64,000 bases of DNA from an uncultured Clostridia bacterium (lineage in GTDB: Bacteria; Bacillota; Clostridia; Christensenellales; UBA1242), in the NCBI GenBank assembly GCA_934747255.1, contig CAKVGH010000001.1:18023-82022 (forward strand), given 5' to 3'. A program made the position numbers and the translations under genes. Positions 1-64,000 of this stretch are shown in pieces. Position 1 is the first letter of the stretch; every line of letters begins with the position of its first letter. The notes under the pieces were generated by a model that saw only the letters and a list, made by a program, of their open reading frames with translations, did not search any database and was not told where the DNA came from.

Positions 1-1026
1 CAGCGACTTGCTTGGCTTTGACTTTGCCGTAGGCATAAATGGTGACAAATAGTCCTTTGAAGACTCTATTTGTGGCAAAATGTAATTTTTGAAATCACTT
101 GAAAGTTTTTGTGGAGATTGCTCGTCAATGTTATCACCAGATACTTCCTTTTGCACATTTACAAGTGATTGTTGCAATTTTTTGAGTCGTGTTTCCTTAA
201 ATAGTTGTATGATTAAAAAAACTATTCCCACAATTAGCAAAACTAACACAAATATGGTAAAGATAAATGTAAATATAGGCGAATTGTTACTATACAAACT
301 ATTTAATTTTGAGTAAAAGTCGCCCATAAACAAGCCTTTTTCCTTTGCGAATGTCAAATACACACTCATAAAGTTGTTTGTAAAGTGCATTATCATACAA
401 GGGAAAATACTATCACTAACAGAACCAACAAAGCCCATTATAATTCCAAGAATTGTAGCATAGAAAAATTGTTCTATGTTAAGGTGCATTAGTCCAAAGC
501 AAAGTGCACTAATCAAAATTGCATACTTGTAGTTTGTTTCGTTGCCGACCTTTCGCATAACAAGTCCCCTATGCAAAAATTCTTCGCAAAATCCCGGCAA
601 AACTGCCACAAATAATACCCCTAGCAAAAACTTTGGAAAAGTATCGTAGGTATAACCCGCACTACCGCTAGAATACGAATAGCCAAACATTGATAAAATT
701 GAACTAAAAAAACTTGCAATAATTATATTTAGAAAAAACATTAGCAGTCCAATAGCAAAGCAAATTAAAATTGACTTGAAATTGATTTTTTTGAAACCGA
801 AATCCTTAAAAACTTGCTTTGGTTTGCTTTTGAAAAGCCAGATAGAAAGCAAAAATGGAATGGTAAAAATCACTCCAATTTGAATAACAATAGTTGCAAC
901 ATTGCTTCTTATCATTGCGTCTTGTATCCACGAAAATGCACCCAAACTGGACGCAATTCTTACGCAAACAAAAGTAAGCAGTGCGATAAAATAAATTAAA
1001 TATGTTTTGAATATTGTTTTGTTCAT
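1..1026 (-). CDS. CPBP-family (CAAX/Abi-type) intramembrane protease; 3' end runs off the window
   Basis: Absent from the ORF track because the frame stays open to base 1. Hand translation from the ATG (revcomp of 1024..1026) gives MNKTIFKTYLIYF..., multi-TM, with CPBP motifs FCEEFLHRG, FGLMHL and MHFTNNF. Confidence 0.7.
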   Translation of the reverse strand, partial: MNKTIFKTYLIYFIALLTFVCVRIASSLGAFSWIQDAMIRSNVATIVIQIGVIFTIPFLLSIWLFKSKPKQVFKDFGFKKINFKSILICFAIGLLMFFLNIIIASFFSSILSMFGYSYSSGSAGYTYDTFPKFLLGVLFVAVLPGFCEEFLHRGLVMRKVGNETNYKYAILISALCFGLMHLNIEQFFYATILGIIMGFVGSVSDSIFPCMIMHFTNNFMSVYLTFAKEKGLFMGDFYSKLNSLYSNNSPIFTFIFTIFVLVLLIVGIVFLIIQLFKETRLKKLQQSLVNVQKEVSGDNIDEQSPQKLSSDFKNYILPQIESSKDYLSPFMPTAKSKPSKSL

Positions 1027-1036
1027 ATATGCTCTC

Positions 1037-2236
1037 TTAATTTACAAAAAATTGTGCCACTACCATAACAATCCATAAAAACGCACCGAATAGCAAACTC
1101 AAAATCAAAAATAAATCTGGCTTTTTTTGTGTGTTTGTTTGATTTATACTCTCACTTTTAGTGGTTAATGCGTTTTGTTCTACATCGCTTTGCTTTTCTT
1201 TGTTCAGTAATTTAGCATTACTATCACTTGAATTTTGAGAACTATTTTCATCTACAATGGTAATAACCTGATTTTTTTCAATTTCTTGACAATTTTTTGT
1301 TAGGCTATTTTGACTATTTTCCAAATTATTGTCTTGTTGTGGCACTATACTATCTATATTCGTTTTTTTAGCATTTTTTGACCAATTCTCAAAAGAAAAA
1401 GCCTTACATTCGCAATTTTTTGTGCATTTTTTTAATAGCACAAGCAACAAGTAAATAACGATTACGCTAACTATTGCAAGTAAAAATGGCAAAATGTGGT
1501 CAATTACTGTTGTATATGTTGTTGTGACTGGGGTTTCGGTTGTGCTTCCTTGTGCAATAAATGATAATAGTAAAATATAAAAGTTGTTGAAAAAGTGTAG
1601 TATCATCGAAGACAAAATAGAACCAGTAATTACAACCACACTGGAAAGTACCATTCCAAGAACAAATTGATAAATACTCTGCTCAATGCTCAAATGCATT
1701 ATGCAAAACATTAGTCCACTAATGACTATCGCTGTCCACTCGCCCTTTTTTCGCAAGCCATTTAGAGCAATACCCCTAAACAAACTTTCTTCACAAAAAG
1801 CAGGCATTACCGCAACAACAAATACGCTTAACAAAAACATTCCAAAATTGGATAGTTTTAGAAAACTAAAACTTGTCGAAGTATAGCCTAATTGACTCAA
1901 TACATAGCCCATATAGTCAACTAAACTGGAAAAACCATACATTGCCACCAAACCGATAGCAATTACAATAATAATCTGTAAAAAATTGAGATTAAATTTA
2001 ACTCTGCACGCAGATTTTATATTAGTTTTTGTAATCTTATTATAGACCAAAAAACAGCCTAAAAATACCAACTGATTTATAGACAATGCCACATAGTAGT
2101 AAGTAGTATCATCTATTGCAGGAAAAAATCCTTTCAATAGCATTACTGCCACCGAGCCAATCAAAAGTGGTGCTACAAGCGACATTAAAAATGCTATCGA
2201 ACTATCTTTTGAATTGTATTCTAACCTTGTGCCCAT
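1037..2236 (-). CDS. CPBP-family intramembrane protease paralog with a long polar N/Q/S-rich tail and a C-terminal TM helix
   Basis: Motifs FCEESLFRG, FCIMHLSIEQ and ILHFFNNF. Start refined to MGTRLEY (ATG at 2236) because AAGGAGA lies just upstream. Confidence 0.7.
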   Translation of the reverse strand: MGTRLEYNSKDSSIAFLMSLVAPLLIGSVAVMLLKGFFPAIDDTTYYYVALSINQLVFLGCFLVYNKITKTNIKSACRVKFNLNFLQIIIVIAIGLVAMYGFSSLVDYMGYVLSQLGYTSTSFSFLKLSNFGMFLLSVFVVAVMPAFCEESLFRGIALNGLRKKGEWTAIVISGLMFCIMHLSIEQSIYQFVLGMVLSSVVVITGSILSSMILHFFNNFYILLLSFIAQGSTTETPVTTTYTTVIDHILPFLLAIVSVIVIYLLLVLLKKCTKNCECKAFSFENWSKNAKKTNIDSIVPQQDNNLENSQNSLTKNCQEIEKNQVITIVDENSSQNSSDSNAKLLNKEKQSDVEQNALTTKSESINQTNTQKKPDLFLILSLLFGAFLWIVMVVAQFFVN

Positions 2237-2412
2237 ATTATCTCCTTGACAATGTTTTATCTTATTTGCAAAAAACAATTAGTTGATTAACAAATCATAC
2301 CTATAAAATTATCTTTAATAATATATAATAATTTTAGTAATTATAACTTAATATCTTTATTATTGCAATAAAATTAAAATAAAAATCAGTGCTAATGCAC
2401 TGACTTAAAAAA

Positions 2413-2586
2413 CTATCTGTTTCTTTTTCTAGCTTCTTCGGACTTTAATTTTTTCTTAACGCTTGGTTTTTGATATGCTTCTTTTTTTCTTAAATCTCCG
2501 ATGATGCCGTCTTTTTGACATTTACGCTTAAATCTTTTGATTGCGCTATCAACTGATTCGTTTTCGCCAACTCTTACTAAACTCAA
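2413..2586 (-). CDS. rpsU: 30S ribosomal protein S21
   Basis: [27 protein letters not shown]...[16 protein letters not shown] is the canonical S21 sequence. The likely start is TTG at 2586, after AAGGTGGTG; the track start is GTG at 2598. Confidence 0.85.
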
Positions 2587-2961
2587 CTTACTCACCACCT
2601 TGTTTTATAATTTCAAGCACGATTATATCTAAAAAGCATTATTTTGTCAATGCTTTTGGGTCAATTTGCTTAAAAATTTGCACATTAAATTTTTAATGAA
2701 AAATAAAATTGTTTTATAACATATTTGTCGAGTTTTAATAGTAATTTTTGATAAACAATGCTTTTACTCTCTTTTAAGTTATTTAAGCCGAAAAACCTAA
2801 TAAAAACTCTAATTACTTCGGTATAATGTTTGTAAAAAAATGTGCATTTTTGCTAAAAAATAACATTAGTTATAACTTTTTAACTACTTTTGCAAAATGG
2901 GGTTTTTGCTATGCCAAAAGATGTATAATGTGCTTGTAAAAATTATGTAAGGAGAAAAATT

Positions 2962-3360
2962 ATGAGTAGAAATTCACAGGCAAAAGCCTTAATTAAAGAA
3001 CTTGCAATGCAAGCAAAGGAAAGATTAAAAAATTCAAATTATTCGCAAATTGATGGAAGTTTTGGTTACAAAAAGCCATTTGATAGACGAAATTATAAAG
3101 TCCTATCAAAAATGGATTGCAAAAAGCCAGATATTACAATAAAAATTATTAACGATACCGTAGATGAAGAAAATTTTAACCGTAGAGTATACGCTCTTTT
3201 ACAAGAAAACGAAGATATTTCTAACCCACTTAACAAATTGATTGATAAGGAAGCATTTGATTCTTTTAGTGAATTTGAACAGGAAAAGTACATTTTGGAA
3301 CTTGCCGACAAATACACCAAAGCAAGAGAAAACTATCTGCAACAATCATCAGGTTGTTAA
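2962..3360 (+). CDS. hypothetical small charged protein
   Basis: AAGGAGAAAAATT-ATG RBS. No recognisable family. Confidence 0.4.
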   Translation: MSRNSQAKALIKELAMQAKERLKNSNYSQIDGSFGYKKPFDRRNYKVLSKMDCKKPDITIKIINDTVDEENFNRRVYALLQENEDISNPLNKLIDKEAFDSFSEFEQEKYILELADKYTKARENYLQQSSGC

Positions 3361-3913
3361 ATTTTTTTGGTTAAAAATTTTTATTAGGATTATCTCTAAA
3401 AAATTTTCCAAATAACAATTGGTTTTTAATAAATTTATCAGCAAGCAAATTGTTTTTAACTACTAAAAAATAACAATTAAAACCACTCAACGCTAAATCA
3501 ATTTTCAAAAGGTTTTATTCACCCCACCCGCAACAATAACCAACATTTTACACAAAAAAGACACTTAATACAAAGTGCCTTTTTTGTTAAAATATTTTTA
3601 GTAATTTTTTGTATATTCAAATGAATATAAAATTGATTTTTTACTCATTTATTTTTTTACCCAATTTTTATAAGTTACAATATTTCTTACTTATACTATC
3701 TTTTCCAAACTGTCTTTTAATAATTTGTAAAGCATAATCTTTAATGTGATTATTTCGTAATGAAGACGCACATAAATCTTGCAAAAATATTGGTTTAATA
3801 TTGTTGTAAATTTTGCATATCAACAACAATTATATTCTTCATACAGTTTCCAGCCTTTTTTAATTTCGCTAAAAATAAAAAACCAAACTCAAAATTAGGG
3901 TTTGGTCTTTGTT

Positions 3914-3996
3914 TGGTGCGGATGAAGGGACTTGAACCCCCAAGGTTTCCCGCTAGATCCTAAGTCTAGTGCGTCTGCCAATTTCGCCACATCCGC
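3914..3996 (-). tRNA. tRNA-Leu(UAG), CCA encoded
   Basis: Hand-folded cloverleaf: GCGGATG acceptor, anticodon loop CTTAGGA, long variable arm, GGTTCAAGTCC T-arm. Confidence 0.85.
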
Positions 3997-4042
3997 ATAA
4001 AATAAATGTTCCATTCCGCAAATACTAGGGAACGGAACACTT

Positions 4043-4118
4043 TGGTGACCCATCGGGGATTCGAACCCCGGACAACCGGATTAAAAGTCAGGTGCTCTAC
4101 CAGCTGAGCTAATGAGTC
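4043..4118 (-). tRNA. tRNA-Lys(UUU), CCA encoded
   Basis: GACTCATTAGCTCAGCTGGTAGAGC..., anticodon loop ACTTTTAAT, GGTTCGAATCC T-arm. Confidence 0.85.
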
Positions 4119-4212
4119 ATAGTTGACAACTATATTATTATATTGAAATAATTTACAGTTGTCAATGTTTTTTCAAAAAAATTTCAAATAGGTGTTATAG
4201 CAATTACGCTAA

Positions 4213-4287
4213 TGGTTGGGGTGGCAAGATTTGAACTTACGCGTGAGGGAGTCAAAGTCCCTTGCCTTACCGCTTGGCTACACCCCA
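4213..4287 (-). tRNA. tRNA-Gln(UUG), CCA encoded
   Basis: TGGGGTGTAGCCAAGCGGTAAGGC..., anticodon loop CTTTGAC, AGTTCAAATCT T-arm. Confidence 0.85.
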
Positions 4288-4303
4288 TCAGGCCTATTTG
4301 AAA

Positions 4304-4380
4304 TGGTGCGTTTGAAGAGATTCGAACTCCCGACCCTCGCCTTAGAAGGGCGATGCTCTATCCAACTGAGCTACAAACGC
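4304..4380 (-). tRNA. tRNA-Arg(UCU), CCA encoded
   Basis: GCGTTTGTAGCTCAGTTGGATAGAGC..., anticodon loop CTTCTAA, AGTTCGAATCT T-arm. Confidence 0.85.
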
Positions 4381-4387
4381 ATAATAT

Positions 4388-4461
4388 TGGAGCGGGTGAT
4401 GGGAATCGGACCCACGCAGCCAGCTTGGAAGGCTGGAACTCTACCACTGAGCTACACCCGC
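4388..4461 (-). tRNA. tRNA-Gly(UCC), CCA encoded
   Basis: GCGGGTGTAGCTCAGTGGTAGAG..., anticodon loop CTTCCAA, GGTCCGATTCC T-arm. Confidence 0.85.
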
Positions 4462-4471
4462 AACGCAATTT

Positions 4472-4500
4472 AATATATCACAAAACAATCAATATGTCAA
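4472..4500 (-). promoter_or_regulatory. sigma-A-type promoter for the Gly-Arg-Gln-Lys-Leu tRNA operon
   Basis: On the minus strand: TTGACA, 17 nt, TATATT, ending 11 nt before the tRNA-Gly 5' end. Confidence 0.55.
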
Positions 4501-4662
4501 CTATAAATTTTTGAATATTAAAAAAAATTTTGAAAAATATTATTATCAAAAAGCAAAAATATTATTTGCAAATATTAAAATGCAAAGCATATCAAATCAA
4601 TGTTAAAAAAACGCTTGAAAAATCTATAATAATATGCTAAACTTTTGAAGTTTGATAAATAT

Positions 4663-4738
4663 GCTCTCGTCGTCTAGTGGCCTAGGACGCTGGCCTCTCA
4701 CGCCGGTAACACGGGTTCGAGTCCCGTCGAGAGTACCA
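4663..4738 (+). tRNA. tRNA-Glu(CUC), CCA encoded
   Basis: GCTCTCGTCGTCTAGTGGCCTAGGAC..., anticodon loop CTCTCAC, GGTTCGAGTCC T-arm, G1-U72 wobble. Confidence 0.8.
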
Positions 4739-4741
4739 AAC

Positions 4742-4796
4742 AAAAACCATCAGTGCGATAGTGCAAATTGCAATTATTCATCGCTGATGGTTTTTT
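4742..4796 (+). terminator. rho-independent terminator after tRNA-Glu
   Basis: A long hairpin (CCATCAG...CTGATGG with inner GCGAT/ATCGC pairing) followed by TTTTTT. Confidence 0.7.
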
Positions 4797-4994
4797 ATGC
4801 TTTGAAATTTTTTACGATATACATTTTTTTTATCAATTACTTTTTTACTCTTAAAAAATTGCTTTTTTTATCTAATACAAAATATGCACAAATTATTGAA
4901 ACCAAAACTATTGCTGAAATAATAACGGCACTTAAATTTGTTAAAACTCTTTCAATTAGATATTCAAGTGCTATTTTACGAAATATCAAAAAAA

Positions 4995-5573
4995 TTATTG
5001 AAAGTTCTTTTCTAGCAACATAAATGGTTTTTTGCAACTAAAATCTGTGCCTAACTTTAAGCCAAAGCTTTTTATTAGGTTTTCTAAAATTTCAAATTTT
5101 TCTTCTTTTGATTTATTTTTTATTGTTTCAAACTCTTCTACTTCAATAAAATTTCCTAGTCCCTTTACACACTGAATATTAAGACAAACTTCGCCTTTTT
5201 TTAATTCATTATTTTCGTTTACATAGTCGCACCAATTTGTAAGTCCCAAATAACTAAAAATATTTTTTGCCTTTTGAATGTCATCAATGACCAATTTTTC
5301 TTTTACTTCATCAATGACATTGCCATTATCGTCCAATTGTTTATTTTTGTAGATAATATATTTTTTATCGAGATTTTTTCCAGTAATATTTCTAATAATT
5401 ACCGAATTTTTTAACAATTCTTTGTACGATACTTTTTTTATTTCTTCCCTATCGAATGTCGTAAAGTATGTGTCGTGATTAAAATATTGTTCAATAAATT
5501 TATAGCCTAATTGTTCAAGGCATTGTTTGACTTTTTCAATATTATCATTTACTTGCACGCAAATTTCTGTCAT
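4995..5573 (-). CDS. CYTH-like (class IV adenylate cyclase / triphosphate tunnel) domain protein, possibly degenerate
   Basis: Size about 190 aa. N-terminal EICVQV stands where ExExK normally does; C-terminal GNFIEVEE motif. RBS AGGAGAAAAACT-ATG. Confidence 0.4.
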   Translation of the reverse strand: MTEICVQVNDNIEKVKQCLEQLGYKFIEQYFNHDTYFTTFDREEIKKVSYKELLKNSVIIRNITGKNLDKKYIIYKNKQLDDNGNVIDEVKEKLVIDDIQKAKNIFSYLGLTNWCDYVNENNELKKGEVCLNIQCVKGLGNFIEVEEFETIKNKSKEEKFEILENLIKSFGLKLGTDFSCKKPFMLLEKNFQ

Positions 5574-5727
5574 AGTTTTTCTCCTATTACAATAAATTTT
5601 TTTATAAAAGTATAAATTATTATTTACTGATAAAATCTAATTTTTTCTATAATTTTACTAAAAAATCATACTTTTTGCAATTTTTTCATTAAAAAATATG
5701 GCTTTTTGCCATATTTTTTTTGATTTT

Positions 5728-6918
5728 TTAGTTTTGTGTAACTGTATTGTTTTGTGATGCAACTTTTCCTAAACCACCGCTTAATGTAACATTATTGAGT
5801 GAAACAGTTGCGTACGAAACTGCCGTTTGTCCTTCCTTGTAGGTTGAAACTTCTTCAACGCCGTAGCCATTTACACTACTAAAACTTCCGCCATTAACAG
5901 TTATGTTTAATGTTTTTTTGTAGCCTACTGCTGAATCAACAATCAATGCACTACCTGTTGGTTCTGCACCATTGCCGTTATATTTTGGAGCACTATATGT
6001 TCCAGTCGCTGTAACAGTACAATTATCTAAAACATAAGTACCACTCTTTGTATAAATTCCAGAGCCACCATTAAATGTGCAATTTGTAAAAGAATAGTTT
6101 GCATTAGATGCCAAATATACACCAAGATTTTCTTCTCCGCCTTCCATTACAACATTTTGGAAAGTGAATTTTGCTCCTTCACAAGAGCCATTTGTATAAA
6201 AGCCACCATAGTAACCATAAAGTTTTACATCTTGAACAGTAATGTCCAAATTATCTTTTCCATTTGCCATTAGTCCATAATAGCAACCATCTTTATCTGT
6301 TTTAGAGCCAATCGAGCCAGTTTTTTTACTGTCTTTAACTGTTGCTTTAATACCATATTCAAAGTAAACATTAGTTTTGTTTACCAATCCATAAGTACAA
6401 AGATTTAATTCTTCTTCGATATTATGTCCATTAAGGTCAAGCACAAAATCGTATGCTCTTAAAACACTCTTTACTGTGATATCACCATTGTATGCGCCAT
6501 CTGTGTAACCTGCAATATTTTCATAAAGCACGATTTCGTTAGCCACTTCAAAAGCATTAAGTAGTTCTGCTCTTGTTCTTACAGCAAGAGAGTATGTACC
6601 ACTATTATTGACAACTCCTTCGCCAGACAACTTACCTTGCACCATAAGTGTACCATTGTTTGTAATTGTTCCAGCATTTGTTAAAGTTACATCTTGTTTG
6701 ATAGTTACTATAACATCGCTAGCAATTTCCAACTTTTCACCACTAGGAATTTCCATGTTAGATACAACTACAATATCTTTGTTGTTCGCATTTGCTAATG
6801 CACCTTTTAATTCTTCAAATGTTGTTACTTGAAGCTTTGCATTTCCACAAGCAACCAAGCAAAGTGATGACAACACTAATACAAGTATGCTTGCAAACGC
6901 AAGAAATTTCTTTTTCAT
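5728..6918 (-). CDS. secreted lipoprotein with beta-helix-like N/G/T-rich repeats
   Basis: Signal peptide plus lipobox MKKKFLAFASILVLVLSSLCLVAC-GN; repetitive NxG/TxT-rich body; GGAGG RBS. Confidence 0.55.
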   Translation of the reverse strand: MKKKFLAFASILVLVLSSLCLVACGNAKLQVTTFEELKGALANANNKDIVVVSNMEIPSGEKLEIASDVIVTIKQDVTLTNAGTITNNGTLMVQGKLSGEGVVNNSGTYSLAVRTRAELLNAFEVANEIVLYENIAGYTDGAYNGDITVKSVLRAYDFVLDLNGHNIEEELNLCTYGLVNKTNVYFEYGIKATVKDSKKTGSIGSKTDKDGCYYGLMANGKDNLDITVQDVKLYGYYGGFYTNGSCEGAKFTFQNVVMEGGEENLGVYLASNANYSFTNCTFNGGSGIYTKSGTYVLDNCTVTATGTYSAPKYNGNGAEPTGSALIVDSAVGYKKTLNITVNGGSFSSVNGYGVEEVSTYKEGQTAVSYATVSLNNVTLSGGLGKVASQNNTVTQN

Positions 6919-7094
6919 TTTTCTACCTCCATTAACCTTATTATATTTATCATATTTCCCATTGTCAAAAAAAATCCATACTTTTTTTGCATTTTCTGTC
7001 TAAATATAATTTTTATTAGTTTTCGTAGTTTTATTTTTAGTATGCAAGTTAAAAACAAAAATCATAACTTTTTAGGTTATGCTTTTTATCAAAA

Positions 7095-7526
7095 TTACAT
7101 TTCAAAAGAATTAGGGAGTAAGTCTTTCACACAAAATTCTTTATATTCTGTTAATGACTTTGCACAGATAATTTTAGAATCTGGCATAAATTCTGCCATA
7201 ACTTGCCTACACATTCCGCAAGGGTATGTAAAGTTTTTGTCATTTGATATTACCACCAGTTTTTCAAACTCCTTTTCACCATTAGATATAGCCGAAAAAA
7301 TCGCACTCCTCTCGGCACAACAACCTACCGGAAAACTTGAATTTTCAACATTAGTTCCAACAAACACCTTACCACTTTTTGTTAGTAGAACTGCTCCCAC
7401 TGGAAAATTTGAATAAGGAGAATATGAATTGTCTTTTGCTTTAATAGCCAGTTTAATTAAGTCTTCATTTGAAAAATTTTCACTTTTTTCCATATTTTTC
7501 TTTAATTTTTGCATATTTTTCTCCAT
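7095..7526 (-). CDS. cdd: cytidine deaminase (start ambiguous between 7526, 7514 and 7493)
   Basis: Zinc-ligand motifs CAERSAIF and PCGMCRQVMAEF; YSPYSNFPVGAVLL N-terminal block. Confidence 0.85.
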   Translation of the reverse strand: MEKNMQKLKKNMEKSENFSNEDLIKLAIKAKDNSYSPYSNFPVGAVLLTKSGKVFVGTNVENSSFPVGCCAERSAIFSAISNGEKEFEKLVVISNDKNFTYPCGMCRQVMAEFMPDSKIICAKSLTEYKEFCVKDLLPNSFEM

Positions 7527-7772
7527 TTTTTTTGATTTTTTATAAATTTACGCTTATATTTTATCATATAACAAAAAATTATCATAATCATAAAATCTCT
7601 CGTTTCAAAAATTTATGGCGATTTTAGAAATAATTAGGTATTGCATTCTTGCACTAAAATTAAAAAAATAGTATAATAAATATTAAGTATTTTTGTTAAT
7701 ACAAACTAATGACACAAATTTTTTATTTTGAATAATCACTTAAATTCAATATAAATACTATCAGGAGAAATT

Positions 7773-9092
7773 ATGAAAAATACAGTTACTATTACCCCAG
7801 AAAAACAAAAAACATCGCCATTGCCAAGACTTTTAACATTGTTTACACTAATTGCGATAATAGTAGTTTTTATTACTGGTATTGGAATTTTAATAGGTAT
7901 CAATGCAAACAGGAATATAAATAATATCGAAAGTGTAGAAGTAAATGTTAAGTCGGTGTTAAGCCAAGAAGACAATAATCAAATTTCTATCATTACAACC
8001 GAAAATACGGAATACATAATTTTCTCCGTAATTGGCGAACACTTAAACTTTTATGAAGTAAAGGTGCTAGAAAACAATTCCGTAAAACTATTTGTTCTAA
8101 AAAACAGCAATAATGTTTTTGGTGTTGAAAGTTCCGTTTATAATCTTGACACTCAAACTGCGTTAAAAATTGCAAGCGACGACATCAAAATAGGTATTGG
8201 TTTTCTAAGTGGCTTTGCTGTTTTGTTTATTCTTTTATTAGTATTACATATACTTAAAATCAAAAAAGTGCGTAAAACAACCGAAATTGATGTTTTGGAA
8301 AAATGTTTTAACATTCCATTTAACTCACCCGCCCGAAACAAATTTGTATTATTTGGAATGTTTCCACTACTTGCCGTGCTTGTTGGATTTATAATTGCAG
8401 TTTTAATCGAAGGCTCAAAAGATGATACAACGACAAAATTTAATATTTTGATTTGGACAACACTTGCGATATTTGTAGTATTTGCTGTATTCTGCATTGT
8501 TGGAACTATTCTTATTCAAAAAAAGACCCGAAAATTCTTTGATAAAATTTATTCTTTTAATCTCTACGAATACGAAGATGAAGTTGAAAATTCTTTTCTT
8601 GACTTACAAAATGACATTTTATTCAAGTTTGACGAAAACGGCTTTATTACCGACCACGAAAAAATGCGTGAAATTGAAAGTCAAATGTTCGAAGATATGG
8701 CACAAGAAGAAGCTGTGCAAAATCACGAAGTCGATAAAGAGATTTTCAAAAAAGCCCTTGCAAATCAGTTTGATGAAAGTATTTTGAAAGACCAAAATTT
8801 GCCCGACTTTATTCCGTACGCAGACCTAAAATTATACTTGCGAGTAGTATTTAGACCTGACGGAACGATTATGGCATACATCTTCTCCAATCTGCCACAA
8901 GAAAACCAATTTAACCTTAAAAAAGACATTATGATTGAACTATCGCCTGACTCCTATTACTATATCAAAAAATATCATATCAAGGTTGATGGACTAATAA
9001 AATTTATGAATAATCGCCCAAAGCTAATGAAAAAATATTGCAAAGGCAAACCAAATATTCAGGACTTAACTGACTCAAATGATAATTTATAA
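7773..9092 (+). CDS. hypothetical multi-pass membrane protein
   Basis: AGGAGAAATT-ATG RBS and several hydrophobic helices. No family recognised. Confidence 0.4.
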   Translation: MKNTVTITPEKQKTSPLPRLLTLFTLIAIIVVFITGIGILIGINANRNINNIESVEVNVKSVLSQEDNNQISIITTENTEYIIFSVIGEHLNFYEVKVLENNSVKLFVLKNSNNVFGVESSVYNLDTQTALKIASDDIKIGIGFLSGFAVLFILLLVLHILKIKKVRKTTEIDVLEKCFNIPFNSPARNKFVLFGMFPLLAVLVGFIIAVLIEGSKDDTTTKFNILIWTTLAIFVVFAVFCIVGTILIQKKTRKFFDKIYSFNLYEYEDEVENSFLDLQNDILFKFDENGFITDHEKMREIESQMFEDMAQEEAVQNHEVDKEIFKKALANQFDESILKDQNLPDFIPYADLKLYLRVVFRPDGTIMAYIFSNLPQENQFNLKKDIMIELSPDSYYYIKKYHIKVDGLIKFMNNRPKLMKKYCKGKPNIQDLTDSNDNL

Positions 9093-9288
9093 TATAATGG
9101 CTAAAATGCTGTAAAATGCGACTTTTAGCCTTTTTTTTATTGATTTTTTGAGATTTTTTATTAAAATATGAGATTTTTTTGAGTTTTTTATGGGATTTTT
9201 TATTTTTCTATTTACTCAATTTACACAATATAGTTTACGAAAAATTAAAAAACAACAAAAAAGCCATACCAAATTGGGTATGACTAAT

Positions 9289-9376
9289 TGGCGGAAGATA
9301 CAGGATTTGAACCTGTGGTGGATTGCTCCACACCTGTTTTCGAGACAGGCACATTCGACCACTCTGACAATCTTCC
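9289..9376 (-). tRNA. tRNA-Ser(CGA), CCA encoded
   Basis: GGAAGATTGTCAGAGTGGTCGAATG..., anticodon loop CTCGAAA, long variable arm, GGTTCAAATCC T-arm. A terminator hairpin lies at about 9258..9285. Confidence 0.85.
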
Positions 9377-9686
9377 GTGTCGCATTTGCAGTATTAAATT
9401 TTTGTAATGATAAACTCTTTATGGTGCTTGATTAAACGATATTTTGTTTAATGAAAATTAAAAGCGAACCAGTAGTTGCAAGCCAAAAAATAAATTTAAT
9501 AATCAAAGATAATTCAAAAAACATACATTGCTTAAAATATCTTTTATGAAAACTTAATGGTTATTTTTTCTTACCTGCAAATTATAATACAATTTTAGCA
9601 AAGTTGCAAGTGTTTTTTTATAATCAAAAATTTGTTAAAAAATATATTGACACGCAAGCAAAAAATGTGTATAATGATAAAGTTTT

Positions 9687-9763
9687 GGTGGAATTGGCGC
9701 AGTTGGCAGCGCACAAGTTTGTGGCACTTGGGGTCAAGAGTTCGAGCCTCTTATTCCACCCCA
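9687..9763 (+). tRNA. tRNA-His(GUG) with G-1, CCA encoded
   Basis: G-1 plus GTGGAAT acceptor pairing with ATTCCAC-C73; anticodon loop TTGTGGC. Confidence 0.85.
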
Positions 9764-9765
9764 TT

Positions 9766-9790
9766 AGCACGGCATTATGCCGTGTTTTTT
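9766..9790 (+). terminator. terminator after tRNA-His
   Basis: CACGGCA-tta-TGCCGTG hairpin followed by TTTTTT. Confidence 0.7.
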
Positions 9791-9963
9791 ATTTCACTTT
9801 TTTTATCATAAAAAAACTTTATTACCTACTACAAGTTTGATAATAAAGTTTTTTTGATTTTAATTACAGCCAGATGGAACAATGGTTTTGTTTTTGTATT
9901 ACTTTGAAAACTGCTATTTCACAGCAAAAAAATCTGGTTTATTTTTCAAATACTCATTAAATA

Positions 9964-10302
9964 TTATAATGCTTCGTACTTTGGTTGAATTTGATTTTTC
10001 TTCAATTCCTTCAAAAACAGCGGAAAATTTTTTTCCAAAGTTCTATCAACAAACTCGTGATTTGAGATAATTGTTGCCTTGCCGTCCTTGATTACGAGTT
10101 GATTAAAGTATTTTTCGTAATACCATTTGTGAGTGTCCATAGAACTCGCAATCTTCTTTAAGCCGTGTCTGTCCATAACTTTTTGAAGCGATGGAAAATA
10201 TGTTACAACGATACTTCCGTCCGGCTTTCTTTCGTGGAACGCATAAAAATCGCCAGCCCCATAATAATTTATAAAAGTTTTAATTTGTTTGTTATTAAGC
10301 AT
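9964..10302 (-). CDS. hypothetical protein (accessory, next to the integrase)
   Basis: AAGGAGAAAT RBS. No family recognised. Confidence 0.35.
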   Translation of the reverse strand: MLNNKQIKTFINYYGAGDFYAFHERKPDGSIVVTYFPSLQKVMDRHGLKKIASSMDTHKWYYEKYFNQLVIKDGKATIISNHEFVDRTLEKNFPLFLKELKKNQIQPKYEAL

Positions 10303-10565
10303 AATAATATTTCTCCTTAACTTTATTTTATCACATAAGTTTTACCAATGCAATACCAACTTAAAAAATTGTGATGATGATTTTTGTAACGCTTGTTTTG
10401 TGTTTTCTAAATTTATTTCAAATATTTTTAATATGTTTTCCAAATTAAACTATCGCTATCTTTGCCAATTTTTTTATAAAAGCACAAAACATTTAATTAA
10501 AATTTCGAAAAACCTTTTAATTGCGTTTTTGCTAAAACTCGCTTTTTTTATAAAAAACTTAAATT

Positions 10566-11840
10566 TTATTGGTTTTTTCGCAATTTTTTTAACATTCTTT
10601 GATATTTTTTAATTTTTGTTATCAATTCTTCTTCAGTAATATTTTCCGATTCTGGTAAAATTTCTTGATTAATATTGTATGTTTGATTGATAAACGAAAA
10701 AGCATTTGAAACCATTTTAGCACTATTTATTTTGCTCTTAAAATCAAGATGCGAATATATATTTGCCGTAGTCGAAAAATTTGAATGTCCTAACCATTCT
10801 TGAATTTGCTTCATTGACACATTTTGTGCCACCATTATACTAGCGCAACTGTGTCTTAAATCATGAAATCGTATATGCTTCAAATTATACTTTTTTTGTA
10901 TATCGTTAAATCCATGTGTCAACCTGCTTGGCGTAATTAAATTGCCCATATTGTCCACACACACATACTCATTGTCAAAATTGTTATACTCATTTCCAAG
11001 CATTTTTTTGTTCCGCTCTATCTCTTGTTGTTTTTCTCTTAATATTGCATCAACCTGCGTAGTCAAAGGCAGTTCTCTATTACTCGATTTTGTTTTGAGA
11101 GTGTTTGATTTGTACAAAACATATTTTCCATTTATTTTTACTTGAATCACTTTATGTTCTATTGCTATTTTTTTATTTTCAAAATCTATCGCACTCCACT
11201 TTAACCCTAAAACTTCACTTCTCCTTAAACCATAAATAGCCGAGAGCATTATCGGCAACTTTAATTCTTCATTTTTTATTAAGTTAAACAAATCTTTCAT
11301 TTCATTTACATTATAGAACTGTCTTTTGATTAGGTTTTCCTTTGGCTTTTCAACTTTATTTATTGGGTTATAAACTAGCCAATCATTTTTAACTGCGTAC
11401 TCAACACATTGATGCAATGTAACATGAATATGTCTTATCGTATTTTTACAAATACCTTCTTGCAATAAATATGAATAAAAACTTTCTATATCAATAGGCA
11501 TAAGCGCTCCCAATGCAACACCTTTTTGTTTGAAGTAAGTAAAAATTTTTTTACCGTACTTTTGATAATTTTCAAAGGTCGATGGTTCTATTTTCATTTT
11601 CTTAATTCCCAACCAAATCATGTAATAATCTCCAAAATTTTCTCCCGCCATTTTGCTATAATTTTTGTTGGAATAATTAGAATTTAATATTAAAATTTCT
11701 TCCAATTTTTGTTTTAATATATGTTCTTCCGTACCTTCTTTTAGGTGCGTGCTTACCCACTTTTGTTTTTTTCTACCGTTTTCTAAAACTGTAAACACGG
11801 CATAGTATGTGCCATTCTTTTTTTGCAAACTACCTTTCAT
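10566..11840 (-). CDS. tyrosine site-specific recombinase (phage-integrase family)
   Basis: C-terminal catalytic block HDLRHSCASIMV...WLGHSNFSTTANIYSHL (R, HxxR, Y); N-terminal KKNGTYYAVF arm-type/SAM-like region. Start refined to MKGSLQKK (GGAGAG RBS). Confidence 0.85.
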   Translation of the reverse strand: MKGSLQKKNGTYYAVFTVLENGRKKQKWVSTHLKEGTEEHILKQKLEEILILNSNYSNKNYSKMAGENFGDYYMIWLGIKKMKIEPSTFENYQKYGKKIFTYFKQKGVALGALMPIDIESFYSYLLQEGICKNTIRHIHVTLHQCVEYAVKNDWLVYNPINKVEKPKENLIKRQFYNVNEMKDLFNLIKNEELKLPIMLSAIYGLRRSEVLGLKWSAIDFENKKIAIEHKVIQVKINGKYVLYKSNTLKTKSSNRELPLTTQVDAILREKQQEIERNKKMLGNEYNNFDNEYVCVDNMGNLITPSRLTHGFNDIQKKYNLKHIRFHDLRHSCASIMVAQNVSMKQIQEWLGHSNFSTTANIYSHLDFKSKINSAKMVSNAFSFINQTYNINQEILPESENITEEELITKIKKYQRMLKKLRKNQ

Positions 11841-11853
11841 CACTACTCTCCAT

Positions 11854-12054
11854 TTACTTTTTTTGATTATTAAAATACTCAAACACATCTTGTTTTGAAA
11901 TAAACATTTTATTTCCACAAAACATTGTTTTGAATTTTTGCTTTTTAATAAAATAGTATGCTTGACTTTTCGTCAGCCCAAAAAGTTCTTGAATGTGCCA
12001 TATTCTTAAAACATCTAAATTTTCAATTATTTCAAAATAATTCATTGATTTCAC
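11854..12054 (-). CDS. excisionase-like / MerR-type HTH DNA-binding protein
   Basis: 66 aa; the ELFGLTKSQAYYFIKK HTH resembles the excisionase-family DNA-binding domain; lies immediately upstream of, and coupled to, the integrase. Confidence 0.55.
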   Translation of the reverse strand: MKSMNYFEIIENLDVLRIWHIQELFGLTKSQAYYFIKKQKFKTMFCGNKMFISKQDVFEYFNNQKK

Positions 12055-12262
12055 CTCCCCCTAAACAAAATTTTACTTCTTTTATAAAATTTTCTTTAGT
12101 GCTTAAAACAGTTTTTAATACTCAAAATGATTATTATAAACCTACTGAAATTCAACACAAATTTCAAATCAAAAAATTCAATGACTTTTTTAGAAAATTA
12201 GAAAAAAATTAGATAAAACACATAAAAAACTCACTATTTTCTGTATTTTTTAACATTTCACC

Positions 12263-12289
12263 AAAGTTTGACAGCAACAGGCGCTTGGT
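12263..12289 (+). repeat. 27-bp inverted-repeat arm A (AAAGTTTGACAGCAACAGGCGCTTGGT), candidate recombination site
   Basis: Perfect reverse complement of 13718..13744. Flanks on both sides are unrelated. Confidence 0.9.
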
Positions 12290-12849
12290 TCACAAGTTCA
12301 AAAGCAGGAACATCTCAAAATATTGATGGTACATTTGGTACAATCAGTATCAATTATGCTGATGGAGAAGCTGCAGCTTGGTCAGCTCTTGATGTAACTG
12401 GCGGAAATGAAAAAGTAATGCCTGGTTCAAGCATTCAACTTAATGGTGGTACAGTTACAAATTCTAGTAATGTTGCTTCTTACATTAAAGTAAGCATTGT
12501 AAATCTAGTTGTAAAAATTGATGATACTGAATTAACTGAAGCTCAAATCAAAGGTTTATTTGGTGTTACTGAAGTTCCTGCATTTGCAGTAACAGCTGGT
12601 GATGGCGTTGAAGCAACATCAAAAGACGGTATTTACAAAGCTAACGCTGGTAAAACTGTTACTTTGAATAATATTAACTTGACTATCGCTAAAGCAGTTA
12701 AAAATGGTACTGCTTTGTCTGCAGATGGTTTAACAGTTAAAGATGGTTCAGTAATTAACTTTACATTCCAAATCAAAGTAGCTGCAGTTCAAGCTGATTA
12801 CATTACTCTTGACGAAGCAGAAACTGTACTTAATGGTTTATTTGCTTAA
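12268..12849 (+). CDS. TasA/camelysin-like fibre subunit body (T1) lacking start context and signal peptide; possible silent cassette
   Basis: Begins at LTATGAWFTSS, the motif that follows the signal peptide in the intact paralogs. The upstream frame has no ATG/GTG/TTG after a TAA and no RBS. Family motifs VMPGSS and VAAVQADYIT. Confidence 0.5.
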   Translation: MTATGAWFTSSKAGTSQNIDGTFGTISINYADGEAAAWSALDVTGGNEKVMPGSSIQLNGGTVTNSSNVASYIKVSIVNLVVKIDDTELTEAQIKGLFGVTEVPAFAVTAGDGVEATSKDGIYKANAGKTVTLNNINLTIAKAVKNGTALSADGLTVKDGSVINFTFQIKVAAVQADYITLDEAETVLNGLFA

Positions 12850-12860
12850 TAGAACATTGT

Positions 12861-12889
12861 AAAAGAACGGTTTAATTCCGTTCTTTTTG
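12861..12889 (+). terminator. terminator after T1 (AGAACGG-tttaatt-CCGTTCT + T-run)
   Basis: Hairpin plus T-run. Near-identical copy at 13137..13165. Confidence 0.7.
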
Positions 12890-12916
12890 TGTTTTTAATA
12901 AGGAAAAGGAGAAAGT

Positions 12917-13150
12917 ATGTTTCAAAAATACAAAGACATAAACGGTGATTCAAATGTTGTTGGATACGAAATTTTAACTGACGGAATAATTATAGAGTTT
13001 GGTGGACATTGGCGTTATTATTATAATTATTCTAGTGCAGGAAAGACTAACATTGAAATTATGAAGCGATTAGCACAACAAGGTGATGGTCTAAACTCTT
13101 TTGTAAAAAGAACAAACCTACCTTATGTATGGAAAAAAAGAACGGGTTAA
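12917..13150 (+). CDS. KTSC-domain-like small protein
   Basis: 77 aa. The VVGYEILTDGIIIEFGGHWRYYYNYSSAG...MKRLAQQGDGLNSFV pattern fits the KTSC fold. Strong AAGGAGAAAGT-ATG RBS. Confidence 0.45.
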   Translation: MFQKYKDINGDSNVVGYEILTDGIIIEFGGHWRYYYNYSSAGKTNIEIMKRLAQQGDGLNSFVKRTNLPYVWKKRTG

Positions 13151-13165
13151 TTCCGTTCTTTTTTT
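13137..13165. terminator. bidirectional terminator between the KTSC gene and T2
   Basis: A-run, then AGAACGG-gttaatt-CCGTTCT, then T-run. Overlaps the KTSC stop codon. Confidence 0.7.
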
Positions 13166-13187
13166 AACTTAATTATTGTATAATCAA

Positions 13188-13754
13188 TTAAGCTGCTTTT
13201 TGAAGATTAAGTGCTGCTGCAGCGGCTGCTTCATCAGCAATGTTTTCAGCTTGGATTGCTTTAACAGAGTAAGCACCAATTGTGAAACTAGCAACTGTTT
13301 GAACTGTTGTTGAATATTCAAGGCTTGTGTTAACTTGATAGAAACCCTCTCCATCTTTTGCACCAATACCAGTACCAGTAACTGCTAAATCAATTACATC
13401 AAATTCAGCTTCAGTTGATCCATTTGTAAGTTTTCTCATTTGAACATATTTTCCGTCAGCATTTACAAGGAATACATAAGCGTCAACAGATGCAATGCTT
13501 TCATCGGCTCCTTTCAATGTTGCTGTAACTTTGAATGTTGTACCATCTGCCTTAATGTAGTCACCAGGCATAACTTCATCATTAGCTACAGTTGTTGTTT
13601 TGTCGCTACGATATGCTTGAATTGTACCAGCTGTTGCCTCCAAACTAATGTCGATCCATCTATCTCTTAATGTAAATGAACCATTATTGTTGCCCTTAGC
13701 ATCGCCACTTGCTGTATACCAAGCGCCTGTTGCTGTCAAACTTTTATTTAACAT
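13188..13754 (-). CDS. TasA/camelysin-like fibre subunit body (T2) with only a 5-codon leader (MLNKS) and no RBS or signal peptide; possible silent cassette
   Basis: MLNKS-LTATGAWYTAS..., motifs VMPGDYIKA and VKAIQAENIADEAA. No Shine-Dalgarno before the ATG. Confidence 0.5.
   Translation of the reverse strand: MLNKSLTATGAWYTASGDAKGNNNGSFTLRDRWIDISLEATAGTIQAYRSDKTTTVANDEVMPGDYIKADGTTFKVTATLKGADESIASVDAYVFLVNADGKYVQMRKLTNGSTEAEFDVIDLAVTGTGIGAKDGEGFYQVNTSLEYSTTVQTVASFTIGAYSVKAIQAENIADEAAAAAALNLQKAA
13718..13744 (-). repeat. 27-bp inverted-repeat arm B
   Basis: Plus strand reads ACCAAGCGCCTGTTGCTGTCAAACTTT, the exact reverse complement of 12263..12289. Confidence 0.9.
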
Positions 13755-13893
13755 TGTTTTAATAGATTTTTTTGCAAATTTGAAAGGCTTATATTTTATA
13801 TATCTTATTACTAAAATAAACTCTTTTTATTGGCACTAATTCTTGTATATATAATACTAGTGTGTTAAAATTCGGGCAACTAGGAGTTATTTT

Positions 13894-15402
13894 ATGGAAA
13901 ATTTAAGTGACAAAAAAATTTTGAGAATGTTTGAAGATAATTCAAATGAAATTGAAAGATTGAGAGAACGAAATAAGACAAATTTGGCAAATATTCAAGA
14001 AGCGATTTCTGAATTACAAGGTTCAACAGTCGATCCCGAGCAGGTGGAGCAACTAGAACAAGATGTCGATTCATTGGAAGAAAGTGTCAACAAAATCAAA
14101 CAACAAATTAGTATACTTCAAGGCGAAGTAGACCCAACTTATAGCGGTAAAACTTACAGTGATTATCCTGCAGGTACAATATTGCAAACTTACGATAAAT
14201 TGGAAAGACAACTTGATATGAATAGTTCCACAGTGCTTACAAGTCCTAAAATTTATTTCTGTACCGAAGCGGGTTCAACTGGAAAAATTAGATTATACAC
14301 AAAATTTAAGCAAACCGTCACAGCCACAAGTGTGTTAATGAAAGTATATCTTAATGGGACGAAGATTGCAGAAGAAACATTTGAAATCATAATGGCAAAC
14401 AATGATGTGCATATTTTAAGAAATTATTTCGACCTAAATTTTAATGCAGACAGCAAAAGTAACTATTTTTACATAACACTAGAAAGTGAAGGAAGTGCAA
14501 ATAGTAATAATATCAATCTTAATGCTTTAACTTTGGAGTTATTTGCCCCAAATGCCGACATTATCACTCGTCCTTGTCCATTTGATGCAGTCTATGCTAA
14601 CGGTAAATATTACCTAACAAACTGCATTGATGGAACCGTAAAAACTGCCGTAATTGATGAAGAAAGTTTTACAAAGGTGGAAGATATTGCTTGGACAAGC
14701 ACAAATATAGTTGCTGAAGAATGTAAAACCACTTTTTCGATGACGATTTTCAATGAAACCTACAAGCCACTTGACCCTTACTATGTGAAACATAAAAATG
14801 ACAAATATTATTTTGGAACACTCGAAAATAATATTGAGTCGTGCGAAATGACTATGGTAATGAATGCGGACCCTGTTTTTTACTCAAACGCAAATCCACA
14901 TTTTATTGTTGCGAGATTTAACAATACATATATGACTCGTGGATATTATAATTTAGCAAATAGCACAAATCAAATGGGGTTTGCTACAGGCGGTAATGTT
15001 GGTAAATTATATATAAGAGTTGGTGGGTTAAAATACAACAACATCAATTATACTACAAAAATGACGCTAGCAAGTGCTATTATTACCGCTGATGGCGAAG
15101 TTCAATTTAGACCAGCACACACAGGTAGTAACAACTTTATTAGTCTTGGCTATGGTAGTGATGTTAGTGTGATTTTAACTTCTTTTACCAACTCAAGCAT
15201 TTTCTCTGTTGCGGTTTTTGTAAAAAGGTTTGATAAAATTATTAGATATGACATAAATGTACAGTATTCGACATACACCATAACAAAAACAACAGAAATC
15301 GGTTCTTACGAAAAAGTATTCTTTATGCCTAATAATGCTTATTTTGCCATAAAAAATAACCAACTATGTTACTACAAAATTCCACTAGAAGCCCGAGAGT
15401 AA
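13894..15402 (+). CDS. coiled-coil stalk + conserved beta-rich head protein (CC1), no signal peptide; paralog of 16644..18818
   Basis: N-terminal heptad region of about 85 aa. Blocks shared with CC2: KTYSDYPAGTILQ, LELFAPNADII, YYLTNCIDGTVKTA, TTEIGSYEKVF. GGAG RBS. Confidence 0.6.
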   Translation: MENLSDKKILRMFEDNSNEIERLRERNKTNLANIQEAISELQGSTVDPEQVEQLEQDVDSLEESVNKIKQQISILQGEVDPTYSGKTYSDYPAGTILQTYDKLERQLDMNSSTVLTSPKIYFCTEAGSTGKIRLYTKFKQTVTATSVLMKVYLNGTKIAEETFEIIMANNDVHILRNYFDLNFNADSKSNYFYITLESEGSANSNNINLNALTLELFAPNADIITRPCPFDAVYANGKYYLTNCIDGTVKTAVIDEESFTKVEDIAWTSTNIVAEECKTTFSMTIFNETYKPLDPYYVKHKNDKYYFGTLENNIESCEMTMVMNADPVFYSNANPHFIVARFNNTYMTRGYYNLANSTNQMGFATGGNVGKLYIRVGGLKYNNINYTTKMTLASAIITADGEVQFRPAHTGSNNFISLGYGSDVSVILTSFTNSSIFSVAVFVKRFDKIIRYDINVQYSTYTITKTTEIGSYEKVFFMPNNAYFAIKNNQLCYYKIPLEARE

Positions 15403-15409
15403 ATATATC

Positions 15410-15443
15410 AAAAACCCTAGCATAATTTTTGCTAGGTTTTTTT
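15410..15443. terminator. terminator between CC1 and T3
   Basis: A-run, CCTAGC-loop-GCTAGG, then TTTTTTT. Confidence 0.7.
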
Positions 15444-15493
15444 AATGATTTTCAATTTTTATAAACAACTTAATATTCCAAGTGAATTTAATT

Positions 15494-16189
15494 TTACATA
15501 CTATCAAGCAATGTTTTTAATTCAGTAAAGGCTTGTGTTGCATTAATGTTGTAATATTGAATAACTGCCACCTTGTATGTATTGCCATTTGAACCGATTG
15601 TGATTAAACCATATTTAGCGCCAAGGGCAGTCAACTTTTTGCCTTGAGCAGAGTTTCCAATGCTACTAGAAGATGTTGACCCATCTAGGCTGTATGTAGT
15701 GCCGTCCACTTGAACTGTTACGACTTCGCCTTTGATAGTTAAAGCATTGGCAGAGCCTTGTTGAATCATTTGTGCTTGTTTGGTTGTTGTCACTTCCGAC
15801 AATGCGCCGTTGGAAACTACATAGTATTTATTTGTAGAATCTAATTTAATCAAATACCAAACCTTGTCCGTATCGGCTGTGCCATCAGCATCATAAGTGA
15901 TTTTAATAGAACTGCTTGTAACTTTGTCGCCCGGCATAATTATGCCCGTACCACCCTTTCGGTCAGTAATAGCTTTGCCATTGGCATCTACATGTTGATA
16001 GCCACCAACATCTATCGCAACTTTACCAAATGTTGCGAACCTAAATTCAGTGGAAGAACCAGGAGTCGATGCACTACTGCTCGAAGTAAACCAAGCACCA
16101 GTGGTGGTTAAAATAACACTCGCTAAAAACAACAATGCAACGCAAAGTATCAAAAAAGATTTATTTGCTTTTGACTTTGATGTTCTCAT
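15494..16189 (-). CDS. TasA/camelysin-like secreted fibre subunit (T3), intact signal peptide
   Basis: MRTSKSKANKSFLILCVALLFLASVILTTTGAWFTSSSS (SipW-type signal pattern), IIMPGDKV, VAVIQYYNI. Start refined to the ATG after AAGGAGAG. Confidence 0.6.
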   Translation of the reverse strand: MRTSKSKANKSFLILCVALLFLASVILTTTGAWFTSSSSASTPGSSTEFRFATFGKVAIDVGGYQHVDANGKAITDRKGGTGIIMPGDKVTSSSIKITYDADGTADTDKVWYLIKLDSTNKYYVVSNGALSEVTTTKQAQMIQQGSANALTIKGEVVTVQVDGTTYSLDGSTSSSSIGNSAQGKKLTALGAKYGLITIGSNGNTYKVAVIQYYNINATQAFTELKTLLDSM

Positions 16190-16643
16190 CTGCTCTCCTT
16201 TTTGGTTCAAGCCCAATTCCATTTGTAAATATTATATATAATATTTATTTGTTTGTAAAACAAAAATAGCCCTAAATTAAAATTTGTAAACCATTTTTTT
16301 AGTTAAATTTTACTAAATTTTTGAAACAAAAAACAGTACCATCATTTGAATACACTTGATTTTTTTTATAAAAATACAAAGTTGTCTAATATCACACGCA
16401 TAGCATTTAATAATAGTTGTATATTTATAATATAAGTGAAACACTGTATCATTTTTCACAAACCTAGTTAATTAGATTTATTAAGGATTTTTTCTTAAAA
16501 CTTTTATTCTGCTGATAGAACTTATTGTAAAAATGTTGAAATTTGCTATTTATTGAAAGTTAGTATCAATAAAAATTTTGGCACAGATTATTGAAATTCT
16601 CGGTTTTTTATGCTTAAAATGTTAAAAATTTTAGGAGAAAATT

Positions 16644-18818
16644 ATGGAAGAAACAAAACTACAACGAATTTTAATGGAACTGCGAACCGACCTTGATATG
16701 CTACTTGAAAGGTATTACAGCGGAGCAACTAAGGAGATGCAAGAGAAATTGAGTAGTCTTTCCACATTGGTTACAGAACTTCAAACAAAAGTCGACACTC
16801 TTGATAGCGACAACACCACGAACAAAACCGATATAGAAAGCATTAAGGCAGATATAGTAAATATTAAGTCGCAGTGCGAAGAATTTACCACCAATATAAC
16901 AAATCTTCAATCATCAGTAACGCAAAATACAAGCGATATTGCCGATTTAACAACTAGGGTAACCACCGCCGAAACCGACATTGACGACCTGCAAACACTC
17001 ACTGCTTCGCACACCGAAACTCTTAATGACCATTGGGACAAAATGATGATTCTATTAGCAGAAGAAATAAGTATGACAACAAAAATGTCAAACGCCGAAG
17101 AACGAATTACTGCACTAGAAAATAGTTCCGCAACTGGCAATCCGGAAATCAGCAAAGCAGATATAACAGCCCTGCAAACACAGGTTGATGCACTTGAAAC
17201 CGAAGTCGATAGCCTATCAACCAAGGTTACCACAAACACGACTAACATTGCCGATTTGACCAGCAAAGTTAATACTAATACAACTAATATTGCCACCAAC
17301 ACCGCCGACATTGCCACACTAAAAACAACCACCGAAAATATCACATCAACTGTGAGTGAACTGCAAACAACTGTTGCAACTAACACACAAAATATCAGCA
17401 ATTTGCAATCAACGATTAGCACAAACACAACAAATATTCAAACCAACGCTGATAACATTAGTACATTGCAATCGCAGGTTAATACCAACACTGAAAATAT
17501 CGCAACAACCACCGCAAACATTGCTACTAACACAGCAAATATAGCAACAAATACGACCAATATTGCAACTCTTATGGCTTTTAGAGACAGTTTACTTACA
17601 CCAACAGACCCATTTTACAACCCAAAAACTTTTAGCGATTATCCAGCAGGTACAATTTTGCAAGGCTATGCAAAGTATAGTAGAAAATATCATTTAGTAA
17701 TGAATACTCTAAAGACTCCAACTGTCTTATTTACTGCAGAACTGGGTTCAAGTGGTAAAATATTTTTTAGAATAAAATTTTCATCAACTATAACATTCAA
17801 TGGCACTATTAACTTGTACCAAAATGGCAATTTAGTTTATCAAGAACAATACTCATTTAATAACACTAGTAAAGAATTCGATTTAGAAAGAACTGTCAAC
17901 GGTTTAACATTACAACAATCGAATTTATTTTACTTGCAAATAAACTCAAATAATACTCTTCAATATACATTAACATTCTATGAGTTACAATTGCTTGCTC
18001 CCAATGCAGAAATTGTTAATTCAATTTCACCTTTTAATGTTGAGTACTTTGAAAACAAATATTACATTAGCGATTGTAGTAGTGGAATAGCAAAAATTGC
18101 CGAAATAAATGTTACTGATATGCATAATATGGATAATTTGAGTTGGACCAATACAGGAATTGAATGTTTAACATACAAAACAACATTTGATACTAAAAAA
18201 TTTGCAGATACTTACGCGCCAAATAAAAGAATCGACTATTATCAAAAAGCAGATACAAAAATATACTTTGAGAATAAGTTAAATAATGAAATATCAAATA
18301 CGCAAGAATTTTGTAACCTTGATTGGATTCCAGTCAATGAATCTACTACTTACTTTACAGCTATTTTTAAGAATAGTTTTGCACTGACAAATGCCACATA
18401 TTACTCGATGTTTAATTATGTAAATTCTACAAATAAACCATATTATTTTACAACAGGGGCTCGTTATTTACAACCTTATAATGATTTCGTTTCAAGGAGA
18501 TTTATTATATATACAAAAGAGACTGGAGAGAATTTCATAAAAAGACTAGATTCATACACTAATTTTTCTCTAAATATTGGCTTAGGAACAAATATTCATT
18601 TTTATTATAAATCATATAATGATGATATAATTTTATTTGATTGCTATATGAAATATTATGATAAAATAATTAAAAAAACAATCTCATTTACAAATACTAA
18701 TGGGTTTTCTATAACTTCTTCTACGGAAATAGGTGCTTATGAAGAATATTTTGAAGGTGCAAACAATGATTACTTTGTTGTTAGAGCAGGCAAACTAGAA
18801 TATCACAAAAAACAATAA
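16644..18818 (+). CDS. long trimeric-type coiled-coil stalk + conserved beta-rich head protein (CC2), no signal peptide
   Basis: About 300 aa of heptads including runs of TNTxNIA (the IxxNTxx pattern). The head is paralogous to CC1: KTFSDYPAGTILQ, LQLLAPNAEIV, YYISDCSSGIAKIA, STEIGAYEEYF. Confidence 0.6.
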   Translation: MEETKLQRILMELRTDLDMLLERYYSGATKEMQEKLSSLSTLVTELQTKVDTLDSDNTTNKTDIESIKADIVNIKSQCEEFTTNITNLQSSVTQNTSDIADLTTRVTTAETDIDDLQTLTASHTETLNDHWDKMMILLAEEISMTTKMSNAEERITALENSSATGNPEISKADITALQTQVDALETEVDSLSTKVTTNTTNIADLTSKVNTNTTNIATNTADIATLKTTTENITSTVSELQTTVATNTQNISNLQSTISTNTTNIQTNADNISTLQSQVNTNTENIATTTANIATNTANIATNTTNIATLMAFRDSLLTPTDPFYNPKTFSDYPAGTILQGYAKYSRKYHLVMNTLKTPTVLFTAELGSSGKIFFRIKFSSTITFNGTINLYQNGNLVYQEQYSFNNTSKEFDLERTVNGLTLQQSNLFYLQINSNNTLQYTLTFYELQLLAPNAEIVNSISPFNVEYFENKYYISDCSSGIAKIAEINVTDMHNMDNLSWTNTGIECLTYKTTFDTKKFADTYAPNKRIDYYQKADTKIYFENKLNNEISNTQEFCNLDWIPVNESTTYFTAIFKNSFALTNATYYSMFNYVNSTNKPYYFTTGARYLQPYNDFVSRRFIIYTKETGENFIKRLDSYTNFSLNIGLGTNIHFYYKSYNDDIILFDCYMKYYDKIIKKTISFTNTNGFSITSSTEIGAYEEYFEGANNDYFVVRAGKLEYHKKQ

Positions 18819-18821
18819 AAC

Positions 18822-18851
18822 AAAAAACAACTCATAAAGAGTTGTTTTTTT
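18822..18851. terminator. bidirectional terminator between CC2 and T4
   Basis: A-run, CAACTC-ataaa-GAGTTG, then TTTTTTT. Confidence 0.75.
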
Positions 18852-18876
18852 GTACATAATACTAATTACCTAATAA

Positions 18877-19515
18877 TTAAGCAATTACAATTGCTTCAAG
18901 CAATGGCTTTGCAGCTTCAGCTGTCAAGTTGTTAGCTTGGATTGTCTTAACTTGGATACCTTGTCCTTGGAAGTTAAGAGAGAATGTACCAGTTACATCG
19001 CCATAATTTAGGCTTGTTTTAACTGTGTATACATCGCCTGCAATATCAAATTTATCAACAGCACCTGTTACAGCACGATTACCTTCTGTAGCAAGAACGA
19101 TTGCATCGCCTGCATCAGAATATGTTACTTCTGACCAATTTGCGCCACCATCTACTGATACAATGTAGTAGAAAGCTACTTTAGAATTAGCTGTAATTGT
19201 TGCCTTTGCACCTTGTGTAAATGTTACTTTATCGCCAGGAAGTACAACATAAGCTCCTGCTTCATTTGTAGCGCAGTCTTCTGAACCTACACCTTTTGGA
19301 CTTGTTGTTACTTTAACTGTGTTAGTTGCACCTGCATTTACTGTAAGTGTCATCCAATCACTCATAACAAAGTCAACTTTTCCACCTTGGCCATCTTGTT
19401 TAGATGAACTTGTGTACCAAGCACCTGTTGCTGTCAAAATCATGCTTAAGCAAAGCAAGATGCTTAAAAGAACGATAGCAACTGTTGATTTTCTCATTTT
19501 CTTTGAGTTTACCAT
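18877..19515 (-). CDS. TasA/camelysin-like secreted fibre subunit (T4), intact RBS and signal peptide
   Basis: AAGGAGAAAAACAA-ATG; MVNSKKMRKSTVAIVLLSILLCLSMILTATGAWYTSSSK; VVLPGDKVTF; VKTIQANNLTAEAA. Confidence 0.65.
   Translation of the reverse strand: MVNSKKMRKSTVAIVLLSILLCLSMILTATGAWYTSSSKQDGQGGKVDFVMSDWMTLTVNAGATNTVKVTTSPKGVGSEDCATNEAGAYVVLPGDKVTFTQGAKATITANSKVAFYYIVSVDGGANWSEVTYSDAGDAIVLATEGNRAVTGAVDKFDIAGDVYTVKTSLNYGDVTGTFSLNFQGQGIQVKTIQANNLTAEAAKPLLEAIVIA
19405..19438 (-). repeat. third copy of the candidate crossover site, inside intact T4
   Basis: The T4 coding strand reads TTTGACAGCAACAGGtGCTTGGTaCACAAGTTCA. This matches 12267..12300 at 32 of 34 nt, and matches 22 of the last 23 nt (TTTGAC...GGT) of the 27-bp core. 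Confidence 0.85.
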
Positions 19516-19844
19516 TTTGTTTTTCTCCTTTTTTTATTTTATTTTATTTACAACCTTTCGTTATAAACATTCATAGTATAATAAACGGCAAAATTAAAGG
19601 CAAATATTTTTAACCACTTTTTCAAAATTTTTTTATTTTTTTTGTTTTTTTTGGTTTGTCGCAATTTGTCAAAGGTTTTTGGGCAAAAATGTTTTAACAT
19701 TTTTTTGATATATAATGTTTTAATCTATATAATATATATTTATATATAATAATACAGCCTTTTGAAAGTTTTTTGGGCAAAATTTTGCAAGTATCAAAAA
19801 AGACAAGGCAAAAAATTTTATTTGTGGTAAAATGTCTTAAACAA

Positions 19845-22163
19845 ATGAAAAAAATAATAAATTATAGACCGCTACTGGCTTTGTTTTTGGGATTGTGTAT
19901 AGGTACAACTTGTGCCTGTGCTATTTTTAATATCAATTCTGCCAACTTTGTGGACTATTGTGTTATTATTGGTGTGCTTATTTTAACAACTTCCCTGCTC
20001 CTACTAATGAAAGGCGAAAAACATTTATCTTACTTAAAAATGGGAATAACGCTTTTACTATCAATAATACTTGGAGTATGCCTTGTGTTTGGGGTTGTTG
20101 GAAAAAAGATTAGCGACACGGAAAGAGTTTTTGACGAAGTGGGCAGAAACTCGGTTCATACCACAATTGAAGCGAGAGTTTGTTCCACCATACTCGATGG
20201 CGGGAAACTATCGGCAGTGCTGGGCAATGTAAAATTAAACGGAAAATCTTACGGCAAAATGAAAATTAAAATTTCGTTTGGCGACAGCAAAGTGACTGTT
20301 GGCGATAATTTATCTTTTGAAGCAGTAATTTTTAGCAATGAAGTTATAGCCGAAACAATCAACACAAAAATGATGTTTGACAATATTTACTACTATGGTT
20401 ATGCCAGCGGAAGCGAGATTGTTTGCACAAAAAACAATGCAAACTTAATCGAAAGAGTCCGCATTAAAACCGACAACACCTTAAAAGAAAGTTGTGACGA
20501 AAACTACGGAATCTTAAAAGCCTTGCTACTAGGCGACAAAAGTGATATGGAGCAAGACACCTACGAAAACTATAAGTTGAGTGGACTGGCTCACATACTA
20601 TCAATTTCGGGCTTACATATTGGCTTTATAGCAATGATGATATACTTTTTGCTAAAAAAACTCAAAGCCAACACCAAAGTGCAATTTTTTGTTACAGCAA
20701 TACTTTTGCTACTATACTGTGCGTTATGCGGGTTTATTAGTTCGGTTGTAAGAGCCACGATTATGAGCATTTGCCTAATGCTAGCAAATGTAATTGGCGA
20801 ACGAAACGACCATATTTCCAGTTTGAGTTTAGCGGGCATAATACTACTATTTATCAACCCTATTTATGTAATAGACATTGGTTTTCAACTATCATTTTTA
20901 TCGGTGTTTGGCATACTTGTATTTGCTAGGTCGATAACAAAATTCTTTGTTAAAATTCACTTGCCAAACTTTATTGCAAGCAGTTTTGCAGTGACATTAT
21001 CAGCAACAATTTTAACACTCCCAGTTTTAATCAAAACTTTTGGGTATATTTCGCCAATAAGCCTAATTGCCAATCTTGTAATACTACCATTATTCTCAAT
21101 ATTTTTTAGCATACTGTTTATAGCATTTTTAATTAACTTAATCATACCGATTGGCTTTATGTTTTCGTTTTTATCTACCATATTTAGTTGCATTAGCGCA
21201 GTGACAACTGTTTTAGCCAAAGCGGGCGTTATTAAAACGGACTTTTCGCCAGTACTATCAACATTCGCCTACTACACATTTTTACTACTTGCAAGCAGAC
21301 TTAATATGTCAAACAAACTATTAAAACAATGTATGTGCATTATATGTGCGGTGGTTTGCGTTGCCTTTTCGGTTGACGAAATTATCAGGAGCAACTACAA
21401 CTTTCACGAGTATTTTTCGGTAATCAAGACCGTTGAAAACTCGTGTATGATACAAGCACGCAGTGGCAATAACACGCTTGTTTACGCAAGCAACGATAAT
21501 AGTTACGACTTTGAAAATTTGAGTTCGCATTTCAAAAACTTTTTGATTAGAAAAGTTCATACAATAATCGTTCCAAACTACACACCAGAACAAAACGAAG
21601 TGATAATAAAACTCATCGAAAAGTATAAAACTGATACTTTGTTTTTGCCTGCCAGCGAAAAAGAAAATAGTTCACTTTTATATTCAAAACTTGGCAAAGT
21701 GGTTAGAATACGATATGACGATTTTTACTATCTAGCAATCGACAAAGTTTACAGGTTAAAGGGCTTTAAGATTGACGGAAAAGTAAGGGCTTACTGGGTG
21801 GAATATTCCGATGGACCATATTACGAAGAACCATTGTTTGACTACGAGTTAATGCAAAAAGTAAAGGAAGCAAGAGTACTAGTTTTGTGTGACAAGTTAA
21901 CTCTTAATCAAACCGACAAATTGATTGAATTACTTGGCTATATTAACTACTACGACCCTATTCGGTATGTGTTATCAAATGATTACAACGAATCACTGAA
22001 AAAACTAATTGCATTTGACAAAATTGGTATTACAGATGTTATAATAAAAAACACAAAAAAACTTTCGGTGGAGCAACAGGCGTATATCGACAGTCTTGAT
22101 GGCGTAAAATTAAATAACAAATATTGGCTAGACTTTAATTATAGGAGAACAAAATTGATATGA
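19845..22163 (+). CDS. comEC: ComEC/Rec2 DNA-internalisation channel protein (C-terminal metallo-beta-lactamase motifs degenerate)
   Basis: Hallmark LSGLAHILSISGLHIGF and a polytopic core. Start refined to MKKIINYRP. Synteny with holA. Confidence 0.8.
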   Translation: MKKIINYRPLLALFLGLCIGTTCACAIFNINSANFVDYCVIIGVLILTTSLLLLMKGEKHLSYLKMGITLLLSIILGVCLVFGVVGKKISDTERVFDEVGRNSVHTTIEARVCSTILDGGKLSAVLGNVKLNGKSYGKMKIKISFGDSKVTVGDNLSFEAVIFSNEVIAETINTKMMFDNIYYYGYASGSEIVCTKNNANLIERVRIKTDNTLKESCDENYGILKALLLGDKSDMEQDTYENYKLSGLAHILSISGLHIGFIAMMIYFLLKKLKANTKVQFFVTAILLLLYCALCGFISSVVRATIMSICLMLANVIGERNDHISSLSLAGIILLFINPIYVIDIGFQLSFLSVFGILVFARSITKFFVKIHLPNFIASSFAVTLSATILTLPVLIKTFGYISPISLIANLVILPLFSIFFSILFIAFLINLIIPIGFMFSFLSTIFSCISAVTTVLAKAGVIKTDFSPVLSTFAYYTFLLLASRLNMSNKLLKQCMCIICAVVCVAFSVDEIIRSNYNFHEYFSVIKTVENSCMIQARSGNNTLVYASNDNSYDFENLSSHFKNFLIRKVHTIIVPNYTPEQNEVIIKLIEKYKTDTLFLPASEKENSSLLYSKLGKVVRIRYDDFYYLAIDKVYRLKGFKIDGKVRAYWVEYSDGPYYEEPLFDYELMQKVKEARVLVLCDKLTLNQTDKLIELLGYINYYDPIRYVLSNDYNESLKKLIAFDKIGITDVIIKNTKKLSVEQQAYIDSLDGVKLNNKYWLDFNYRRTKLI

Positions 22164-23149
22164 AATTTGCAGAATTGAAAAAAAGTTTATTATCGGCGGT
22201 TATGCCTTGCTACTTTGTTAGCGGCGATGACCCATTTTTGCGAGAAAATTCTTGCTCACTAATTGAAAAACAAATTTTTGGTCAAATTATAAAAAACAAC
22301 CTAAACAAGCAGGTGTTTACGAGTGACGAACTCGACCCAGTAAAGTTTATAGATACCCTAAACACCGTGCCGTTTTTTGCAGAAAAAAAGTTGGTTATCT
22401 TAAAAGTTTACGAGCCAAAAAAAGACACCACTTTGCTCAACTTATTAAAGGAATACATTAAACTTCCAAACGACCAAACTTGCCTTGTAATCGTGGATAA
22501 TTCGTCAAGCGAAGCCGTGCAATCATTAAAGCCACTTTGTACATTTGTGGACTGTTCTAGGCTTGAAAACAAATTGTTAAAACAATGGATAACTCACAAA
22601 CTTGCAACGGGCTATGCAAATCTCTCCCCTACTATAACCGCTGAAGCAATAGACACTTTAATTGACTACACCAACGGCTACTTATCAAAAATATCACTCG
22701 AACTTGACAAACTTGTTAGTTACTCTGGTGGCGAAATCGAAATTAGTCACATTGAGCAAATTGTTCCAAAAGATTTGGAATACTCAATTTTTGAACTTAC
22801 AAACAGTTTGGCTAGTGGTGACATTAAAAAAGCCGAACTAATAAAAAACGATATTATGAACAATCGTAAAACGACAAACAACATTTTAAGCGTAGTTCAA
22901 AATTATTTTAGACGACTATTCTTTGCCATAACAAGCGCCAAATCTTCCACCGAAATTGCTTCTATTTTGGGCGTTAAAGAATTTGCTATTACAAAGTCGA
23001 AGGAAGTTGCTCGAAAGTTTGGAGCAAGAAAATTAAAAAGTATTGTAGAACTTTGTGCCGACCTTGACTACAAAACAAAAACTGGTGTTGTATCCATTGA
23101 AAACGCAAACAATTACTTACTACTATTTATATTTGATTGTATCAAATAA
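22160..23149 (+). CDS. holA: DNA polymerase III delta subunit
   Basis: ATGA overlap with comEC; N-terminal YFVSGDDPFL block; size and conserved comEC-holA synteny. Confidence 0.75.
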   Translation: MKFAELKKSLLSAVMPCYFVSGDDPFLRENSCSLIEKQIFGQIIKNNLNKQVFTSDELDPVKFIDTLNTVPFFAEKKLVILKVYEPKKDTTLLNLLKEYIKLPNDQTCLVIVDNSSSEAVQSLKPLCTFVDCSRLENKLLKQWITHKLATGYANLSPTITAEAIDTLIDYTNGYLSKISLELDKLVSYSGGEIEISHIEQIVPKDLEYSIFELTNSLASGDIKKAELIKNDIMNNRKTTNNILSVVQNYFRRLFFAITSAKSSTEIASILGVKEFAITKSKEVARKFGARKLKSIVELCADLDYKTKTGVVSIENANNYLLLFIFDCIK

Positions 23150-23690
23150 AATTGTTAAAAAACATTTTCAATCGTAAAAGTCATCTAACAAAAATGTAAT
23201 AAAAACTTTTACTAAAAAGCAATACCAACTATTCAATAAAATTAAATAAAAAGTCACCATACACTATGGTGGCTTTTTACAAAAGATAGATGTCGGTTTA
23301 TTTTTTTGAACTATCATTAACCGCAAAATTTTTTAAGAGATAAATGTCGGTTTATTTTAGTATTAAATGTAATTTGTTTGTTATTTAATAGATTATTTTA
23401 TTAAACTCAATTTTTTACTACAATTAAATTTTTTTTATTATTTTTTTTGCTTTAACACAACATTTTGTATGTTTTTGATAAAATAAAATATTTTTGTCAA
23501 AATCTTTTTTTTATTTTTTATTTTTTCATTATTTTGCTAAATTTTTATAATTTTTTGTAATTTTTGTCGATATTTTGTGTTTTTTTAATGATTTTTATCA
23601 CTTTTTTTATTTTTTTTGAAAAATTTATAATTTATGTCGAAAATTTTTATTGCGAAATTAACTTTTATTAAAGCCCTGCAAAACAAATTC

Positions 23691-26003
23691 TTAAACTCTT
23701 TCAAAAATTCTGGCAGCAATAACTGTGCAATCATCTTTTAGTTTTTTCGATGACAATTCTATCGCCTTTGCAAGAATTTCATCACTCATTGTTTGCGGAT
23801 TAGTTGTATCTATCAAAGAAACAAACTTTTGCAGTTGTTCTATTCCACCAAACGAGTCAACAATGCCATCGCTACACATAATAATCATATCTTGTGAATT
23901 GATATTCTTTTTGATAATTGAGGGCTTAATTTCTTCCAAAATACCGAGTGGCAAAGCACCTGCTTGTAAAATCTCGGTTTCCCCACTATGTTTGATAAGT
24001 CCTTCGGGAGCACCCACTTTTACAAGGTCAGCGGTAGCACTATTAAGGTCCACCACGCACAAATCGAGTGCAGAATAGTTCTCTTCACTATTTATACTCA
24101 AAAAGCGATTGACAGAGTTTAGTATGATTTCATTATCAAAACCTGCTTTGTAAAAGTTTTCTATCAGGCTTATTGCAGTATCACTTGTGTTTTGTGCTTG
24201 CTCGCCACTGCCCATACCATCACAAAGAGCAAGCAAAACCTTATCTGGCGAAAGTTTTATAAATGAATAACTATCTCCGCTTACCGAGTTTTTATGTTTT
24301 GGACAACCGCTACTGCCGTATATTAAATCATATTTTGGTGCGGTAATATAGGTATTAACCACAAACGATGGCACTTGACTAGGCGTGGACGAAGAAAGGA
24401 GCATTTTTGTTTTGCATACTTTGGCGAGTACTTTCAAAATGTTATTTTCATTTGCATCATTTTCTCTCACAACCATTGTTACGCACGAAGTTTGAGTGTC
24501 TTTTTCGTATACCACCACTTCATTGGCTAAAATATTGCAGTAATTTAATTCATCAATGATTTGATTTTCCTTTGCCGTATCAAACTCGATAAGTTTTAGC
24601 GTATCAGTCGCCAAGATTTTAAGCAGTTGCGATACTCCTGCAAGTTGGTCAGCAATTAGTACTCTGCTGGTATCCATCGACACTACCATATTTGCGTATT
24701 GCTTGTAACTAACAATAAGTTGATTTATTGCTTGCAAAATTATATTTACTCTTGAACATCTTGTCGACAAAAACGCAGGCACATCTAAAATATTTGTGCG
24801 TCCCCTTTCAAAGCCAGCACTAATTATGTCGTCAAACACTTTGTTTGTTTCGTCTGCAAGCGACCTTAAACACTTGTATCTTTCTGGACAATCTGCACAG
24901 ACCTTTTGCATTACTTCTTGTGCTAGCATTTTTTTTGCTTCTTCTAGTGGTAAAACACCCTTTACGGTATTTCTAAAAGTGTTATTCATTTCGTAAAATA
25001 TATTTGAAATTTCAAACATTCGCTTTGACAATTCGTTTCGACTACGATTAACAACATCTCGTGACGCTTGATTTTTATTTTCTCCACCAATCAAAATTTT
25101 TAATATGGACAAAGTATCTTTTTTGATTAAAACAAATAGTCCTACGCCAATGAATGTGGAAAGAAAAGAAAATATCGAATACCCTGAATAGAGATTAAAA
25201 TAAAGTCCCAAAACCAAATCTGCAAGCAATACCGCCACAGCGGAGTAGTAACAATGACTCGTTCTAAACGATAGTCCAGCGAGTCCTAAAAGAGCATAGC
25301 CTGCACACATAGTAAGGTTGTTTGAATAAAGTGCTTCGCCCAGTCCCAGCACGACAGAGATTATCATTGAACTAGCGCCATCATAAAGATAAATCGCAAG
25401 CATTATTATAAAGATAGAAAATATTTTTGACAGCGATATATTCCAAATTGTGATTGTAGAAAGTCCAAGATTTATGCTCATTAGAATCAAGCAAAGCGAA
25501 ATTATTTCGTCAATAGTGAGTTTTAAGCCTATTCCCTTAACTAAAAAAGCCTTAAAGATTTTAATGCACGCAAGCATAAAAATTATTGCTACCATAATGC
25601 TTATCACAGCACTTAACAATGCTTCGTTAGAACCTAAACTATATAATATAAGCATTGTGTGACAGACGAATGCATAAATGCATAACAGCCAAATTTTTAT
25701 TGGCGACTTAATCGCCTTGTGAATGTATGTAACAATTATCATAAACCCACTGCAAGACAGTGTGAGCCACAAGTTTGTTAATTCAAAACAAGATAAGTAC
25801 CCTGTTAAAATGAACATTAAAGATAAAATAAATACATTTTGATTACACCAACACAGAGCTAAAAATAGTCCTATTGCAAACGGAAATATATTATTTTTAA
25901 TCCCCGCTTTCCATAACACAAAAAACATTGCAAAGAATAACAAATATTTTATAGCACCTAGTGCATTTACTATTTTTTTTGACTTAAAGATTTCGGCTTT
26001 CAT
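23691..26003 (-). CDS. spoIIE: stage II sporulation protein E (PP2C phosphatase with polytopic N-terminus)
   Basis: About 10 TM helices, then the PP2C block SGDSYSFIKL...LCDGMGSGEQA...CSDGIVDSFG. Start refined to MKAEIF after GGAGAAG. Confidence 0.85.
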   Translation of the reverse strand: MKAEIFKSKKIVNALGAIKYLLFFAMFFVLWKAGIKNNIFPFAIGLFLALCWCNQNVFILSLMFILTGYLSCFELTNLWLTLSCSGFMIIVTYIHKAIKSPIKIWLLCIYAFVCHTMLILYSLGSNEALLSAVISIMVAIIFMLACIKIFKAFLVKGIGLKLTIDEIISLCLILMSINLGLSTITIWNISLSKIFSIFIIMLAIYLYDGASSMIISVVLGLGEALYSNNLTMCAGYALLGLAGLSFRTSHCYYSAVAVLLADLVLGLYFNLYSGYSIFSFLSTFIGVGLFVLIKKDTLSILKILIGGENKNQASRDVVNRSRNELSKRMFEISNIFYEMNNTFRNTVKGVLPLEEAKKMLAQEVMQKVCADCPERYKCLRSLADETNKVFDDIISAGFERGRTNILDVPAFLSTRCSRVNIILQAINQLIVSYKQYANMVVSMDTSRVLIADQLAGVSQLLKILATDTLKLIEFDTAKENQIIDELNYCNILANEVVVYEKDTQTSCVTMVVRENDANENNILKVLAKVCKTKMLLSSSTPSQVPSFVVNTYITAPKYDLIYGSSGCPKHKNSVSGDSYSFIKLSPDKVLLALCDGMGSGEQAQNTSDTAISLIENFYKAGFDNEIILNSVNRFLSINSEENYSALDLCVVDLNSATADLVKVGAPEGLIKHSGETEILQAGALPLGILEEIKPSIIKKNINSQDMIIMCSDGIVDSFGGIEQLQKFVSLIDTTNPQTMSDEILAKAIELSSKKLKDDCTVIAARIFERV

Positions 26004-26296
26004 AACTTCTCCTACTCCAAAGAGTATAAAACGAATCATCTTCAACCGCTAGTGAAAATTTTTTGTAAAAACCTAAAATAAAGTCATTTTTTTGAAAAAT
26101 ATAGCAAAAAATGTTGATTTTTTATTGTTTTTTTAATTATTTTGCAATTTTTTATTCATTGATGACATTTTTCATTATCAAAAAAACTCACTCACAAAAG
26201 TCGGTTTTTAATTTGAAAACAGTTAAATATTCACGGTATTAAATAAAACAATCATAAATCGTACTTCCCTTTAATAAATTATTTTAGGAGTAAATT

Positions 26297-26575
26297 ATGA
26301 ACGAACAAGATACCATAAAAAAACAAGAGCCATCAAAAATTGTCATTACAAATCAATGCTTGACAAACATTAGTGGCGTAAACAAAGTTATCAGTGCAAC
26401 AGAAAATCAAGTGAGTTTGGTTGTTGCCAACGAGAATATGATTATTGATGGCAAAGACCTTCATGTATTAAAACTTGATACAGAGTGCAAACTGCTTGAC
26501 CTTGAAGGCAAAATTTCATCAATAAAATATACAAAACAAAAGGAAAAAAATTTTTTTAAGCGACTTTTTTCATAA
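26297..26575 (+). CDS. yabP: sporulation protein YabP
   Basis: ISGVNKVISATENQVSLVVANENMIIDGKDLHVLKLD... is the typical YabP pattern; yabP-yabQ-divIC synteny. Confidence 0.8.
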   Translation: MNEQDTIKKQEPSKIVITNQCLTNISGVNKVISATENQVSLVVANENMIIDGKDLHVLKLDTECKLLDLEGKISSIKYTKQKEKNFFKRLFS

Positions 26576-26581
26576 ACGATT

Positions 26582-27163
26582 ATGCTTCACGAAACGCTTT
26601 TGCAAGGACAAGTCTTTTTATGTATGCTATACTTTGGATTATGGTGTGGCATACTTTTTGAATTGAAAAATATTATCGAAAAGACTTTTTTTAATAACAA
26701 AATTATCTGTGTAATTTTAGACACCTGCTTTGTGGCTATATCAAGTGTCATTTTTGTTTTGGGTAAAAATATTGTAAATTTTGGCGAGTTTAGGTTGTTT
26801 CTTCTACTCAGTTTTTGTTTTGGTGCTATTTTAGAACATTTTTCGATAGGCTTTTTAGTTGAAAAATTATTTAATTTGATATATACTAATGTTATAAAAT
26901 TTTTCAAATTGTTAATATGCAAAATTAAGTCTAGGCTAGAAAAATCAAAACAATTAAGACAAAAAAAGAAAGAAGAAAAGTCAAAACAAAAAGCACAAAA
27001 GAATGCTCAAAAACAACAAGAAAAACAATTAAAAAAAGAGAAAACAAAGTCCACACGCAAAACAAAAAAACATTCAAAGAAAGAAAAAACAAAAAAGCCA
27101 AAAAGAAAGGAAAAATCAAATGAACACAAAACTTTGGAACATAATAAAATATATAGCCATTAG
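26582..27163 (+). CDS. yabQ: spore cortex protein YabQ with an extended lysine-rich tail
   Basis: Small membrane protein directly after yabP. C-terminal stretch of about 75 aa rich in K/E/Q. Confidence 0.65.
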   Translation: MLHETLLQGQVFLCMLYFGLWCGILFELKNIIEKTFFNNKIICVILDTCFVAISSVIFVLGKNIVNFGEFRLFLLLSFCFGAILEHFSIGFLVEKLFNLIYTNVIKFFKLLICKIKSRLEKSKQLRQKKKEEKSKQKAQKNAQKQQEKQLKKEKTKSTRKTKKHSKKEKTKKPKRKEKSNEHKTLEHNKIYSH

Positions 27164-27401
27164 CATTATCGCAATAATGTTTATCATATTGACTGTTCAA
27201 TTTGTTTCACTAGGCTCATTGAATAATAAAAACAACACCTTATCAAAGGAACTTGAAGATTTAAGCAATCAATATATTCAAAAGCAAGAAACAAAAAATA
27301 ATCTTGAAAACAACTATTCACAGTTTGTTGAAGATGAATGTAAAGAAAAATACGATATGAAAAACGAAAAAGAAGAAGTACTTGTTGTTAAACAAGACTA
27401 A
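27120..27401 (+). CDS. divIC: septum-formation initiator DivIC/FtsB family
   Basis: N-terminal TM helix, then a coiled coil (LSKELEDLSNQYIQKQETKNNLENN). Synteny after yabQ. Confidence 0.65.
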   Translation: MNTKLWNIIKYIAISIIAIMFIILTVQFVSLGSLNNKNNTLSKELEDLSNQYIQKQETKNNLENNYSQFVEDECKEKYDMKNEKEEVLVVKQD

Positions 27402-27755
27402 AATAAAATCAATCGTTTTCAATTATAAATTAAAAATTTGATGAAAATTTGATATAAAATTGAAAATATCAAACATAATTATCCATAAATAATAAAAAAT
27501 AATGCCAGTTGTGGCATTTTTTTTATTAAATAGTGATTATGAGAAAAACTTTTTGAACAATAATTTTTTATAATAAAAAAAGCAAAAATTTGAGAACAAA
27601 AAAATTGAATCATTAAAAATTCGGCTTAAAATTTCGTCATTACTATAATTATAGAAAAAAGTCAAATTTTTTTAACAATTTTTTGAAAATAGTTGCCATT
27701 TAATTTGCTTTTTGTTAAACTAAATTTAAGAGAATAATTTTGGAGCATATACATT

Positions 27756-28796
27756 ATGGTTGAGAACATTTATTATCAAAATGCCAAAGATAAAATAGTA
27801 GAATTTATAGGTCACGAGTGGCCTAATTTTCCACAAGGTTTACTCAATCAATACCTAAATTTCTTTACAAAAATCAGCAATTACGAAGAAGAAGGAATGG
27901 CTATTCACCCAAATATCTTAATTACTAATGATATTGACACTCTTGACAGAGCAATCACTGCTTCCTATGCACTCGAACTATTTGTTGACGATAGCGAAGC
28001 AATGTTTATTTCCAGAATGAAAGCACTTGCACCTTTCTGCATTCACGACTGGAGCATTTATGTTAGCGTTGAGCAAGACAAATACAAATATGGTATTTAC
28101 AAATGTATAAATTCTATTAAAGACAAAGATTTTAACACCGTTTTGTTTGAAAAAAGGTCGTTAAAGGACAAAACTGACAAACTATTTGCATTTTTAACAA
28201 ACTCACCTATGACAAATATTATTTTTGTTAAAGGACTAAAAGAAGACGAATTAAGAATCAGTTTTGGTTTAACTTCAAAAAAGATTTTAGATTACAAAGA
28301 AGAAATCAAAGAGTTTGTTGACGCAAGTTTCTCTAAACTACGAACAACAAAAAAGAAACTTGGCGAGATTAAAACTCTCTACTCCAACCTATTTGAAAAT
28401 GTATTCAAAAATGTCCACGGCACTATTTGTGTTGTAATCGATAAGGACTACAAAGATGATGGCTATTTGAGTGATGGCGTTTGGCTTAACGAACCTATTT
28501 GCTTTAACAAACTATTTTCACAATCAAGAAGTGCTAGTGAATCTAAACTAATTGGAATAACAAATTTATTTTTGGATATGCTCAACTATGATGGTATTAC
28601 GGTTGTAGACAACCTAGGTAGAATTAGAGCATACAATGTTTTTGTTAAAACTGATTTATCTAATACAATTAACATTTATGGCGGTGCTAGAAAGAGAGCA
28701 GTCTTCTCTATCGTAAATTCTCGTAAGAAAAAAATTATAGGCGTTTACTTTAAGAGTCAAGAAGGTGAAGTATTCTATCAAAGAGTAAGAAAGTAA
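27756..28796 (+). CDS. protein with an unknown N-terminal domain and a divergent DAC (diadenylate-cyclase/DisA_N)-like C-terminal domain
   Basis: The C-terminal blocks HGTICVVIDKD, DGITVVDNLGRIRAYNVF, GGARKRA and IIGVYFKSQEGEVF align in order with DAC blocks (hGALIVI, DGAvII..g.I.AA, GTRHRAA, vVSEEtG.IS). Confidence 0.4.
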   Translation: MVENIYYQNAKDKIVEFIGHEWPNFPQGLLNQYLNFFTKISNYEEEGMAIHPNILITNDIDTLDRAITASYALELFVDDSEAMFISRMKALAPFCIHDWSIYVSVEQDKYKYGIYKCINSIKDKDFNTVLFEKRSLKDKTDKLFAFLTNSPMTNIIFVKGLKEDELRISFGLTSKKILDYKEEIKEFVDASFSKLRTTKKKLGEIKTLYSNLFENVFKNVHGTICVVIDKDYKDDGYLSDGVWLNEPICFNKLFSQSRSASESKLIGITNLFLDMLNYDGITVVDNLGRIRAYNVFVKTDLSNTINIYGGARKRAVFSIVNSRKKKIIGVYFKSQEGEVFYQRVRK

Positions 28797-29067
28797 AAAT
28801 GATAAAAACTATAAAAGTTTTAGTGAGATTTACCCAAAATCATAACACTAAAACTTTTTTTATTGCCTATTTAGCCCAGCAATTTCAAAGCAATAAAGTT
28901 TTGAAATCTTTTATAGAATAAGTTTTTAGGCAAAATACCTATAATATACAAAAAGTTTAATGACCAAAAAGATTAAGTTTTAATGCTGACCAATATCAAG
29001 TTTTAATAATACAATAATTATTATTTACAAAATCAACAAAATTTGTTTACAAAGTAGGAAAAAACTA

Positions 29068-29096
29068 TTGACAAACACACATAAAACCATTATAAT
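29068..29096 (+). promoter_or_regulatory. consensus sigma-A promoter of the rplJL operon
   Basis: TTGACA (29068..29073), 17 nt, TATAAT (29091..29096). Confidence 0.7.
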
Positions 29097-29102
29097 TTTT
29101 CA

Positions 29103-29240
29103 GTAAATAAAATATCTATGCCAAAGACCGCAAGTGTCGTGAGACTTAAATATCTTGCCGAGGTAAGTATAACGAGAACTTTTATGATGTTCCTTGTGCT
29201 TTTGGCATAAGGAATTTTGTTTTATAACACATTATAAAAG
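29103..29240 (+). promoter_or_regulatory. ribosomal protein L10 leader (autoregulatory 5' UTR)
   Basis: About 150 nt of structured leader (ATGCCAAAG...CTTTTGGCAT long-range pairing, inner GCCGAGG region) between the promoter and rplJ, as in Firmicute L10 leaders. Family call is by position and shape only. Confidence 0.5.
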
Positions 29241-29251
29241 GAGGAAATATC

Positions 29252-29737
29252 GTGAACGAAAATTTGAAGCAAAAACAAGAAGTCGTTGCTGAAATTAAAG
29301 ACAAGTTTTCAAGAGCAAAAAGTTTAGTATTCGTTAATTACAGCGGTACTACTGTTGACCAAGTTACACAACTTAGAACAAACATTAGAAAAGCAAATGC
29401 AGAATACAAAGTTTACAAAAACAAACTTATGCTTAGAGCATTAAACGAACTTGGAATTAGTGGCACAGATAGTTACTTTGAAGGAACAACAGCTGTTGCT
29501 ATCAGTTACGATGACGAAGTTTCACCAGCAAATGTTATTTGCAATGCTGGAAAAGACAACAAAAACCTTACAGTAAAATTTGGTATCGTAAACGGAAGCG
29601 TTGTAGATGCTGACTATGTTAAAATGTTATCAAACATTCCAGCAAGAGAAGTTTTACTTGGTATGTTGGTTGGTATGTTGCAAGCACCTATTAGAAACTT
29701 GGCTTGCACAATCAAGGCTATTGCCGAAAAGGAATAG
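29252..29737 (+). CDS. rplJ: 50S ribosomal protein L10
   Basis: GTG start after AAAGGAGGAAATATC; SLVFVNYSGTTVDQVTQLR...YKVYKN block. Confidence 0.9.
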   Translation: MNENLKQKQEVVAEIKDKFSRAKSLVFVNYSGTTVDQVTQLRTNIRKANAEYKVYKNKLMLRALNELGISGTDSYFEGTTAVAISYDDEVSPANVICNAGKDNKNLTVKFGIVNGSVVDADYVKMLSNIPAREVLLGMLVGMLQAPIRNLACTIKAIAEKE

Positions 29738-29781
29738 TCTATTAGGGTAACCTAAAATTAAAAATTAAGGAGAAATTAAAA

Positions 29782-30156
29782 ATGGCAGATTTAAGCAAAT
29801 TTGTAGAAGAAGTTAAAGGTCTTACAGTTGTTGAACTTAACGACCTTGTTAAAAAATTAGAAGAAGAATTTGGTGTTAGCGCAGCAGCAATGGCAGTAGC
29901 AGCACCAGCAGCAGGCGCAGCAGCACCAGCAGCAGAAGAAAAATCAGAATTCAATGTTGTTGCAACAGCATTTGATGCAACACAAAAAATCGCTGCAATC
30001 AAGGTTATTAGAGAAGTTACAGGTCTTGGCCTTGGCGAAGCAAAAGCATTGGTTGAATCAATTCCAAGCGTAATCAAGGAAAATGTTCCAACAGACCAAG
30101 CAAAAGCTCTTGCTGAACAACTTAAAGCAGCAGGTCTTACTGTTGAACTTAAATAG
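29782..30156 (+). CDS. rplL: 50S ribosomal protein L7/L12
   Basis: Ala-rich hinge, then [24 protein letters not shown]...[11 protein letters not shown]. Confidence 0.95.
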
Positions 30157-30176
30157 TAATTTATTTATAATGTGTT

Positions 30177-30206
30177 AAAAAATCACCTTTCAAGGTGATT
30201 TTTTTT
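30177..30206 (+). terminator. rplJL terminator
   Basis: AATCACC-tttcaa-GGTGATT hairpin followed by a T-run. Confidence 0.75.
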
Positions 30207-30402
30207 GCATTTTTTAAGATATTTTTGCTATCATAATTCCACTATTCGTTATCTTTGCAACATTGCCATCATTTTACTCTTTTTTGCAAACAATTTTAAT
30301 CATATCTTTAATATTAAAATTTTTTATATTTGTTAAATTGGCACAATAAAAAAACTGGCATTGTAGAAAATTGCTTTTTTCTACTCCGCATAGTTATTTT
30401 TA

Positions 30403-31035
30403 TTAAAAATCTGTTTTCAAGTCGTTATAGAATATCGCCTTGCTAACGCCGATATAAAGTAATGCCCAAAGCGCACCGATTACAGTCAAGCAAAGCAAAT
30501 ACCAACCGATATTGCTTAATCTTAATTTAGCGAGCCTACTTTTGTTTCCCTTAACCAATCTCTTGCTTTGTTTTAATGCTTCCCCCGCTTTTATTTTATC
30601 GCCGTTATATAGTGAAAACGAAGTCATTGAATAAGACAATTCAAACATAAAGAATGGAAACACTGCCAACACCAAGCCGAATATAAAGATAAAAAACTTC
30701 ATAAACATAATCTTAAAAATTCTAAAACTTTTTTTGCCAAATCCCGCAAACAAGTCCTTGGTACTTGCGGATAATTTGCTTGATAAATTCAAGCAAAATG
30801 TTTGATAACCATAATATAGCAAGCACAAAAGGTAAAGCCCAACCAAGCATAGCGGAGCAATTATGTACCACTTTGGATTGAGTACACTTGGCACAACCAC
30901 GCCAGCAATCACTGCCAAACTCAAAAATAAGTAGAGCATCATATTTTTTGCACTATACCACCAAGAGCCAGCCAAGTTATCTTTTGTCATTTGTTTTATT
31001 TCATCATTTTGTTTATAGAAAAAACCTTTTTTCAT
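30403..31035 (-). CDS. DUF975-like integral membrane protein
   Basis: N-terminal IKQMTKDNLAGSWWYSAK pattern and a 4-5 TM layout. Start refined to MKKGFF after AGGTGG. Confidence 0.5.
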   Translation of the reverse strand: MKKGFFYKQNDEIKQMTKDNLAGSWWYSAKNMMLYLFLSLAVIAGVVVPSVLNPKWYIIAPLCLVGLYLLCLLYYGYQTFCLNLSSKLSASTKDLFAGFGKKSFRIFKIMFMKFFIFIFGLVLAVFPFFMFELSYSMTSFSLYNGDKIKAGEALKQSKRLVKGNKSRLAKLRLSNIGWYLLCLTVIGALWALLYIGVSKAIFYNDLKTDF

Positions 31036-31044
31036 CTCTACCAC

Positions 31045-31578
31045 CTATTTAGAAAATTTATTTTTATAATTTTCCTTACATTCTTTTATAATTTGCATTG
31101 CTTGATATTTATCTCTAATTTCGCCAACTTGAGTAATTTTATTTGGTTCTAAATCTTTATAAACCTTCAAAAAGTGGAGCAATTCTTCCATCATATACTT
31201 TGGCAAATCTTCTAATTTTTCGTAGCAGTTATAAAGTGGGTCATCAAATGGAATAGCGATAATTTTTTCGTCATCTAGTCCACAATCGTTCATAGTAACA
31301 ACACCGATAGGATAACATTTAACAAGCGTTAGTGGGTCAAGACTCTCCGAACACAAAATCAAAACATCAAGTGGGTCGCCATCGCCAGACAATGTTTTTG
31401 GAATAAACCCATAATTTGCTGGGTAATGCGTGCTTGTACTCAACAATCTGTCAAGAATAATCAAGCCAGTTTCCTTGTCGAGTTCGTATTTCTTTTTTGT
31501 TCCCTTGGCAATTTCCACAACAGTAATAAATTCCGTTTCGGTTATTCTTTTTTCGTCAATATCGTGCCAAATATTCAT
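31045..31578 (-). CDS. ppa: inorganic pyrophosphatase (family I)
   Basis: VVEIAKGTKKKYELDKETG...YPANYGFIP...DGDPLDVLIL signature. Confidence 0.9.
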   Translation of the reverse strand: MNIWHDIDEKRITETEFITVVEIAKGTKKKYELDKETGLIILDRLLSTSTHYPANYGFIPKTLSGDGDPLDVLILCSESLDPLTLVKCYPIGVVTMNDCGLDDEKIIAIPFDDPLYNCYEKLEDLPKYMMEELLHFLKVYKDLEPNKITQVGEIRDKYQAMQIIKECKENYKNKFSK

Positions 31579-31594
31579 AAAAATCTCCTTTGAG

Positions 31595-32221
31595 TTATTT
31601 TAAGCAAGTTTCATCTAAATATGTTGCTTGCATATCTGCAATATGTAGTAAAAGTGCGATAGGGTAAGAGTAAAAAACATCACTCAACGCATAACTTCCG
31701 CCCTTTACCCTATAATCAAAACCGCCCATGTGCCAGTTTATTGACATTGCTTCAAGACGAGTTAATCTTAAAAATCCACTTAAAATATAAACACTTTTTT
31801 CGCCGTGGCCGTAAGGTAATTGGTCATTTGTTACAAACACATCTTTTTCCACCCAGTCAAAATAGCCTTTGCTATCTTTTCGTGAGCCACCATCGTAGTA
31901 TTCTTTAACATTCTTTGTTTCCTTTTCAAAAGTATCGACTTTACAGATGTCGTGAAACAAAGCCATAAGTGCAATACTTTCCGCCGAGCAATATTCGTCT
32001 AAACTGTCGCCATACTCATCTTTTAGTAATCTTAAAAATCTCTTGTAAACATTCAAAGAATGGTCGCATAGTCCACCTTCATAATTGCTATGAAATTTTG
32101 TGCTTGCTGGTGCTGTGAAAAAATCAGTTGTAACAAGCCAGTCGATTAGTTTGTCAACGCCTTCGCGCTTAATATTGTTTTTTACTATTTCCAAAAATTC
32201 CTGTTTTTTATCCATTATCAA
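31595..32221 (-). CDS. HD-domain phosphohydrolase
   Basis: FHSNYEGGLCDHSLNV and LFHDICK (H...HD) motifs. Confidence 0.65.
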   Translation of the reverse strand: MIMDKKQEFLEIVKNNIKREGVDKLIDWLVTTDFFTAPASTKFHSNYEGGLCDHSLNVYKRFLRLLKDEYGDSLDEYCSAESIALMALFHDICKVDTFEKETKNVKEYYDGGSRKDSKGYFDWVEKDVFVTNDQLPYGHGEKSVYILSGFLRLTRLEAMSINWHMGGFDYRVKGGSYALSDVFYSYPIALLLHIADMQATYLDETCLK

Positions 32222-32530
32222 ATCTACCTTATATTTAATAATTATATCAATTTATCTAATATAAATCAAACAAATATTATATTTGAATTTTAATGTAAGC
32301 ATTTTATTTAAGGCCTGTTTTATTGAGTTATCAACATTTCAAAAAAATATTTTCAAATTAAAAAACATTTATTTTAGTTATTTAATCATCTAAAATGAGT
32401 CATTATAAATAATTAGTTTTTTTGAAAAAATTAAAAAAATTTGTCGAATTTTCTAAAAATTATGCTATTTTGAGTGTTTTTTATAAATAATTTTATTGAA
32501 AAATTAAAAAAAAGATTTTATAATTAAAGT

Positions 32531-33883
32531 ATGATTAACGCATTAAAAACATTGGAAAAACAAAATTTAATTTCAAAAGGCGAAAAAATTGGAGTTGCAG
32601 TTAGTGGTGGCATTGATAGTATGTGTCTGCTCCATTTTTTGAACGAGCAAAAAAGTCAACTTGGCTTTGACTTATCTGTTATAAATATTGACCACAACAT
32701 TAGAGAAAACAGCAAAAATGACAGTGAGTTTGTAAAAAGTTACTGCAAACAAAGTGGTATTACCTTTCACTCCTTCAAAGTTGATGTTCCAGAATTTGTA
32801 AAGCAAAACAAAGTCACTGTGGAAGAAGGTGCAAGAATTTGCAGATATAAGGTATTTGAAAATTTACTCAACAAAGGCATTGTGGACAAAATTGCTATTG
32901 CTCATCACAGGCAAGACCAAGTGGAAACAATACTGCTAAATATTTTTAGGGGAACGGGACTTAAAGGCGCAAGCGGAATGGATTATCAATCAAACAGGTT
33001 TATTAGACCATTGCTTGATACATCAAAAGCAGAAATTATCACTTATGCCCAAGAACATAACATTGCATTTGTGGAAGATGAAACAAATGCCGATACCGAC
33101 TACTCTCGAAACTTTATTAGACAGGAAATTTTACCAAAAATCAAAGAACATTGGCACAATGTAGAAGATAATATTATTTCATTTTCAAAAATTTGCAAGC
33201 AAGATGACGAATACATAAATTCAATTATCAATTTTGACAACATTATTGTAGAAAAAAACTTGGTAAAAATTCCATTGAACTGTTTTATTTACAAGCCAAC
33301 CATTACCACTCGAATTATTAGATATGCTCTAACCCACCTTAATGCTCTAAAAGATTTTGAACAAAAGCATTTTGCAATAATTACTAACCTTGCTCAAAAA
33401 AGTGAAAATGGCACAAAGATAAATTTACCAAACAAACTTATCGCAACAAAGGAATATGACTACCTAACTTTAATGCTCAAAAAACCAAAGCAAGAATATC
33501 AAAAAGCGCCTTTCGTTTTAGGTAAAAATAGAATTTTTGGAACTAACATTGAAATTAAAAAAGTTAGAGTAAAAAACTCTGGACTTGACGAAATGAAAAA
33601 ATATTTATTAGAGCCTAAAACACTTGTTTTTGACTATGACAAACTACCAAAAGATGTTTGCTGGCGAGTAAAACAAAATGGCGATATGTTCCAAAAATTT
33701 AGCGGTGGTACAAAAAAATTAAAAGACTATTTTATTGATAAAAAAGTGCCAAGTAGGTTGCGAAATGAATTACCTTTACTTGCTAGTCAAAACAATATTT
33801 TACTAATAACAGGGCTGGAAATTAGCGACCAAATCAAAGTGGATTTAGACACAAAAACTCTTTGTATTATCAAAAATAATTAA
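32531..33883 (+). CDS. tilS: tRNA(Ile)-lysidine synthetase
   Basis: PP-loop VAVSGGIDSMCLL, HHRQDQVETILLNIFRG, C-terminal substrate-binding domain. Confidence 0.85.
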   Translation: MINALKTLEKQNLISKGEKIGVAVSGGIDSMCLLHFLNEQKSQLGFDLSVINIDHNIRENSKNDSEFVKSYCKQSGITFHSFKVDVPEFVKQNKVTVEEGARICRYKVFENLLNKGIVDKIAIAHHRQDQVETILLNIFRGTGLKGASGMDYQSNRFIRPLLDTSKAEIITYAQEHNIAFVEDETNADTDYSRNFIRQEILPKIKEHWHNVEDNIISFSKICKQDDEYINSIINFDNIIVEKNLVKIPLNCFIYKPTITTRIIRYALTHLNALKDFEQKHFAIITNLAQKSENGTKINLPNKLIATKEYDYLTLMLKKPKQEYQKAPFVLGKNRIFGTNIEIKKVRVKNSGLDEMKKYLLEPKTLVFDYDKLPKDVCWRVKQNGDMFQKFSGGTKKLKDYFIDKKVPSRLRNELPLLASQNNILLITGLEISDQIKVDLDTKTLCIIKNN

Positions 33884-34066
33884 AAAAAATCAATTTTTTT
33901 GACAAAAAACAATAAAAAACTCACTTTTTTGTGAGTTTTTTTATTATTTTTATCCAAAATGAATAACTTTATAAATTGATTTGAAATTTGAAAAATTTTA
34001 TTATTTATTTATTTTTAAGTTAAATCAACCAATAGAAAATTGGTAAAATATTCTATCAAACTTAAT

Positions 34067-34717
34067 TTACTCGCCCAAAGTTTTTTCGTTTTCTTCTTCG
34101 TGGCTGTTATCTTTTTCTAGCGAATTTTCTTTTTCCAAATTAGATAATTTTTCTTCTTCGTCCAAGGATAAGTTCTCCAATTTCTCTTCTTCTGTTCCAG
34201 TTGCACCCGCAGTGGTCATATCGTTAGAGTCGCTATTGGTTTCCTCATCGCTTGCCTTACCATCATTTTGCTTTTTATCAAGTACCCAAACAAGAACACA
34301 ACCAATAATGGCTAAAACAGTATTCATTATAATACCAAAACCGATATAGATGCTGTACTTAATACAGAATATTATAACAAACAAAAGTGTAACCAAACTT
34401 AATATTGTAATTGCCATAATAAGAGTTTTTACTAACTTTTTGTAAGTCCAATCTTTATATGACTTTTTAATTTCCACCACGCCATATTCTTTCAAAAAGC
34501 CCAAAAACGAAATGTTTATTAGTAGCAATAATCCAATTATGTAAAAGAACTGAAAGAATGCTATTACAAATCCCAAAAATCCTGTTTGATATACATCAAG
34601 CAATTCTATTCCAGTTGCTGATGCACAATAAGTAAGATTTAACAAAACTAAAAACAAAAATGAAAACCCAAAAGCAATGAGTGGAAATGCTAGTTTTGAA
34701 ATATTTTTCTTTTTCAT
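34067..34717 (-). CDS. hypothetical membrane protein with an acidic C-terminal tail
   Basis: AAAGGAGAAAAAGT-ATG RBS; 4-5 TM helices; E/D/S-rich C-terminus. Confidence 0.4.
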   Translation of the reverse strand: MKKKNISKLAFPLIAFGFSFLFLVLLNLTYCASATGIELLDVYQTGFLGFVIAFFQFFYIIGLLLLINISFLGFLKEYGVVEIKKSYKDWTYKKLVKTLIMAITILSLVTLLFVIIFCIKYSIYIGFGIIMNTVLAIIGCVLVWVLDKKQNDGKASDEETNSDSNDMTTAGATGTEEEKLENLSLDEEEKLSNLEKENSLEKDNSHEEENEKTLGE

Positions 34718-34994
34718 ACTTTTTCTCCTTTATATTATATATTACAATTATTATACAATATTTATTTTACATTATAAAAATAAAAAATATTCAAATATGA
34801 TTTTTGTAAAATAAAATTTGTTAAAAAATGTATTTTTTGCGTTTTGCAAGTGTTTTCTAGCCAAATTAAAAGTCATTGAGAATGAGTATTTTTTACAAAA
34901 AAAATTTGACAAAAATATGCCTTTTTTTAATTTGACAAAGTGCTTTTCAAAGTGATAACTTGTATGTAATTTTATTGTTTAAGGAGAAGCGCTT

Positions 34995-37175
34995 ATGGTT
35001 AAAGTAATCAAAAAAAGTGGAATACTGGAAGATTTTGATAGGAAAAAAATTATTAGCGCTATCGAAAAATCTGCAACGAGAGTTATGGTTAACTTAACAC
35101 CAGACGAAGAAAACAAAGTTTGCGAATTTGTAGAACAACAAATTGCTCATCTAGAGAGCGTACCCGTGCTAAATGTACATAATCTTGTTGAAACTGCTCT
35201 TGACAACATTAACAAGGCCGTGGCTAGAAGTTATCGTGAATACAGAGATAACAAGGCTTCGTTTGCAAGAATGCTAGACAGAGTTTACAACAAAAAACTA
35301 GGGCTAAACTTTATCGGGGACAGAAGTAATGCAAATGCTGATAGTGCCATTATCACAACTCAAAGAGCAATAGTTTACAACGAACTCAATAGCGAATTAT
35401 ACAAAAAATTCTTTCTAACTAGCGATGAAGAAAAGGCTATGAGTGAAGGCTACATTTATATTCACGATAGAGGTAGCAGACTGGACTCTTTCAACTGCTG
35501 TCTTGCCGATGTTAAAGAAATCTTAACTGGTGGTTTTGAAATGGGAAATTTGCACTATAATGAGCCTAAAACCCTTGATGTTGCGTTTGACTTAATCGGC
35601 GATATTGTAATGAATATGGCTTCGTGTCAGTATGGCGGTTATACTATTAGCGAAATCGACAAACTTCTCGCCCCTTATGCTCAAAAAAGTTTTGAAAAGT
35701 ACAAGAAAGAATATATAAATATTTTAGATGAGTCTTGCGAAAAATTTGACGAAATACAGGCAACAAAGAATGCCGAAGTATACGCAAACAAAAAAGTGGA
35801 AAGAGATTTTGAACAAGGCTGGCAAGGGTTAGAAATGAAACTCAACTCTGTTGGTTCTAGCCGTGGCGATTACCCATTCACTGCTGTTTCGTTTGGACTT
35901 GGAAAAAGCAAGTTTGAAACAATGTGCTCATCGGTAGCAATGAGAGTTAGAAAAAACGGACAAGGAAAAGACGGCTTCAAACACCCAGTATTATTCCCTA
36001 AACTCAGTTTTTTGTATGACGAAAACATACACGGAAAAGGCAAGGACTATGAATGGCTATTTTTAGAAGCCATTGACTGTTCTAGCAAATCAATGTACCC
36101 TGATTACATAAGTTGTACTGGCGATGGCTATTGCGGAGATATTTACCGAAAATACGGCAAAACAATCTCTCGTATGGGTTGCAGAGCAACACTTGCTCCT
36201 TGGTACGAAAGAGGCGGTTTTGAGCCTGCCGATGAAAACGACTACCCAGTATTTGAAGGCAGAATGAATATGGGGGCTATATCTATTCACTTTCCAATGA
36301 TACTTCAAAAAGCAAAACTAATCTACGAAAAAGAGCCAGAAAAATATACTGATATTGACGAAGTATTCTTTAAGGAACTCGACTACTACTTGGCACTCAT
36401 TAGAAAAATTCATAACCGAACCTTTGAATATTTTAGTCACAAAAAGGCTGGTACTAACCCACTCGCCTTCTGTCAAGGTGGAATTTACAAAGGACACTTT
36501 AATCCAGATGATGAGATAGGTCGAGAATTTTTAAGACCAATGACTGCTTCGTTTGGAATTACCGCTCTTAATGAAACACAATTTTTATACAACGGAAAAT
36601 CACTTGTTCAAGACCAAGGTTTTGCTATCAAAATTTTGGACTACCTTGACAAATACAAAAAACAAGCAACCAAAGAAGATAAAATTTTGTATGCTCTATA
36701 CGGAACGCCAGCCGAATCACTTTGCGGACTTCAAGTAGAGCAATTTAGAAAAATGTATGGCGAAGTTAAAGGCATAACCGACAAACCTTACACTTCAAAC
36801 AGTTTTCACTGTGCCGTATACGAAAACATCACTCCAATTCAAAAACAAGACATTGAATACAAAATGTATCATTACTGCACAGGTGGAGCAATACAATATT
36901 GTAGATACCCACTAGGATACAACATAGAAGCAATGATTACAATGGTTCGTAGAGCAATGAAAATGGGCTTTTACGAAGGCGTTAATTTACAACTTGATTA
37001 CTGCGAAGAATGTGGCAATCAGTTTATAGACAGCGACACCTGTCCAAAGTGTCATTCTGGTAAAATTACTAGAATAGAAAGAATGAATGGCTATTTAGGT
37101 TATTCAAGAGTAAACGGCAGAAGTATGTACGCTGACCACAAACTTGCCGAATTCAAAGATAGAGTTAGTATGTAG
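34995..37175 (+). CDS. nrdD: anaerobic ribonucleoside-triphosphate reductase (class III) with N-terminal ATP-cone
   Basis: ATP-cone VIKKSGILEDFDRKKI; Zn ribbon CEECG...CPKCHSG; glycyl-radical motif RMNGYLGY. Confidence 0.9.
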   Translation: MVKVIKKSGILEDFDRKKIISAIEKSATRVMVNLTPDEENKVCEFVEQQIAHLESVPVLNVHNLVETALDNINKAVARSYREYRDNKASFARMLDRVYNKKLGLNFIGDRSNANADSAIITTQRAIVYNELNSELYKKFFLTSDEEKAMSEGYIYIHDRGSRLDSFNCCLADVKEILTGGFEMGNLHYNEPKTLDVAFDLIGDIVMNMASCQYGGYTISEIDKLLAPYAQKSFEKYKKEYINILDESCEKFDEIQATKNAEVYANKKVERDFEQGWQGLEMKLNSVGSSRGDYPFTAVSFGLGKSKFETMCSSVAMRVRKNGQGKDGFKHPVLFPKLSFLYDENIHGKGKDYEWLFLEAIDCSSKSMYPDYISCTGDGYCGDIYRKYGKTISRMGCRATLAPWYERGGFEPADENDYPVFEGRMNMGAISIHFPMILQKAKLIYEKEPEKYTDIDEVFFKELDYYLALIRKIHNRTFEYFSHKKAGTNPLAFCQGGIYKGHFNPDDEIGREFLRPMTASFGITALNETQFLYNGKSLVQDQGFAIKILDYLDKYKKQATKEDKILYALYGTPAESLCGLQVEQFRKMYGEVKGITDKPYTSNSFHCAVYENITPIQKQDIEYKMYHYCTGGAIQYCRYPLGYNIEAMITMVRRAMKMGFYEGVNLQLDYCEECGNQFIDSDTCPKCHSGKITRIERMNGYLGYSRVNGRSMYADHKLAEFKDRVSM

Positions 37176-37184
37176 GAGATTATT

Positions 37185-37298
37185 ATGGATAATAAAGAAA
37201 AGATTTTAGCAGACGGTTTAACTGAAGATGAAATGGCAGAAATTATAGAACTATTTATCGAAGAAGAACAAGTTGAAGAAAATTTGTTGGAAGAATAA
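37185..37298 (+). CDS. possible 37-aa acidic micro-protein between nrdD and nrdG
   Basis: Below the track size cutoff. GTAGGAG RBS 7 nt before the ATG. MDNKEKILADGLTEDEMAEIIELFIEEEQVEENLLEE. Confidence 0.3.
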   Translation: MDNKEKILADGLTEDEMAEIIELFIEEEQVEENLLEE

Positions 37299-37419
37299 TA
37301 GCACTTAAAAAGTATTGATTTTAACAAAAATATGAAAAAACTAATAAAAATTGCAAAAATATTGAAAATTTTTCGTTATTTTTGCATTTTTTCTATAAAA
37401 AAAGAAAAAAGGAGTAAAT

Positions 37420-37929
37420 ATGAATTATCATAACATACTTCACGATAACCTAATAAACGGCGATGGAATAAGAGTTGTGTTATTTGTAAGTGGCTGTTCC
37501 TTACATTGCAAGAATTGTCAAAATCCACAAACTTGGGACAGATTTGGTGGAATAGAATTTGACAAAAATGCTAGGCAAGAAATTTTTGACGAACTAAAAA
37601 AAGACTATGTTAGCGGACTCACGTTGACTGGCGGTCACCCACTAGAACACTACAATTTGAGTGAGTTAACAAACTTGTGCAAAGAGATTAAGAAAACATA
37701 CAAAGACAAAACTATTTGGCTCTACACGGGCTATGTGTATGAACAAGTTTTGAAGGACTACAAGCAAGGCAAATATCCAATTTTGGACTATGTTGATGTT
37801 TTAATTGATGGACCTTATATCGAAGCACAGCGAGATATTTCTCTAAAATGGCGTGGTTCAAAAAATCAAAGAGTTATTGACCTAAAAAAATCTCTGCATA
37901 GTGAAAACATCGTTCTATGGTGCGATTAG
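37420..37929 (+). CDS. nrdG: anaerobic RNR activating protein (radical SAM)
   Basis: GIRVVLFVSGCSLHCKNCQNPQTW CxxxCxxC cluster motif; synteny with nrdD. Confidence 0.9.
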   Translation: MNYHNILHDNLINGDGIRVVLFVSGCSLHCKNCQNPQTWDRFGGIEFDKNARQEIFDELKKDYVSGLTLTGGHPLEHYNLSELTNLCKEIKKTYKDKTIWLYTGYVYEQVLKDYKQGKYPILDYVDVLIDGPYIEAQRDISLKWRGSKNQRVIDLKKSLHSENIVLWCD

Positions 37930-38093
37930 TTTATATTTTATATATAATTAAAATAATATGACACTATTGAATTTAATAACAAAAAAATCGTTGCAATTTC
38001 ACAACGATTTTTTAATATCTTTTACACCTAAAATATGTTTTATTATATTAAAACAAACTCATTGATGTTTCCATAAAGTCAAAAGGTATTTTT

Positions 38094-38882
38094 TTACATA
38101 ATAATGTTATCTTTAATAATTTTCAAAACTTGATTATGAACTTTTTTGTTGCTAATCAAAGCACCTTTAATAGATTTGTCATATCGTTGGTCATTACCAA
38201 ACAAATCAGTAACTTTACCACCCGCTTCTTCAACAATAACTTTTACCGCTGCAATATCACAATGCTTATGAGTCGTACCTACAAATATAGCCATAGTATA
38301 ATCTCCTGTTGCCACGCAACAACTTACTCTTGCAATACTGCCTATGTCGTTTACACGAGTAACTTTTCGTAACTCCTTAAACACATCAATCACATCTATT
38401 TTTTCTTTTGTCCACATATCACAGTGACACACTGCTCTAATGTCGTCTAAATCATAGTCATTTACATTGATTTTTTCATCGTTAATAAAAGCACCGTGAC
38501 CTTTTATTGCAGAATACATATTGTTCATAAATGGGTCATAAACCACACCAACAACAGAAACACCATCAATAACTAACGCAAGAGAAAACACAGCAACTGG
38601 AATATGTCTAGCATACATCGCAGTACCATCAACTGGGTCACACACCCATTTGTATTTACTTTCACCAAATTGCTCTTCTTCTCCATCGACTGCGTGATTT
38701 GGATACTGCTCTTTAACTCTTTTTATCAAATATGAGTTAATTTCTAGGTCGGCTAGCGTTACTATTGTTTTATCGCCTTTATATTTACCGCCATTATCTA
38801 AAACAAAATATTTTTTCATTATTTCGCCAGCATCTCTTGCTAGGCTTTTAGCAAATGTTAAATATTCCAAGTAATTTTCCAT
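38094..38882 (-). CDS. inositol-monophosphatase family protein (SuhB/HisN-like)
   Basis: WVCDPVDGT motif and a C-terminal GG-containing block. Start refined to MENYLEY after AAGGAGAA. Confidence 0.75.
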   Translation of the reverse strand: MENYLEYLTFAKSLARDAGEIMKKYFVLDNGGKYKGDKTIVTLADLEINSYLIKRVKEQYPNHAVDGEEEQFGESKYKWVCDPVDGTAMYARHIPVAVFSLALVIDGVSVVGVVYDPFMNNMYSAIKGHGAFINDEKINVNDYDLDDIRAVCHCDMWTKEKIDVIDVFKELRKVTRVNDIGSIARVSCCVATGDYTMAIFVGTTHKHCDIAAVKVIVEEAGGKVTDLFGNDQRYDKSIKGALISNKKVHNQVLKIIKDNIIM

Positions 38883-38935
38883 AATATTCTCCTTTGTTAG
38901 TTCCAAATTATGTCAAATCAAGTCAAGTTTTAGCA

Positions 38936-41638
38936 CTAATTTTTACCACAGCAGTTTTTGTATTTTTTACCGCTACCGCAAGGGCAAGGGTCATTTCTAC
39001 CAATTTGTTTTGTTGTTCTTCTAACGGTTTGAGAGCCTTTTTCAACAGGAGTTGCATTGGCTTTAATATTTTTCTTTTGTTCTTGCATTGGTCTTTGAAC
39101 AACCTTTTCGATATGAGCATTCAAAATCATTTTTGCTGTATTTGTACGAATATTTGAAATCATATTTTCAAACATATCGTAACCTTCTTGTTTGTAGGCT
39201 GAAACTGGGTCTGTACGAGTTAAAATTTCTCGTTTTAACATTGTCATTGTGTCGATATGTTCTACCCACGCATTGTCAACCTTGTTAAGAAGTACCCATC
39301 TTTCTAGACGCTTAAAGCCGTCATCAAGTTGCATAATTTCGTTTACTTCTTTTTCCTTGTCGTCAAGGCGTTTTAGAGTTGCTTCGTAAGTCATATCAAC
39401 AATATCACTTACTTCTTTTCCTTCGACATTTTGTTCATTGAATAGGTTAGTATCTTTTGGCAAAATGTATTCTTCTAGTCGCTTATTTAGGTTATCTAAA
39501 TCCCATTCATAGTAGCCTTTATCTTCACTAATATTTTCTCTAACCGTTGTTTCGATTAGTTCGTGAACCATATCCAAAATTTCATCGTGGAAATCATCGC
39601 CTTCAAGCAACTTATCTCTTTGACCATAGATAACATTTCTTTGTTCGCTCAATACATCATCAAATTGAAGCAATGACCTACGAACAGCAAAGTTATTACT
39701 TTCCACTCTCTTTTGAGCATTTTCGATTTGTCTAGAAATAAATTTCATTTGGAAAAGTGGTTCATCTTCACTCATCTTAAACATATCAGCAATTCGTTTT
39801 AGTCTGTCGCCACCAAAAATTCTTGCAATATCATCTTCAAGCGAAATAAAGAATATACTTTCGCCTGGGTCACCCTGACGACCACTTCTACCACGAAGCT
39901 GATTGTCGATACGCCTTGATTCGTGACGCTCTGTACCGATAATATAAAGTCCACCTAGGTTGATTACTTCTTCCTTTTCCTTGTCGGTTTCCTTTTTGAA
40001 TTCGTTATATAATTCATTGTATCTTGCCTTTGCTTCTAGTAGTTTTTCGTCAGTAGTTGGAGCAAATGAAGTACAATCAATAATGTATTGTTCTTCAAAA
40101 CCCTCTTGCTTCATTCGTTGTTTTGCCAAAAATTCAGCATTACCACCAAGCAAAATATCAGTTCCACGACCAGCCATATTGGTTGCAATAGTTACAGCAC
40201 CAACTTTACCTGCTTGGGCAACAATTTCACTTTCCTTTTCGTGATTTTTAGCATTCAATACATTATGCTTAACACCTGCTTTTTTGAGCGCTGATGAAAT
40301 TTCTTCACTCTTTTCAACCGTAACAGTACCAACTAGAATTGGTTGTCCTGTTTGATGACGAGATATGATTTCGTCAATAATAGCATTGAGTTTACCTTTT
40401 TTGGTAGAATAAACAATATCAATATCGTCTTTTCTTCTAATAGGCTTGTTTGTTGGAATTGTTACAACATCGAGTTTGTAAATCTTGTTAAATTCGGTTT
40501 CTTCGGTCTTTGCTGTACCTGTCATACCCGACAACTTTTTGTAAAGTCTAAAGTAGTTTTGGTAAGTGATAGTTGCAACTGTCAAGTTTTCGTCATTTAC
40601 CTTAACGCCTTCCTTGGCTTCGATTGCTTGATGTAAGCCATCACTAAATCTTCTACCCGGCATAACACGACCAGTAAATTCATCAACGATTAAAACTTCG
40701 CCTTTTTCGTTAACGATATAATCGCTGTCTAGGTGCATCATAAAGTTGGCTCTTAAAGCATTGTTGATGTAATGGTTGATTTCCATATTTTCAACATCAG
40801 AAAGGTTGTCGATACCATAAAATCTTTCTGCTTTTTCAACACCTTTTTCGGTTAACCTGATTTGCTTTCTTTCTTCGTCAATTTCAAAGTCTTCATCACG
40901 CTTTAACCCCCTAACAAATGCTTGGGCTTTGTCGTAATCTTCGCTACTTCTAAAACCTTTACCACCGCTGATAATAAGAGGCGTCCTTGCTTCATCAATT
41001 AAAACGCTATCAACTTCGTCCACAATAGCAAAGTTGTGTCCCCTTTGCACTTTTTGTTCCAATCTAACGCACATATTGTCACGAAGATAGTCAAAACCAA
41101 ACTCACTATTTGTTCCGTAAGTAATATCTTTTTTGTAGGCTTCACGCTTTTTGTTGTCGTCCATTCCAGAAAGTGTAATACCAACACTTAATCCCTGAAA
41201 TTCAAAAACTTTGCCCATCCATTCGCTATCACGCTTTGCCAAGTATTCGTTTACTGTAACGATATGCACGCCCTTGCCAGATAGAGCATTCAAAAAGGCT
41301 GGTAATGTTTCGGTAAGTGTTTTACCTTCACCAGTTCTCATTTCGGCAATACGACCTTGATGAAGGGCAATTCCGCCCAAAATTTGAACATAATAGTGTT
41401 TTTGTTTTAATACTCTGTAACTTGCTTCTCTGTTGCAAGCATAAGCATCTGGCAAAATGTCATTTAGAGTTTCGCCATTCGCCAATCTATCTTTCAAAAC
41501 TTGTGTTTGTGCTTTTAATTCATCATCTGTCATAGAAGCATATTTTTCATCAAGAGCAACTACCTTGTCGGCAATAACTTTTAACTTTTTAATGTTTCTT
41601 GAATTATCAGATGCAAATAAATATGAAAATAATCCCAT
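38936..41638 (-). CDS. secA: preprotein translocase ATPase SecA
   Basis: MRTGEGKT Walker A, DEVDSVLIDEARTPLIIS, C-terminal zinc motif CPCGSGKKYKNCCG. Confidence 0.95.
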   Translation of the reverse strand: MGLFSYLFASDNSRNIKKLKVIADKVVALDEKYASMTDDELKAQTQVLKDRLANGETLNDILPDAYACNREASYRVLKQKHYYVQILGGIALHQGRIAEMRTGEGKTLTETLPAFLNALSGKGVHIVTVNEYLAKRDSEWMGKVFEFQGLSVGITLSGMDDNKKREAYKKDITYGTNSEFGFDYLRDNMCVRLEQKVQRGHNFAIVDEVDSVLIDEARTPLIISGGKGFRSSEDYDKAQAFVRGLKRDEDFEIDEERKQIRLTEKGVEKAERFYGIDNLSDVENMEINHYINNALRANFMMHLDSDYIVNEKGEVLIVDEFTGRVMPGRRFSDGLHQAIEAKEGVKVNDENLTVATITYQNYFRLYKKLSGMTGTAKTEETEFNKIYKLDVVTIPTNKPIRRKDDIDIVYSTKKGKLNAIIDEIISRHQTGQPILVGTVTVEKSEEISSALKKAGVKHNVLNAKNHEKESEIVAQAGKVGAVTIATNMAGRGTDILLGGNAEFLAKQRMKQEGFEEQYIIDCTSFAPTTDEKLLEAKARYNELYNEFKKETDKEKEEVINLGGLYIIGTERHESRRIDNQLRGRSGRQGDPGESIFFISLEDDIARIFGGDRLKRIADMFKMSEDEPLFQMKFISRQIENAQKRVESNNFAVRRSLLQFDDVLSEQRNVIYGQRDKLLEGDDFHDEILDMVHELIETTVRENISEDKGYYEWDLDNLNKRLEEYILPKDTNLFNEQNVEGKEVSDIVDMTYEATLKRLDDKEKEVNEIMQLDDGFKRLERWVLLNKVDNAWVEHIDTMTMLKREILTRTDPVSAYKQEGYDMFENMISNIRTNTAKMILNAHIEKVVQRPMQEQKKNIKANATPVEKGSQTVRRTTKQIGRNDPCPCGSGKKYKNCCGKN

Positions 41639-42037
41639 TAAAAATCTCCTAACTATCGCATATTAGTCAATAATATAATACAACATTTACCTTTTTTTGC
41701 AAACAAAATCAAATAAATTAAATCATATATTTATAATAAATTTGTAATATTTACTATTATGTTGAAGCAAAATAAGTAGACACTTTTTTAATCTTTTCAA
41801 CTAAAAGTACACCCCAAAATTTAACTGCAGTAAAATAAATAGAATAATACATACTTAACGGCTTTACAATAAAAAATGTCCTAGAAAACAAAAAAATATT
41901 TTTTCAAACTTAATACCAAACATTTTCATTCAAACAATCAGCAAATATTTCCTGTCAAAGTTCTTGATAATTTTCCTTTATTCTCTTTGATATTACATCT
42001 CATATTAACCCCAAAATGATTTTTTTACAAAATACAC

Positions 42038-42066
42038 TTGACAACTACTCAAAAATAGTATAAACT
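42038..42066 (+). promoter_or_regulatory. sigma-A-type promoter for tRNA-fMet
   Basis: TTGACA, 17 nt, TAAACT, ending 18 nt before the tRNA. Confidence 0.5.
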
Positions 42067-42084
42067 TAATGAGTCAATAAATAT

Positions 42085-42160
42085 CGCGGGGTGGAGCAGC
42101 TGGCAGCTCGTCGGGCTCATAACCCGAAGGTCGATAGTTCGAGTCTATCCCCCGCAACCA
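42085..42160 (+). tRNA. initiator tRNA-fMet(CAU), CCA encoded
   Basis: C1-A72 mismatch, three consecutive G-C pairs closing the anticodon stem (GGG/CCC), anticodon CAT. Confidence 0.85.
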
Positions 42161-42162
42161 GT

Positions 42163-42194
42163 AAAAAGAAGCACGGCTTGGTGCTTCTTTTTTT
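42163..42194 (+). terminator. terminator after tRNA-fMet
   Basis: AGAAGCAC-ggcttg-GTGCTTCT hairpin followed by a T-run. Confidence 0.75.
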
Positions 42195-42372
42195 ATTTTC
42201 TTCGGGCTATATGCTATGCTGGCAAATAACAGAAGTGAAGTATCAATTGAAGGATGTTTTTGTTTTCTTACTAAGAGTTATATTATTTTCAATTTCATTA
42301 AAAACACTAATTATAGATTTACAAATTAAATAAAAAAATGTATTATTAAATTATGAAAAAAAGTTAAATCGA

Positions 42373-44508
42373 TTGTTCGATAGTGAATTGTACGAATGGG
42401 AATGTTCTGATATTATTATGTTTTGTGATTATCTTACTTCTTTTGAAAGTTTAAAAATCGATGATTTCATAAATCAATTCGAATACATCAATCAAATAGC
42501 ATTTAATTGGAGCAATTTTGAAAGAAAAAGTTTTTACAGGGCTTTTTTTGAACAAATATATCACATCAATTGTGATAGCATACTTTCTTTTATTAATGGG
42601 CTAAATGATTTTTCTCTCAAAAATAAATTTAATATCTTGGCAAACGAAAATTTTTCAAAGAACAATTTTTCAGCTATTATAGAAATAATATCTTATCTAT
42701 TTTGTGACTTACCATACTTCCTACTCTCCTATTCGGACGATATTTTAGATTTTATTTATATCTCATTAAAACAAAGTTCAGCTTATACAAAGTTTTCTAA
42801 AAACAAAGTTTCAATAAATGAATATGAACCAATTATGCTTTTTTTAGAAAAGTTTTTATTAAAAAATCTTAATGATTTTAATTTTTGTTTTAATAATCAA
42901 ATGAATCAATCAGAAATTAATAGTTTTTCTTGGAACTCAATTTCCAAAGGACTCTCTTGTTTGTATTATTATAAAAACACACTTGGTAATGAAAATGAAT
43001 GCTTTTCTTTATCAAATGTAAAAAATATCATTGCATGTAAACAAAATCTTGGAGACTTATCACTGGACGAATTTTTATACAATTTAATATTAAATGGAAG
43101 AAAAGATATTTTTGAAGAATTATTAAATATTATTATTTTTAATCCTAAAGAGTTTTTAGAATGTTTTACGCATTGTTATAAATTATATGAAATAACCTGC
43201 ATTCCCGACAAAACACTTGCTTTGTTTATAAAAAATAAAACACTATTTACTGTAAATTATAAATTAAAGTGTGAATTCTTTTTGGATAGAGTTAAATCTT
43301 TAGCCTTCGATATTCAAAAAATAAATAAAAATCTTATTAATAAAATTGTTACAAATAGCTTATGGTTGATTGAATTAATTAAAAAATGTATTGATATATA
43401 TAATATCGAAAAAACAAATAAATGCATAAAATTTATCACTTACTTCGAAAGACGCTATACTGAAAATTCATTAGTAAAAGATAATAATAAAAAATACACA
43501 CTAGATATTGATAGTTTATACAACAAAGAAGAAATACATTCGTTTACTGAATCCTTAACAACTGATAGAATGGAAAAAGAAATATTTAATAAATTATTAA
43601 CTCTTAACAATTTTCCTATTAATACTGGATTTAATTACTCATTCAACTACATACTTTACCCTTTTAATAAATGTAGTTTTGAAATAAATGATGAAGATGG
43701 TACAAGTACAGACGAAATTGAGTTGAAAGACTATTTACTTAAACAAAATATTAATTTAACAAATTTAGACTATTCATATATAAGAACAATATGGAATGAG
43801 TATGATGATATTTTTAACTTACAGAATAATAGTGATTTCAGAAAAATTTTTAACAACACAATACATCTGGATTTAACGGAATTATGTACAAATATTATAT
43901 CATTAAATGATTATTCAGAAAAAATAGAAATAGAAAATAAAAATCGTGCTTTTCAAAAGATTTTGCCATATTTATATAACGATATATTAAAAAATAATTC
44001 TAACCTATTTAGATTAATTGATAAAAATCAAATTATAATAAATATGTTTGCCACTAGTGAATTTTTATTAAAATCCCAACAAAATCCAAATAAGATTATT
44101 GAAAGCGATTTAACATTTATAGCAGTAAATTCGATAAAAGCAACAGAACTATTTTTTGAAAGTACAATAAATTTTATTGTAAATAATAATTCTAAACACA
44201 TAAAAAATCTGTATATTAAAAATATAAAAGGAGATTTTGTTAACATTAAAAATAGTTCTTGGAGTGAGAAGTGTACAATTGGAAATATGCATATTTATCT
44301 TTCTAAAAATATTTTTGAAGGCAATATTAAAAAACAAGATTTAGATGAATTTAATAAGTTAACTCAAAATTGGATTAACACAATTAGAAATGATTATCTA
44401 CATAAAAAACGAATCAATAACATTACAATCACAAATGACTGTATAAACACATCTATGGAAGTAATTAATAAAGTTTTAATGTTAGTGAAAAAATTAATTA
44501 AAAGTTAA
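42373..44508 (+). CDS. large, very AT-rich hypothetical protein with a C-terminal HEPN-like Rx4H motif (start uncertain)
   Basis: 711 aa, rich in N/I/K/F. WINTIRNDYLHKKR lies 34 aa from the C-terminus (R-N-x-x-x-H, as in many HEPN RNase families). No RBS at the TTG track start. Confidence 0.4.
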   Translation: MFDSELYEWECSDIIMFCDYLTSFESLKIDDFINQFEYINQIAFNWSNFERKSFYRAFFEQIYHINCDSILSFINGLNDFSLKNKFNILANENFSKNNFSAIIEIISYLFCDLPYFLLSYSDDILDFIYISLKQSSAYTKFSKNKVSINEYEPIMLFLEKFLLKNLNDFNFCFNNQMNQSEINSFSWNSISKGLSCLYYYKNTLGNENECFSLSNVKNIIACKQNLGDLSLDEFLYNLILNGRKDIFEELLNIIIFNPKEFLECFTHCYKLYEITCIPDKTLALFIKNKTLFTVNYKLKCEFFLDRVKSLAFDIQKINKNLINKIVTNSLWLIELIKKCIDIYNIEKTNKCIKFITYFERRYTENSLVKDNNKKYTLDIDSLYNKEEIHSFTESLTTDRMEKEIFNKLLTLNNFPINTGFNYSFNYILYPFNKCSFEINDEDGTSTDEIELKDYLLKQNINLTNLDYSYIRTIWNEYDDIFNLQNNSDFRKIFNNTIHLDLTELCTNIISLNDYSEKIEIENKNRAFQKILPYLYNDILKNNSNLFRLIDKNQIIINMFATSEFLLKSQQNPNKIIESDLTFIAVNSIKATELFFESTINFIVNNNSKHIKNLYIKNIKGDFVNIKNSSWSEKCTIGNMHIYLSKNIFEGNIKKQDLDEFNKLTQNWINTIRNDYLHKKRINNITITNDCINTSMEVINKVLMLVKKLIKS

Positions 44509-44532
44509 ATTGAAGATATAAAAGGACAAAGT

Positions 44533-44937
44533 ATGGAACAAAAGAGAATTATTGCGGTGGCTGGAATTATTGAAGGTGCTGACGGAAAAATTTTATGCAC
44601 ACAAAGAGATAAAAGCAAAAATGATGAAGTATCATTTAAGTGGGAGTTTCCCGGTGGAAAAATGGAATATGGCGAAACAGCCAAGCAAACAATCGCCCGA
44701 GAATTAAAAGAAGAATTGGACATTGATGTGATAGTTGAAAACCTATATTACACTGTCGAATTTGACTACCCTAATTTTCATTTATCAATGCCTGTTTACA
44801 AATGCAAAATGTTGAGCAAAAACTACAAGCTTAATGTACACAAAAGTGCAATGTGGTTAGAAAAATCCAAGATTTTAAGTCTAGACTGGGCACCAGCAGA
44901 TTTATTGATAGCAAAGCAGATACTAAAACAAGGCTAG
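44533..44937 (+). CDS. Nudix hydrolase (MutT/CTP-pyrophosphohydrolase-like)
   Basis: Canonical Nudix box GKMEYGETAKQTIARELKEELDI. AAGGA RBS. Confidence 0.8.
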   Translation: MEQKRIIAVAGIIEGADGKILCTQRDKSKNDEVSFKWEFPGGKMEYGETAKQTIARELKEELDIDVIVENLYYTVEFDYPNFHLSMPVYKCKMLSKNYKLNVHKSAMWLEKSKILSLDWAPADLLIAKQILKQG

Positions 44938-45252
44938 ATTTTTGGTGCTATGGAGTGGAACTTTTGAATGACCATTAGGCAAATATATTGGATATAAACT
45001 ATTTTATCTAGTGCAATTACACCTGATCATATAAAATTTTATACTATACTTTTTAGATTTTATAGTAATACAACTAGAATTTTGAAAAATCGTTATTTTA
45101 TTTAAGAATATAATTTATGTAACAAAAACAAATATGCAAAATAAGTAATAAATACCAATTTTACTGACAAGTTTATTAAGTTAACAGACTATTTTTTATG
45201 AGTTCATTTAATAAATTTCTAAATATGCAATTACCATTTTTAATTACCGATT

Positions 45253-45284
45253 ACAACAAAAAACACTACTTTAAGAAAGTGTGT
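45253..45284 (-). terminator. terminator of the MoxR-vWA operon
   Basis: On the minus strand: CACAC(T)TTCTTAAAGTAGTG hairpin followed by TTTTTG. Confidence 0.5.
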
Positions 45285-45386
45285 CGAATAAATCATTTGG
45301 CAAACTTATAATAAGCAGTGTTTTTTATTTTATTTTTATTTTTTATATCTTTATAAAGTTATATGGTTTTATAGTTTTACACAGAC

Positions 45387-46634
45387 TTATTGCACAAGAG
45401 TTTCGCTATCATTGTTTGAGTCATCTTTATTACTTTCGTCTTTTGTATGTTTGTTGTTTTTCTTTTCCAATGCTTTTTTTATCAATTTATCTCTATATAT
45501 TTCAGCAGGTGACTTTCCATAATCTATTTCTTCTTGCGTCTTATATTGAAGAGATAATTCTTCTAGTTCTTGTGCTGTTTTAACAGTAAATGCCTCGGTT
45601 AAAAAATTATCTTCTTCAAAATCTACATTTAGTTTTGTTGGTTTAGTTTGCAAAGCAGTATTATTCAAGGTATCGGTTTTTATGTTTTGTCCATTAAGAT
45701 AACTTAAAATTAAGTTATTTTGCCAAAAATCATCGTTTGCGTTTTCAAGGTTAGTAACAAATGGAATACCAGAAATTAAGCCGTTTTTTGCTTGAACTTT
45801 TATCTTAAAATGACGCTTAAAATTTTTTTGAATTGCTATTTGAGTTTCATCAACATTCAAAACTTTCCATTTGATTGGCTCAACTTTTACCCATAAATAA
45901 TCGCCTTCTACATTATTTAACAAATTGCCGTCACACAAATTTCTGTCTATGTTATTCAACTCTTTATCTGTACGATTTATTCTTGTTCTAACATACAATT
46001 TTTTGTCATAAACAAATTCTTCGTTTTTAATAAATCTGGAAATTTTTTTATCAAAATAGCCTAGATATGTTTTGCCTGTTGCAACCAAAATGTTTGACTT
46101 GTAAAGTTGTTCCAATCTTTTATTAAAATTTTTACCAACATAGTTTGAAGGAAACTCTCCCACTTCAATATAATAGTAGTCTTTTCCCATTTCGTCAACG
46201 CCAGTTCTTAACTGCTTATCAAGTGGTCCGCCAAATTTTATTAAGCCTTCAATATCAAAACTAGCTCGCGGAACTATTGTGAGTGAGTTCCTATCTATTG
46301 AGTCCCAATTGATTAGTGAATGACCAAAGTTGTTTGTAGATTGAACTAATCTGCCAAACCCTTCGGTACATTTATACATAAAGAAACTTTGAATAGGATA
46401 AAAGCAAAATCTATTTTGATGATAAAATGGATTTTCTAATGCAAAAGCACCACAACATAAAGCATAATCGTTGGCTATAATTACTTTCATTTGAGGCTCT
46501 TTTTGAGAATCAATCTCTTTTAGAGTTGGTAAATGAAACAAATTTTCAGTTTTTATATGTCTTGTTTTGCCTTCGTTCAAAATACAAATTTCATTTTCAG
46601 TAACTTTTATTATCTCTCGTAAATCGACTGACAT
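45387..46634 (-). CDS. hypothetical 415-aa protein, last gene of the MoxR-vWA operon
   Basis: GGAGG RBS, 64 nt after the vWA gene stop. No recognisable catalytic motif. K/D/E/N-rich tail. Confidence 0.45.
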   Translation of the reverse strand: MSVDLREIIKVTENEICILNEGKTRHIKTENLFHLPTLKEIDSQKEPQMKVIIANDYALCCGAFALENPFYHQNRFCFYPIQSFFMYKCTEGFGRLVQSTNNFGHSLINWDSIDRNSLTIVPRASFDIEGLIKFGGPLDKQLRTGVDEMGKDYYYIEVGEFPSNYVGKNFNKRLEQLYKSNILVATGKTYLGYFDKKISRFIKNEEFVYDKKLYVRTRINRTDKELNNIDRNLCDGNLLNNVEGDYLWVKVEPIKWKVLNVDETQIAIQKNFKRHFKIKVQAKNGLISGIPFVTNLENANDDFWQNNLILSYLNGQNIKTDTLNNTALQTKPTKLNVDFEEDNFLTEAFTVKTAQELEELSLQYKTQEEIDYGKSPAEIYRDKLIKKALEKKNNKHTKDESNKDDSNNDSETLVQ

Positions 46635-46698
46635 TTCGCCTCCTGTTAATAATTATTGAAACATTTTATCATTAAAATTTTTTCTTACATAATATAAT

Positions 46699-48246
46699 TT
46701 ACATTGTAAGTTGTTCATCGTCTTCTAATTTGGTTTTTTTCTTAAAATCCATAATGTCTTGTGGGTCAACAAATATAACTTTTCCATTGTCTGGGTGAAA
46801 ATGTGGATTTTGAAAAGATACCCAAATTATATCTTTTCGTGGATTTACAATACCAGCATCGCCACCGTCTTGACCATCTGTAAAACATATTTTGTTAATA
46901 TTTTTATCTTTTGAAAATGACTTACTTGCAACATCAAAATTTGTTCCGCCATAAATACTTATTCTTAAATTATCAATATCTTTTTCGGTTTTGATTTCCT
47001 GAAAACCTGAAAAGTCATCAGCAAAGAATCCTACTTTGATTTTTGAATTTTTTAAGATAGTTTTTACTTGTCTTAAAAATGCTCGCAACAATTCTTCACT
47101 AACCGAACCACTGACATCAAGAATAATCTCGGTTTCTGCTTGCTCATCATATTCATAATCTTCAATTCGCATAGCATAGTTATTATCTTTTGATGAGAAC
47201 TTTCTGCCCCATCTTTCGTCTTCTATTTCCAACTCTTTTTTCAATCTTCTTTTCCAGTTATAAACTGCTTTTGATGCACTTCCAACTGGTCCTAATGCTT
47301 CATCTATGCCAGCATTACCGCCATCTCCATTGTTTCTAATGTTTTCTTGAAGTTGCTCTTTAATTCTCTTTGCCAAAGCCTTTCTTTCTTGACGGTTTTT
47401 ATCGAACTCTTTTTTCTCGTCAATATTTTCACTTTCGCCTTGTTTTTTATCTTTGCCGTCTTTTGCTTGTTGGTCTTGATTTGCTCCCGATGAAGATTGC
47501 TCTTTATTAGGTTGTTTTTTATCAGCATCATCTTTTTGTTTTGATGATTTATTATCTGCATTTGCAGATTTTTCGTTCTTCTCTTTTTCAGCTTGCTTTT
47601 CGGCTTCTTCTACTGCCTTTTTCCACATATCGTGAGAAGGATAATTTTTGTTTTTATTATCATCATTTTGATTTTGGTCAGCAGATTGATTACCACCATT
47701 TTGATTTTGTTGTTGATTATTATTTTGATTTTGTTGACTTCCACTTTGATTAGAGTTTGATTGTCCACCTTGCGATTGTTGTTGATTGTTTTGATTAGAG
47801 TCATTAGACTGGTTTATCTTTTGTTCTTCTTGCTTCTTTTTTTCTTCTTCTAAAAGTTTGTTATAATATTGTTCGGCATTATAATTTATCGCATCTTCAA
47901 AATCTACCCCGCCTTCTACAAATGGCAAATTGTCTTTTTTGAGTTGTTGATTTATAACAGCATCGGTTGCTATATTCCACAAATATCCGTCTCTGTCTTT
48001 ACTTCTTAAAATATGATTAAAAGCAATATGACACACTTCGTGAGCAAATATAAAAATTTGTTCATCATTAGTTAACGACTGCATAAATTGTTCATTAAAG
48101 TAGATAGTTTTTCCGTCTGTTCCAGCAGTAGGTACTGAATCATTTGCAACTTGATATTTAACCTTGTTTATTACCGAACCAAAATAAGGATACTTAATAA
48201 GTAACCTTTTTTTGATTGCGTCAATATCTAACTTTGGTGAGTCCAT
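46699..48246 (-). CDS. HExxH metallopeptidase-like domain + Q/N-rich linker + vWA domain protein (DUF2201-like architecture)
   Basis: N-terminal FAHEVCHIAFNH (HExxH), about 170 aa of low complexity, C-terminal MIDAS-like ILDVSGSVS...GGTNF. Confidence 0.6.
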   Translation of the reverse strand: MDSPKLDIDAIKKRLLIKYPYFGSVINKVKYQVANDSVPTAGTDGKTIYFNEQFMQSLTNDEQIFIFAHEVCHIAFNHILRSKDRDGYLWNIATDAVINQQLKKDNLPFVEGGVDFEDAINYNAEQYYNKLLEEEKKKQEEQKINQSNDSNQNNQQQSQGGQSNSNQSGSQQNQNNNQQQNQNGGNQSADQNQNDDNKNKNYPSHDMWKKAVEEAEKQAEKEKNEKSANADNKSSKQKDDADKKQPNKEQSSSGANQDQQAKDGKDKKQGESENIDEKKEFDKNRQERKALAKRIKEQLQENIRNNGDGGNAGIDEALGPVGSASKAVYNWKRRLKKELEIEDERWGRKFSSKDNNYAMRIEDYEYDEQAETEIILDVSGSVSEELLRAFLRQVKTILKNSKIKVGFFADDFSGFQEIKTEKDIDNLRISIYGGTNFDVASKSFSKDKNINKICFTDGQDGGDAGIVNPRKDIIWVSFQNPHFHPDNGKVIFVDPQDIMDFKKKTKLEDDEQLTM

Positions 48247-48254
48247 ATTTTCTC

Positions 48255-48638
48255 CTAATCAATAATTTTGCAATATGCTTTAATGTTTTGATTAACCTTT
48301 TTTATATCGCTTGCTAAAACGATAATCTTGCACTCTTTTGGTAGTGCGACTCCACTGATAGTTTTGTACTTGATAAGTTCGTAAAACTTTTCTTGATTGT
48401 ACTCATCAACACTATCAATTTTATCAATAACAATAGTTTTACTTGCTCCATTTTTTACTATATCGTAAAACCATTTTGGTGATTTTAAGCCTTCTTTTTG
48501 TGCGGTTATTCCAAGGTCATAAGAATTTAGCGTTGCAGGTAAAATTGTGGCTGAATCGAAATCTTCCTTTTTTAATTTTGTAGTTAGTATTACAGAATTT
48601 GTTGCGTCATTTAATATCTCTAACACATTATTTAACAT
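48255..48638 (-). CDS. small AAA-like protein lacking Walker A (degenerate half-ATPase)
   Basis: TIVIDKIDSVDEYNQEKFYELIKYKTISGVALPKECKIIVLASD parallels the Walker-B/sensor region of the upstream ATPase (VLFIDELTNVKPTVQSLIYSIV...LPDNAVVIGAGN). The start overlaps the ATPase stop (AAGGAG-atgtca-ATG). Confidence 0.45.
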   Translation of the reverse strand: MLNNVLEILNDATNSVILTTKLKKEDFDSATILPATLNSYDLGITAQKEGLKSPKWFYDIVKNGASKTIVIDKIDSVDEYNQEKFYELIKYKTISGVALPKECKIIVLASDIKKVNQNIKAYCKIID

Positions 48639-49692
48639 TGACATCTCCTTCATCTTCCATAATTCCAGCAATTAACAATGCTCTATCGTCATTTTCTCCA
48701 ATCCAAGTCAAATCAAATTGAGCAAGTACTTCTTCGCCCAAGTATTTTTTAACAAATACTCTTACTGGTTTAATTTGTTTTTCATTCGCATCAGTTAGTG
48801 CCATTGCTGTTGCAATTTTTTTATCTACGCCCATTTGAACCAATCTATTTTTATCATAGTTTTTATTTAAGACATCTTCAACTGACAATGGTATTTCCTT
48901 AACATATTGAACGAAATCAGCAGTCAACTCTGCACCGATAGCCATTAAAAGACTGTTTGGATTTTTGGTTGCATACAAAAGATGGCTTGCAATTTCCCAT
49001 TTTCTAGGGTCAACGCAAATTTTTGGTTCATCTTCATCATAGTCACTATATAAGACATTTTCTCCCCTAGACCTAATATAACTATAAATTGCTGGGTGCA
49101 ATTTTTTGCTTGGTTTTTCGCTAACTTCTATTTCTTCTGCCTTTGATGTATCGCTTATATCATTTGCCCAGTTAAGAAAATCAGCAACATTTACTTCGTA
49201 GTAAATATGGCAAAATCTTCTATACAAAGCACCTGTCAATGGGTATGCTGCACTTACATCAGCCGCTTCGTTACCTGCACCAATAACAACCGCGTTGTCT
49301 GGAAGTGGCCAAAGACCATCTTTTCCTTTTCTGTCCAAAACAATAGAATAAATCAAACTTTGAACTGTTGGTTTTACATTGGTCAACTCATCGATAAATA
49401 ACACATGCATTTTATTTGGTTCATCTTTGCACTTTTTTACCAACTGTGTGTACCAAAGTGGTGGAATATACTCCCCTGTTTCACGATTCAAAACACCGTC
49501 TATTTCTTCTGGGTTCATTTGTGGTCTTAAAGTAATAAAGGTTGCTGTTGGGTCAATTTGTCTTACTCTCGAAGATTTACCAACACCACTAGGTCCGTGA
49601 AGGAAAACGCTGACATTTGCTTTAACACAATCTAAAAGCATTTGGTCGTTTGTTAAAGGCTTAAAATTAAAATTATATGGATTATTTTTCAT
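48628..49692 (-). CDS. MoxR/AAA_5-like AAA+ ATPase
   Basis: Walker A LHGPSGVGKS, Walker B VLFIDELT, sensor GAGNEA, arginine YRRF. Start refined to MKNNPYNF after AAGGAGAAAAGTT. Confidence 0.7.
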   Translation of the reverse strand: MKNNPYNFNFKPLTNDQMLLDCVKANVSVFLHGPSGVGKSSRVRQIDPTATFITLRPQMNPEEIDGVLNRETGEYIPPLWYTQLVKKCKDEPNKMHVLFIDELTNVKPTVQSLIYSIVLDRKGKDGLWPLPDNAVVIGAGNEAADVSAAYPLTGALYRRFCHIYYEVNVADFLNWANDISDTSKAEEIEVSEKPSKKLHPAIYSYIRSRGENVLYSDYDEDEPKICVDPRKWEIASHLLYATKNPNSLLMAIGAELTADFVQYVKEIPLSVEDVLNKNYDKNRLVQMGVDKKIATAMALTDANEKQIKPVRVFVKKYLGEEVLAQFDLTWIGENDDRALLIAGIMEDEGDVNVK

Positions 49693-49891
49693 AACTTTTC
49701 TCCTTACGCTTAATAATAACATAAATGTTATTTATTTTCAATACTTTTGAAAAAATTGTTGCTTTCTTTTTTTATTGCATTATAAAAAACAGTATCAATT
49801 AGTTTTGATACCATTTTTTATCTTAAAAATTAAAAGGAGCAATAATGAGTTTAATTAAGAAATTTCATAAAGATTCTAGCACAAAAACTGA

Positions 49892-50899
49892 TTATTCTAG
49901 CGGAGAAATATTGACTATTTTTTCGTTTTGAATATCAATTAAATATGTTTTTACCTTTTCCTTTTTGCTATCTACTAGTGTAACTGTGTTTTGATTAAAC
50001 AAATGACTTAAATCATATACTTCGTCAAAATCGCCAAAATATTGCGACAAATGATTTTGACTAATTTTGTTTGAAAGTTCTTGCGATAAATATTGCTTGC
50101 AAAGAGAAAGATTTTTTACTCTCGCACTTTCAAAAAAAGCAAGTTTAGTCAATTTAGTATTATATAAGATTTTTGGCGAGTTTTTTAGGTAAACCGCATA
50201 TTCTTCTGCTAACACCAATTTATCGTTTGATAATTGATACTTTTTGACAAGTCCTTGTTTTTGCATACTTGCAAACTTTGTAAGTGATAAAAAGCCTTGT
50301 GTAGTCTGTTCAATTGAAGTAATATCATCTTCCAAAATAATTTCATTTTGCTCATTGAGTACTATTAAATGATTTTTATCGCCAGCAAAAAGTTCAAAAA
50401 ATATCAAGTTGTTATGCGATGTAACACTTGCTCGATTACAAATAAGGTTTCTAGTGATAATAGTTTCTCCACCACAGATTATGTTTAATTTTTCGTCTTG
50501 ATATACTTCGTAATCATTAAAAAGAGTGCTTATTTTATCAAGCGTAACCATTGATGAAACAAACTGTTTTTTGTATAGTCTTAACAAGTAATTTTGCCTA
50601 TCTACTCTATAAAGTTTTGCAAAAACATTGTTTGAATTAAACTCATTAACATTGCTAGTCAAAGCAAATGAGTATTCACAAAGTCCGCCACAGCAAGTTG
50701 GACAGACTCTTAAAAAACTATCGTCTTGGCTCACACTAACATTATTTTCCATACCACTCTTAATTAAATAAGAGTTATTATCAACCATTAAGATGCAATC
50801 AAAATCACTAAAAATTATCAAATTCATATTCTGCCTCAAACTATTATATTCGTCAAAAAAGTATTTTATTTGCTGATTAAGATAAACCTTTAAGGACAA
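49892..50899 (-). CDS. hypothetical protein (start uncertain; CPTCCGGLC Cys cluster)
   Basis: Long ORF. The track start is TTG, only 20 nt from the divergent gene. An internal ATG (MNLIIFSD) is also plausible. Confidence 0.35.
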   Translation of the reverse strand: MSLKVYLNQQIKYFFDEYNSLRQNMNLIIFSDFDCILMVDNNSYLIKSGMENNVSVSQDDSFLRVCPTCCGGLCEYSFALTSNVNEFNSNNVFAKLYRVDRQNYLLRLYKKQFVSSMVTLDKISTLFNDYEVYQDEKLNIICGGETIITRNLICNRASVTSHNNLIFFELFAGDKNHLIVLNEQNEIILEDDITSIEQTTQGFLSLTKFASMQKQGLVKKYQLSNDKLVLAEEYAVYLKNSPKILYNTKLTKLAFFESARVKNLSLCKQYLSQELSNKISQNHLSQYFGDFDEVYDLSHLFNQNTVTLVDSKKEKVKTYLIDIQNEKIVNISPLE

Positions 50900-50919
50900 A
50901 ATTGTTATGGAGATAAAAT

Positions 50920-51780
50920 ATGAAATATAATTGGACAGATGCAGAAATAAAATCGCTATTTAATAAGGTAGAAGAATGTAAGAAAAATTCAAAGCCCGTT
51001 TTGGACGCTTTTTACTTTCACGCCAAAAAATATAGTCGTAAGCCACTTTCGGTACGGAATTTTTATTATCAAAAAATTGATGAGATAGTTGAAAACAAAA
51101 AGTTGCAAAAGCAACTTGCAATCAACATTAAACTTCACGAAAAAGATAATTACGCCAAGTTTGATGAACGCCAAACCGAAAAATTACTTGCGTTTATCAA
51201 ACAAAGACAAAAGGAAGGCAAATCAGTTAGGAGTGCGTGTATGGAACTATCAAACAATGATGCAACAAAACTTGTTAGGTTGCAAAATAAATTTAGAGCA
51301 GAACAATTAAAACTAAAAAAACAAAATGATATCGCAAAAAGCGAACTATCTTCTACTAGCAAAAATGTTAAGTCAAACGAGGTTTTTACCCCACTAGATG
51401 AAAATGCTAATTTAATAGCCAACAATGGCACAAAAAATTCCATACAAAACAATAATCAAAATGTAATATCTTTCCCCGTTGAAAACAAACTAACTCAAAC
51501 TCCACTAAACGATGCCGAAATTCAAAGTTTGTTTTTAGGACTTGTTAAACTAATCAAAAAAACAGCCAAACACAGTTTGGAACAAGAATTTCAAAAAGAA
51601 CGAGATAATTTTTCCGTTATAATTCGTGACAACGCAATAGAACTCGCTGGGAAAAGTGAAAAATTAGGGCAAGTGCTTTGCGAAAACGAAAAACTTTCAA
51701 AACAAGTGATTGACCTAAAACAAAAACTTGAACAATTACGAGCCGAATTTAGCCAAAAATTAAATTTAGAAAAAAATTAA
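50920..51780 (+). CDS. Myb/SANT-like (RsfA-type) N-terminal domain protein with a C-terminal coiled coil
   Basis: NWTDAEIKSLFNKVEE...AFYFHAKKYSRKPLSVRNFYYQKI resembles the W-x-x-x-E/L...R-N Myb-like pattern of RsfA-family regulators. GGAG RBS. Confidence 0.35.
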   Translation: MKYNWTDAEIKSLFNKVEECKKNSKPVLDAFYFHAKKYSRKPLSVRNFYYQKIDEIVENKKLQKQLAINIKLHEKDNYAKFDERQTEKLLAFIKQRQKEGKSVRSACMELSNNDATKLVRLQNKFRAEQLKLKKQNDIAKSELSSTSKNVKSNEVFTPLDENANLIANNGTKNSIQNNNQNVISFPVENKLTQTPLNDAEIQSLFLGLVKLIKKTAKHSLEQEFQKERDNFSVIIRDNAIELAGKSEKLGQVLCENEKLSKQVIDLKQKLEQLRAEFSQKLNLEKN

Positions 51781-51796
51781 AAAAAATTTTGAAAAA

Positions 51797-51823
51797 TTGG
51801 CACTCAATAGTTGACAGTGCTAG
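51797..51823 (+). promoter_or_regulatory. CIRCE-like inverted repeat (putative HrcA operator)
   Basis: TTgGCACTC-N9-cAGTGCTAg matches the consensus TTAGCACTC-N9-GAGTGCTAA at 15 of 18 positions. Confidence 0.5.
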
Positions 51824-51839
51824 CGAATAGAGTTATAAT
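51811..51839 (+). promoter_or_regulatory. consensus sigma-A promoter of hsp20
   Basis: TTGACA (51811..51816), 17 nt, TATAAT (51834..51839). The -35 lies inside the CIRCE-like repeat. Confidence 0.65.
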
Positions 51840-51896
51840 ATTGCCGATTGATAACTAAAAAGGCAATCAATCCGTATTATGTTGGAGGTATTTAAT

Positions 51897-52343
51897 ATGA
51901 AAAAAGATTATAACGATTTAGCATTATTTGATGAAGGTGATTTGGGATTATCTATCTTAAACGACTTGTTTGGAGTTCCAAAATTTAGACGAGATGAAAG
52001 AGAAATGAATCATCTACTAAAAACTGATATTAAGGAAAACGAAGATAGTTATGCCCTAGAAGTTGAAATGCCTGGTGTAAATAAGCAAGACATCAATTTG
52101 GAACTTAAAAAAGGTTACTTGACTATCTCTGCTGAAAAGCATTCATCAAATGATGAAAAAGACAAAAAAGGCAATTATGTGCGTAGAGAAAGATTTTATG
52201 GTTCAACAAGCCGTTCGTTCTATGTTGGCAACGATGTAAAAGAAGAAGACATTAAGGCAAGCCTTAACAATGGCGTTTTGAACATTGAAATTCCAAAAGT
52301 AAAACCACAAATCGAACAAACAAAGAAAATTGAAATCAAATAA
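51897..52343 (+). CDS. Hsp20/alpha-crystallin small heat-shock protein
   Basis: DIKENEDSYALEVEMPGVNKQDINLELKKGYLTISAEK...GVLNIEIPK. Start refined to the ATG after GGAGG. Confidence 0.85.
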   Translation: MKKDYNDLALFDEGDLGLSILNDLFGVPKFRRDEREMNHLLKTDIKENEDSYALEVEMPGVNKQDINLELKKGYLTISAEKHSSNDEKDKKGNYVRRERFYGSTSRSFYVGNDVKEEDIKASLNNGVLNIEIPKVKPQIEQTKKIEIK

Positions 52344-52568
52344 TAACTCTGTTTTTCGATAAAAAATCAAAAAGTTTACCATTTTTTAATAAAAAAACTG
52401 CATTTTATTGCAGTTTTTTTAATTTTTTTATAAATTTCAATTAGTTTTTATGCCGCCATTTTGAAAATAACTTTTATAAAAGCATATTTTATCTAATCGC
52501 TTTGTCTACTCTTTTTTATTCTCTGTAAAAAATTATTTATCATAATTTTGAGTCAACAAAGACGGTTA

Positions 52569-54359
52569 CTACATTTTTTCTGGTGCGTTTACCGAAATGC
52601 AATTTAGAGCATTTGCCATAACTTCCTTAACGCACTTAACAAAAGCCATCATTGATTTTGTATGCGACACATTTTCGGTATCAATTAGCCTAATATCTGT
52701 TCCCCATATCGAGTGGAAAAGTGAAGCAAAATCTCTCAAATAATCAACAATCAAGTGTGGCGAATGTTTTTCGGCTGACGACAAAATTACTTGTGGGTAT
52801 TTTGCCATAAACACAGTGAGTTCCTTTATGAGTTTTGGGCAATCTGTCATTAGTCCCTGCAAATCTTTTTTGTCAAATTCGTAATCACTACCAAACTTTG
52901 CCTTGTAATTTCTTAAAACAGAGTTTGCTCTTGCATAAGCATACTGAATATAGTAAACCAAATTTTCTTTTGATTTTTCCTTAATCTTTACCAAATCAAA
53001 AGTCATTTGTGTGTCGGCACTTTTTGAAAGCATAAAGAGTTTTAATTCATCAACATTTATCGTCTTTGCAACATCGCTGAGTAATACAAATGTGCCTTTT
53101 CGTTTAGACATTTTGAAAGGTTCGCCATTTTTTTCTAGTGCTACCATTTGGCAAAGAATAATCTCTAATTTTGCTTGGTGATTTGAAATTGCGTCAACGG
53201 CACTTGTAATTCGCTTAACATAACCGCCGTGGTCTGCACCGAAAATGTTAATCATTGTATTAAAGCCCCTATCAAACTTATCTTTATGATAGGCTATATC
53301 GCTTGCAAAATATGTTGTTGTTCCGTCTGGTCGCATAACAACTCTGTCCTTGTCATCGCCAAACAATGTTGACCTAAACAATGTTTGAAGTTCGTTAGAA
53401 TACTTTGATTCTTCCTGTTCTTCTTCGTTAGCACTGCCACCAATTGGAGCATCAAGTTTTCCTTTGTAAATGTAAGAAAGTTCTTCCTGCTCGCCGTTTT
53501 CGTTTGTAACTACCTTTTTCATTTTAGATAGATAGTCAATCGCTTCGGTTATTTTTCCAGCATTTACAATATCGGTTTCGGATACAAAAGAGTCATATTC
53601 AAGCCCTAAAAGTCTTAAATCTCCCTTAATGATTTCCATCATAGCATCAACGATTTCTTTTTTGAAAATTTTATAAAAATCTTCTTCACTCATTGACACA
53701 TATTTGTCGCCATATTTCTTTGCGAAAGAATTTGCATAGTCAACCAAGTATTCACCTGGATAGCAACCTTCTGGCATACTTTCGTTTTTATGCAAGCCAA
53801 AATTTTGTTCATATCTAAATTGCACAGATTTTACCAAAGTTCTTATTTGAACGCCGTAGTCGTTAATGTAGTACTCTTTTGTAACATCGTAGCCTGCTTT
53901 ACGCATAAGCCTGTCAATAGCAAGACCAAGTATTGCCCCTCTGCAATGTCCCACATGAAGTGGACCAGTTGGATTAGCAGATATAAATTCAAGCAAAACT
54001 TTACCCTTTGGGTCACCTTTGCCAAAATTATCTTTTTCAGCAAGAATACCAGCCAAAAAATCTTCCCACAAACTTTCCTTAAATACGATATTTATATAGC
54101 CATTAACTACACTAACTTGTTTTACATAATCTAGTTCCGCAATCTTACTAGATAGTTCTTGTGCAATAATGTTTGGAGCTTTTTTTAGTACCCTAGCAAA
54201 AACCATCGCTACATTTGTTGAATAATCACTACCTGTTTGTGTTGGTGGAATACTAAACTTAACATTACTAGCAAGTCTTTCGTTTTCGTCATAGATAGAT
54301 CCTACATAGTCTTTTATTACCTTTAATAAGTCTTCATTTACAATTTTGAATAAATCCAT
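52569..54359 (-). CDS. argS: arginyl-tRNA synthetase
   Basis: HIGH-type motif SANPTGPLHVGHCRGA, KMSKRKG, C-terminal DALR-type anticodon-binding domain. Confidence 0.9.
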   Translation of the reverse strand: MDLFKIVNEDLLKVIKDYVGSIYDENERLASNVKFSIPPTQTGSDYSTNVAMVFARVLKKAPNIIAQELSSKIAELDYVKQVSVVNGYINIVFKESLWEDFLAGILAEKDNFGKGDPKGKVLLEFISANPTGPLHVGHCRGAILGLAIDRLMRKAGYDVTKEYYINDYGVQIRTLVKSVQFRYEQNFGLHKNESMPEGCYPGEYLVDYANSFAKKYGDKYVSMSEEDFYKIFKKEIVDAMMEIIKGDLRLLGLEYDSFVSETDIVNAGKITEAIDYLSKMKKVVTNENGEQEELSYIYKGKLDAPIGGSANEEEQEESKYSNELQTLFRSTLFGDDKDRVVMRPDGTTTYFASDIAYHKDKFDRGFNTMINIFGADHGGYVKRITSAVDAISNHQAKLEIILCQMVALEKNGEPFKMSKRKGTFVLLSDVAKTINVDELKLFMLSKSADTQMTFDLVKIKEKSKENLVYYIQYAYARANSVLRNYKAKFGSDYEFDKKDLQGLMTDCPKLIKELTVFMAKYPQVILSSAEKHSPHLIVDYLRDFASLFHSIWGTDIRLIDTENVSHTKSMMAFVKCVKEVMANALNCISVNAPEKM

Positions 54360-54716
54360 AATTTTTTTCCTTTTATTTTTATAAGCAATTTATTATATCA
54401 TAATATTACAAAAAAACAATTAGTTTTTTGGTTGTTTGTTTTTTTGGAATTAAAAAATCGCTAGAAGTTTTCTAACGACTTTTTTATTATTTTTGTTTTG
54501 AAAAAAGAAAAATTTTCAATTTTTTTATGAAATTTTACTGATTTTTTTGAAAAAAACTGCATTATTTCATATTTTTTTACATTTTTTCCAAAAAATTTTT
54601 GCAATCGTAATCAATTCAATAAACTAACATTTTTATCTACAAATAGTAAAAATTTGTTTTCACATTTTTCTTTTAATAATTATTGAATAATAGTTTAAGT
54701 GCAAATGATTTGAAAA

Positions 54717-55229
54717 TTAAACCCATTGTTCTACTTGTTCGTCATCAGCATAAGTTTTAATGCCAAAATGTTTTTGAGCAAGTTTAACTGCTTCCAAAAT
54801 TTGATTTTTACCAACATCGCCCCAACCTAAAAGTTTAATTGCTTGATTTGGAGTTGTAAAAAGTCTGTCGTAAGTATCCCCATTGTCTGGGTCAGGTTGT
54901 TTAACCCCCACTTTGTCCACTAACGCTGTCATACGCATTTGAGCATAAGGTGGCTTGCCATTTTCTTCATCAACTTCTTGGTAACCAACACTTATCAATT
55001 TTGACTGCAATGTGGTATTAAGCTCTTCCACCATTTCTCGTCTTAAAGTAGCGTCCCTGCTATCATCAAAATTTTCTGGTGTTCCGCCCCCAAACGAATA
55101 AACTCTTCTGTCTTTTTTGTTTTCAACCTTTAACAAAACCAAACCATCTGCATTGAAAACAATTCCGTAAACCTGAGTCACCTTTAAGTTTTGTGGTACA
55201 TTACCACTATGCCAAACAAATTTTGCCAT
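54717..55229 (-). CDS. Nudix-like hydrolase (box slightly degenerate)
   Basis: GGGTPENFDDSRDATLRREMVEEL. Start refined to MAKFVWHSG after AAAGGAGGGAAAAAGT. Confidence 0.5.
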   Translation of the reverse strand: MAKFVWHSGNVPQNLKVTQVYGIVFNADGLVLLKVENKKDRRVYSFGGGTPENFDDSRDATLRREMVEELNTTLQSKLISVGYQEVDEENGKPPYAQMRMTALVDKVGVKQPDPDNGDTYDRLFTTPNQAIKLLGWGDVGKNQILEAVKLAQKHFGIKTYADDEQVEQWV

Positions 55230-55418
55230 ACTTTTTCCCTCCTTTTTATTAACTTTAAGCAGTATAACAAAATATAAAATATTTTGCAATACTTAAATAA
55301 AAAAATAAACCTAGCCGTTTTATAAAAAATTTAATATAGTTTTGATTAAATTTGAATACTAAAATATATTTTATAAAAATAAAAAATCACTTATCATAAG
55401 ACAAAGTGATTTTTATAT

Positions 55419-55494
55419 TGGAGCTACTGGGCGGGCTTGAACCGCCGACCTACGCGTTACGAGTGCGTTGCTCTACCAACTGAGCCACAGTAGC
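55419..55494 (-). tRNA. tRNA-Thr(CGU), CCA encoded
   Basis: GCTACTGTGGCTCAGTTGGTAGAGC..., anticodon loop CTCGTAA, GGTTCAAGCCC T-arm. A terminator hairpin lies at 55381..55415. Confidence 0.85.
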
Positions 55495-55746
55495 ATATCA
55501 TACTTTTTGTTCTTCTGCTATCCTTTTTTGTTTATAAGGGGTTTTTGTTTACGGTAGCCCCAAGGTCTTCCGGTCGCAATTACAAATTGCTCTCCGCTTT
55601 GGCTAACAATATTTAGTTTTAATTAAATTTATATTAGCGTTTTATCAGTTTTATGTTTAATAACAAAATGGCGACAAAATTTTAACAAAAAAATGCGACA
55701 ATAAATATTATCACATTTTTTATTTATTTTCAAGTAAAATAAAGTT

Positions 55747-57075
55747 TTAATCAATATTACTAATTATTACATCTACAAAAAACTCCACATCTTGCATATA
55801 GTCCCATTTATTATCAAGGGTGTCCAAATATTTATACCACTTTTTTGGAGCAAAACGCTCAAAAGTAGTATAGGTATCAAACAAGTCCAATTTAAGTTCT
55901 TTTGTCAAATTTACGGCACTTGAAATATCTAGTTTTATTTTTTCCACAATTTTGGCTTTTGCCTGTGGGGACAAAAAGTCTATGTTATCGTTCGTAACAG
56001 ATGATGATGAAAGTTCGTTTTTAATTTCTTCCACTCGTAATTTGTAGTTGATTGTATAATATACTCTTGGTTTATTGTTTTTAGAAAATCCAATAGTTTT
56101 AGTAGTTAAGGCCGCTCTAATACTCAAAGATAAACTTGCATTTGTCAAAACATCATCAGTAACATTATCAACAGTAAATAGTCCTTTTGTTCCATTATTT
56201 GTTAAAACTCCAAACCCAGCAACTTGTTCGGCATCAAGAATTTTTACTAACTTTCCTTCATTAAAAATTGCTGTTTTTCCATCATTTGATAAATACTGTT
56301 GTTTTTTTGAGTCTTGACTATCACCGCCTGACGAACTTGAACTATCGCTAGATTGACCACCGCCTTCACTCGTTTCTCGGCCACCTGACTGACTATCACC
56401 ACCACTTGAATCTCCGCCTTCTCCGCCACCGCCAGAACTAGATTCACCAGTTTGTAAGGCAGAAATGCCATTATACTCTTGGGTAACAAGTGACATTACA
56501 GGTACAAAACAAGCCCCATGATTTTCGTAGTAAACCTTGTAAAAATTTGATAAAAGCATAGATTTTGACTTTAAATATTGATTATTAAACTGAGCAATAT
56601 CATTTAGGTTTCGATTAAAGTTTTTATCAATCTCAACAGCCTTTTTTAATATTGCTTTTGATGAGCCTTCACAAAAAATTAGTTGAGCATTGTAATTCAC
56701 TCTTTTGCTTCTTAATACTTGGTCTATGATTTCAATGATATTATCATCTTTTAATGATTCACCAATTAAAATAGTACTACAATGTGAAAGTCCTAAAATT
56801 TTACCAATGTGAATAGATAGTCCGTTAATTGCTTCGGTACTATTTATTCCAATCGAACTTATTACTTGTGCATTTTGATTATATGTGGTTTCATATCTAG
56901 GCACTATAATTTCTGCCGATACTTCGTACTTTTCTTCCGCCAATTTGTCAACACCCATTGCAACAACAATACTCCTGTCTTCGGTTTGTGCGTGCAAAGA
57001 AATACTACTAGGTACAAGTAGAGCCATTATAATGATAAAAATAATCCAAAGGCTATTTTTCCACAGACTTCTCAT
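55747..57075 (-). CDS. gerAC: Ger(x)C-family germinant receptor C subunit with a G/S-rich insert and no lipobox Cys
   Basis: EDRSIVVAMGVDK N-terminal block; operon position after gerAA and gerAB; overlaps gerAB by 23 nt. Confidence 0.7.
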   Translation of the reverse strand: MRSLWKNSLWIIFIIIMALLVPSSISLHAQTEDRSIVVAMGVDKLAEEKYEVSAEIIVPRYETTYNQNAQVISSIGINSTEAINGLSIHIGKILGLSHCSTILIGESLKDDNIIEIIDQVLRSKRVNYNAQLIFCEGSSKAILKKAVEIDKNFNRNLNDIAQFNNQYLKSKSMLLSNFYKVYYENHGACFVPVMSLVTQEYNGISALQTGESSSGGGGEGGDSSGGDSQSGGRETSEGGGQSSDSSSSSGGDSQDSKKQQYLSNDGKTAIFNEGKLVKILDAEQVAGFGVLTNNGTKGLFTVDNVTDDVLTNASLSLSIRAALTTKTIGFSKNNKPRVYYTINYKLRVEEIKNELSSSSVTNDNIDFLSPQAKAKIVEKIKLDISSAVNLTKELKLDLFDTYTTFERFAPKKWYKYLDTLDNKWDYMQDVEFFVDVIISNID

Positions 57076-58159
57076 TTAGCACTCTCCTTTTTACATTTAC
57101 TAACATAATAGGCAAAAACATTGGCACAAAATATTGAATAGCTAACACAAAGTATTTGAGCACTGACGCAATGGCACTAGTCATTAAAATTTGCGAAAAC
57201 CACGCCATTAGAATTAGCGAACAAGCAAGAGCCACAACGCTAGCACTGACAAATTTTTCATTTGGAGTTGATACCGAAAAACAATAGGTAAAGCAATTAG
57301 TTGCAAAATGCACATAGAACCCCATTGCAACAAACTCGGCTATCGGCCACAAAAATACAATAACCCAAGTAAACCTTCCGCTTGTGGAAAGTCTTGGAAT
57401 ATATTCGGTTACATCTACAATTGTAGTTTTGTAAGTATCTGCAATCGCACCAAACAATGAGTAATGGATAAATGCAAGTGCGACTACTATTGACATTGCC
57501 GACAAATAACTCAATGTAACCTTACCAAAAAAGTTTTTTTCGATTTTTATTTTACCCATTATCATCATTAGTAATAGAAAATCTCCAAACCAAAAGGCAT
57601 AATCCAAACAACTACTCAAAACAGACTTCATTCCGTTTTTTACGAAAGGCAAAAATGCAAAAAAGTCAACCGAACTAACCGAGAACAAAAACGCCATTAT
57701 TATTGCCATTGCTATAAAGTAAATGAAAATTTCTAGCGACCTACCCATAGCATTTAAGGGCTTTGTTGCAACATAGCCAAGCATCAACCCTACGGGAAAC
57801 AAAAAAGTAAACCAGTTTAAGTCCACATAAGCAGTTTCGGTATAAAACTCATAACACTCTCTAATGAGCATTGCAACTTTCATTGCAAATAATAATCCTA
57901 AAACAAAAAATAAAATTTTTGCAATGACTTTTCCACAACCTTTTTCAAAAAATTCTCGCATAGTAATATTTGGAAAGGCTTTTTTGATGGCAAAAATTAG
58001 TAGAAAGAAAATCATATCAATAGCCGTCATTATTAAAATGGCAAGCCAAACCGCATTTCCAGACCTACTGATAATAAGCGATGGCAAAACAAGCAACTTT
58101 GTTGCACAGGTAATTATAAAAATCATCAAGCACGATTGCCTTGTTGTTAAGTCTTTCAT
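57053..58159 (-). CDS. gerAB: germinant receptor B subunit (APC-type permease-like, about 10 TM)
   Basis: Polytopic 368-aa protein starting directly after the gerAA stop. MKDLTTRQSCLMIF resembles the typical GerAB N-terminus. Confidence 0.75.
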   Translation of the reverse strand: MKDLTTRQSCLMIFIITCATKLLVLPSLIISRSGNAVWLAILIMTAIDMIFFLLIFAIKKAFPNITMREFFEKGCGKVIAKILFFVLGLLFAMKVAMLIRECYEFYTETAYVDLNWFTFLFPVGLMLGYVATKPLNAMGRSLEIFIYFIAMAIIMAFLFSVSSVDFFAFLPFVKNGMKSVLSSCLDYAFWFGDFLLLMMIMGKIKIEKNFFGKVTLSYLSAMSIVVALAFIHYSLFGAIADTYKTTIVDVTEYIPRLSTSGRFTWVIVFLWPIAEFVAMGFYVHFATNCFTYCFSVSTPNEKFVSASVVALACSLILMAWFSQILMTSAIASVLKYFVLAIQYFVPMFLPIMLVNVKRRVLNEKSVEK

Positions 58160-59614
58160 TTATTCTCCTACATTTTTTATTCTCTTTTTCTTTTGGCTTG
58201 GAATAGCAAGCGGTCTTGTATCTCTTGCTATGACATCTTTTTTAACTATGCCGTCAACAAGGTCATCTTGTATTCGTGGAGCATAAGGTGCTAAATATGG
58301 TGTGCCATACGAATTAAACGCACTTAAATAAAGTACCATAAGCATTGCCCCTAAAATAATACCAAAAAGCCCTATTGTGCCACCCACAAAGGTAAAGACT
58401 ATTCGCATAAGTGATAGTTGTGCCGATTGGTCGGGAACGGTGTAAAAAGAGATTCCTGACAGCGCCACAATCATTACCGCTGGTGGACTAATAAGCCCCG
58501 CTTTTACTGCCGTATCGCCAAGTACTAACGCTCCAACAATGCCAAGAGCAATACCAAGATATTTTGGCATTCTCAAACTGGCTTCATACAAAATTTCAAA
58601 CAGTATTATTACAAAAAGCATTTCCATAAATGGTGGAAACGGCAAGCCCTGAATACTATTCATCAAAGTGACTAAAAATTTTAACGGAACAACCCTATAA
58701 TGATAAAGTTGAACTGCAACATATAACCCCGGCAATAGCATTGAAATTGTTACGCCAAAAAATCTTATCATTCTAATAAAACTAATTCTAAAACTGCCTT
58801 GATAGTAGTCGTCACTATTTTGCAAATCTTCAATGAGCAAAAATGGTAGAGTCAAAACTATTGGGCTTCCATCAACAACAATGGCAACTCGTCCTTCCAA
58901 CATTTTTGCCACGGCAATGTCTGGTTTTTCGGTTTTTCCCACCTGCTTAAAAATTGTATTTTTATTTTCTTCCAAAAAATTTACTAAATAGTGCGAATCT
59001 ATAATTCCGTCTATCTTGATTTCCTTTAACTTATCCAAAACCTTTTGCACAACTTTTTTGTCAGCAATATCGTTAAGATACATTATATTAACCTTTGTTT
59101 TGGTGTAATTTCCCAAACTCAACTGCTTTATTTTAAGGGCACTGGTAGGCAACCTTTTTCTAATTAAGACTGTATTTGTTTTTATACTCTCAACAAAGCC
59201 TTCTCGTGGTCCAAAGATGACCGCAGATGTTGGCGGTTCAACAATGCTTCTTTCTTCAAACTGCGTTATGGCACACTTAATAGCATAAGATTGACCATCT
59301 ATTATCATAAGAGCATTGCCGTCTAAAACTGCTTTTTGGCACGCTTCCATTGTTTCAAGTTTTTCCTGTCCGCCCACCATCAAAACATTTTTCATTAAGT
59401 AGTCAACCAACTTTGTTTTGGGTAATTTTTTCAAGTCCTTTAATGGCTTTATAATCTCCTGCGAAAGTCGTTTTAGGTCAACAAAATTCTGCACATAAAA
59501 TATGCAGTATTTTTTCTTCAAAAACTCGCCTTCGTAAACCACAATATCTTCATTTTCGTTTAACATTTGTTTTAATTGTTGTTTGGTTTTTTCAATACTC
59601 TTTTTTATAGTCAT
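58160..59614 (-). CDS. gerAA: germinant receptor A subunit
   Basis: Soluble N-terminal domain plus C-terminal TM bundle. Blocks GPREGFVESIKTNTVLIRKRL and ISPPAVMIVALSGISFY are typical of GerA/KA proteins. AGGTGA RBS. Confidence 0.8.
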   Translation of the reverse strand: MTIKKSIEKTKQQLKQMLNENEDIVVYEGEFLKKKYCIFYVQNFVDLKRLSQEIIKPLKDLKKLPKTKLVDYLMKNVLMVGGQEKLETMEACQKAVLDGNALMIIDGQSYAIKCAITQFEERSIVEPPTSAVIFGPREGFVESIKTNTVLIRKRLPTSALKIKQLSLGNYTKTKVNIMYLNDIADKKVVQKVLDKLKEIKIDGIIDSHYLVNFLEENKNTIFKQVGKTEKPDIAVAKMLEGRVAIVVDGSPIVLTLPFLLIEDLQNSDDYYQGSFRISFIRMIRFFGVTISMLLPGLYVAVQLYHYRVVPLKFLVTLMNSIQGLPFPPFMEMLFVIILFEILYEASLRMPKYLGIALGIVGALVLGDTAVKAGLISPPAVMIVALSGISFYTVPDQSAQLSLMRIVFTFVGGTIGLFGIILGAMLMVLYLSAFNSYGTPYLAPYAPRIQDDLVDGIVKKDVIARDTRPLAIPSQKKKRIKNVGE

Positions 59615-59748
59615 AATTCACCTAAATTTAGTATGTATAAATTTTGAAAAAATAATTAAAAAATTGTCATTTTTTGCTAAAAACTTTTAATTACTACAAA
59701 AAAGAACCCTTTATAGAGTTCTTAAAATTTTATAAAATATATATCTAA

Positions 59749-60930
59749 TTAAATAGTGTAAACACTTTCGTTTGAATCAATATAATAGTTATAGCCATTG
59801 GCTTTTATGTATATTTTACTTCCAGCCAAATATGTTGATTTTGGCAAAGTAATACCACAAACTTCACAACTTGTATCTATCCAAGTATTATCAATTCGTA
59901 TGGCATAAGTTTTAGCATTTGGCGTAGCGTCCCAACTTATAAAGACATTGTCGCCGTCTATTACAACTTTGATATTTGTTACACTACTTAATTTTTCTGT
60001 TTTAGTGTAAGATACCACATCTGTAAACGCACTTGTTATGTAATTGCCTGTACCTATCGCTTGTACTTTGAATGAATAAACACCCGCATTACTTACAAGA
60101 GAACTGAAATCGTAAGAATTTTTTGTTGTACTAAACTCTTGACTATTGTTAACTAAAATTTTATAGCCAGAACAATTTTTAACCGCCTTCCAAGACAAGG
60201 TTAAACTTGACTGGTCAAATCTCAAATTTGTTGGAGCGGACAAATTTAATGTTTTTTGATATGTTACAGCATTACTATATGCACTATCAAAGTAGTTTTC
60301 ACTACCAATTGCTTTTACGGCAAAACTAAAACTTGTTTTTGTCATAGTTCCAATATAGCCACTTACATCAAACGCATTTGCCGAAGTTGTAACTATGTAA
60401 TTACCGCTATCATAGACATTGTAGCCAGTAGAATTACTAACCGTTGTCCAAGTTAAATACATATCATCTATTGCCAAGTTTGGTGTTGATAGTTGATGTT
60501 TATTAACAAACTCTTGTGGCTCTGTTGATAATGAATCGCTAAAATCTTCTCCACCAATACATTTACAATAGTAGTAGTATGATTTTGCATCTACAAACAA
60601 GTCAGTTACATCAAGACTATATTTTTCATAAGGTTTTGTTTCATCGTAATCTTTTGTCAAAAATTCGGTGTATTCATAAATATCTTGTGGAGATGCTCCA
60701 TCGTAAATATAAAACGCATAGTAGGAAGCAAAAAGGTTATTGTTTGCTACTAACATTTTTTTTTCGCCGTCAAATTGTAATGCCACGGTTGGTGTTTCTA
60801 GTCTAGGTTTCGAGTCGTCCTTTTTGAAAAAAACAAAAACGCAAAGAACGGCAACAACCGTTCCCACAACTATAAAGGTAAGCAATGCTATAAGCCACCA
60901 TAGGTTTTTAGTGTCTTTTTGTTCTTCCAT
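59749..60930 (-). CDS. N-terminally membrane-anchored protein with four FN3-like repeats
   Basis: TM helix WWLIALLTFIVVGTVVAVLCVFVFF. Repeats of about 90 aa carry L(T/S)W...SGY patterns (LTWTTVSNSTGYNVYD, LSWKAVKNCSGYKILVN, ISWDATPNAKTYAIRID). The ATG lies 2 nt after the upstream stop. Confidence 0.55.
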   Translation of the reverse strand: MEEQKDTKNLWWLIALLTFIVVGTVVAVLCVFVFFKKDDSKPRLETPTVALQFDGEKKMLVANNNLFASYYAFYIYDGASPQDIYEYTEFLTKDYDETKPYEKYSLDVTDLFVDAKSYYYYCKCIGGEDFSDSLSTEPQEFVNKHQLSTPNLAIDDMYLTWTTVSNSTGYNVYDSGNYIVTTSANAFDVSGYIGTMTKTSFSFAVKAIGSENYFDSAYSNAVTYQKTLNLSAPTNLRFDQSSLTLSWKAVKNCSGYKILVNNSQEFSTTKNSYDFSSLVSNAGVYSFKVQAIGTGNYITSAFTDVVSYTKTEKLSSVTNIKVVIDGDNVFISWDATPNAKTYAIRIDNTWIDTSCEVCGITLPKSTYLAGSKIYIKANGYNYYIDSNESVYTI

Positions 60931-60932
60931 TA

Positions 60933-61676
60933 TTAACCCCAATTATTTCTAAAACTCTCTTTCCACGAAGTTGGTGCTGTTTCCCAAGTTGATTCAATCG
61001 CTTGGAAGCCACCTTCGCCTGCTTGCAAACATTCAACCATCATATGCATAGTTACTTGTTTACCTTGAAAACTATTATCTATTTTGGTACTAACTTTTAT
61101 GCTATCAGTTACTTCTACCGACTGATTAGCAAGTAATGTGCTTTTTAGATAATAATATCCATCAGCACCTTCAATCCAGTTGTTTGTCCACTCTGGGTTA
61201 GTACTATTTATTGAAAACATATTTGCGTAATAATTTTCCCCAATAGTGCTGTAAAATTTTACTCTAATAAATACTTGTGCGGTACTGCCTTCTATATCAA
61301 TACTTTTAATAACAAACTTGATTTTTAGCGAGTCACCTGGCATAACATTTTCTTTCTTCTCTGGATGCTCGTCAAACTCAATCAACTCATAGTTTGCTTG
61401 CAAATCAATGGCAATATCCATAGGTGATGTTGGTTTTGGAAATACAAATAGCAAAAGTGTGCCAGCGATAATTACTGACATTAAAATCGCAAAAATAGAC
61501 CAAATCAATTTTTTATTGCTCTTGTTGATTATTATTTCTGGATTATCAAGCAAAACATCTTCGGTCAAAATCACCTTTTGTGGCATATTATCTGGTGATT
61601 TTTGTTTTATATCTACCGATTGTGAGAGTTTACTCAAATCTGGCTTAATATCAGAAATTTTGTTATTTTCTTCCAT
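60933..61676 (-). CDS. TasA/camelysin-like domain protein with a cytoplasmic N-tail and TM anchor (T5)
   Basis: TM helix LIWSIFAILMSVIIAGTLLLFVF, NVMPGDSLKIKF, and C-terminal VECLQAGEGGFQAIESTWETAPTSW paralleling T6. GGAGG RBS. Confidence 0.5.
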   Translation of the reverse strand: MEENNKISDIKPDLSKLSQSVDIKQKSPDNMPQKVILTEDVLLDNPEIIINKSNKKLIWSIFAILMSVIIAGTLLLFVFPKPTSPMDIAIDLQANYELIEFDEHPEKKENVMPGDSLKIKFVIKSIDIEGSTAQVFIRVKFYSTIGENYYANMFSINSTNPEWTNNWIEGADGYYYLKSTLLANQSVEVTDSIKVSTKIDNSFQGKQVTMHMMVECLQAGEGGFQAIESTWETAPTSWKESFRNNWG

Positions 61677-61902
61677 AATCAACCTCCATTTAGTAATATT
61701 TTACAAAATTAGCACACATAAATCAACAATTTTTACGCCATATACTAATATTTATTATTATTATTTTAATCAATTATATAAAAATTATAAATTGTAAAAT
61801 TTTGGGTTACGACAAATTTTTTTGCTTTGAATAGTTTTGATTAAACTTCACAAACTACTTTTGATTAAGCCGAAAGGCTAAAAATAAAATAAGGAGAGAA
61901 GT

Positions 61903-62550
61903 ATGGAAAAGAAAGAACAAACAAAACCACAAGGCGAAAGAGTTCAACCAAAAGTAACCCTTAAAAGAAGAAAAAGTTCTGGTAGTACTATTGCAATCAT
62001 TGCATTGTCAATACTCCTAGGCGTTTCTGTAATCTTTGGCGTTACGGCTGCATTCTTTACCGCAAATGCTGGCGGAACTGGTAACATTACTTTGGGTAAT
62101 CCTGTAAACATCAACTTGACACAAGGTGGTGCTTCCGTTTCCTCACTAACTTTTGCTGGAACAGCAATGCCGGGAACTGTTTATGACCAAGTTATTGGTG
62201 TAAGCGTTCCTACAGATTCTTCTGACTGTGTTGTTAGAGGAAAATTAACTATCGCTGACGCCGATGGTGCTACTACACCAGTCGAAGCCGTTACAAACGC
62301 TTCTTGGGCTAAAGGTGACGATGATTACTATTACTACAATGGTATTCTTAAATCAAATGACACTGCTGGTTTCGTAACATCACTCACTGTTCCAAAATCA
62401 CTAACTAACACTGCTGCAAACAAGGTTTACACTATTTCAGTTCAAATAGAAGCAATCCAATTTGCAAATGGTGCTGCTAGCGAAGTTTGGACAACTGCTC
62501 CAAGTGCTTGGACAACTGCTTATGGTTCAGGTACAGTATCAGGAAGCTAA
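61903..62550 (+). CDS. TasA/camelysin-like secreted fibre subunit (T6)
   Basis: Signal region IAIIALSILLGVSVIFGVTAAFFTANAGG, AMPGTVYDQ, VQIEAIQFANGAASEVWTTAPSAW. AAGGAGAGAAGT-ATG RBS. Confidence 0.6.
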   Translation: MEKKEQTKPQGERVQPKVTLKRRKSSGSTIAIIALSILLGVSVIFGVTAAFFTANAGGTGNITLGNPVNINLTQGGASVSSLTFAGTAMPGTVYDQVIGVSVPTDSSDCVVRGKLTIADADGATTPVEAVTNASWAKGDDDYYYYNGILKSNDTAGFVTSLTVPKSLTNTAANKVYTISVQIEAIQFANGAASEVWTTAPSAWTTAYGSGTVSGS

Positions 62551-62584
62551 AAAAATCGCCCATAAATTTGGGCGTTTTTTTATT
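62549..62584 (+). terminator. terminator after T6
   Basis: A-run, CGCCCA-taaatt-TGGGCG, then a T-run. Confidence 0.75.
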
Positions 62585-62625
62585 TTTTTATATTTTTTGA
62601 AAGGCTAAAATTCTTTATTACCAAA

Positions 62626-64000
62626 TCACTGAATTTTGTTTAATAACTTTTTACCTTTGATAAACAGTATGCTTACGCACACAACTAAAAGTACAAGATA
62701 AATTGCACCGCTGATTAAGGCGATTAAGTGCAAACTAAAATTAGGTAGTAAAAGAAATAACCCAAGTGGAATTAAAGATAAAACCATTCCACCAAACATT
62801 GTAATCAAACACGCAACACTTTGCTTTATAACTTGCGTTTCTTCCTCCCACTCCATTTTTGGAAATAATAAATTTATAAGCAGTCCACCATACGATAGTA
62901 AAACCGCAAACAAAACTGGAACGCATAGAGTCATTAAAAAATCAAACAAACTTAATTTTAGAAATATTAGCAATAAAATGCTAGACAAAATAATAGCAGG
63001 CACAGTCATAATTATTTGAAGCAATGCTTTGGAATTAAAAATATATTTTTCCTTTATTGGCGAACTTTTAAGTATCCAGAAGTTTTTACCTTCAAGGGAT
63101 ATTGTTGAACAACTAATAATTGCAGTAGAAAGCGAAAATAAAAATATTAAAGTGAGAATTCCCGCAAACATTTTGTTATTAAGACTTACTCCCAATTTGT
63201 TTGAGAAGCCTTCCACGCCTAGCGAGCAAGCCATAATGGAAATTACTATCATTAGCAGTGGCGAAAGAATGGTATTTGACACAAATGCAGACGATTCTGC
63301 ATAAAACGAAACTTCTTTTTTTACCATACTTTTTAATGGAGATTTTGCATTACTAAAAATTAATTCCTTTTTGCTGGATTTATATCCAACGCCCGATTTT
63401 CCTAACGATAACGAGTATAAAATAATCCCCAAAATAAATGGAATGATAGTGAGTATCAATAACCAAATGAACGAAATAGCATCTCCACCAAGCAAAAATT
63501 TTGTAAGCATAAATGTTATTGGTCTATCGCTAAAATATACACCTGCATTTTCTGGACTAATAACTCCATAACCAAAAGTTTTGACTAAAAGTAGTGCCAT
63601 AACAAGCATTAAAATAAACACCGAAAATAGCGATTTAATTAGGTTTGCGTGTTTTGATTTATTAAATATTCTACTTATTATAAATCCGCAAATATATGAT
63701 ATTCCCACCGAAAATAGTGGTAAACTTACAACTAAAAACAGCGAGCATAAAAGTATAGTCAAACTAAAACCTTCATAAATCATATAGATAACAACAAAAG
63801 GCATTACGAGTGCAAAACAAAGCAAATTATCTAAAATATACTTGCCTATTGTTTTGCTTAAAACTATGTCATATTTTTTAATCGGCAAAGATAGTAACAT
63901 ATCTTCGTCTGTTTGTTTTTTCTTTGAAGCAGAACGCATTACACCTAATATTAGTAAAACCGAAAACGCAACTAACACTCCGTGAAAGACGCATATTTGC
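62626..64000 (-). CDS. polytopic membrane protein (ABC-2 / putative-ABC-exporter-like permease?); 5' end beyond the window
   Basis: At least 10 hydrophobic helices. The frame stays open upstream of the GTG track start through base 64000. Confidence 0.35.
   Translation of the reverse strand, partial: QICVFHGVLVAFSVLLILGVMRSASKKKQTDEDMLLSLPIKKYDIVLSKTIGKYILDNLLCFALVMPFVVIYMIYEGFSLTILLCSLFLVVSLPLFSVGISYICGFIISRIFNKSKHANLIKSLFSVFILMLVMALLLVKTFGYGVISPENAGVYFSDRPITFMLTKFLLGGDAISFIWLLILTIIPFILGIILYSLSLGKSGVGYKSSKKELIFSNAKSPLKSMVKKEVSFYAESSAFVSNTILSPLLMIVISIMACSLGVEGFSNKLGVSLNNKMFAGILTLIFLFSLSTAIISCSTISLEGKNFWILKSSPIKEKYIFNSKALLQIIMTVPAIILSSILLLIFLKLSLFDFLMTLCVPVLFAVLLSYGGLLINLLFPKMEWEEETQVIKQSVACLITMFGGMVLSLIPLGLFLLLPNFSLHLIALISGAIYLVLLVVCVSILFIKGKKLLNKIQ

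Follow-up and report, generated by a model that had tools for sequence, protein, structure and literature searches.

A four-gene operon in a 64,000-nucleotide stretch of DNA from an uncultured Clostridia bacterium (hereafter the window) appears, from its sequence and that of its relatives, to be an unusual split-gene member, lacking a diversity-generating retroelement (DGR), of a family of self-contained cytoplasmic cassettes that has spread horizontally. In the canonical cassette, the first gene joins a DUF6273-like lectin-fold sensor, a conserved β-rich domain and a MoxR-like AAA_5 ATPase, and the second and third encode a P-loop-less AAA paralog and a Zn-peptidase/long linker/vWA protein; the hosts are gut-associated Clostridia, Bacilli, Alphaproteobacteria, Bacteroidota and Spirochaetota. 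We lean towards a reading of the window operon in which a cytoplasmic ligand sensor gates an AAA+/vWA switch controlling a tethered metalloprotease, probably with a role in biological conflict.

Organization of the operon and its enzymatic components

Four intact open reading frames, in the order A-B-C-D, occupy positions 45387-49692 of the minus strand, where an earlier note on this DNA had placed them as coupled genes; A overlaps B by 11 nt, and gaps of 8 and 64 nt separate B from C and C from D. Strong GGAG-type ribosome-binding sites precede all four, and the lengths of A, B, C and D are identical in the public gene calls of a contig from the same species (L002). A promoter-like site on the minus strand (49713..49741; TTGAAA, 17 nt and an extended −10 TG-TATTAT) lies 5′ of the AAGGAG ribosome-binding site and ATG of A and is a consensus match only, of a kind that does not exceed shuffled sequence in this AT-rich region. 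The gene upstream of the operon ends in a hairpin and T-run. The operon's own terminator as formerly proposed (45253..45284, minus strand) is weak: its imperfect hairpin of 9 bp, with UUUUUUGUUG after it, folds at −6.4 kcal/mol with a z-score of 0.07 against shuffles, and a terminator scan made no call there. Given the AT-rich genome, a terminator at this site is plausible, although these results do not support it. No hydrophobic segments were found in A, B, C or D, nor a transmembrane segment or signal peptide in D, and all four proteins look cytoplasmic by sequence.

Gene A (48628..49692, minus strand, with its start ATG at 49692) encodes a MoxR/NorQ-like AAA_5 ATPase of 354 residues. The Walker A (GPSGVGKS, residues 33-40; 49573-49596), Walker B (VLFIDE, residues 97-102; 49387-49404) and sensor-1 (AGN, residues 139-141; 49270-49278) motifs are intact, in agreement with the initial assignment, and are accompanied by YRRF at residues 157-160 (49213-49224), all on the minus strand. 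A matches Pfam AAA_5 (E 3e-7) and phrog_1297 (E 1e-39), and its AF2 model (pLDDT 85), for which the top Foldseek matches are NorQ (4e-6), McrB, CbbQ, dynein and RavA, indicates that it belongs to the MoxR fold class. Using phmmer, A shows no detectable sequence similarity to NorQ/CbbQ/RavA-type ATPases. The N-terminal sensor module carried by the ATPase in 52 of 53 relatives is missing from A.

Gene B (48255..48638, minus strand; 127 residues), which like D has no Pfam match, is a degenerate, P-loop-less paralog of the AAA+ core of A. Its first description as AAA-like without a P-loop was confirmed by hhalign, in which the B family aligned with the AAA core of the A family over 108 columns (96.8% probability, E 2.5e-10); B retains SPKW, the Walker-B-like VIDKID and the sensor-1-like VLASD, and the P-loop and lid are absent. 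It sits between A and C in almost every related locus.

Gene C (46699..48246, minus strand; 515 residues) comprises an N-terminal minigluzincin-like Zn-peptidase, a linker and a C-terminal DUF2201 vWA domain, an architecture that the earlier note had recognized in outline. The peptidase carries HEVCH (residues 69-73; 48028-48042, minus strand) together with the invariant H78 and D95, and is similar to MJ1213, a self-inhibiting minigluzincin that is the profile match in the PDB (4.6e-5). The low-complexity K/Q/N/E linker (approximately 47212-47871, minus strand) spans 220 residues, 45% of them K, Q or N, and leads to a MIDAS composed of DVSGS (residues 377-381; 47104-47118), GGTNF (residues 433-437; 46936-46950) and FTDG (residues 455-458; 46873-46884), again on the minus strand. 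Active-site and MIDAS residues are invariant across 13 diverse homologs. C matches DUF2201_N (7e-30), DUF2201 (2e-10) and Peptidase_M48 (6e-5) in Pfam, as well as phrog_1314 (4e-56).

A probable detached sensor module and the retroelements of its relatives

Gene D (45387..46634, minus strand; 415 residues) had been described as a protein of unknown fold with strong ribosome-binding-site coupling; it proves to be homologous to a module that in L004, and likewise in 52 of the 53 GTDB loci whose A open reading frame is complete, is fused to the N terminus of the ATPase. Because of these fusions we regard D as functionally linked to A and, from sequence comparison, as the probable detached sensor domain of the ATPase, remotely related to DUF6273. 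Residues 1-126 are DUF6273-like, residues ~150-355 form a conserved core with WVKVEPIKW and WQNN..LSYLNG motifs, and residues 355-415 a charged helical tail. Among the homologs of D, which number 290 in a representative library, 18 of 51 match DUF6273; D itself falls below the Pfam threshold for this family, and the lectin-fold assignment therefore rests on the remote DUF6273 similarity of homologs rather than of D. The AF2 model of D is confident (pLDDT 84, pTM 0.84), and a Foldseek search with it found no structural match. The sensor module is the fastest-evolving part of the cassette: D shares 25-35% identity with its nearest relatives, whereas A, B and C share 59-63%, 47-54% and 46-51%, respectively.

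In relatives, this module is a target of DGRs. An RT lies upstream in 13 of the 42 related loci with at least 2.5 kb of upstream sequence, as part of an Avd-TR-RT cassette directly 5′ of the sensor-ATPase gene in which the Avd gene is bAvd-like. All 14 independent DGR-linked loci examined show hypermutation of the sensor module at template adenines, with TR-VR mismatches nearly confined to TR adenines (for example, 17/18, 10/10, 14/14 and 12/12). The VR falls within the DUF6273-like stretch, in the C-terminal part of the DUF6273 profile, and for one element found in two samples, 26 of 43 differences lie inside its two VRs. Arrays of sensor paralogs, seen in L038, L044, L057, L072 and L102, are a further way of encoding sensor diversity. 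No RT, Avd or TR-like repeat was found in the window. The stretch of D that aligns with the variable region of relatives (46257..46358, minus strand; residues 93-126, FGRLVQSTNNFGHSLINWDSIDRNSLTIVPRASF) is fixed, not hypervariable, containing 2 of 37 strain-variable positions, and D has only degenerate versions of the WLRS and RPAL motifs that are canonical for the VR scaffold. As the window copy has neither DGR nor hypervariability, the strongest conflict signature is borrowed from its relatives.

The absence of RT and TR, the degenerate WLRS and RPAL motifs and a split architecture seen in at most 1 of 53 comparable loci could mark a decaying, inert relic left by DGR loss and sensor/ATPase fission. 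We consider this very improbable, given four intact reading frames with undamaged catalytic and MIDAS motifs, strong ribosome-binding sites, a promoter-like site and a confident model of D. For each protein, moreover, independent samples yield another 4-6 strain variants, with a single exception full length; the A-D split falls precisely on the domain boundary; and stand-alone D-like genes of ~400 residues form a recurrent subfamily, at times in tandem arrays.

Genomic neighbourhoods, cellular chaperones and viral homologs

The window operon is surrounded by housekeeping genes (SecA, NrdDG, ArgS and Hsp20), and its GC content is close to that of the host. A tRNA-Met and a low-GC orphan also lie near it. 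A 711-residue neighbour, which the earlier note had called HEPN-like and taken as a sign of a defence island, has no match in Pfam, PADLOC, PHROGs or NCBIfam, and the island is thus not substantiated. Defence genes near cassette loci are sparse, and none of the PADLOC models matches A, B, C or D at E < 0.01. Across the family, the chromosomal site differs from genome to genome, the genes on either side vary widely (200 Pfam families among 148 neighbours) and neither a client gene recurring beside the cassette (65 loci) nor phage structural genes were found among the neighbours, the two contexts that the earlier note had named as counter-evidence.

The housekeeping surroundings and host-like GC, the complete MIDAS vWA of C and the lack of a DGR in the window would also suit a MoxR-vWA chaperone pair that remodels or matures a cellular complex, with D as a client adaptor. 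NorQ-NorD, CbbQ-CbbO and RavA-ViaA (PMC13036017, PMC9976466) are the best structural matches to A, and their partner proteins resemble C in joining an N-terminal domain through a linker to a C-terminal vWA. The enzyme that these pairs mature, however, is a fixed neighbour (cNOR, Rubisco or Frd/LdcI), whereas no client gene recurs alongside the cassette in 65 loci and the chromosomal site of the cassette is a different one in each genome; they also lack a conserved HExxH peptidase, a lectin sensor, a DGR and a degenerate AAA partner. A fixed client fits poorly with an adaptor that is hypermutated by DGRs in relatives or that retains 25-35% identity between relatives, and we judge a housekeeping role distinctly unlikely.

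A and C have phage homologs, the AAA ATPase and vWA proteins of phrog_1297 and phrog_1314, encoded close together in the early/replication region of N4-like phage genomes; a C homolog adjoins an AAA ATPase and a helicase in 447 phage records, mostly N4-like. Phage homologs of A and C are frequently mislabelled 'HNH endonuclease', and a defence role for them within N4-like phages is unlikely. Together with the placement of L006 and L007 beside SNF2-helicase, primase and HNH genes, of L010 near an integrase and PemK, and of an entire DGR cassette on an IMG/VR contig (L093), these homologies could indicate a phage or mobile-element module that serves the element through replication-associated remodelling, host takeover, superinfection exclusion or counter-defence, the window copy being remnant cargo near the tRNA-Met and low-GC orphan. 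Yet the phage proteins are only about 30% identical to A and C and lack B and D, 2.9 million viral contigs gave 1 close match with the patterns used, no integrase, att-like repeat or phage genes were found around the window operon and most loci have ordinary chromosomal surroundings. A module working for a mobile element is therefore unlikely, if worth keeping in mind.

A proposed sensor-gated switch and related systems

The general idea of an NTPase-vWA conflict module with a variable partner, put forward in the earlier note, gains from the DGR-targeted fused sensor of relatives; the matching defence model sought in PADLOC did not materialize. Known MoxR-vWA conflict systems include DGR-diversified lectin sensors (PMC7159879, PMC10907252). 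The MoxR-vWA-VMAP ternary systems (Kaur et al. 2020, PMC7159879; Doré et al. 2024, PMC10907252) likewise combine a MoxR-type AAA+ with a MIDAS vWA, a lectin-fold module that in many loci is the object of DGR hypermutation, and peptidase effectors, with the common predicted logic of a sensor-gated NTPase switch. In contrast to those systems, the present cassette lacks VMAP, has a vWA of DUF2201 type fused to a gluzincin-like peptidase, and contains a P-loop-less AAA paralog as an extra component; its DUF6273-like lectin module has the VR in an N-terminal position and is fused to the ATPase, rather than being a C-terminal FGS/CLec on the vWA protein, its hosts are unicellular gut anaerobes rather than cyanobacteria, actinobacteria and other multicellular bacteria, and the window copy has no DGR. 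Identity with the published ternary system was rejected on the absence of VMAP and the different vWA type.

Tentaclins and other DUF6273 DGR targets of gut phages (PMC10743442, PMC11792537) share with the cassette sensors an N-terminal lectin-like DUF6273, the position of its VR and a common gut Firmicute/phage gene pool; D itself lies below the Pfam threshold. Tentaclins, which are virion or adhesin proteins, run on into Ig-like domains, whereas the predicted cytoplasmic cassette sensor runs on into the conserved β-rich domain and AAA+ ATPase. McrBC also pairs an AAA_5-class motor bearing an N-terminal target-recognition domain with an effector on a partner protein, and the likeness of McrB to A is at the level of fold only: McrB is a GTPase sensing modified DNA, McrC is a nuclease and the system has no vWA, peptidase or lectin domain.

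NorQ acts on its vWA partner, NorD, by remodelling the linker of that protein (PMC13036017), and a chaperone ring of this type offers a concrete mechanical model for the cassette. By analogy, we propose that the signal would pass from sensor to ATPase to vWA to protease. The sensor, acting in trans as D in the window, would bind an intracellular ligand, most plausibly an invader component, and license ring assembly or ATP hydrolysis by A, with B as a non-catalytic AAA partner. The A ring might then engage the vWA of C as NorQ does NorD, pulling or twisting the long linker, a movement that could lift autoinhibition of the tethered metallopeptidase as the putative effector and probably lead to growth arrest or abortive infection. 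The operon is best read as a variation on the DGR-linked MoxR-vWA conflict theme, and its family as an apparently undescribed, widespread gut-bacterial gene cassette that most likely acts as an intracellular immune-type switch.

The operon and its ATPase, AAA paralogue and peptidase–vWA protein

The four co-directional ORFs that an earlier note, made from the sequence alone, had proposed as an NTPase–vWA conflict operon are present on the minus strand: A (48628-49692, 354 aa), B (48255-48638, 127 aa), C (46699-48246, 515 aa) and D (45387-46634, 415 aa), with identical lengths in gene calls on a same-species contig. A and B overlap by 11 nt, gaps of 8 nt and 64 nt separate B from C and C from D, and all four genes have GGAG-type ribosome-binding sites. 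A promoter-like site (TTGAAA-17-TG-TATTAT) lies upstream of A and the 335-aa gene upstream of the operon is closed by a hairpin and T-run, indicating that the operon is its own transcription unit. The tight coupling claimed earlier stands; the proposed terminator is only a weak hairpin (-6.4 kcal/mol, z-score 0.07). Because it is intact and conserved across samples, the operon is probably functional.

A scores 30.9 bits against the Pfam family AAA_5 (cutoff 22), and its Walker A, Walker B, sensor-1 and RR motifs are intact and conserved across fusion homologues, bearing out its assignment as a MoxR/AAA_5-type ATPase with a helix-2-insert-clade core and arginine finger. The best Foldseek match of its AlphaFold model (pLDDT 85) is NorQ (E 4e-6), followed by McrB, CbbQ, dynein AAA modules and RavA, with MCM also matched, at TM-scores of only 0.3-0.4; given the spread and level of these matches, the model places A firmly in the MoxR/McrB/dynein clade, as a divergent subfamily. 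A phmmer search of A against the PDB gave nothing significant. B matched no Pfam family and BLASTP of B against A returned nothing, their homology being revealed only by profile–profile comparison, in which a profile of 68 B homologues aligned to the AAA core of the A family (96.8% probability, E 2.5e-10). This alignment confirms the earlier description of B as an AAA-like fragment: PxW, Walker-B-like and sensor-1-like stretches are retained, and the P-loop and lid are lost.

C comprises an N-terminal DUF2201_N domain (7e-30), with weaker similarity to M48 and SprT (Peptidase_M48, 6e-5) and a profile match to the minigluzincin MJ1213 (4.6e-5), a 220-aa K/Q/N/E-rich linker and a C-terminal DUF2201 vWA domain, which makes C an operonic partner of A with a MIDAS vWA (DxSxS...T...D). 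Across 13 diverse homologues there is no variation at the five MIDAS positions, at H69, E70 and H73 of the HExxH motif, or at H78 and D95. The N-terminal domain is thus a predicted metallopeptidase of gluzincin/minigluzincin type, and these matches and motifs agree with the HExxH domain, linker and MIDAS vWA recognized earlier. As no hydrophobic segment occurs in A, B, C or D, the system is predicted to be cytoplasmic. DUF2201 or DUF2201_N is found in >2,000 proteins among the candidates scored; in the literature searched, neither is discussed and DUF2201 is named only incidentally in unrelated work. The label 'HNH endonuclease', which the DUF2201 peptidase–vWA protein bears in PHROG 1314 and in numerous phage records of RefSeq (for example Kosakonia phage Kc283, L001, 14114-15286, and other N4-like phage records), is, judged by the domain content of the protein, a propagated misannotation.

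The window is chromosomal, with a GC content of about 0.31, and comes from a spore-forming Clostridia-like bacterium; the region is flanked by SecA, NrdD/NrdG, ArgS, Hsp20 and GerA/B/C genes and 10 tRNA genes are present. The GC content of the operon (0.29-0.35) is near that of host genes, and neither an integrase nor an att-like repeat of the nearby tRNA-Met was found in the window. The sole GC anomaly near the operon (0.218) is a 711-aa orphan ORF (42373-44508, plus strand) directly after tRNA-Met (42085-42160), which matched nothing in Pfam, PADLOC, PHROGs or NCBIfam; towards its C terminus it has an RNDYLH (Rx4H) motif, compatible with the putative HEPN domain suggested earlier. One of two nearby NUDIX hydrolase genes (44533-44937, plus strand) lies immediately downstream of this orphan, convergent with the operon; the other is at 54717-55289 (minus strand). 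Between the operon and Hsp20 are two divergent ORFs of 335 aa (49892-50899, minus strand, with its hairpin/T-run terminator at about 49795-49830) and 286 aa (50920-51780, plus strand), which match no family and do not recur beside the cassette elsewhere.

A putative sensor module detached from its ATPase

A word-indexed homologue search returned only 3 relatives of D, making an exhaustive search of representatives necessary, which found 290. In one related locus found through neighbourhoods of C homologues (L004), the D-like region forms the N-terminal half of an 883-aa protein and an ATPase the C-terminal half. HMMs built for A, B, C, D, a reverse transcriptase (RT) and an upstream accessory protein were scanned over 80 loci from GTDB representative genomes. 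The D module is fused to the ATPase in 52 of the 53 loci with a complete ATPase ORF, and the order in relatives is the fused gene, then B, then C. The window arrangement, in which D stands apart from A and behind C, is therefore the exception; A starts at the NPY linker motif, so the break falls exactly at the domain boundary. In some RT-less fusions the ATPase is followed by a further C-terminal stretch of about 130-230 aa that matched no Pfam family (L004 7187-7585, the last 133 aa of the 883-aa fusion; also L041, L052 and L080). Stand-alone D-like genes of about 400 aa occur two to three in tandem on the short metagenomic contigs L100 (1-1723) and L102 (1-2884) and share the charged C-terminal tail of the window D.

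D itself matched no Pfam family, with DUF6273 (PF19789) below threshold, and 18 of 51 D homologues match DUF6273 (best 1e-13). Phage 'tentaclins' and other gut-phage targets of diversity-generating retroelements (DGRs) carry DUF6273 as their lectin-like, N-terminally variable domain (PMC10743442, PMC11792537). D differs from tentaclins in having no Ig or Fn3 match, and in relatives the module continues into an AAA ATPase. The N-terminal ~120 aa of the matching homologues map to DUF6273 profile positions 53-171, and a C-terminal WQNS..LNG segment of some maps to positions about 17-94, a hint that the domain may be permuted or interrupted; this mapping lends slight support to a circular permutation of D relative to DUF6273, which we do not claim. 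The AlphaFold model of D is confident (pLDDT 84, pTM 0.84) and Foldseek found no match to it at E 0.001 or better in the PDB or BFVD, so we infer a lectin fold from remote sequence similarity only. No match to D was found by tblastn in 50,697 phage genomes.

Diversified putative sensors in relatives and a fixed one in the window

In several relatives an RT is encoded just upstream of the fused ATPase gene, accompanied by a 193-aa bAvd-like protein and a template repeat (TR). An RT, Avd and adenine-specific pair of TR and variable region (VR) are found together in 14 independent related loci, in which TR/VR mismatches fall almost only at template adenines (17 of 18 in L006, 23 of 25 substitutions in L016, 10 of 10 in L059, 14 of 14 in L067 and 12 of 12 in L079). 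The VR is always inside the DUF6273-like stretch, and every VR ends in RPAL and every TR in RPD(L/S). An RT is linked in 13 of the 42 loci with enough upstream sequence, including L016, which is closely related to the window operon (C identity 48%). Two contigs, L010 and L011, represent one DGR cassette from two metagenome samples and differ at 43 sites in 12.8 kb, 26 of them, at 3131-3163 and 6123-6165, inside its two 80-nt VRs; this concentration indicates ongoing diversification of the cassette in nature. Another 16 are clustered at 3939-4884, possibly through exchange between the two paralogous targets.

In 6 of 12 ungapped TR/VR pairs (L018, L023, L024, L031, L054 and L062), and also in L008 (4205-4294), the target's reading frame meets one or two stop codons (TAA/TGA) in the TR. 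The cognate VRs have stops in L018, L024 and L062 and sense codons at some other loci; in L006 a TAG corresponds to AAA in the TR. As a faithful copy of such a TR would truncate the sensor–ATPase, adenine mutagenesis may act as an ON/OFF switch.

Other loci hold tandem arrays of sensor–ATPase paralogues (L038, L044, L057, L072 and L083), and contigs L100-L102 hold arrays of stand-alone D-like genes. Several sensor–ATPase paralogues accompany each B–C pair in the former, and L038 (5766-20062) repeats the unit three times. The sensor–ATPase arrays look like germline-encoded sensor repertoires that replace the DGR.

The window is not a DGR locus: no RT ORF, Avd ORF or TR-like repeat occurs in its 64 kb. 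Among seven strain variants D varies at 37 positions, 2 of which lie in the VR-equivalent stretch (aa 93-126, 34 residues), compared with about 3 of 37 expected by chance; this lack of hypervariability among strains argues against a DGR acting on D in trans from outside the window. D also has degenerate versions of the WLRS and RPAL scaffold motifs. On these sequence features, the window operon is a fixed-specificity, split version of the cassette.

Genomic context and proposed role

Cassette hosts, represented by metagenome-assembled genomes, span Clostridia, Bacilli, gut Alphaproteobacteria, Muribaculaceae/Bacteroides and Sphaerochaetaceae, and the chromosomal position differs from genome to genome. 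In a sample of 65 loci, 148 flanking proteins match 200 different Pfam families, the commonest being HTH regulators (6); no recurrent enzyme and no phage structural genes were found among them, and defence-type matches are scattered. The earlier note had named two contexts that would speak against a conflict role, a housekeeping one with a client enzyme and a phage structural or assembly one. We reject maturation of a neighbouring enzyme in the manner of NorQD, as no neighbour recurs, and likewise the structural or assembly reading, as no such context was seen. N4-like phages encode A and C homologues of about 30% identity near a helicase, without B and without D, and IMG/VR yielded only one close relative with the patterns used. 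The scan for known defence systems proposed earlier matched no PADLOC model: PADLOC-DB 2.0.0 gave no match for B, C or D and only 0.025 for A to a candidate model, and scanning every component against NCBIfam and PADLOC was likewise uninformative.

MoxR ATPases are known to work on partner proteins that have a vWA domain. C shares the layout of NorD, an N-terminal domain, a long linker and a vWA domain, with the difference that its N-terminal domain is a predicted peptidase. In the NorQD pair, a finger of the vWA domain inserts into the pore of the hexamer, and the segment that joins the NorD N-terminal domain to its vWA is remodelled through ATP hydrolysis (PMC13036017). Combining this layout with the sensor–ATPase fusion, we propose that a ligand would bind the lectin-like module and activate the AAA+ ring, in which B would be a non-catalytic AAA partner, and that the ring would then pull on the vWA domain and linker of C, releasing or activating its metallopeptidase. 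The sensor diverges much faster than the other components (25-35% identity compared with 46-63% for A, B and C). DGR hypermutation in relatives, paralogue arrays, horizontal spread, cytoplasmic location and this divergence together tip the balance modestly towards a sensor-gated AAA+/vWA switch on a metallopeptidase with a conflict (immune-type) role, in agreement with the published logic for DGR-linked MoxR–vWA systems (PMC7159879, PMC10907252).

The known MoxR–vWA–VMAP ternary system (Kaur et al. 2020, PMC7159879) has VMAP as its third protein, a classical vWA often fused to a C-terminal FGS/CLec effector or sensor, and its sensor on the vWA protein with the VR in the C-terminal FGS. The window operon has no VMAP, B being an AAA paralogue and D a DUF6273-related sensor; its vWA is of DUF2201 type with an N-terminal peptidase; and in the cassette family the sensor is on the ATPase with the VR in an N-terminal DUF6273-like region. 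By these features the operon is not a member of that system. Descriptions of DGR-diversified MoxR–vWA conflict systems come mainly from multicellular bacteria, with the variable lectin at the C terminus of the vWA protein (PMC7159879, PMC10907252). The cassette family is a differently built version in unicellular gut anaerobes, with the sensor on the ATPase, a predicted inactive AAA partner and a protease tethered to the vWA as candidate effector. No description of the cassette was found in a limited literature search on DUF2201, DGR with AAA_5, and DGR with ATPase and vWA; the DGR surveys covered make only brief mention of VRs at the N terminus or inside the protein and of AAA-like targets, and none describes it. 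The window copy is a new, atypical member of the family.

If the model is right, the family would offer a compact four-gene system, tractable for studying the coupling between a hypervariable receptor and an AAA+ switch, a functional context for the uncharacterised DUF2201 and DUF2201_N, and, in the window copy, a natural control with a fixed, trans-acting sensor. More tentatively, the window operon could belong to an undescribed class of bacterial intracellular immune receptors that is widespread in gut commensals, in which a lectin-fold receptor, diversified somatically by a DGR or in the germline by paralogue arrays and detached D-like genes, gates a MoxR-like motor that unleashes a vWA-tethered metalloprotease. 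If true, unicellular bacteria would have an antibody-like, anticipatory means of sensing that is wired to a protease effector.
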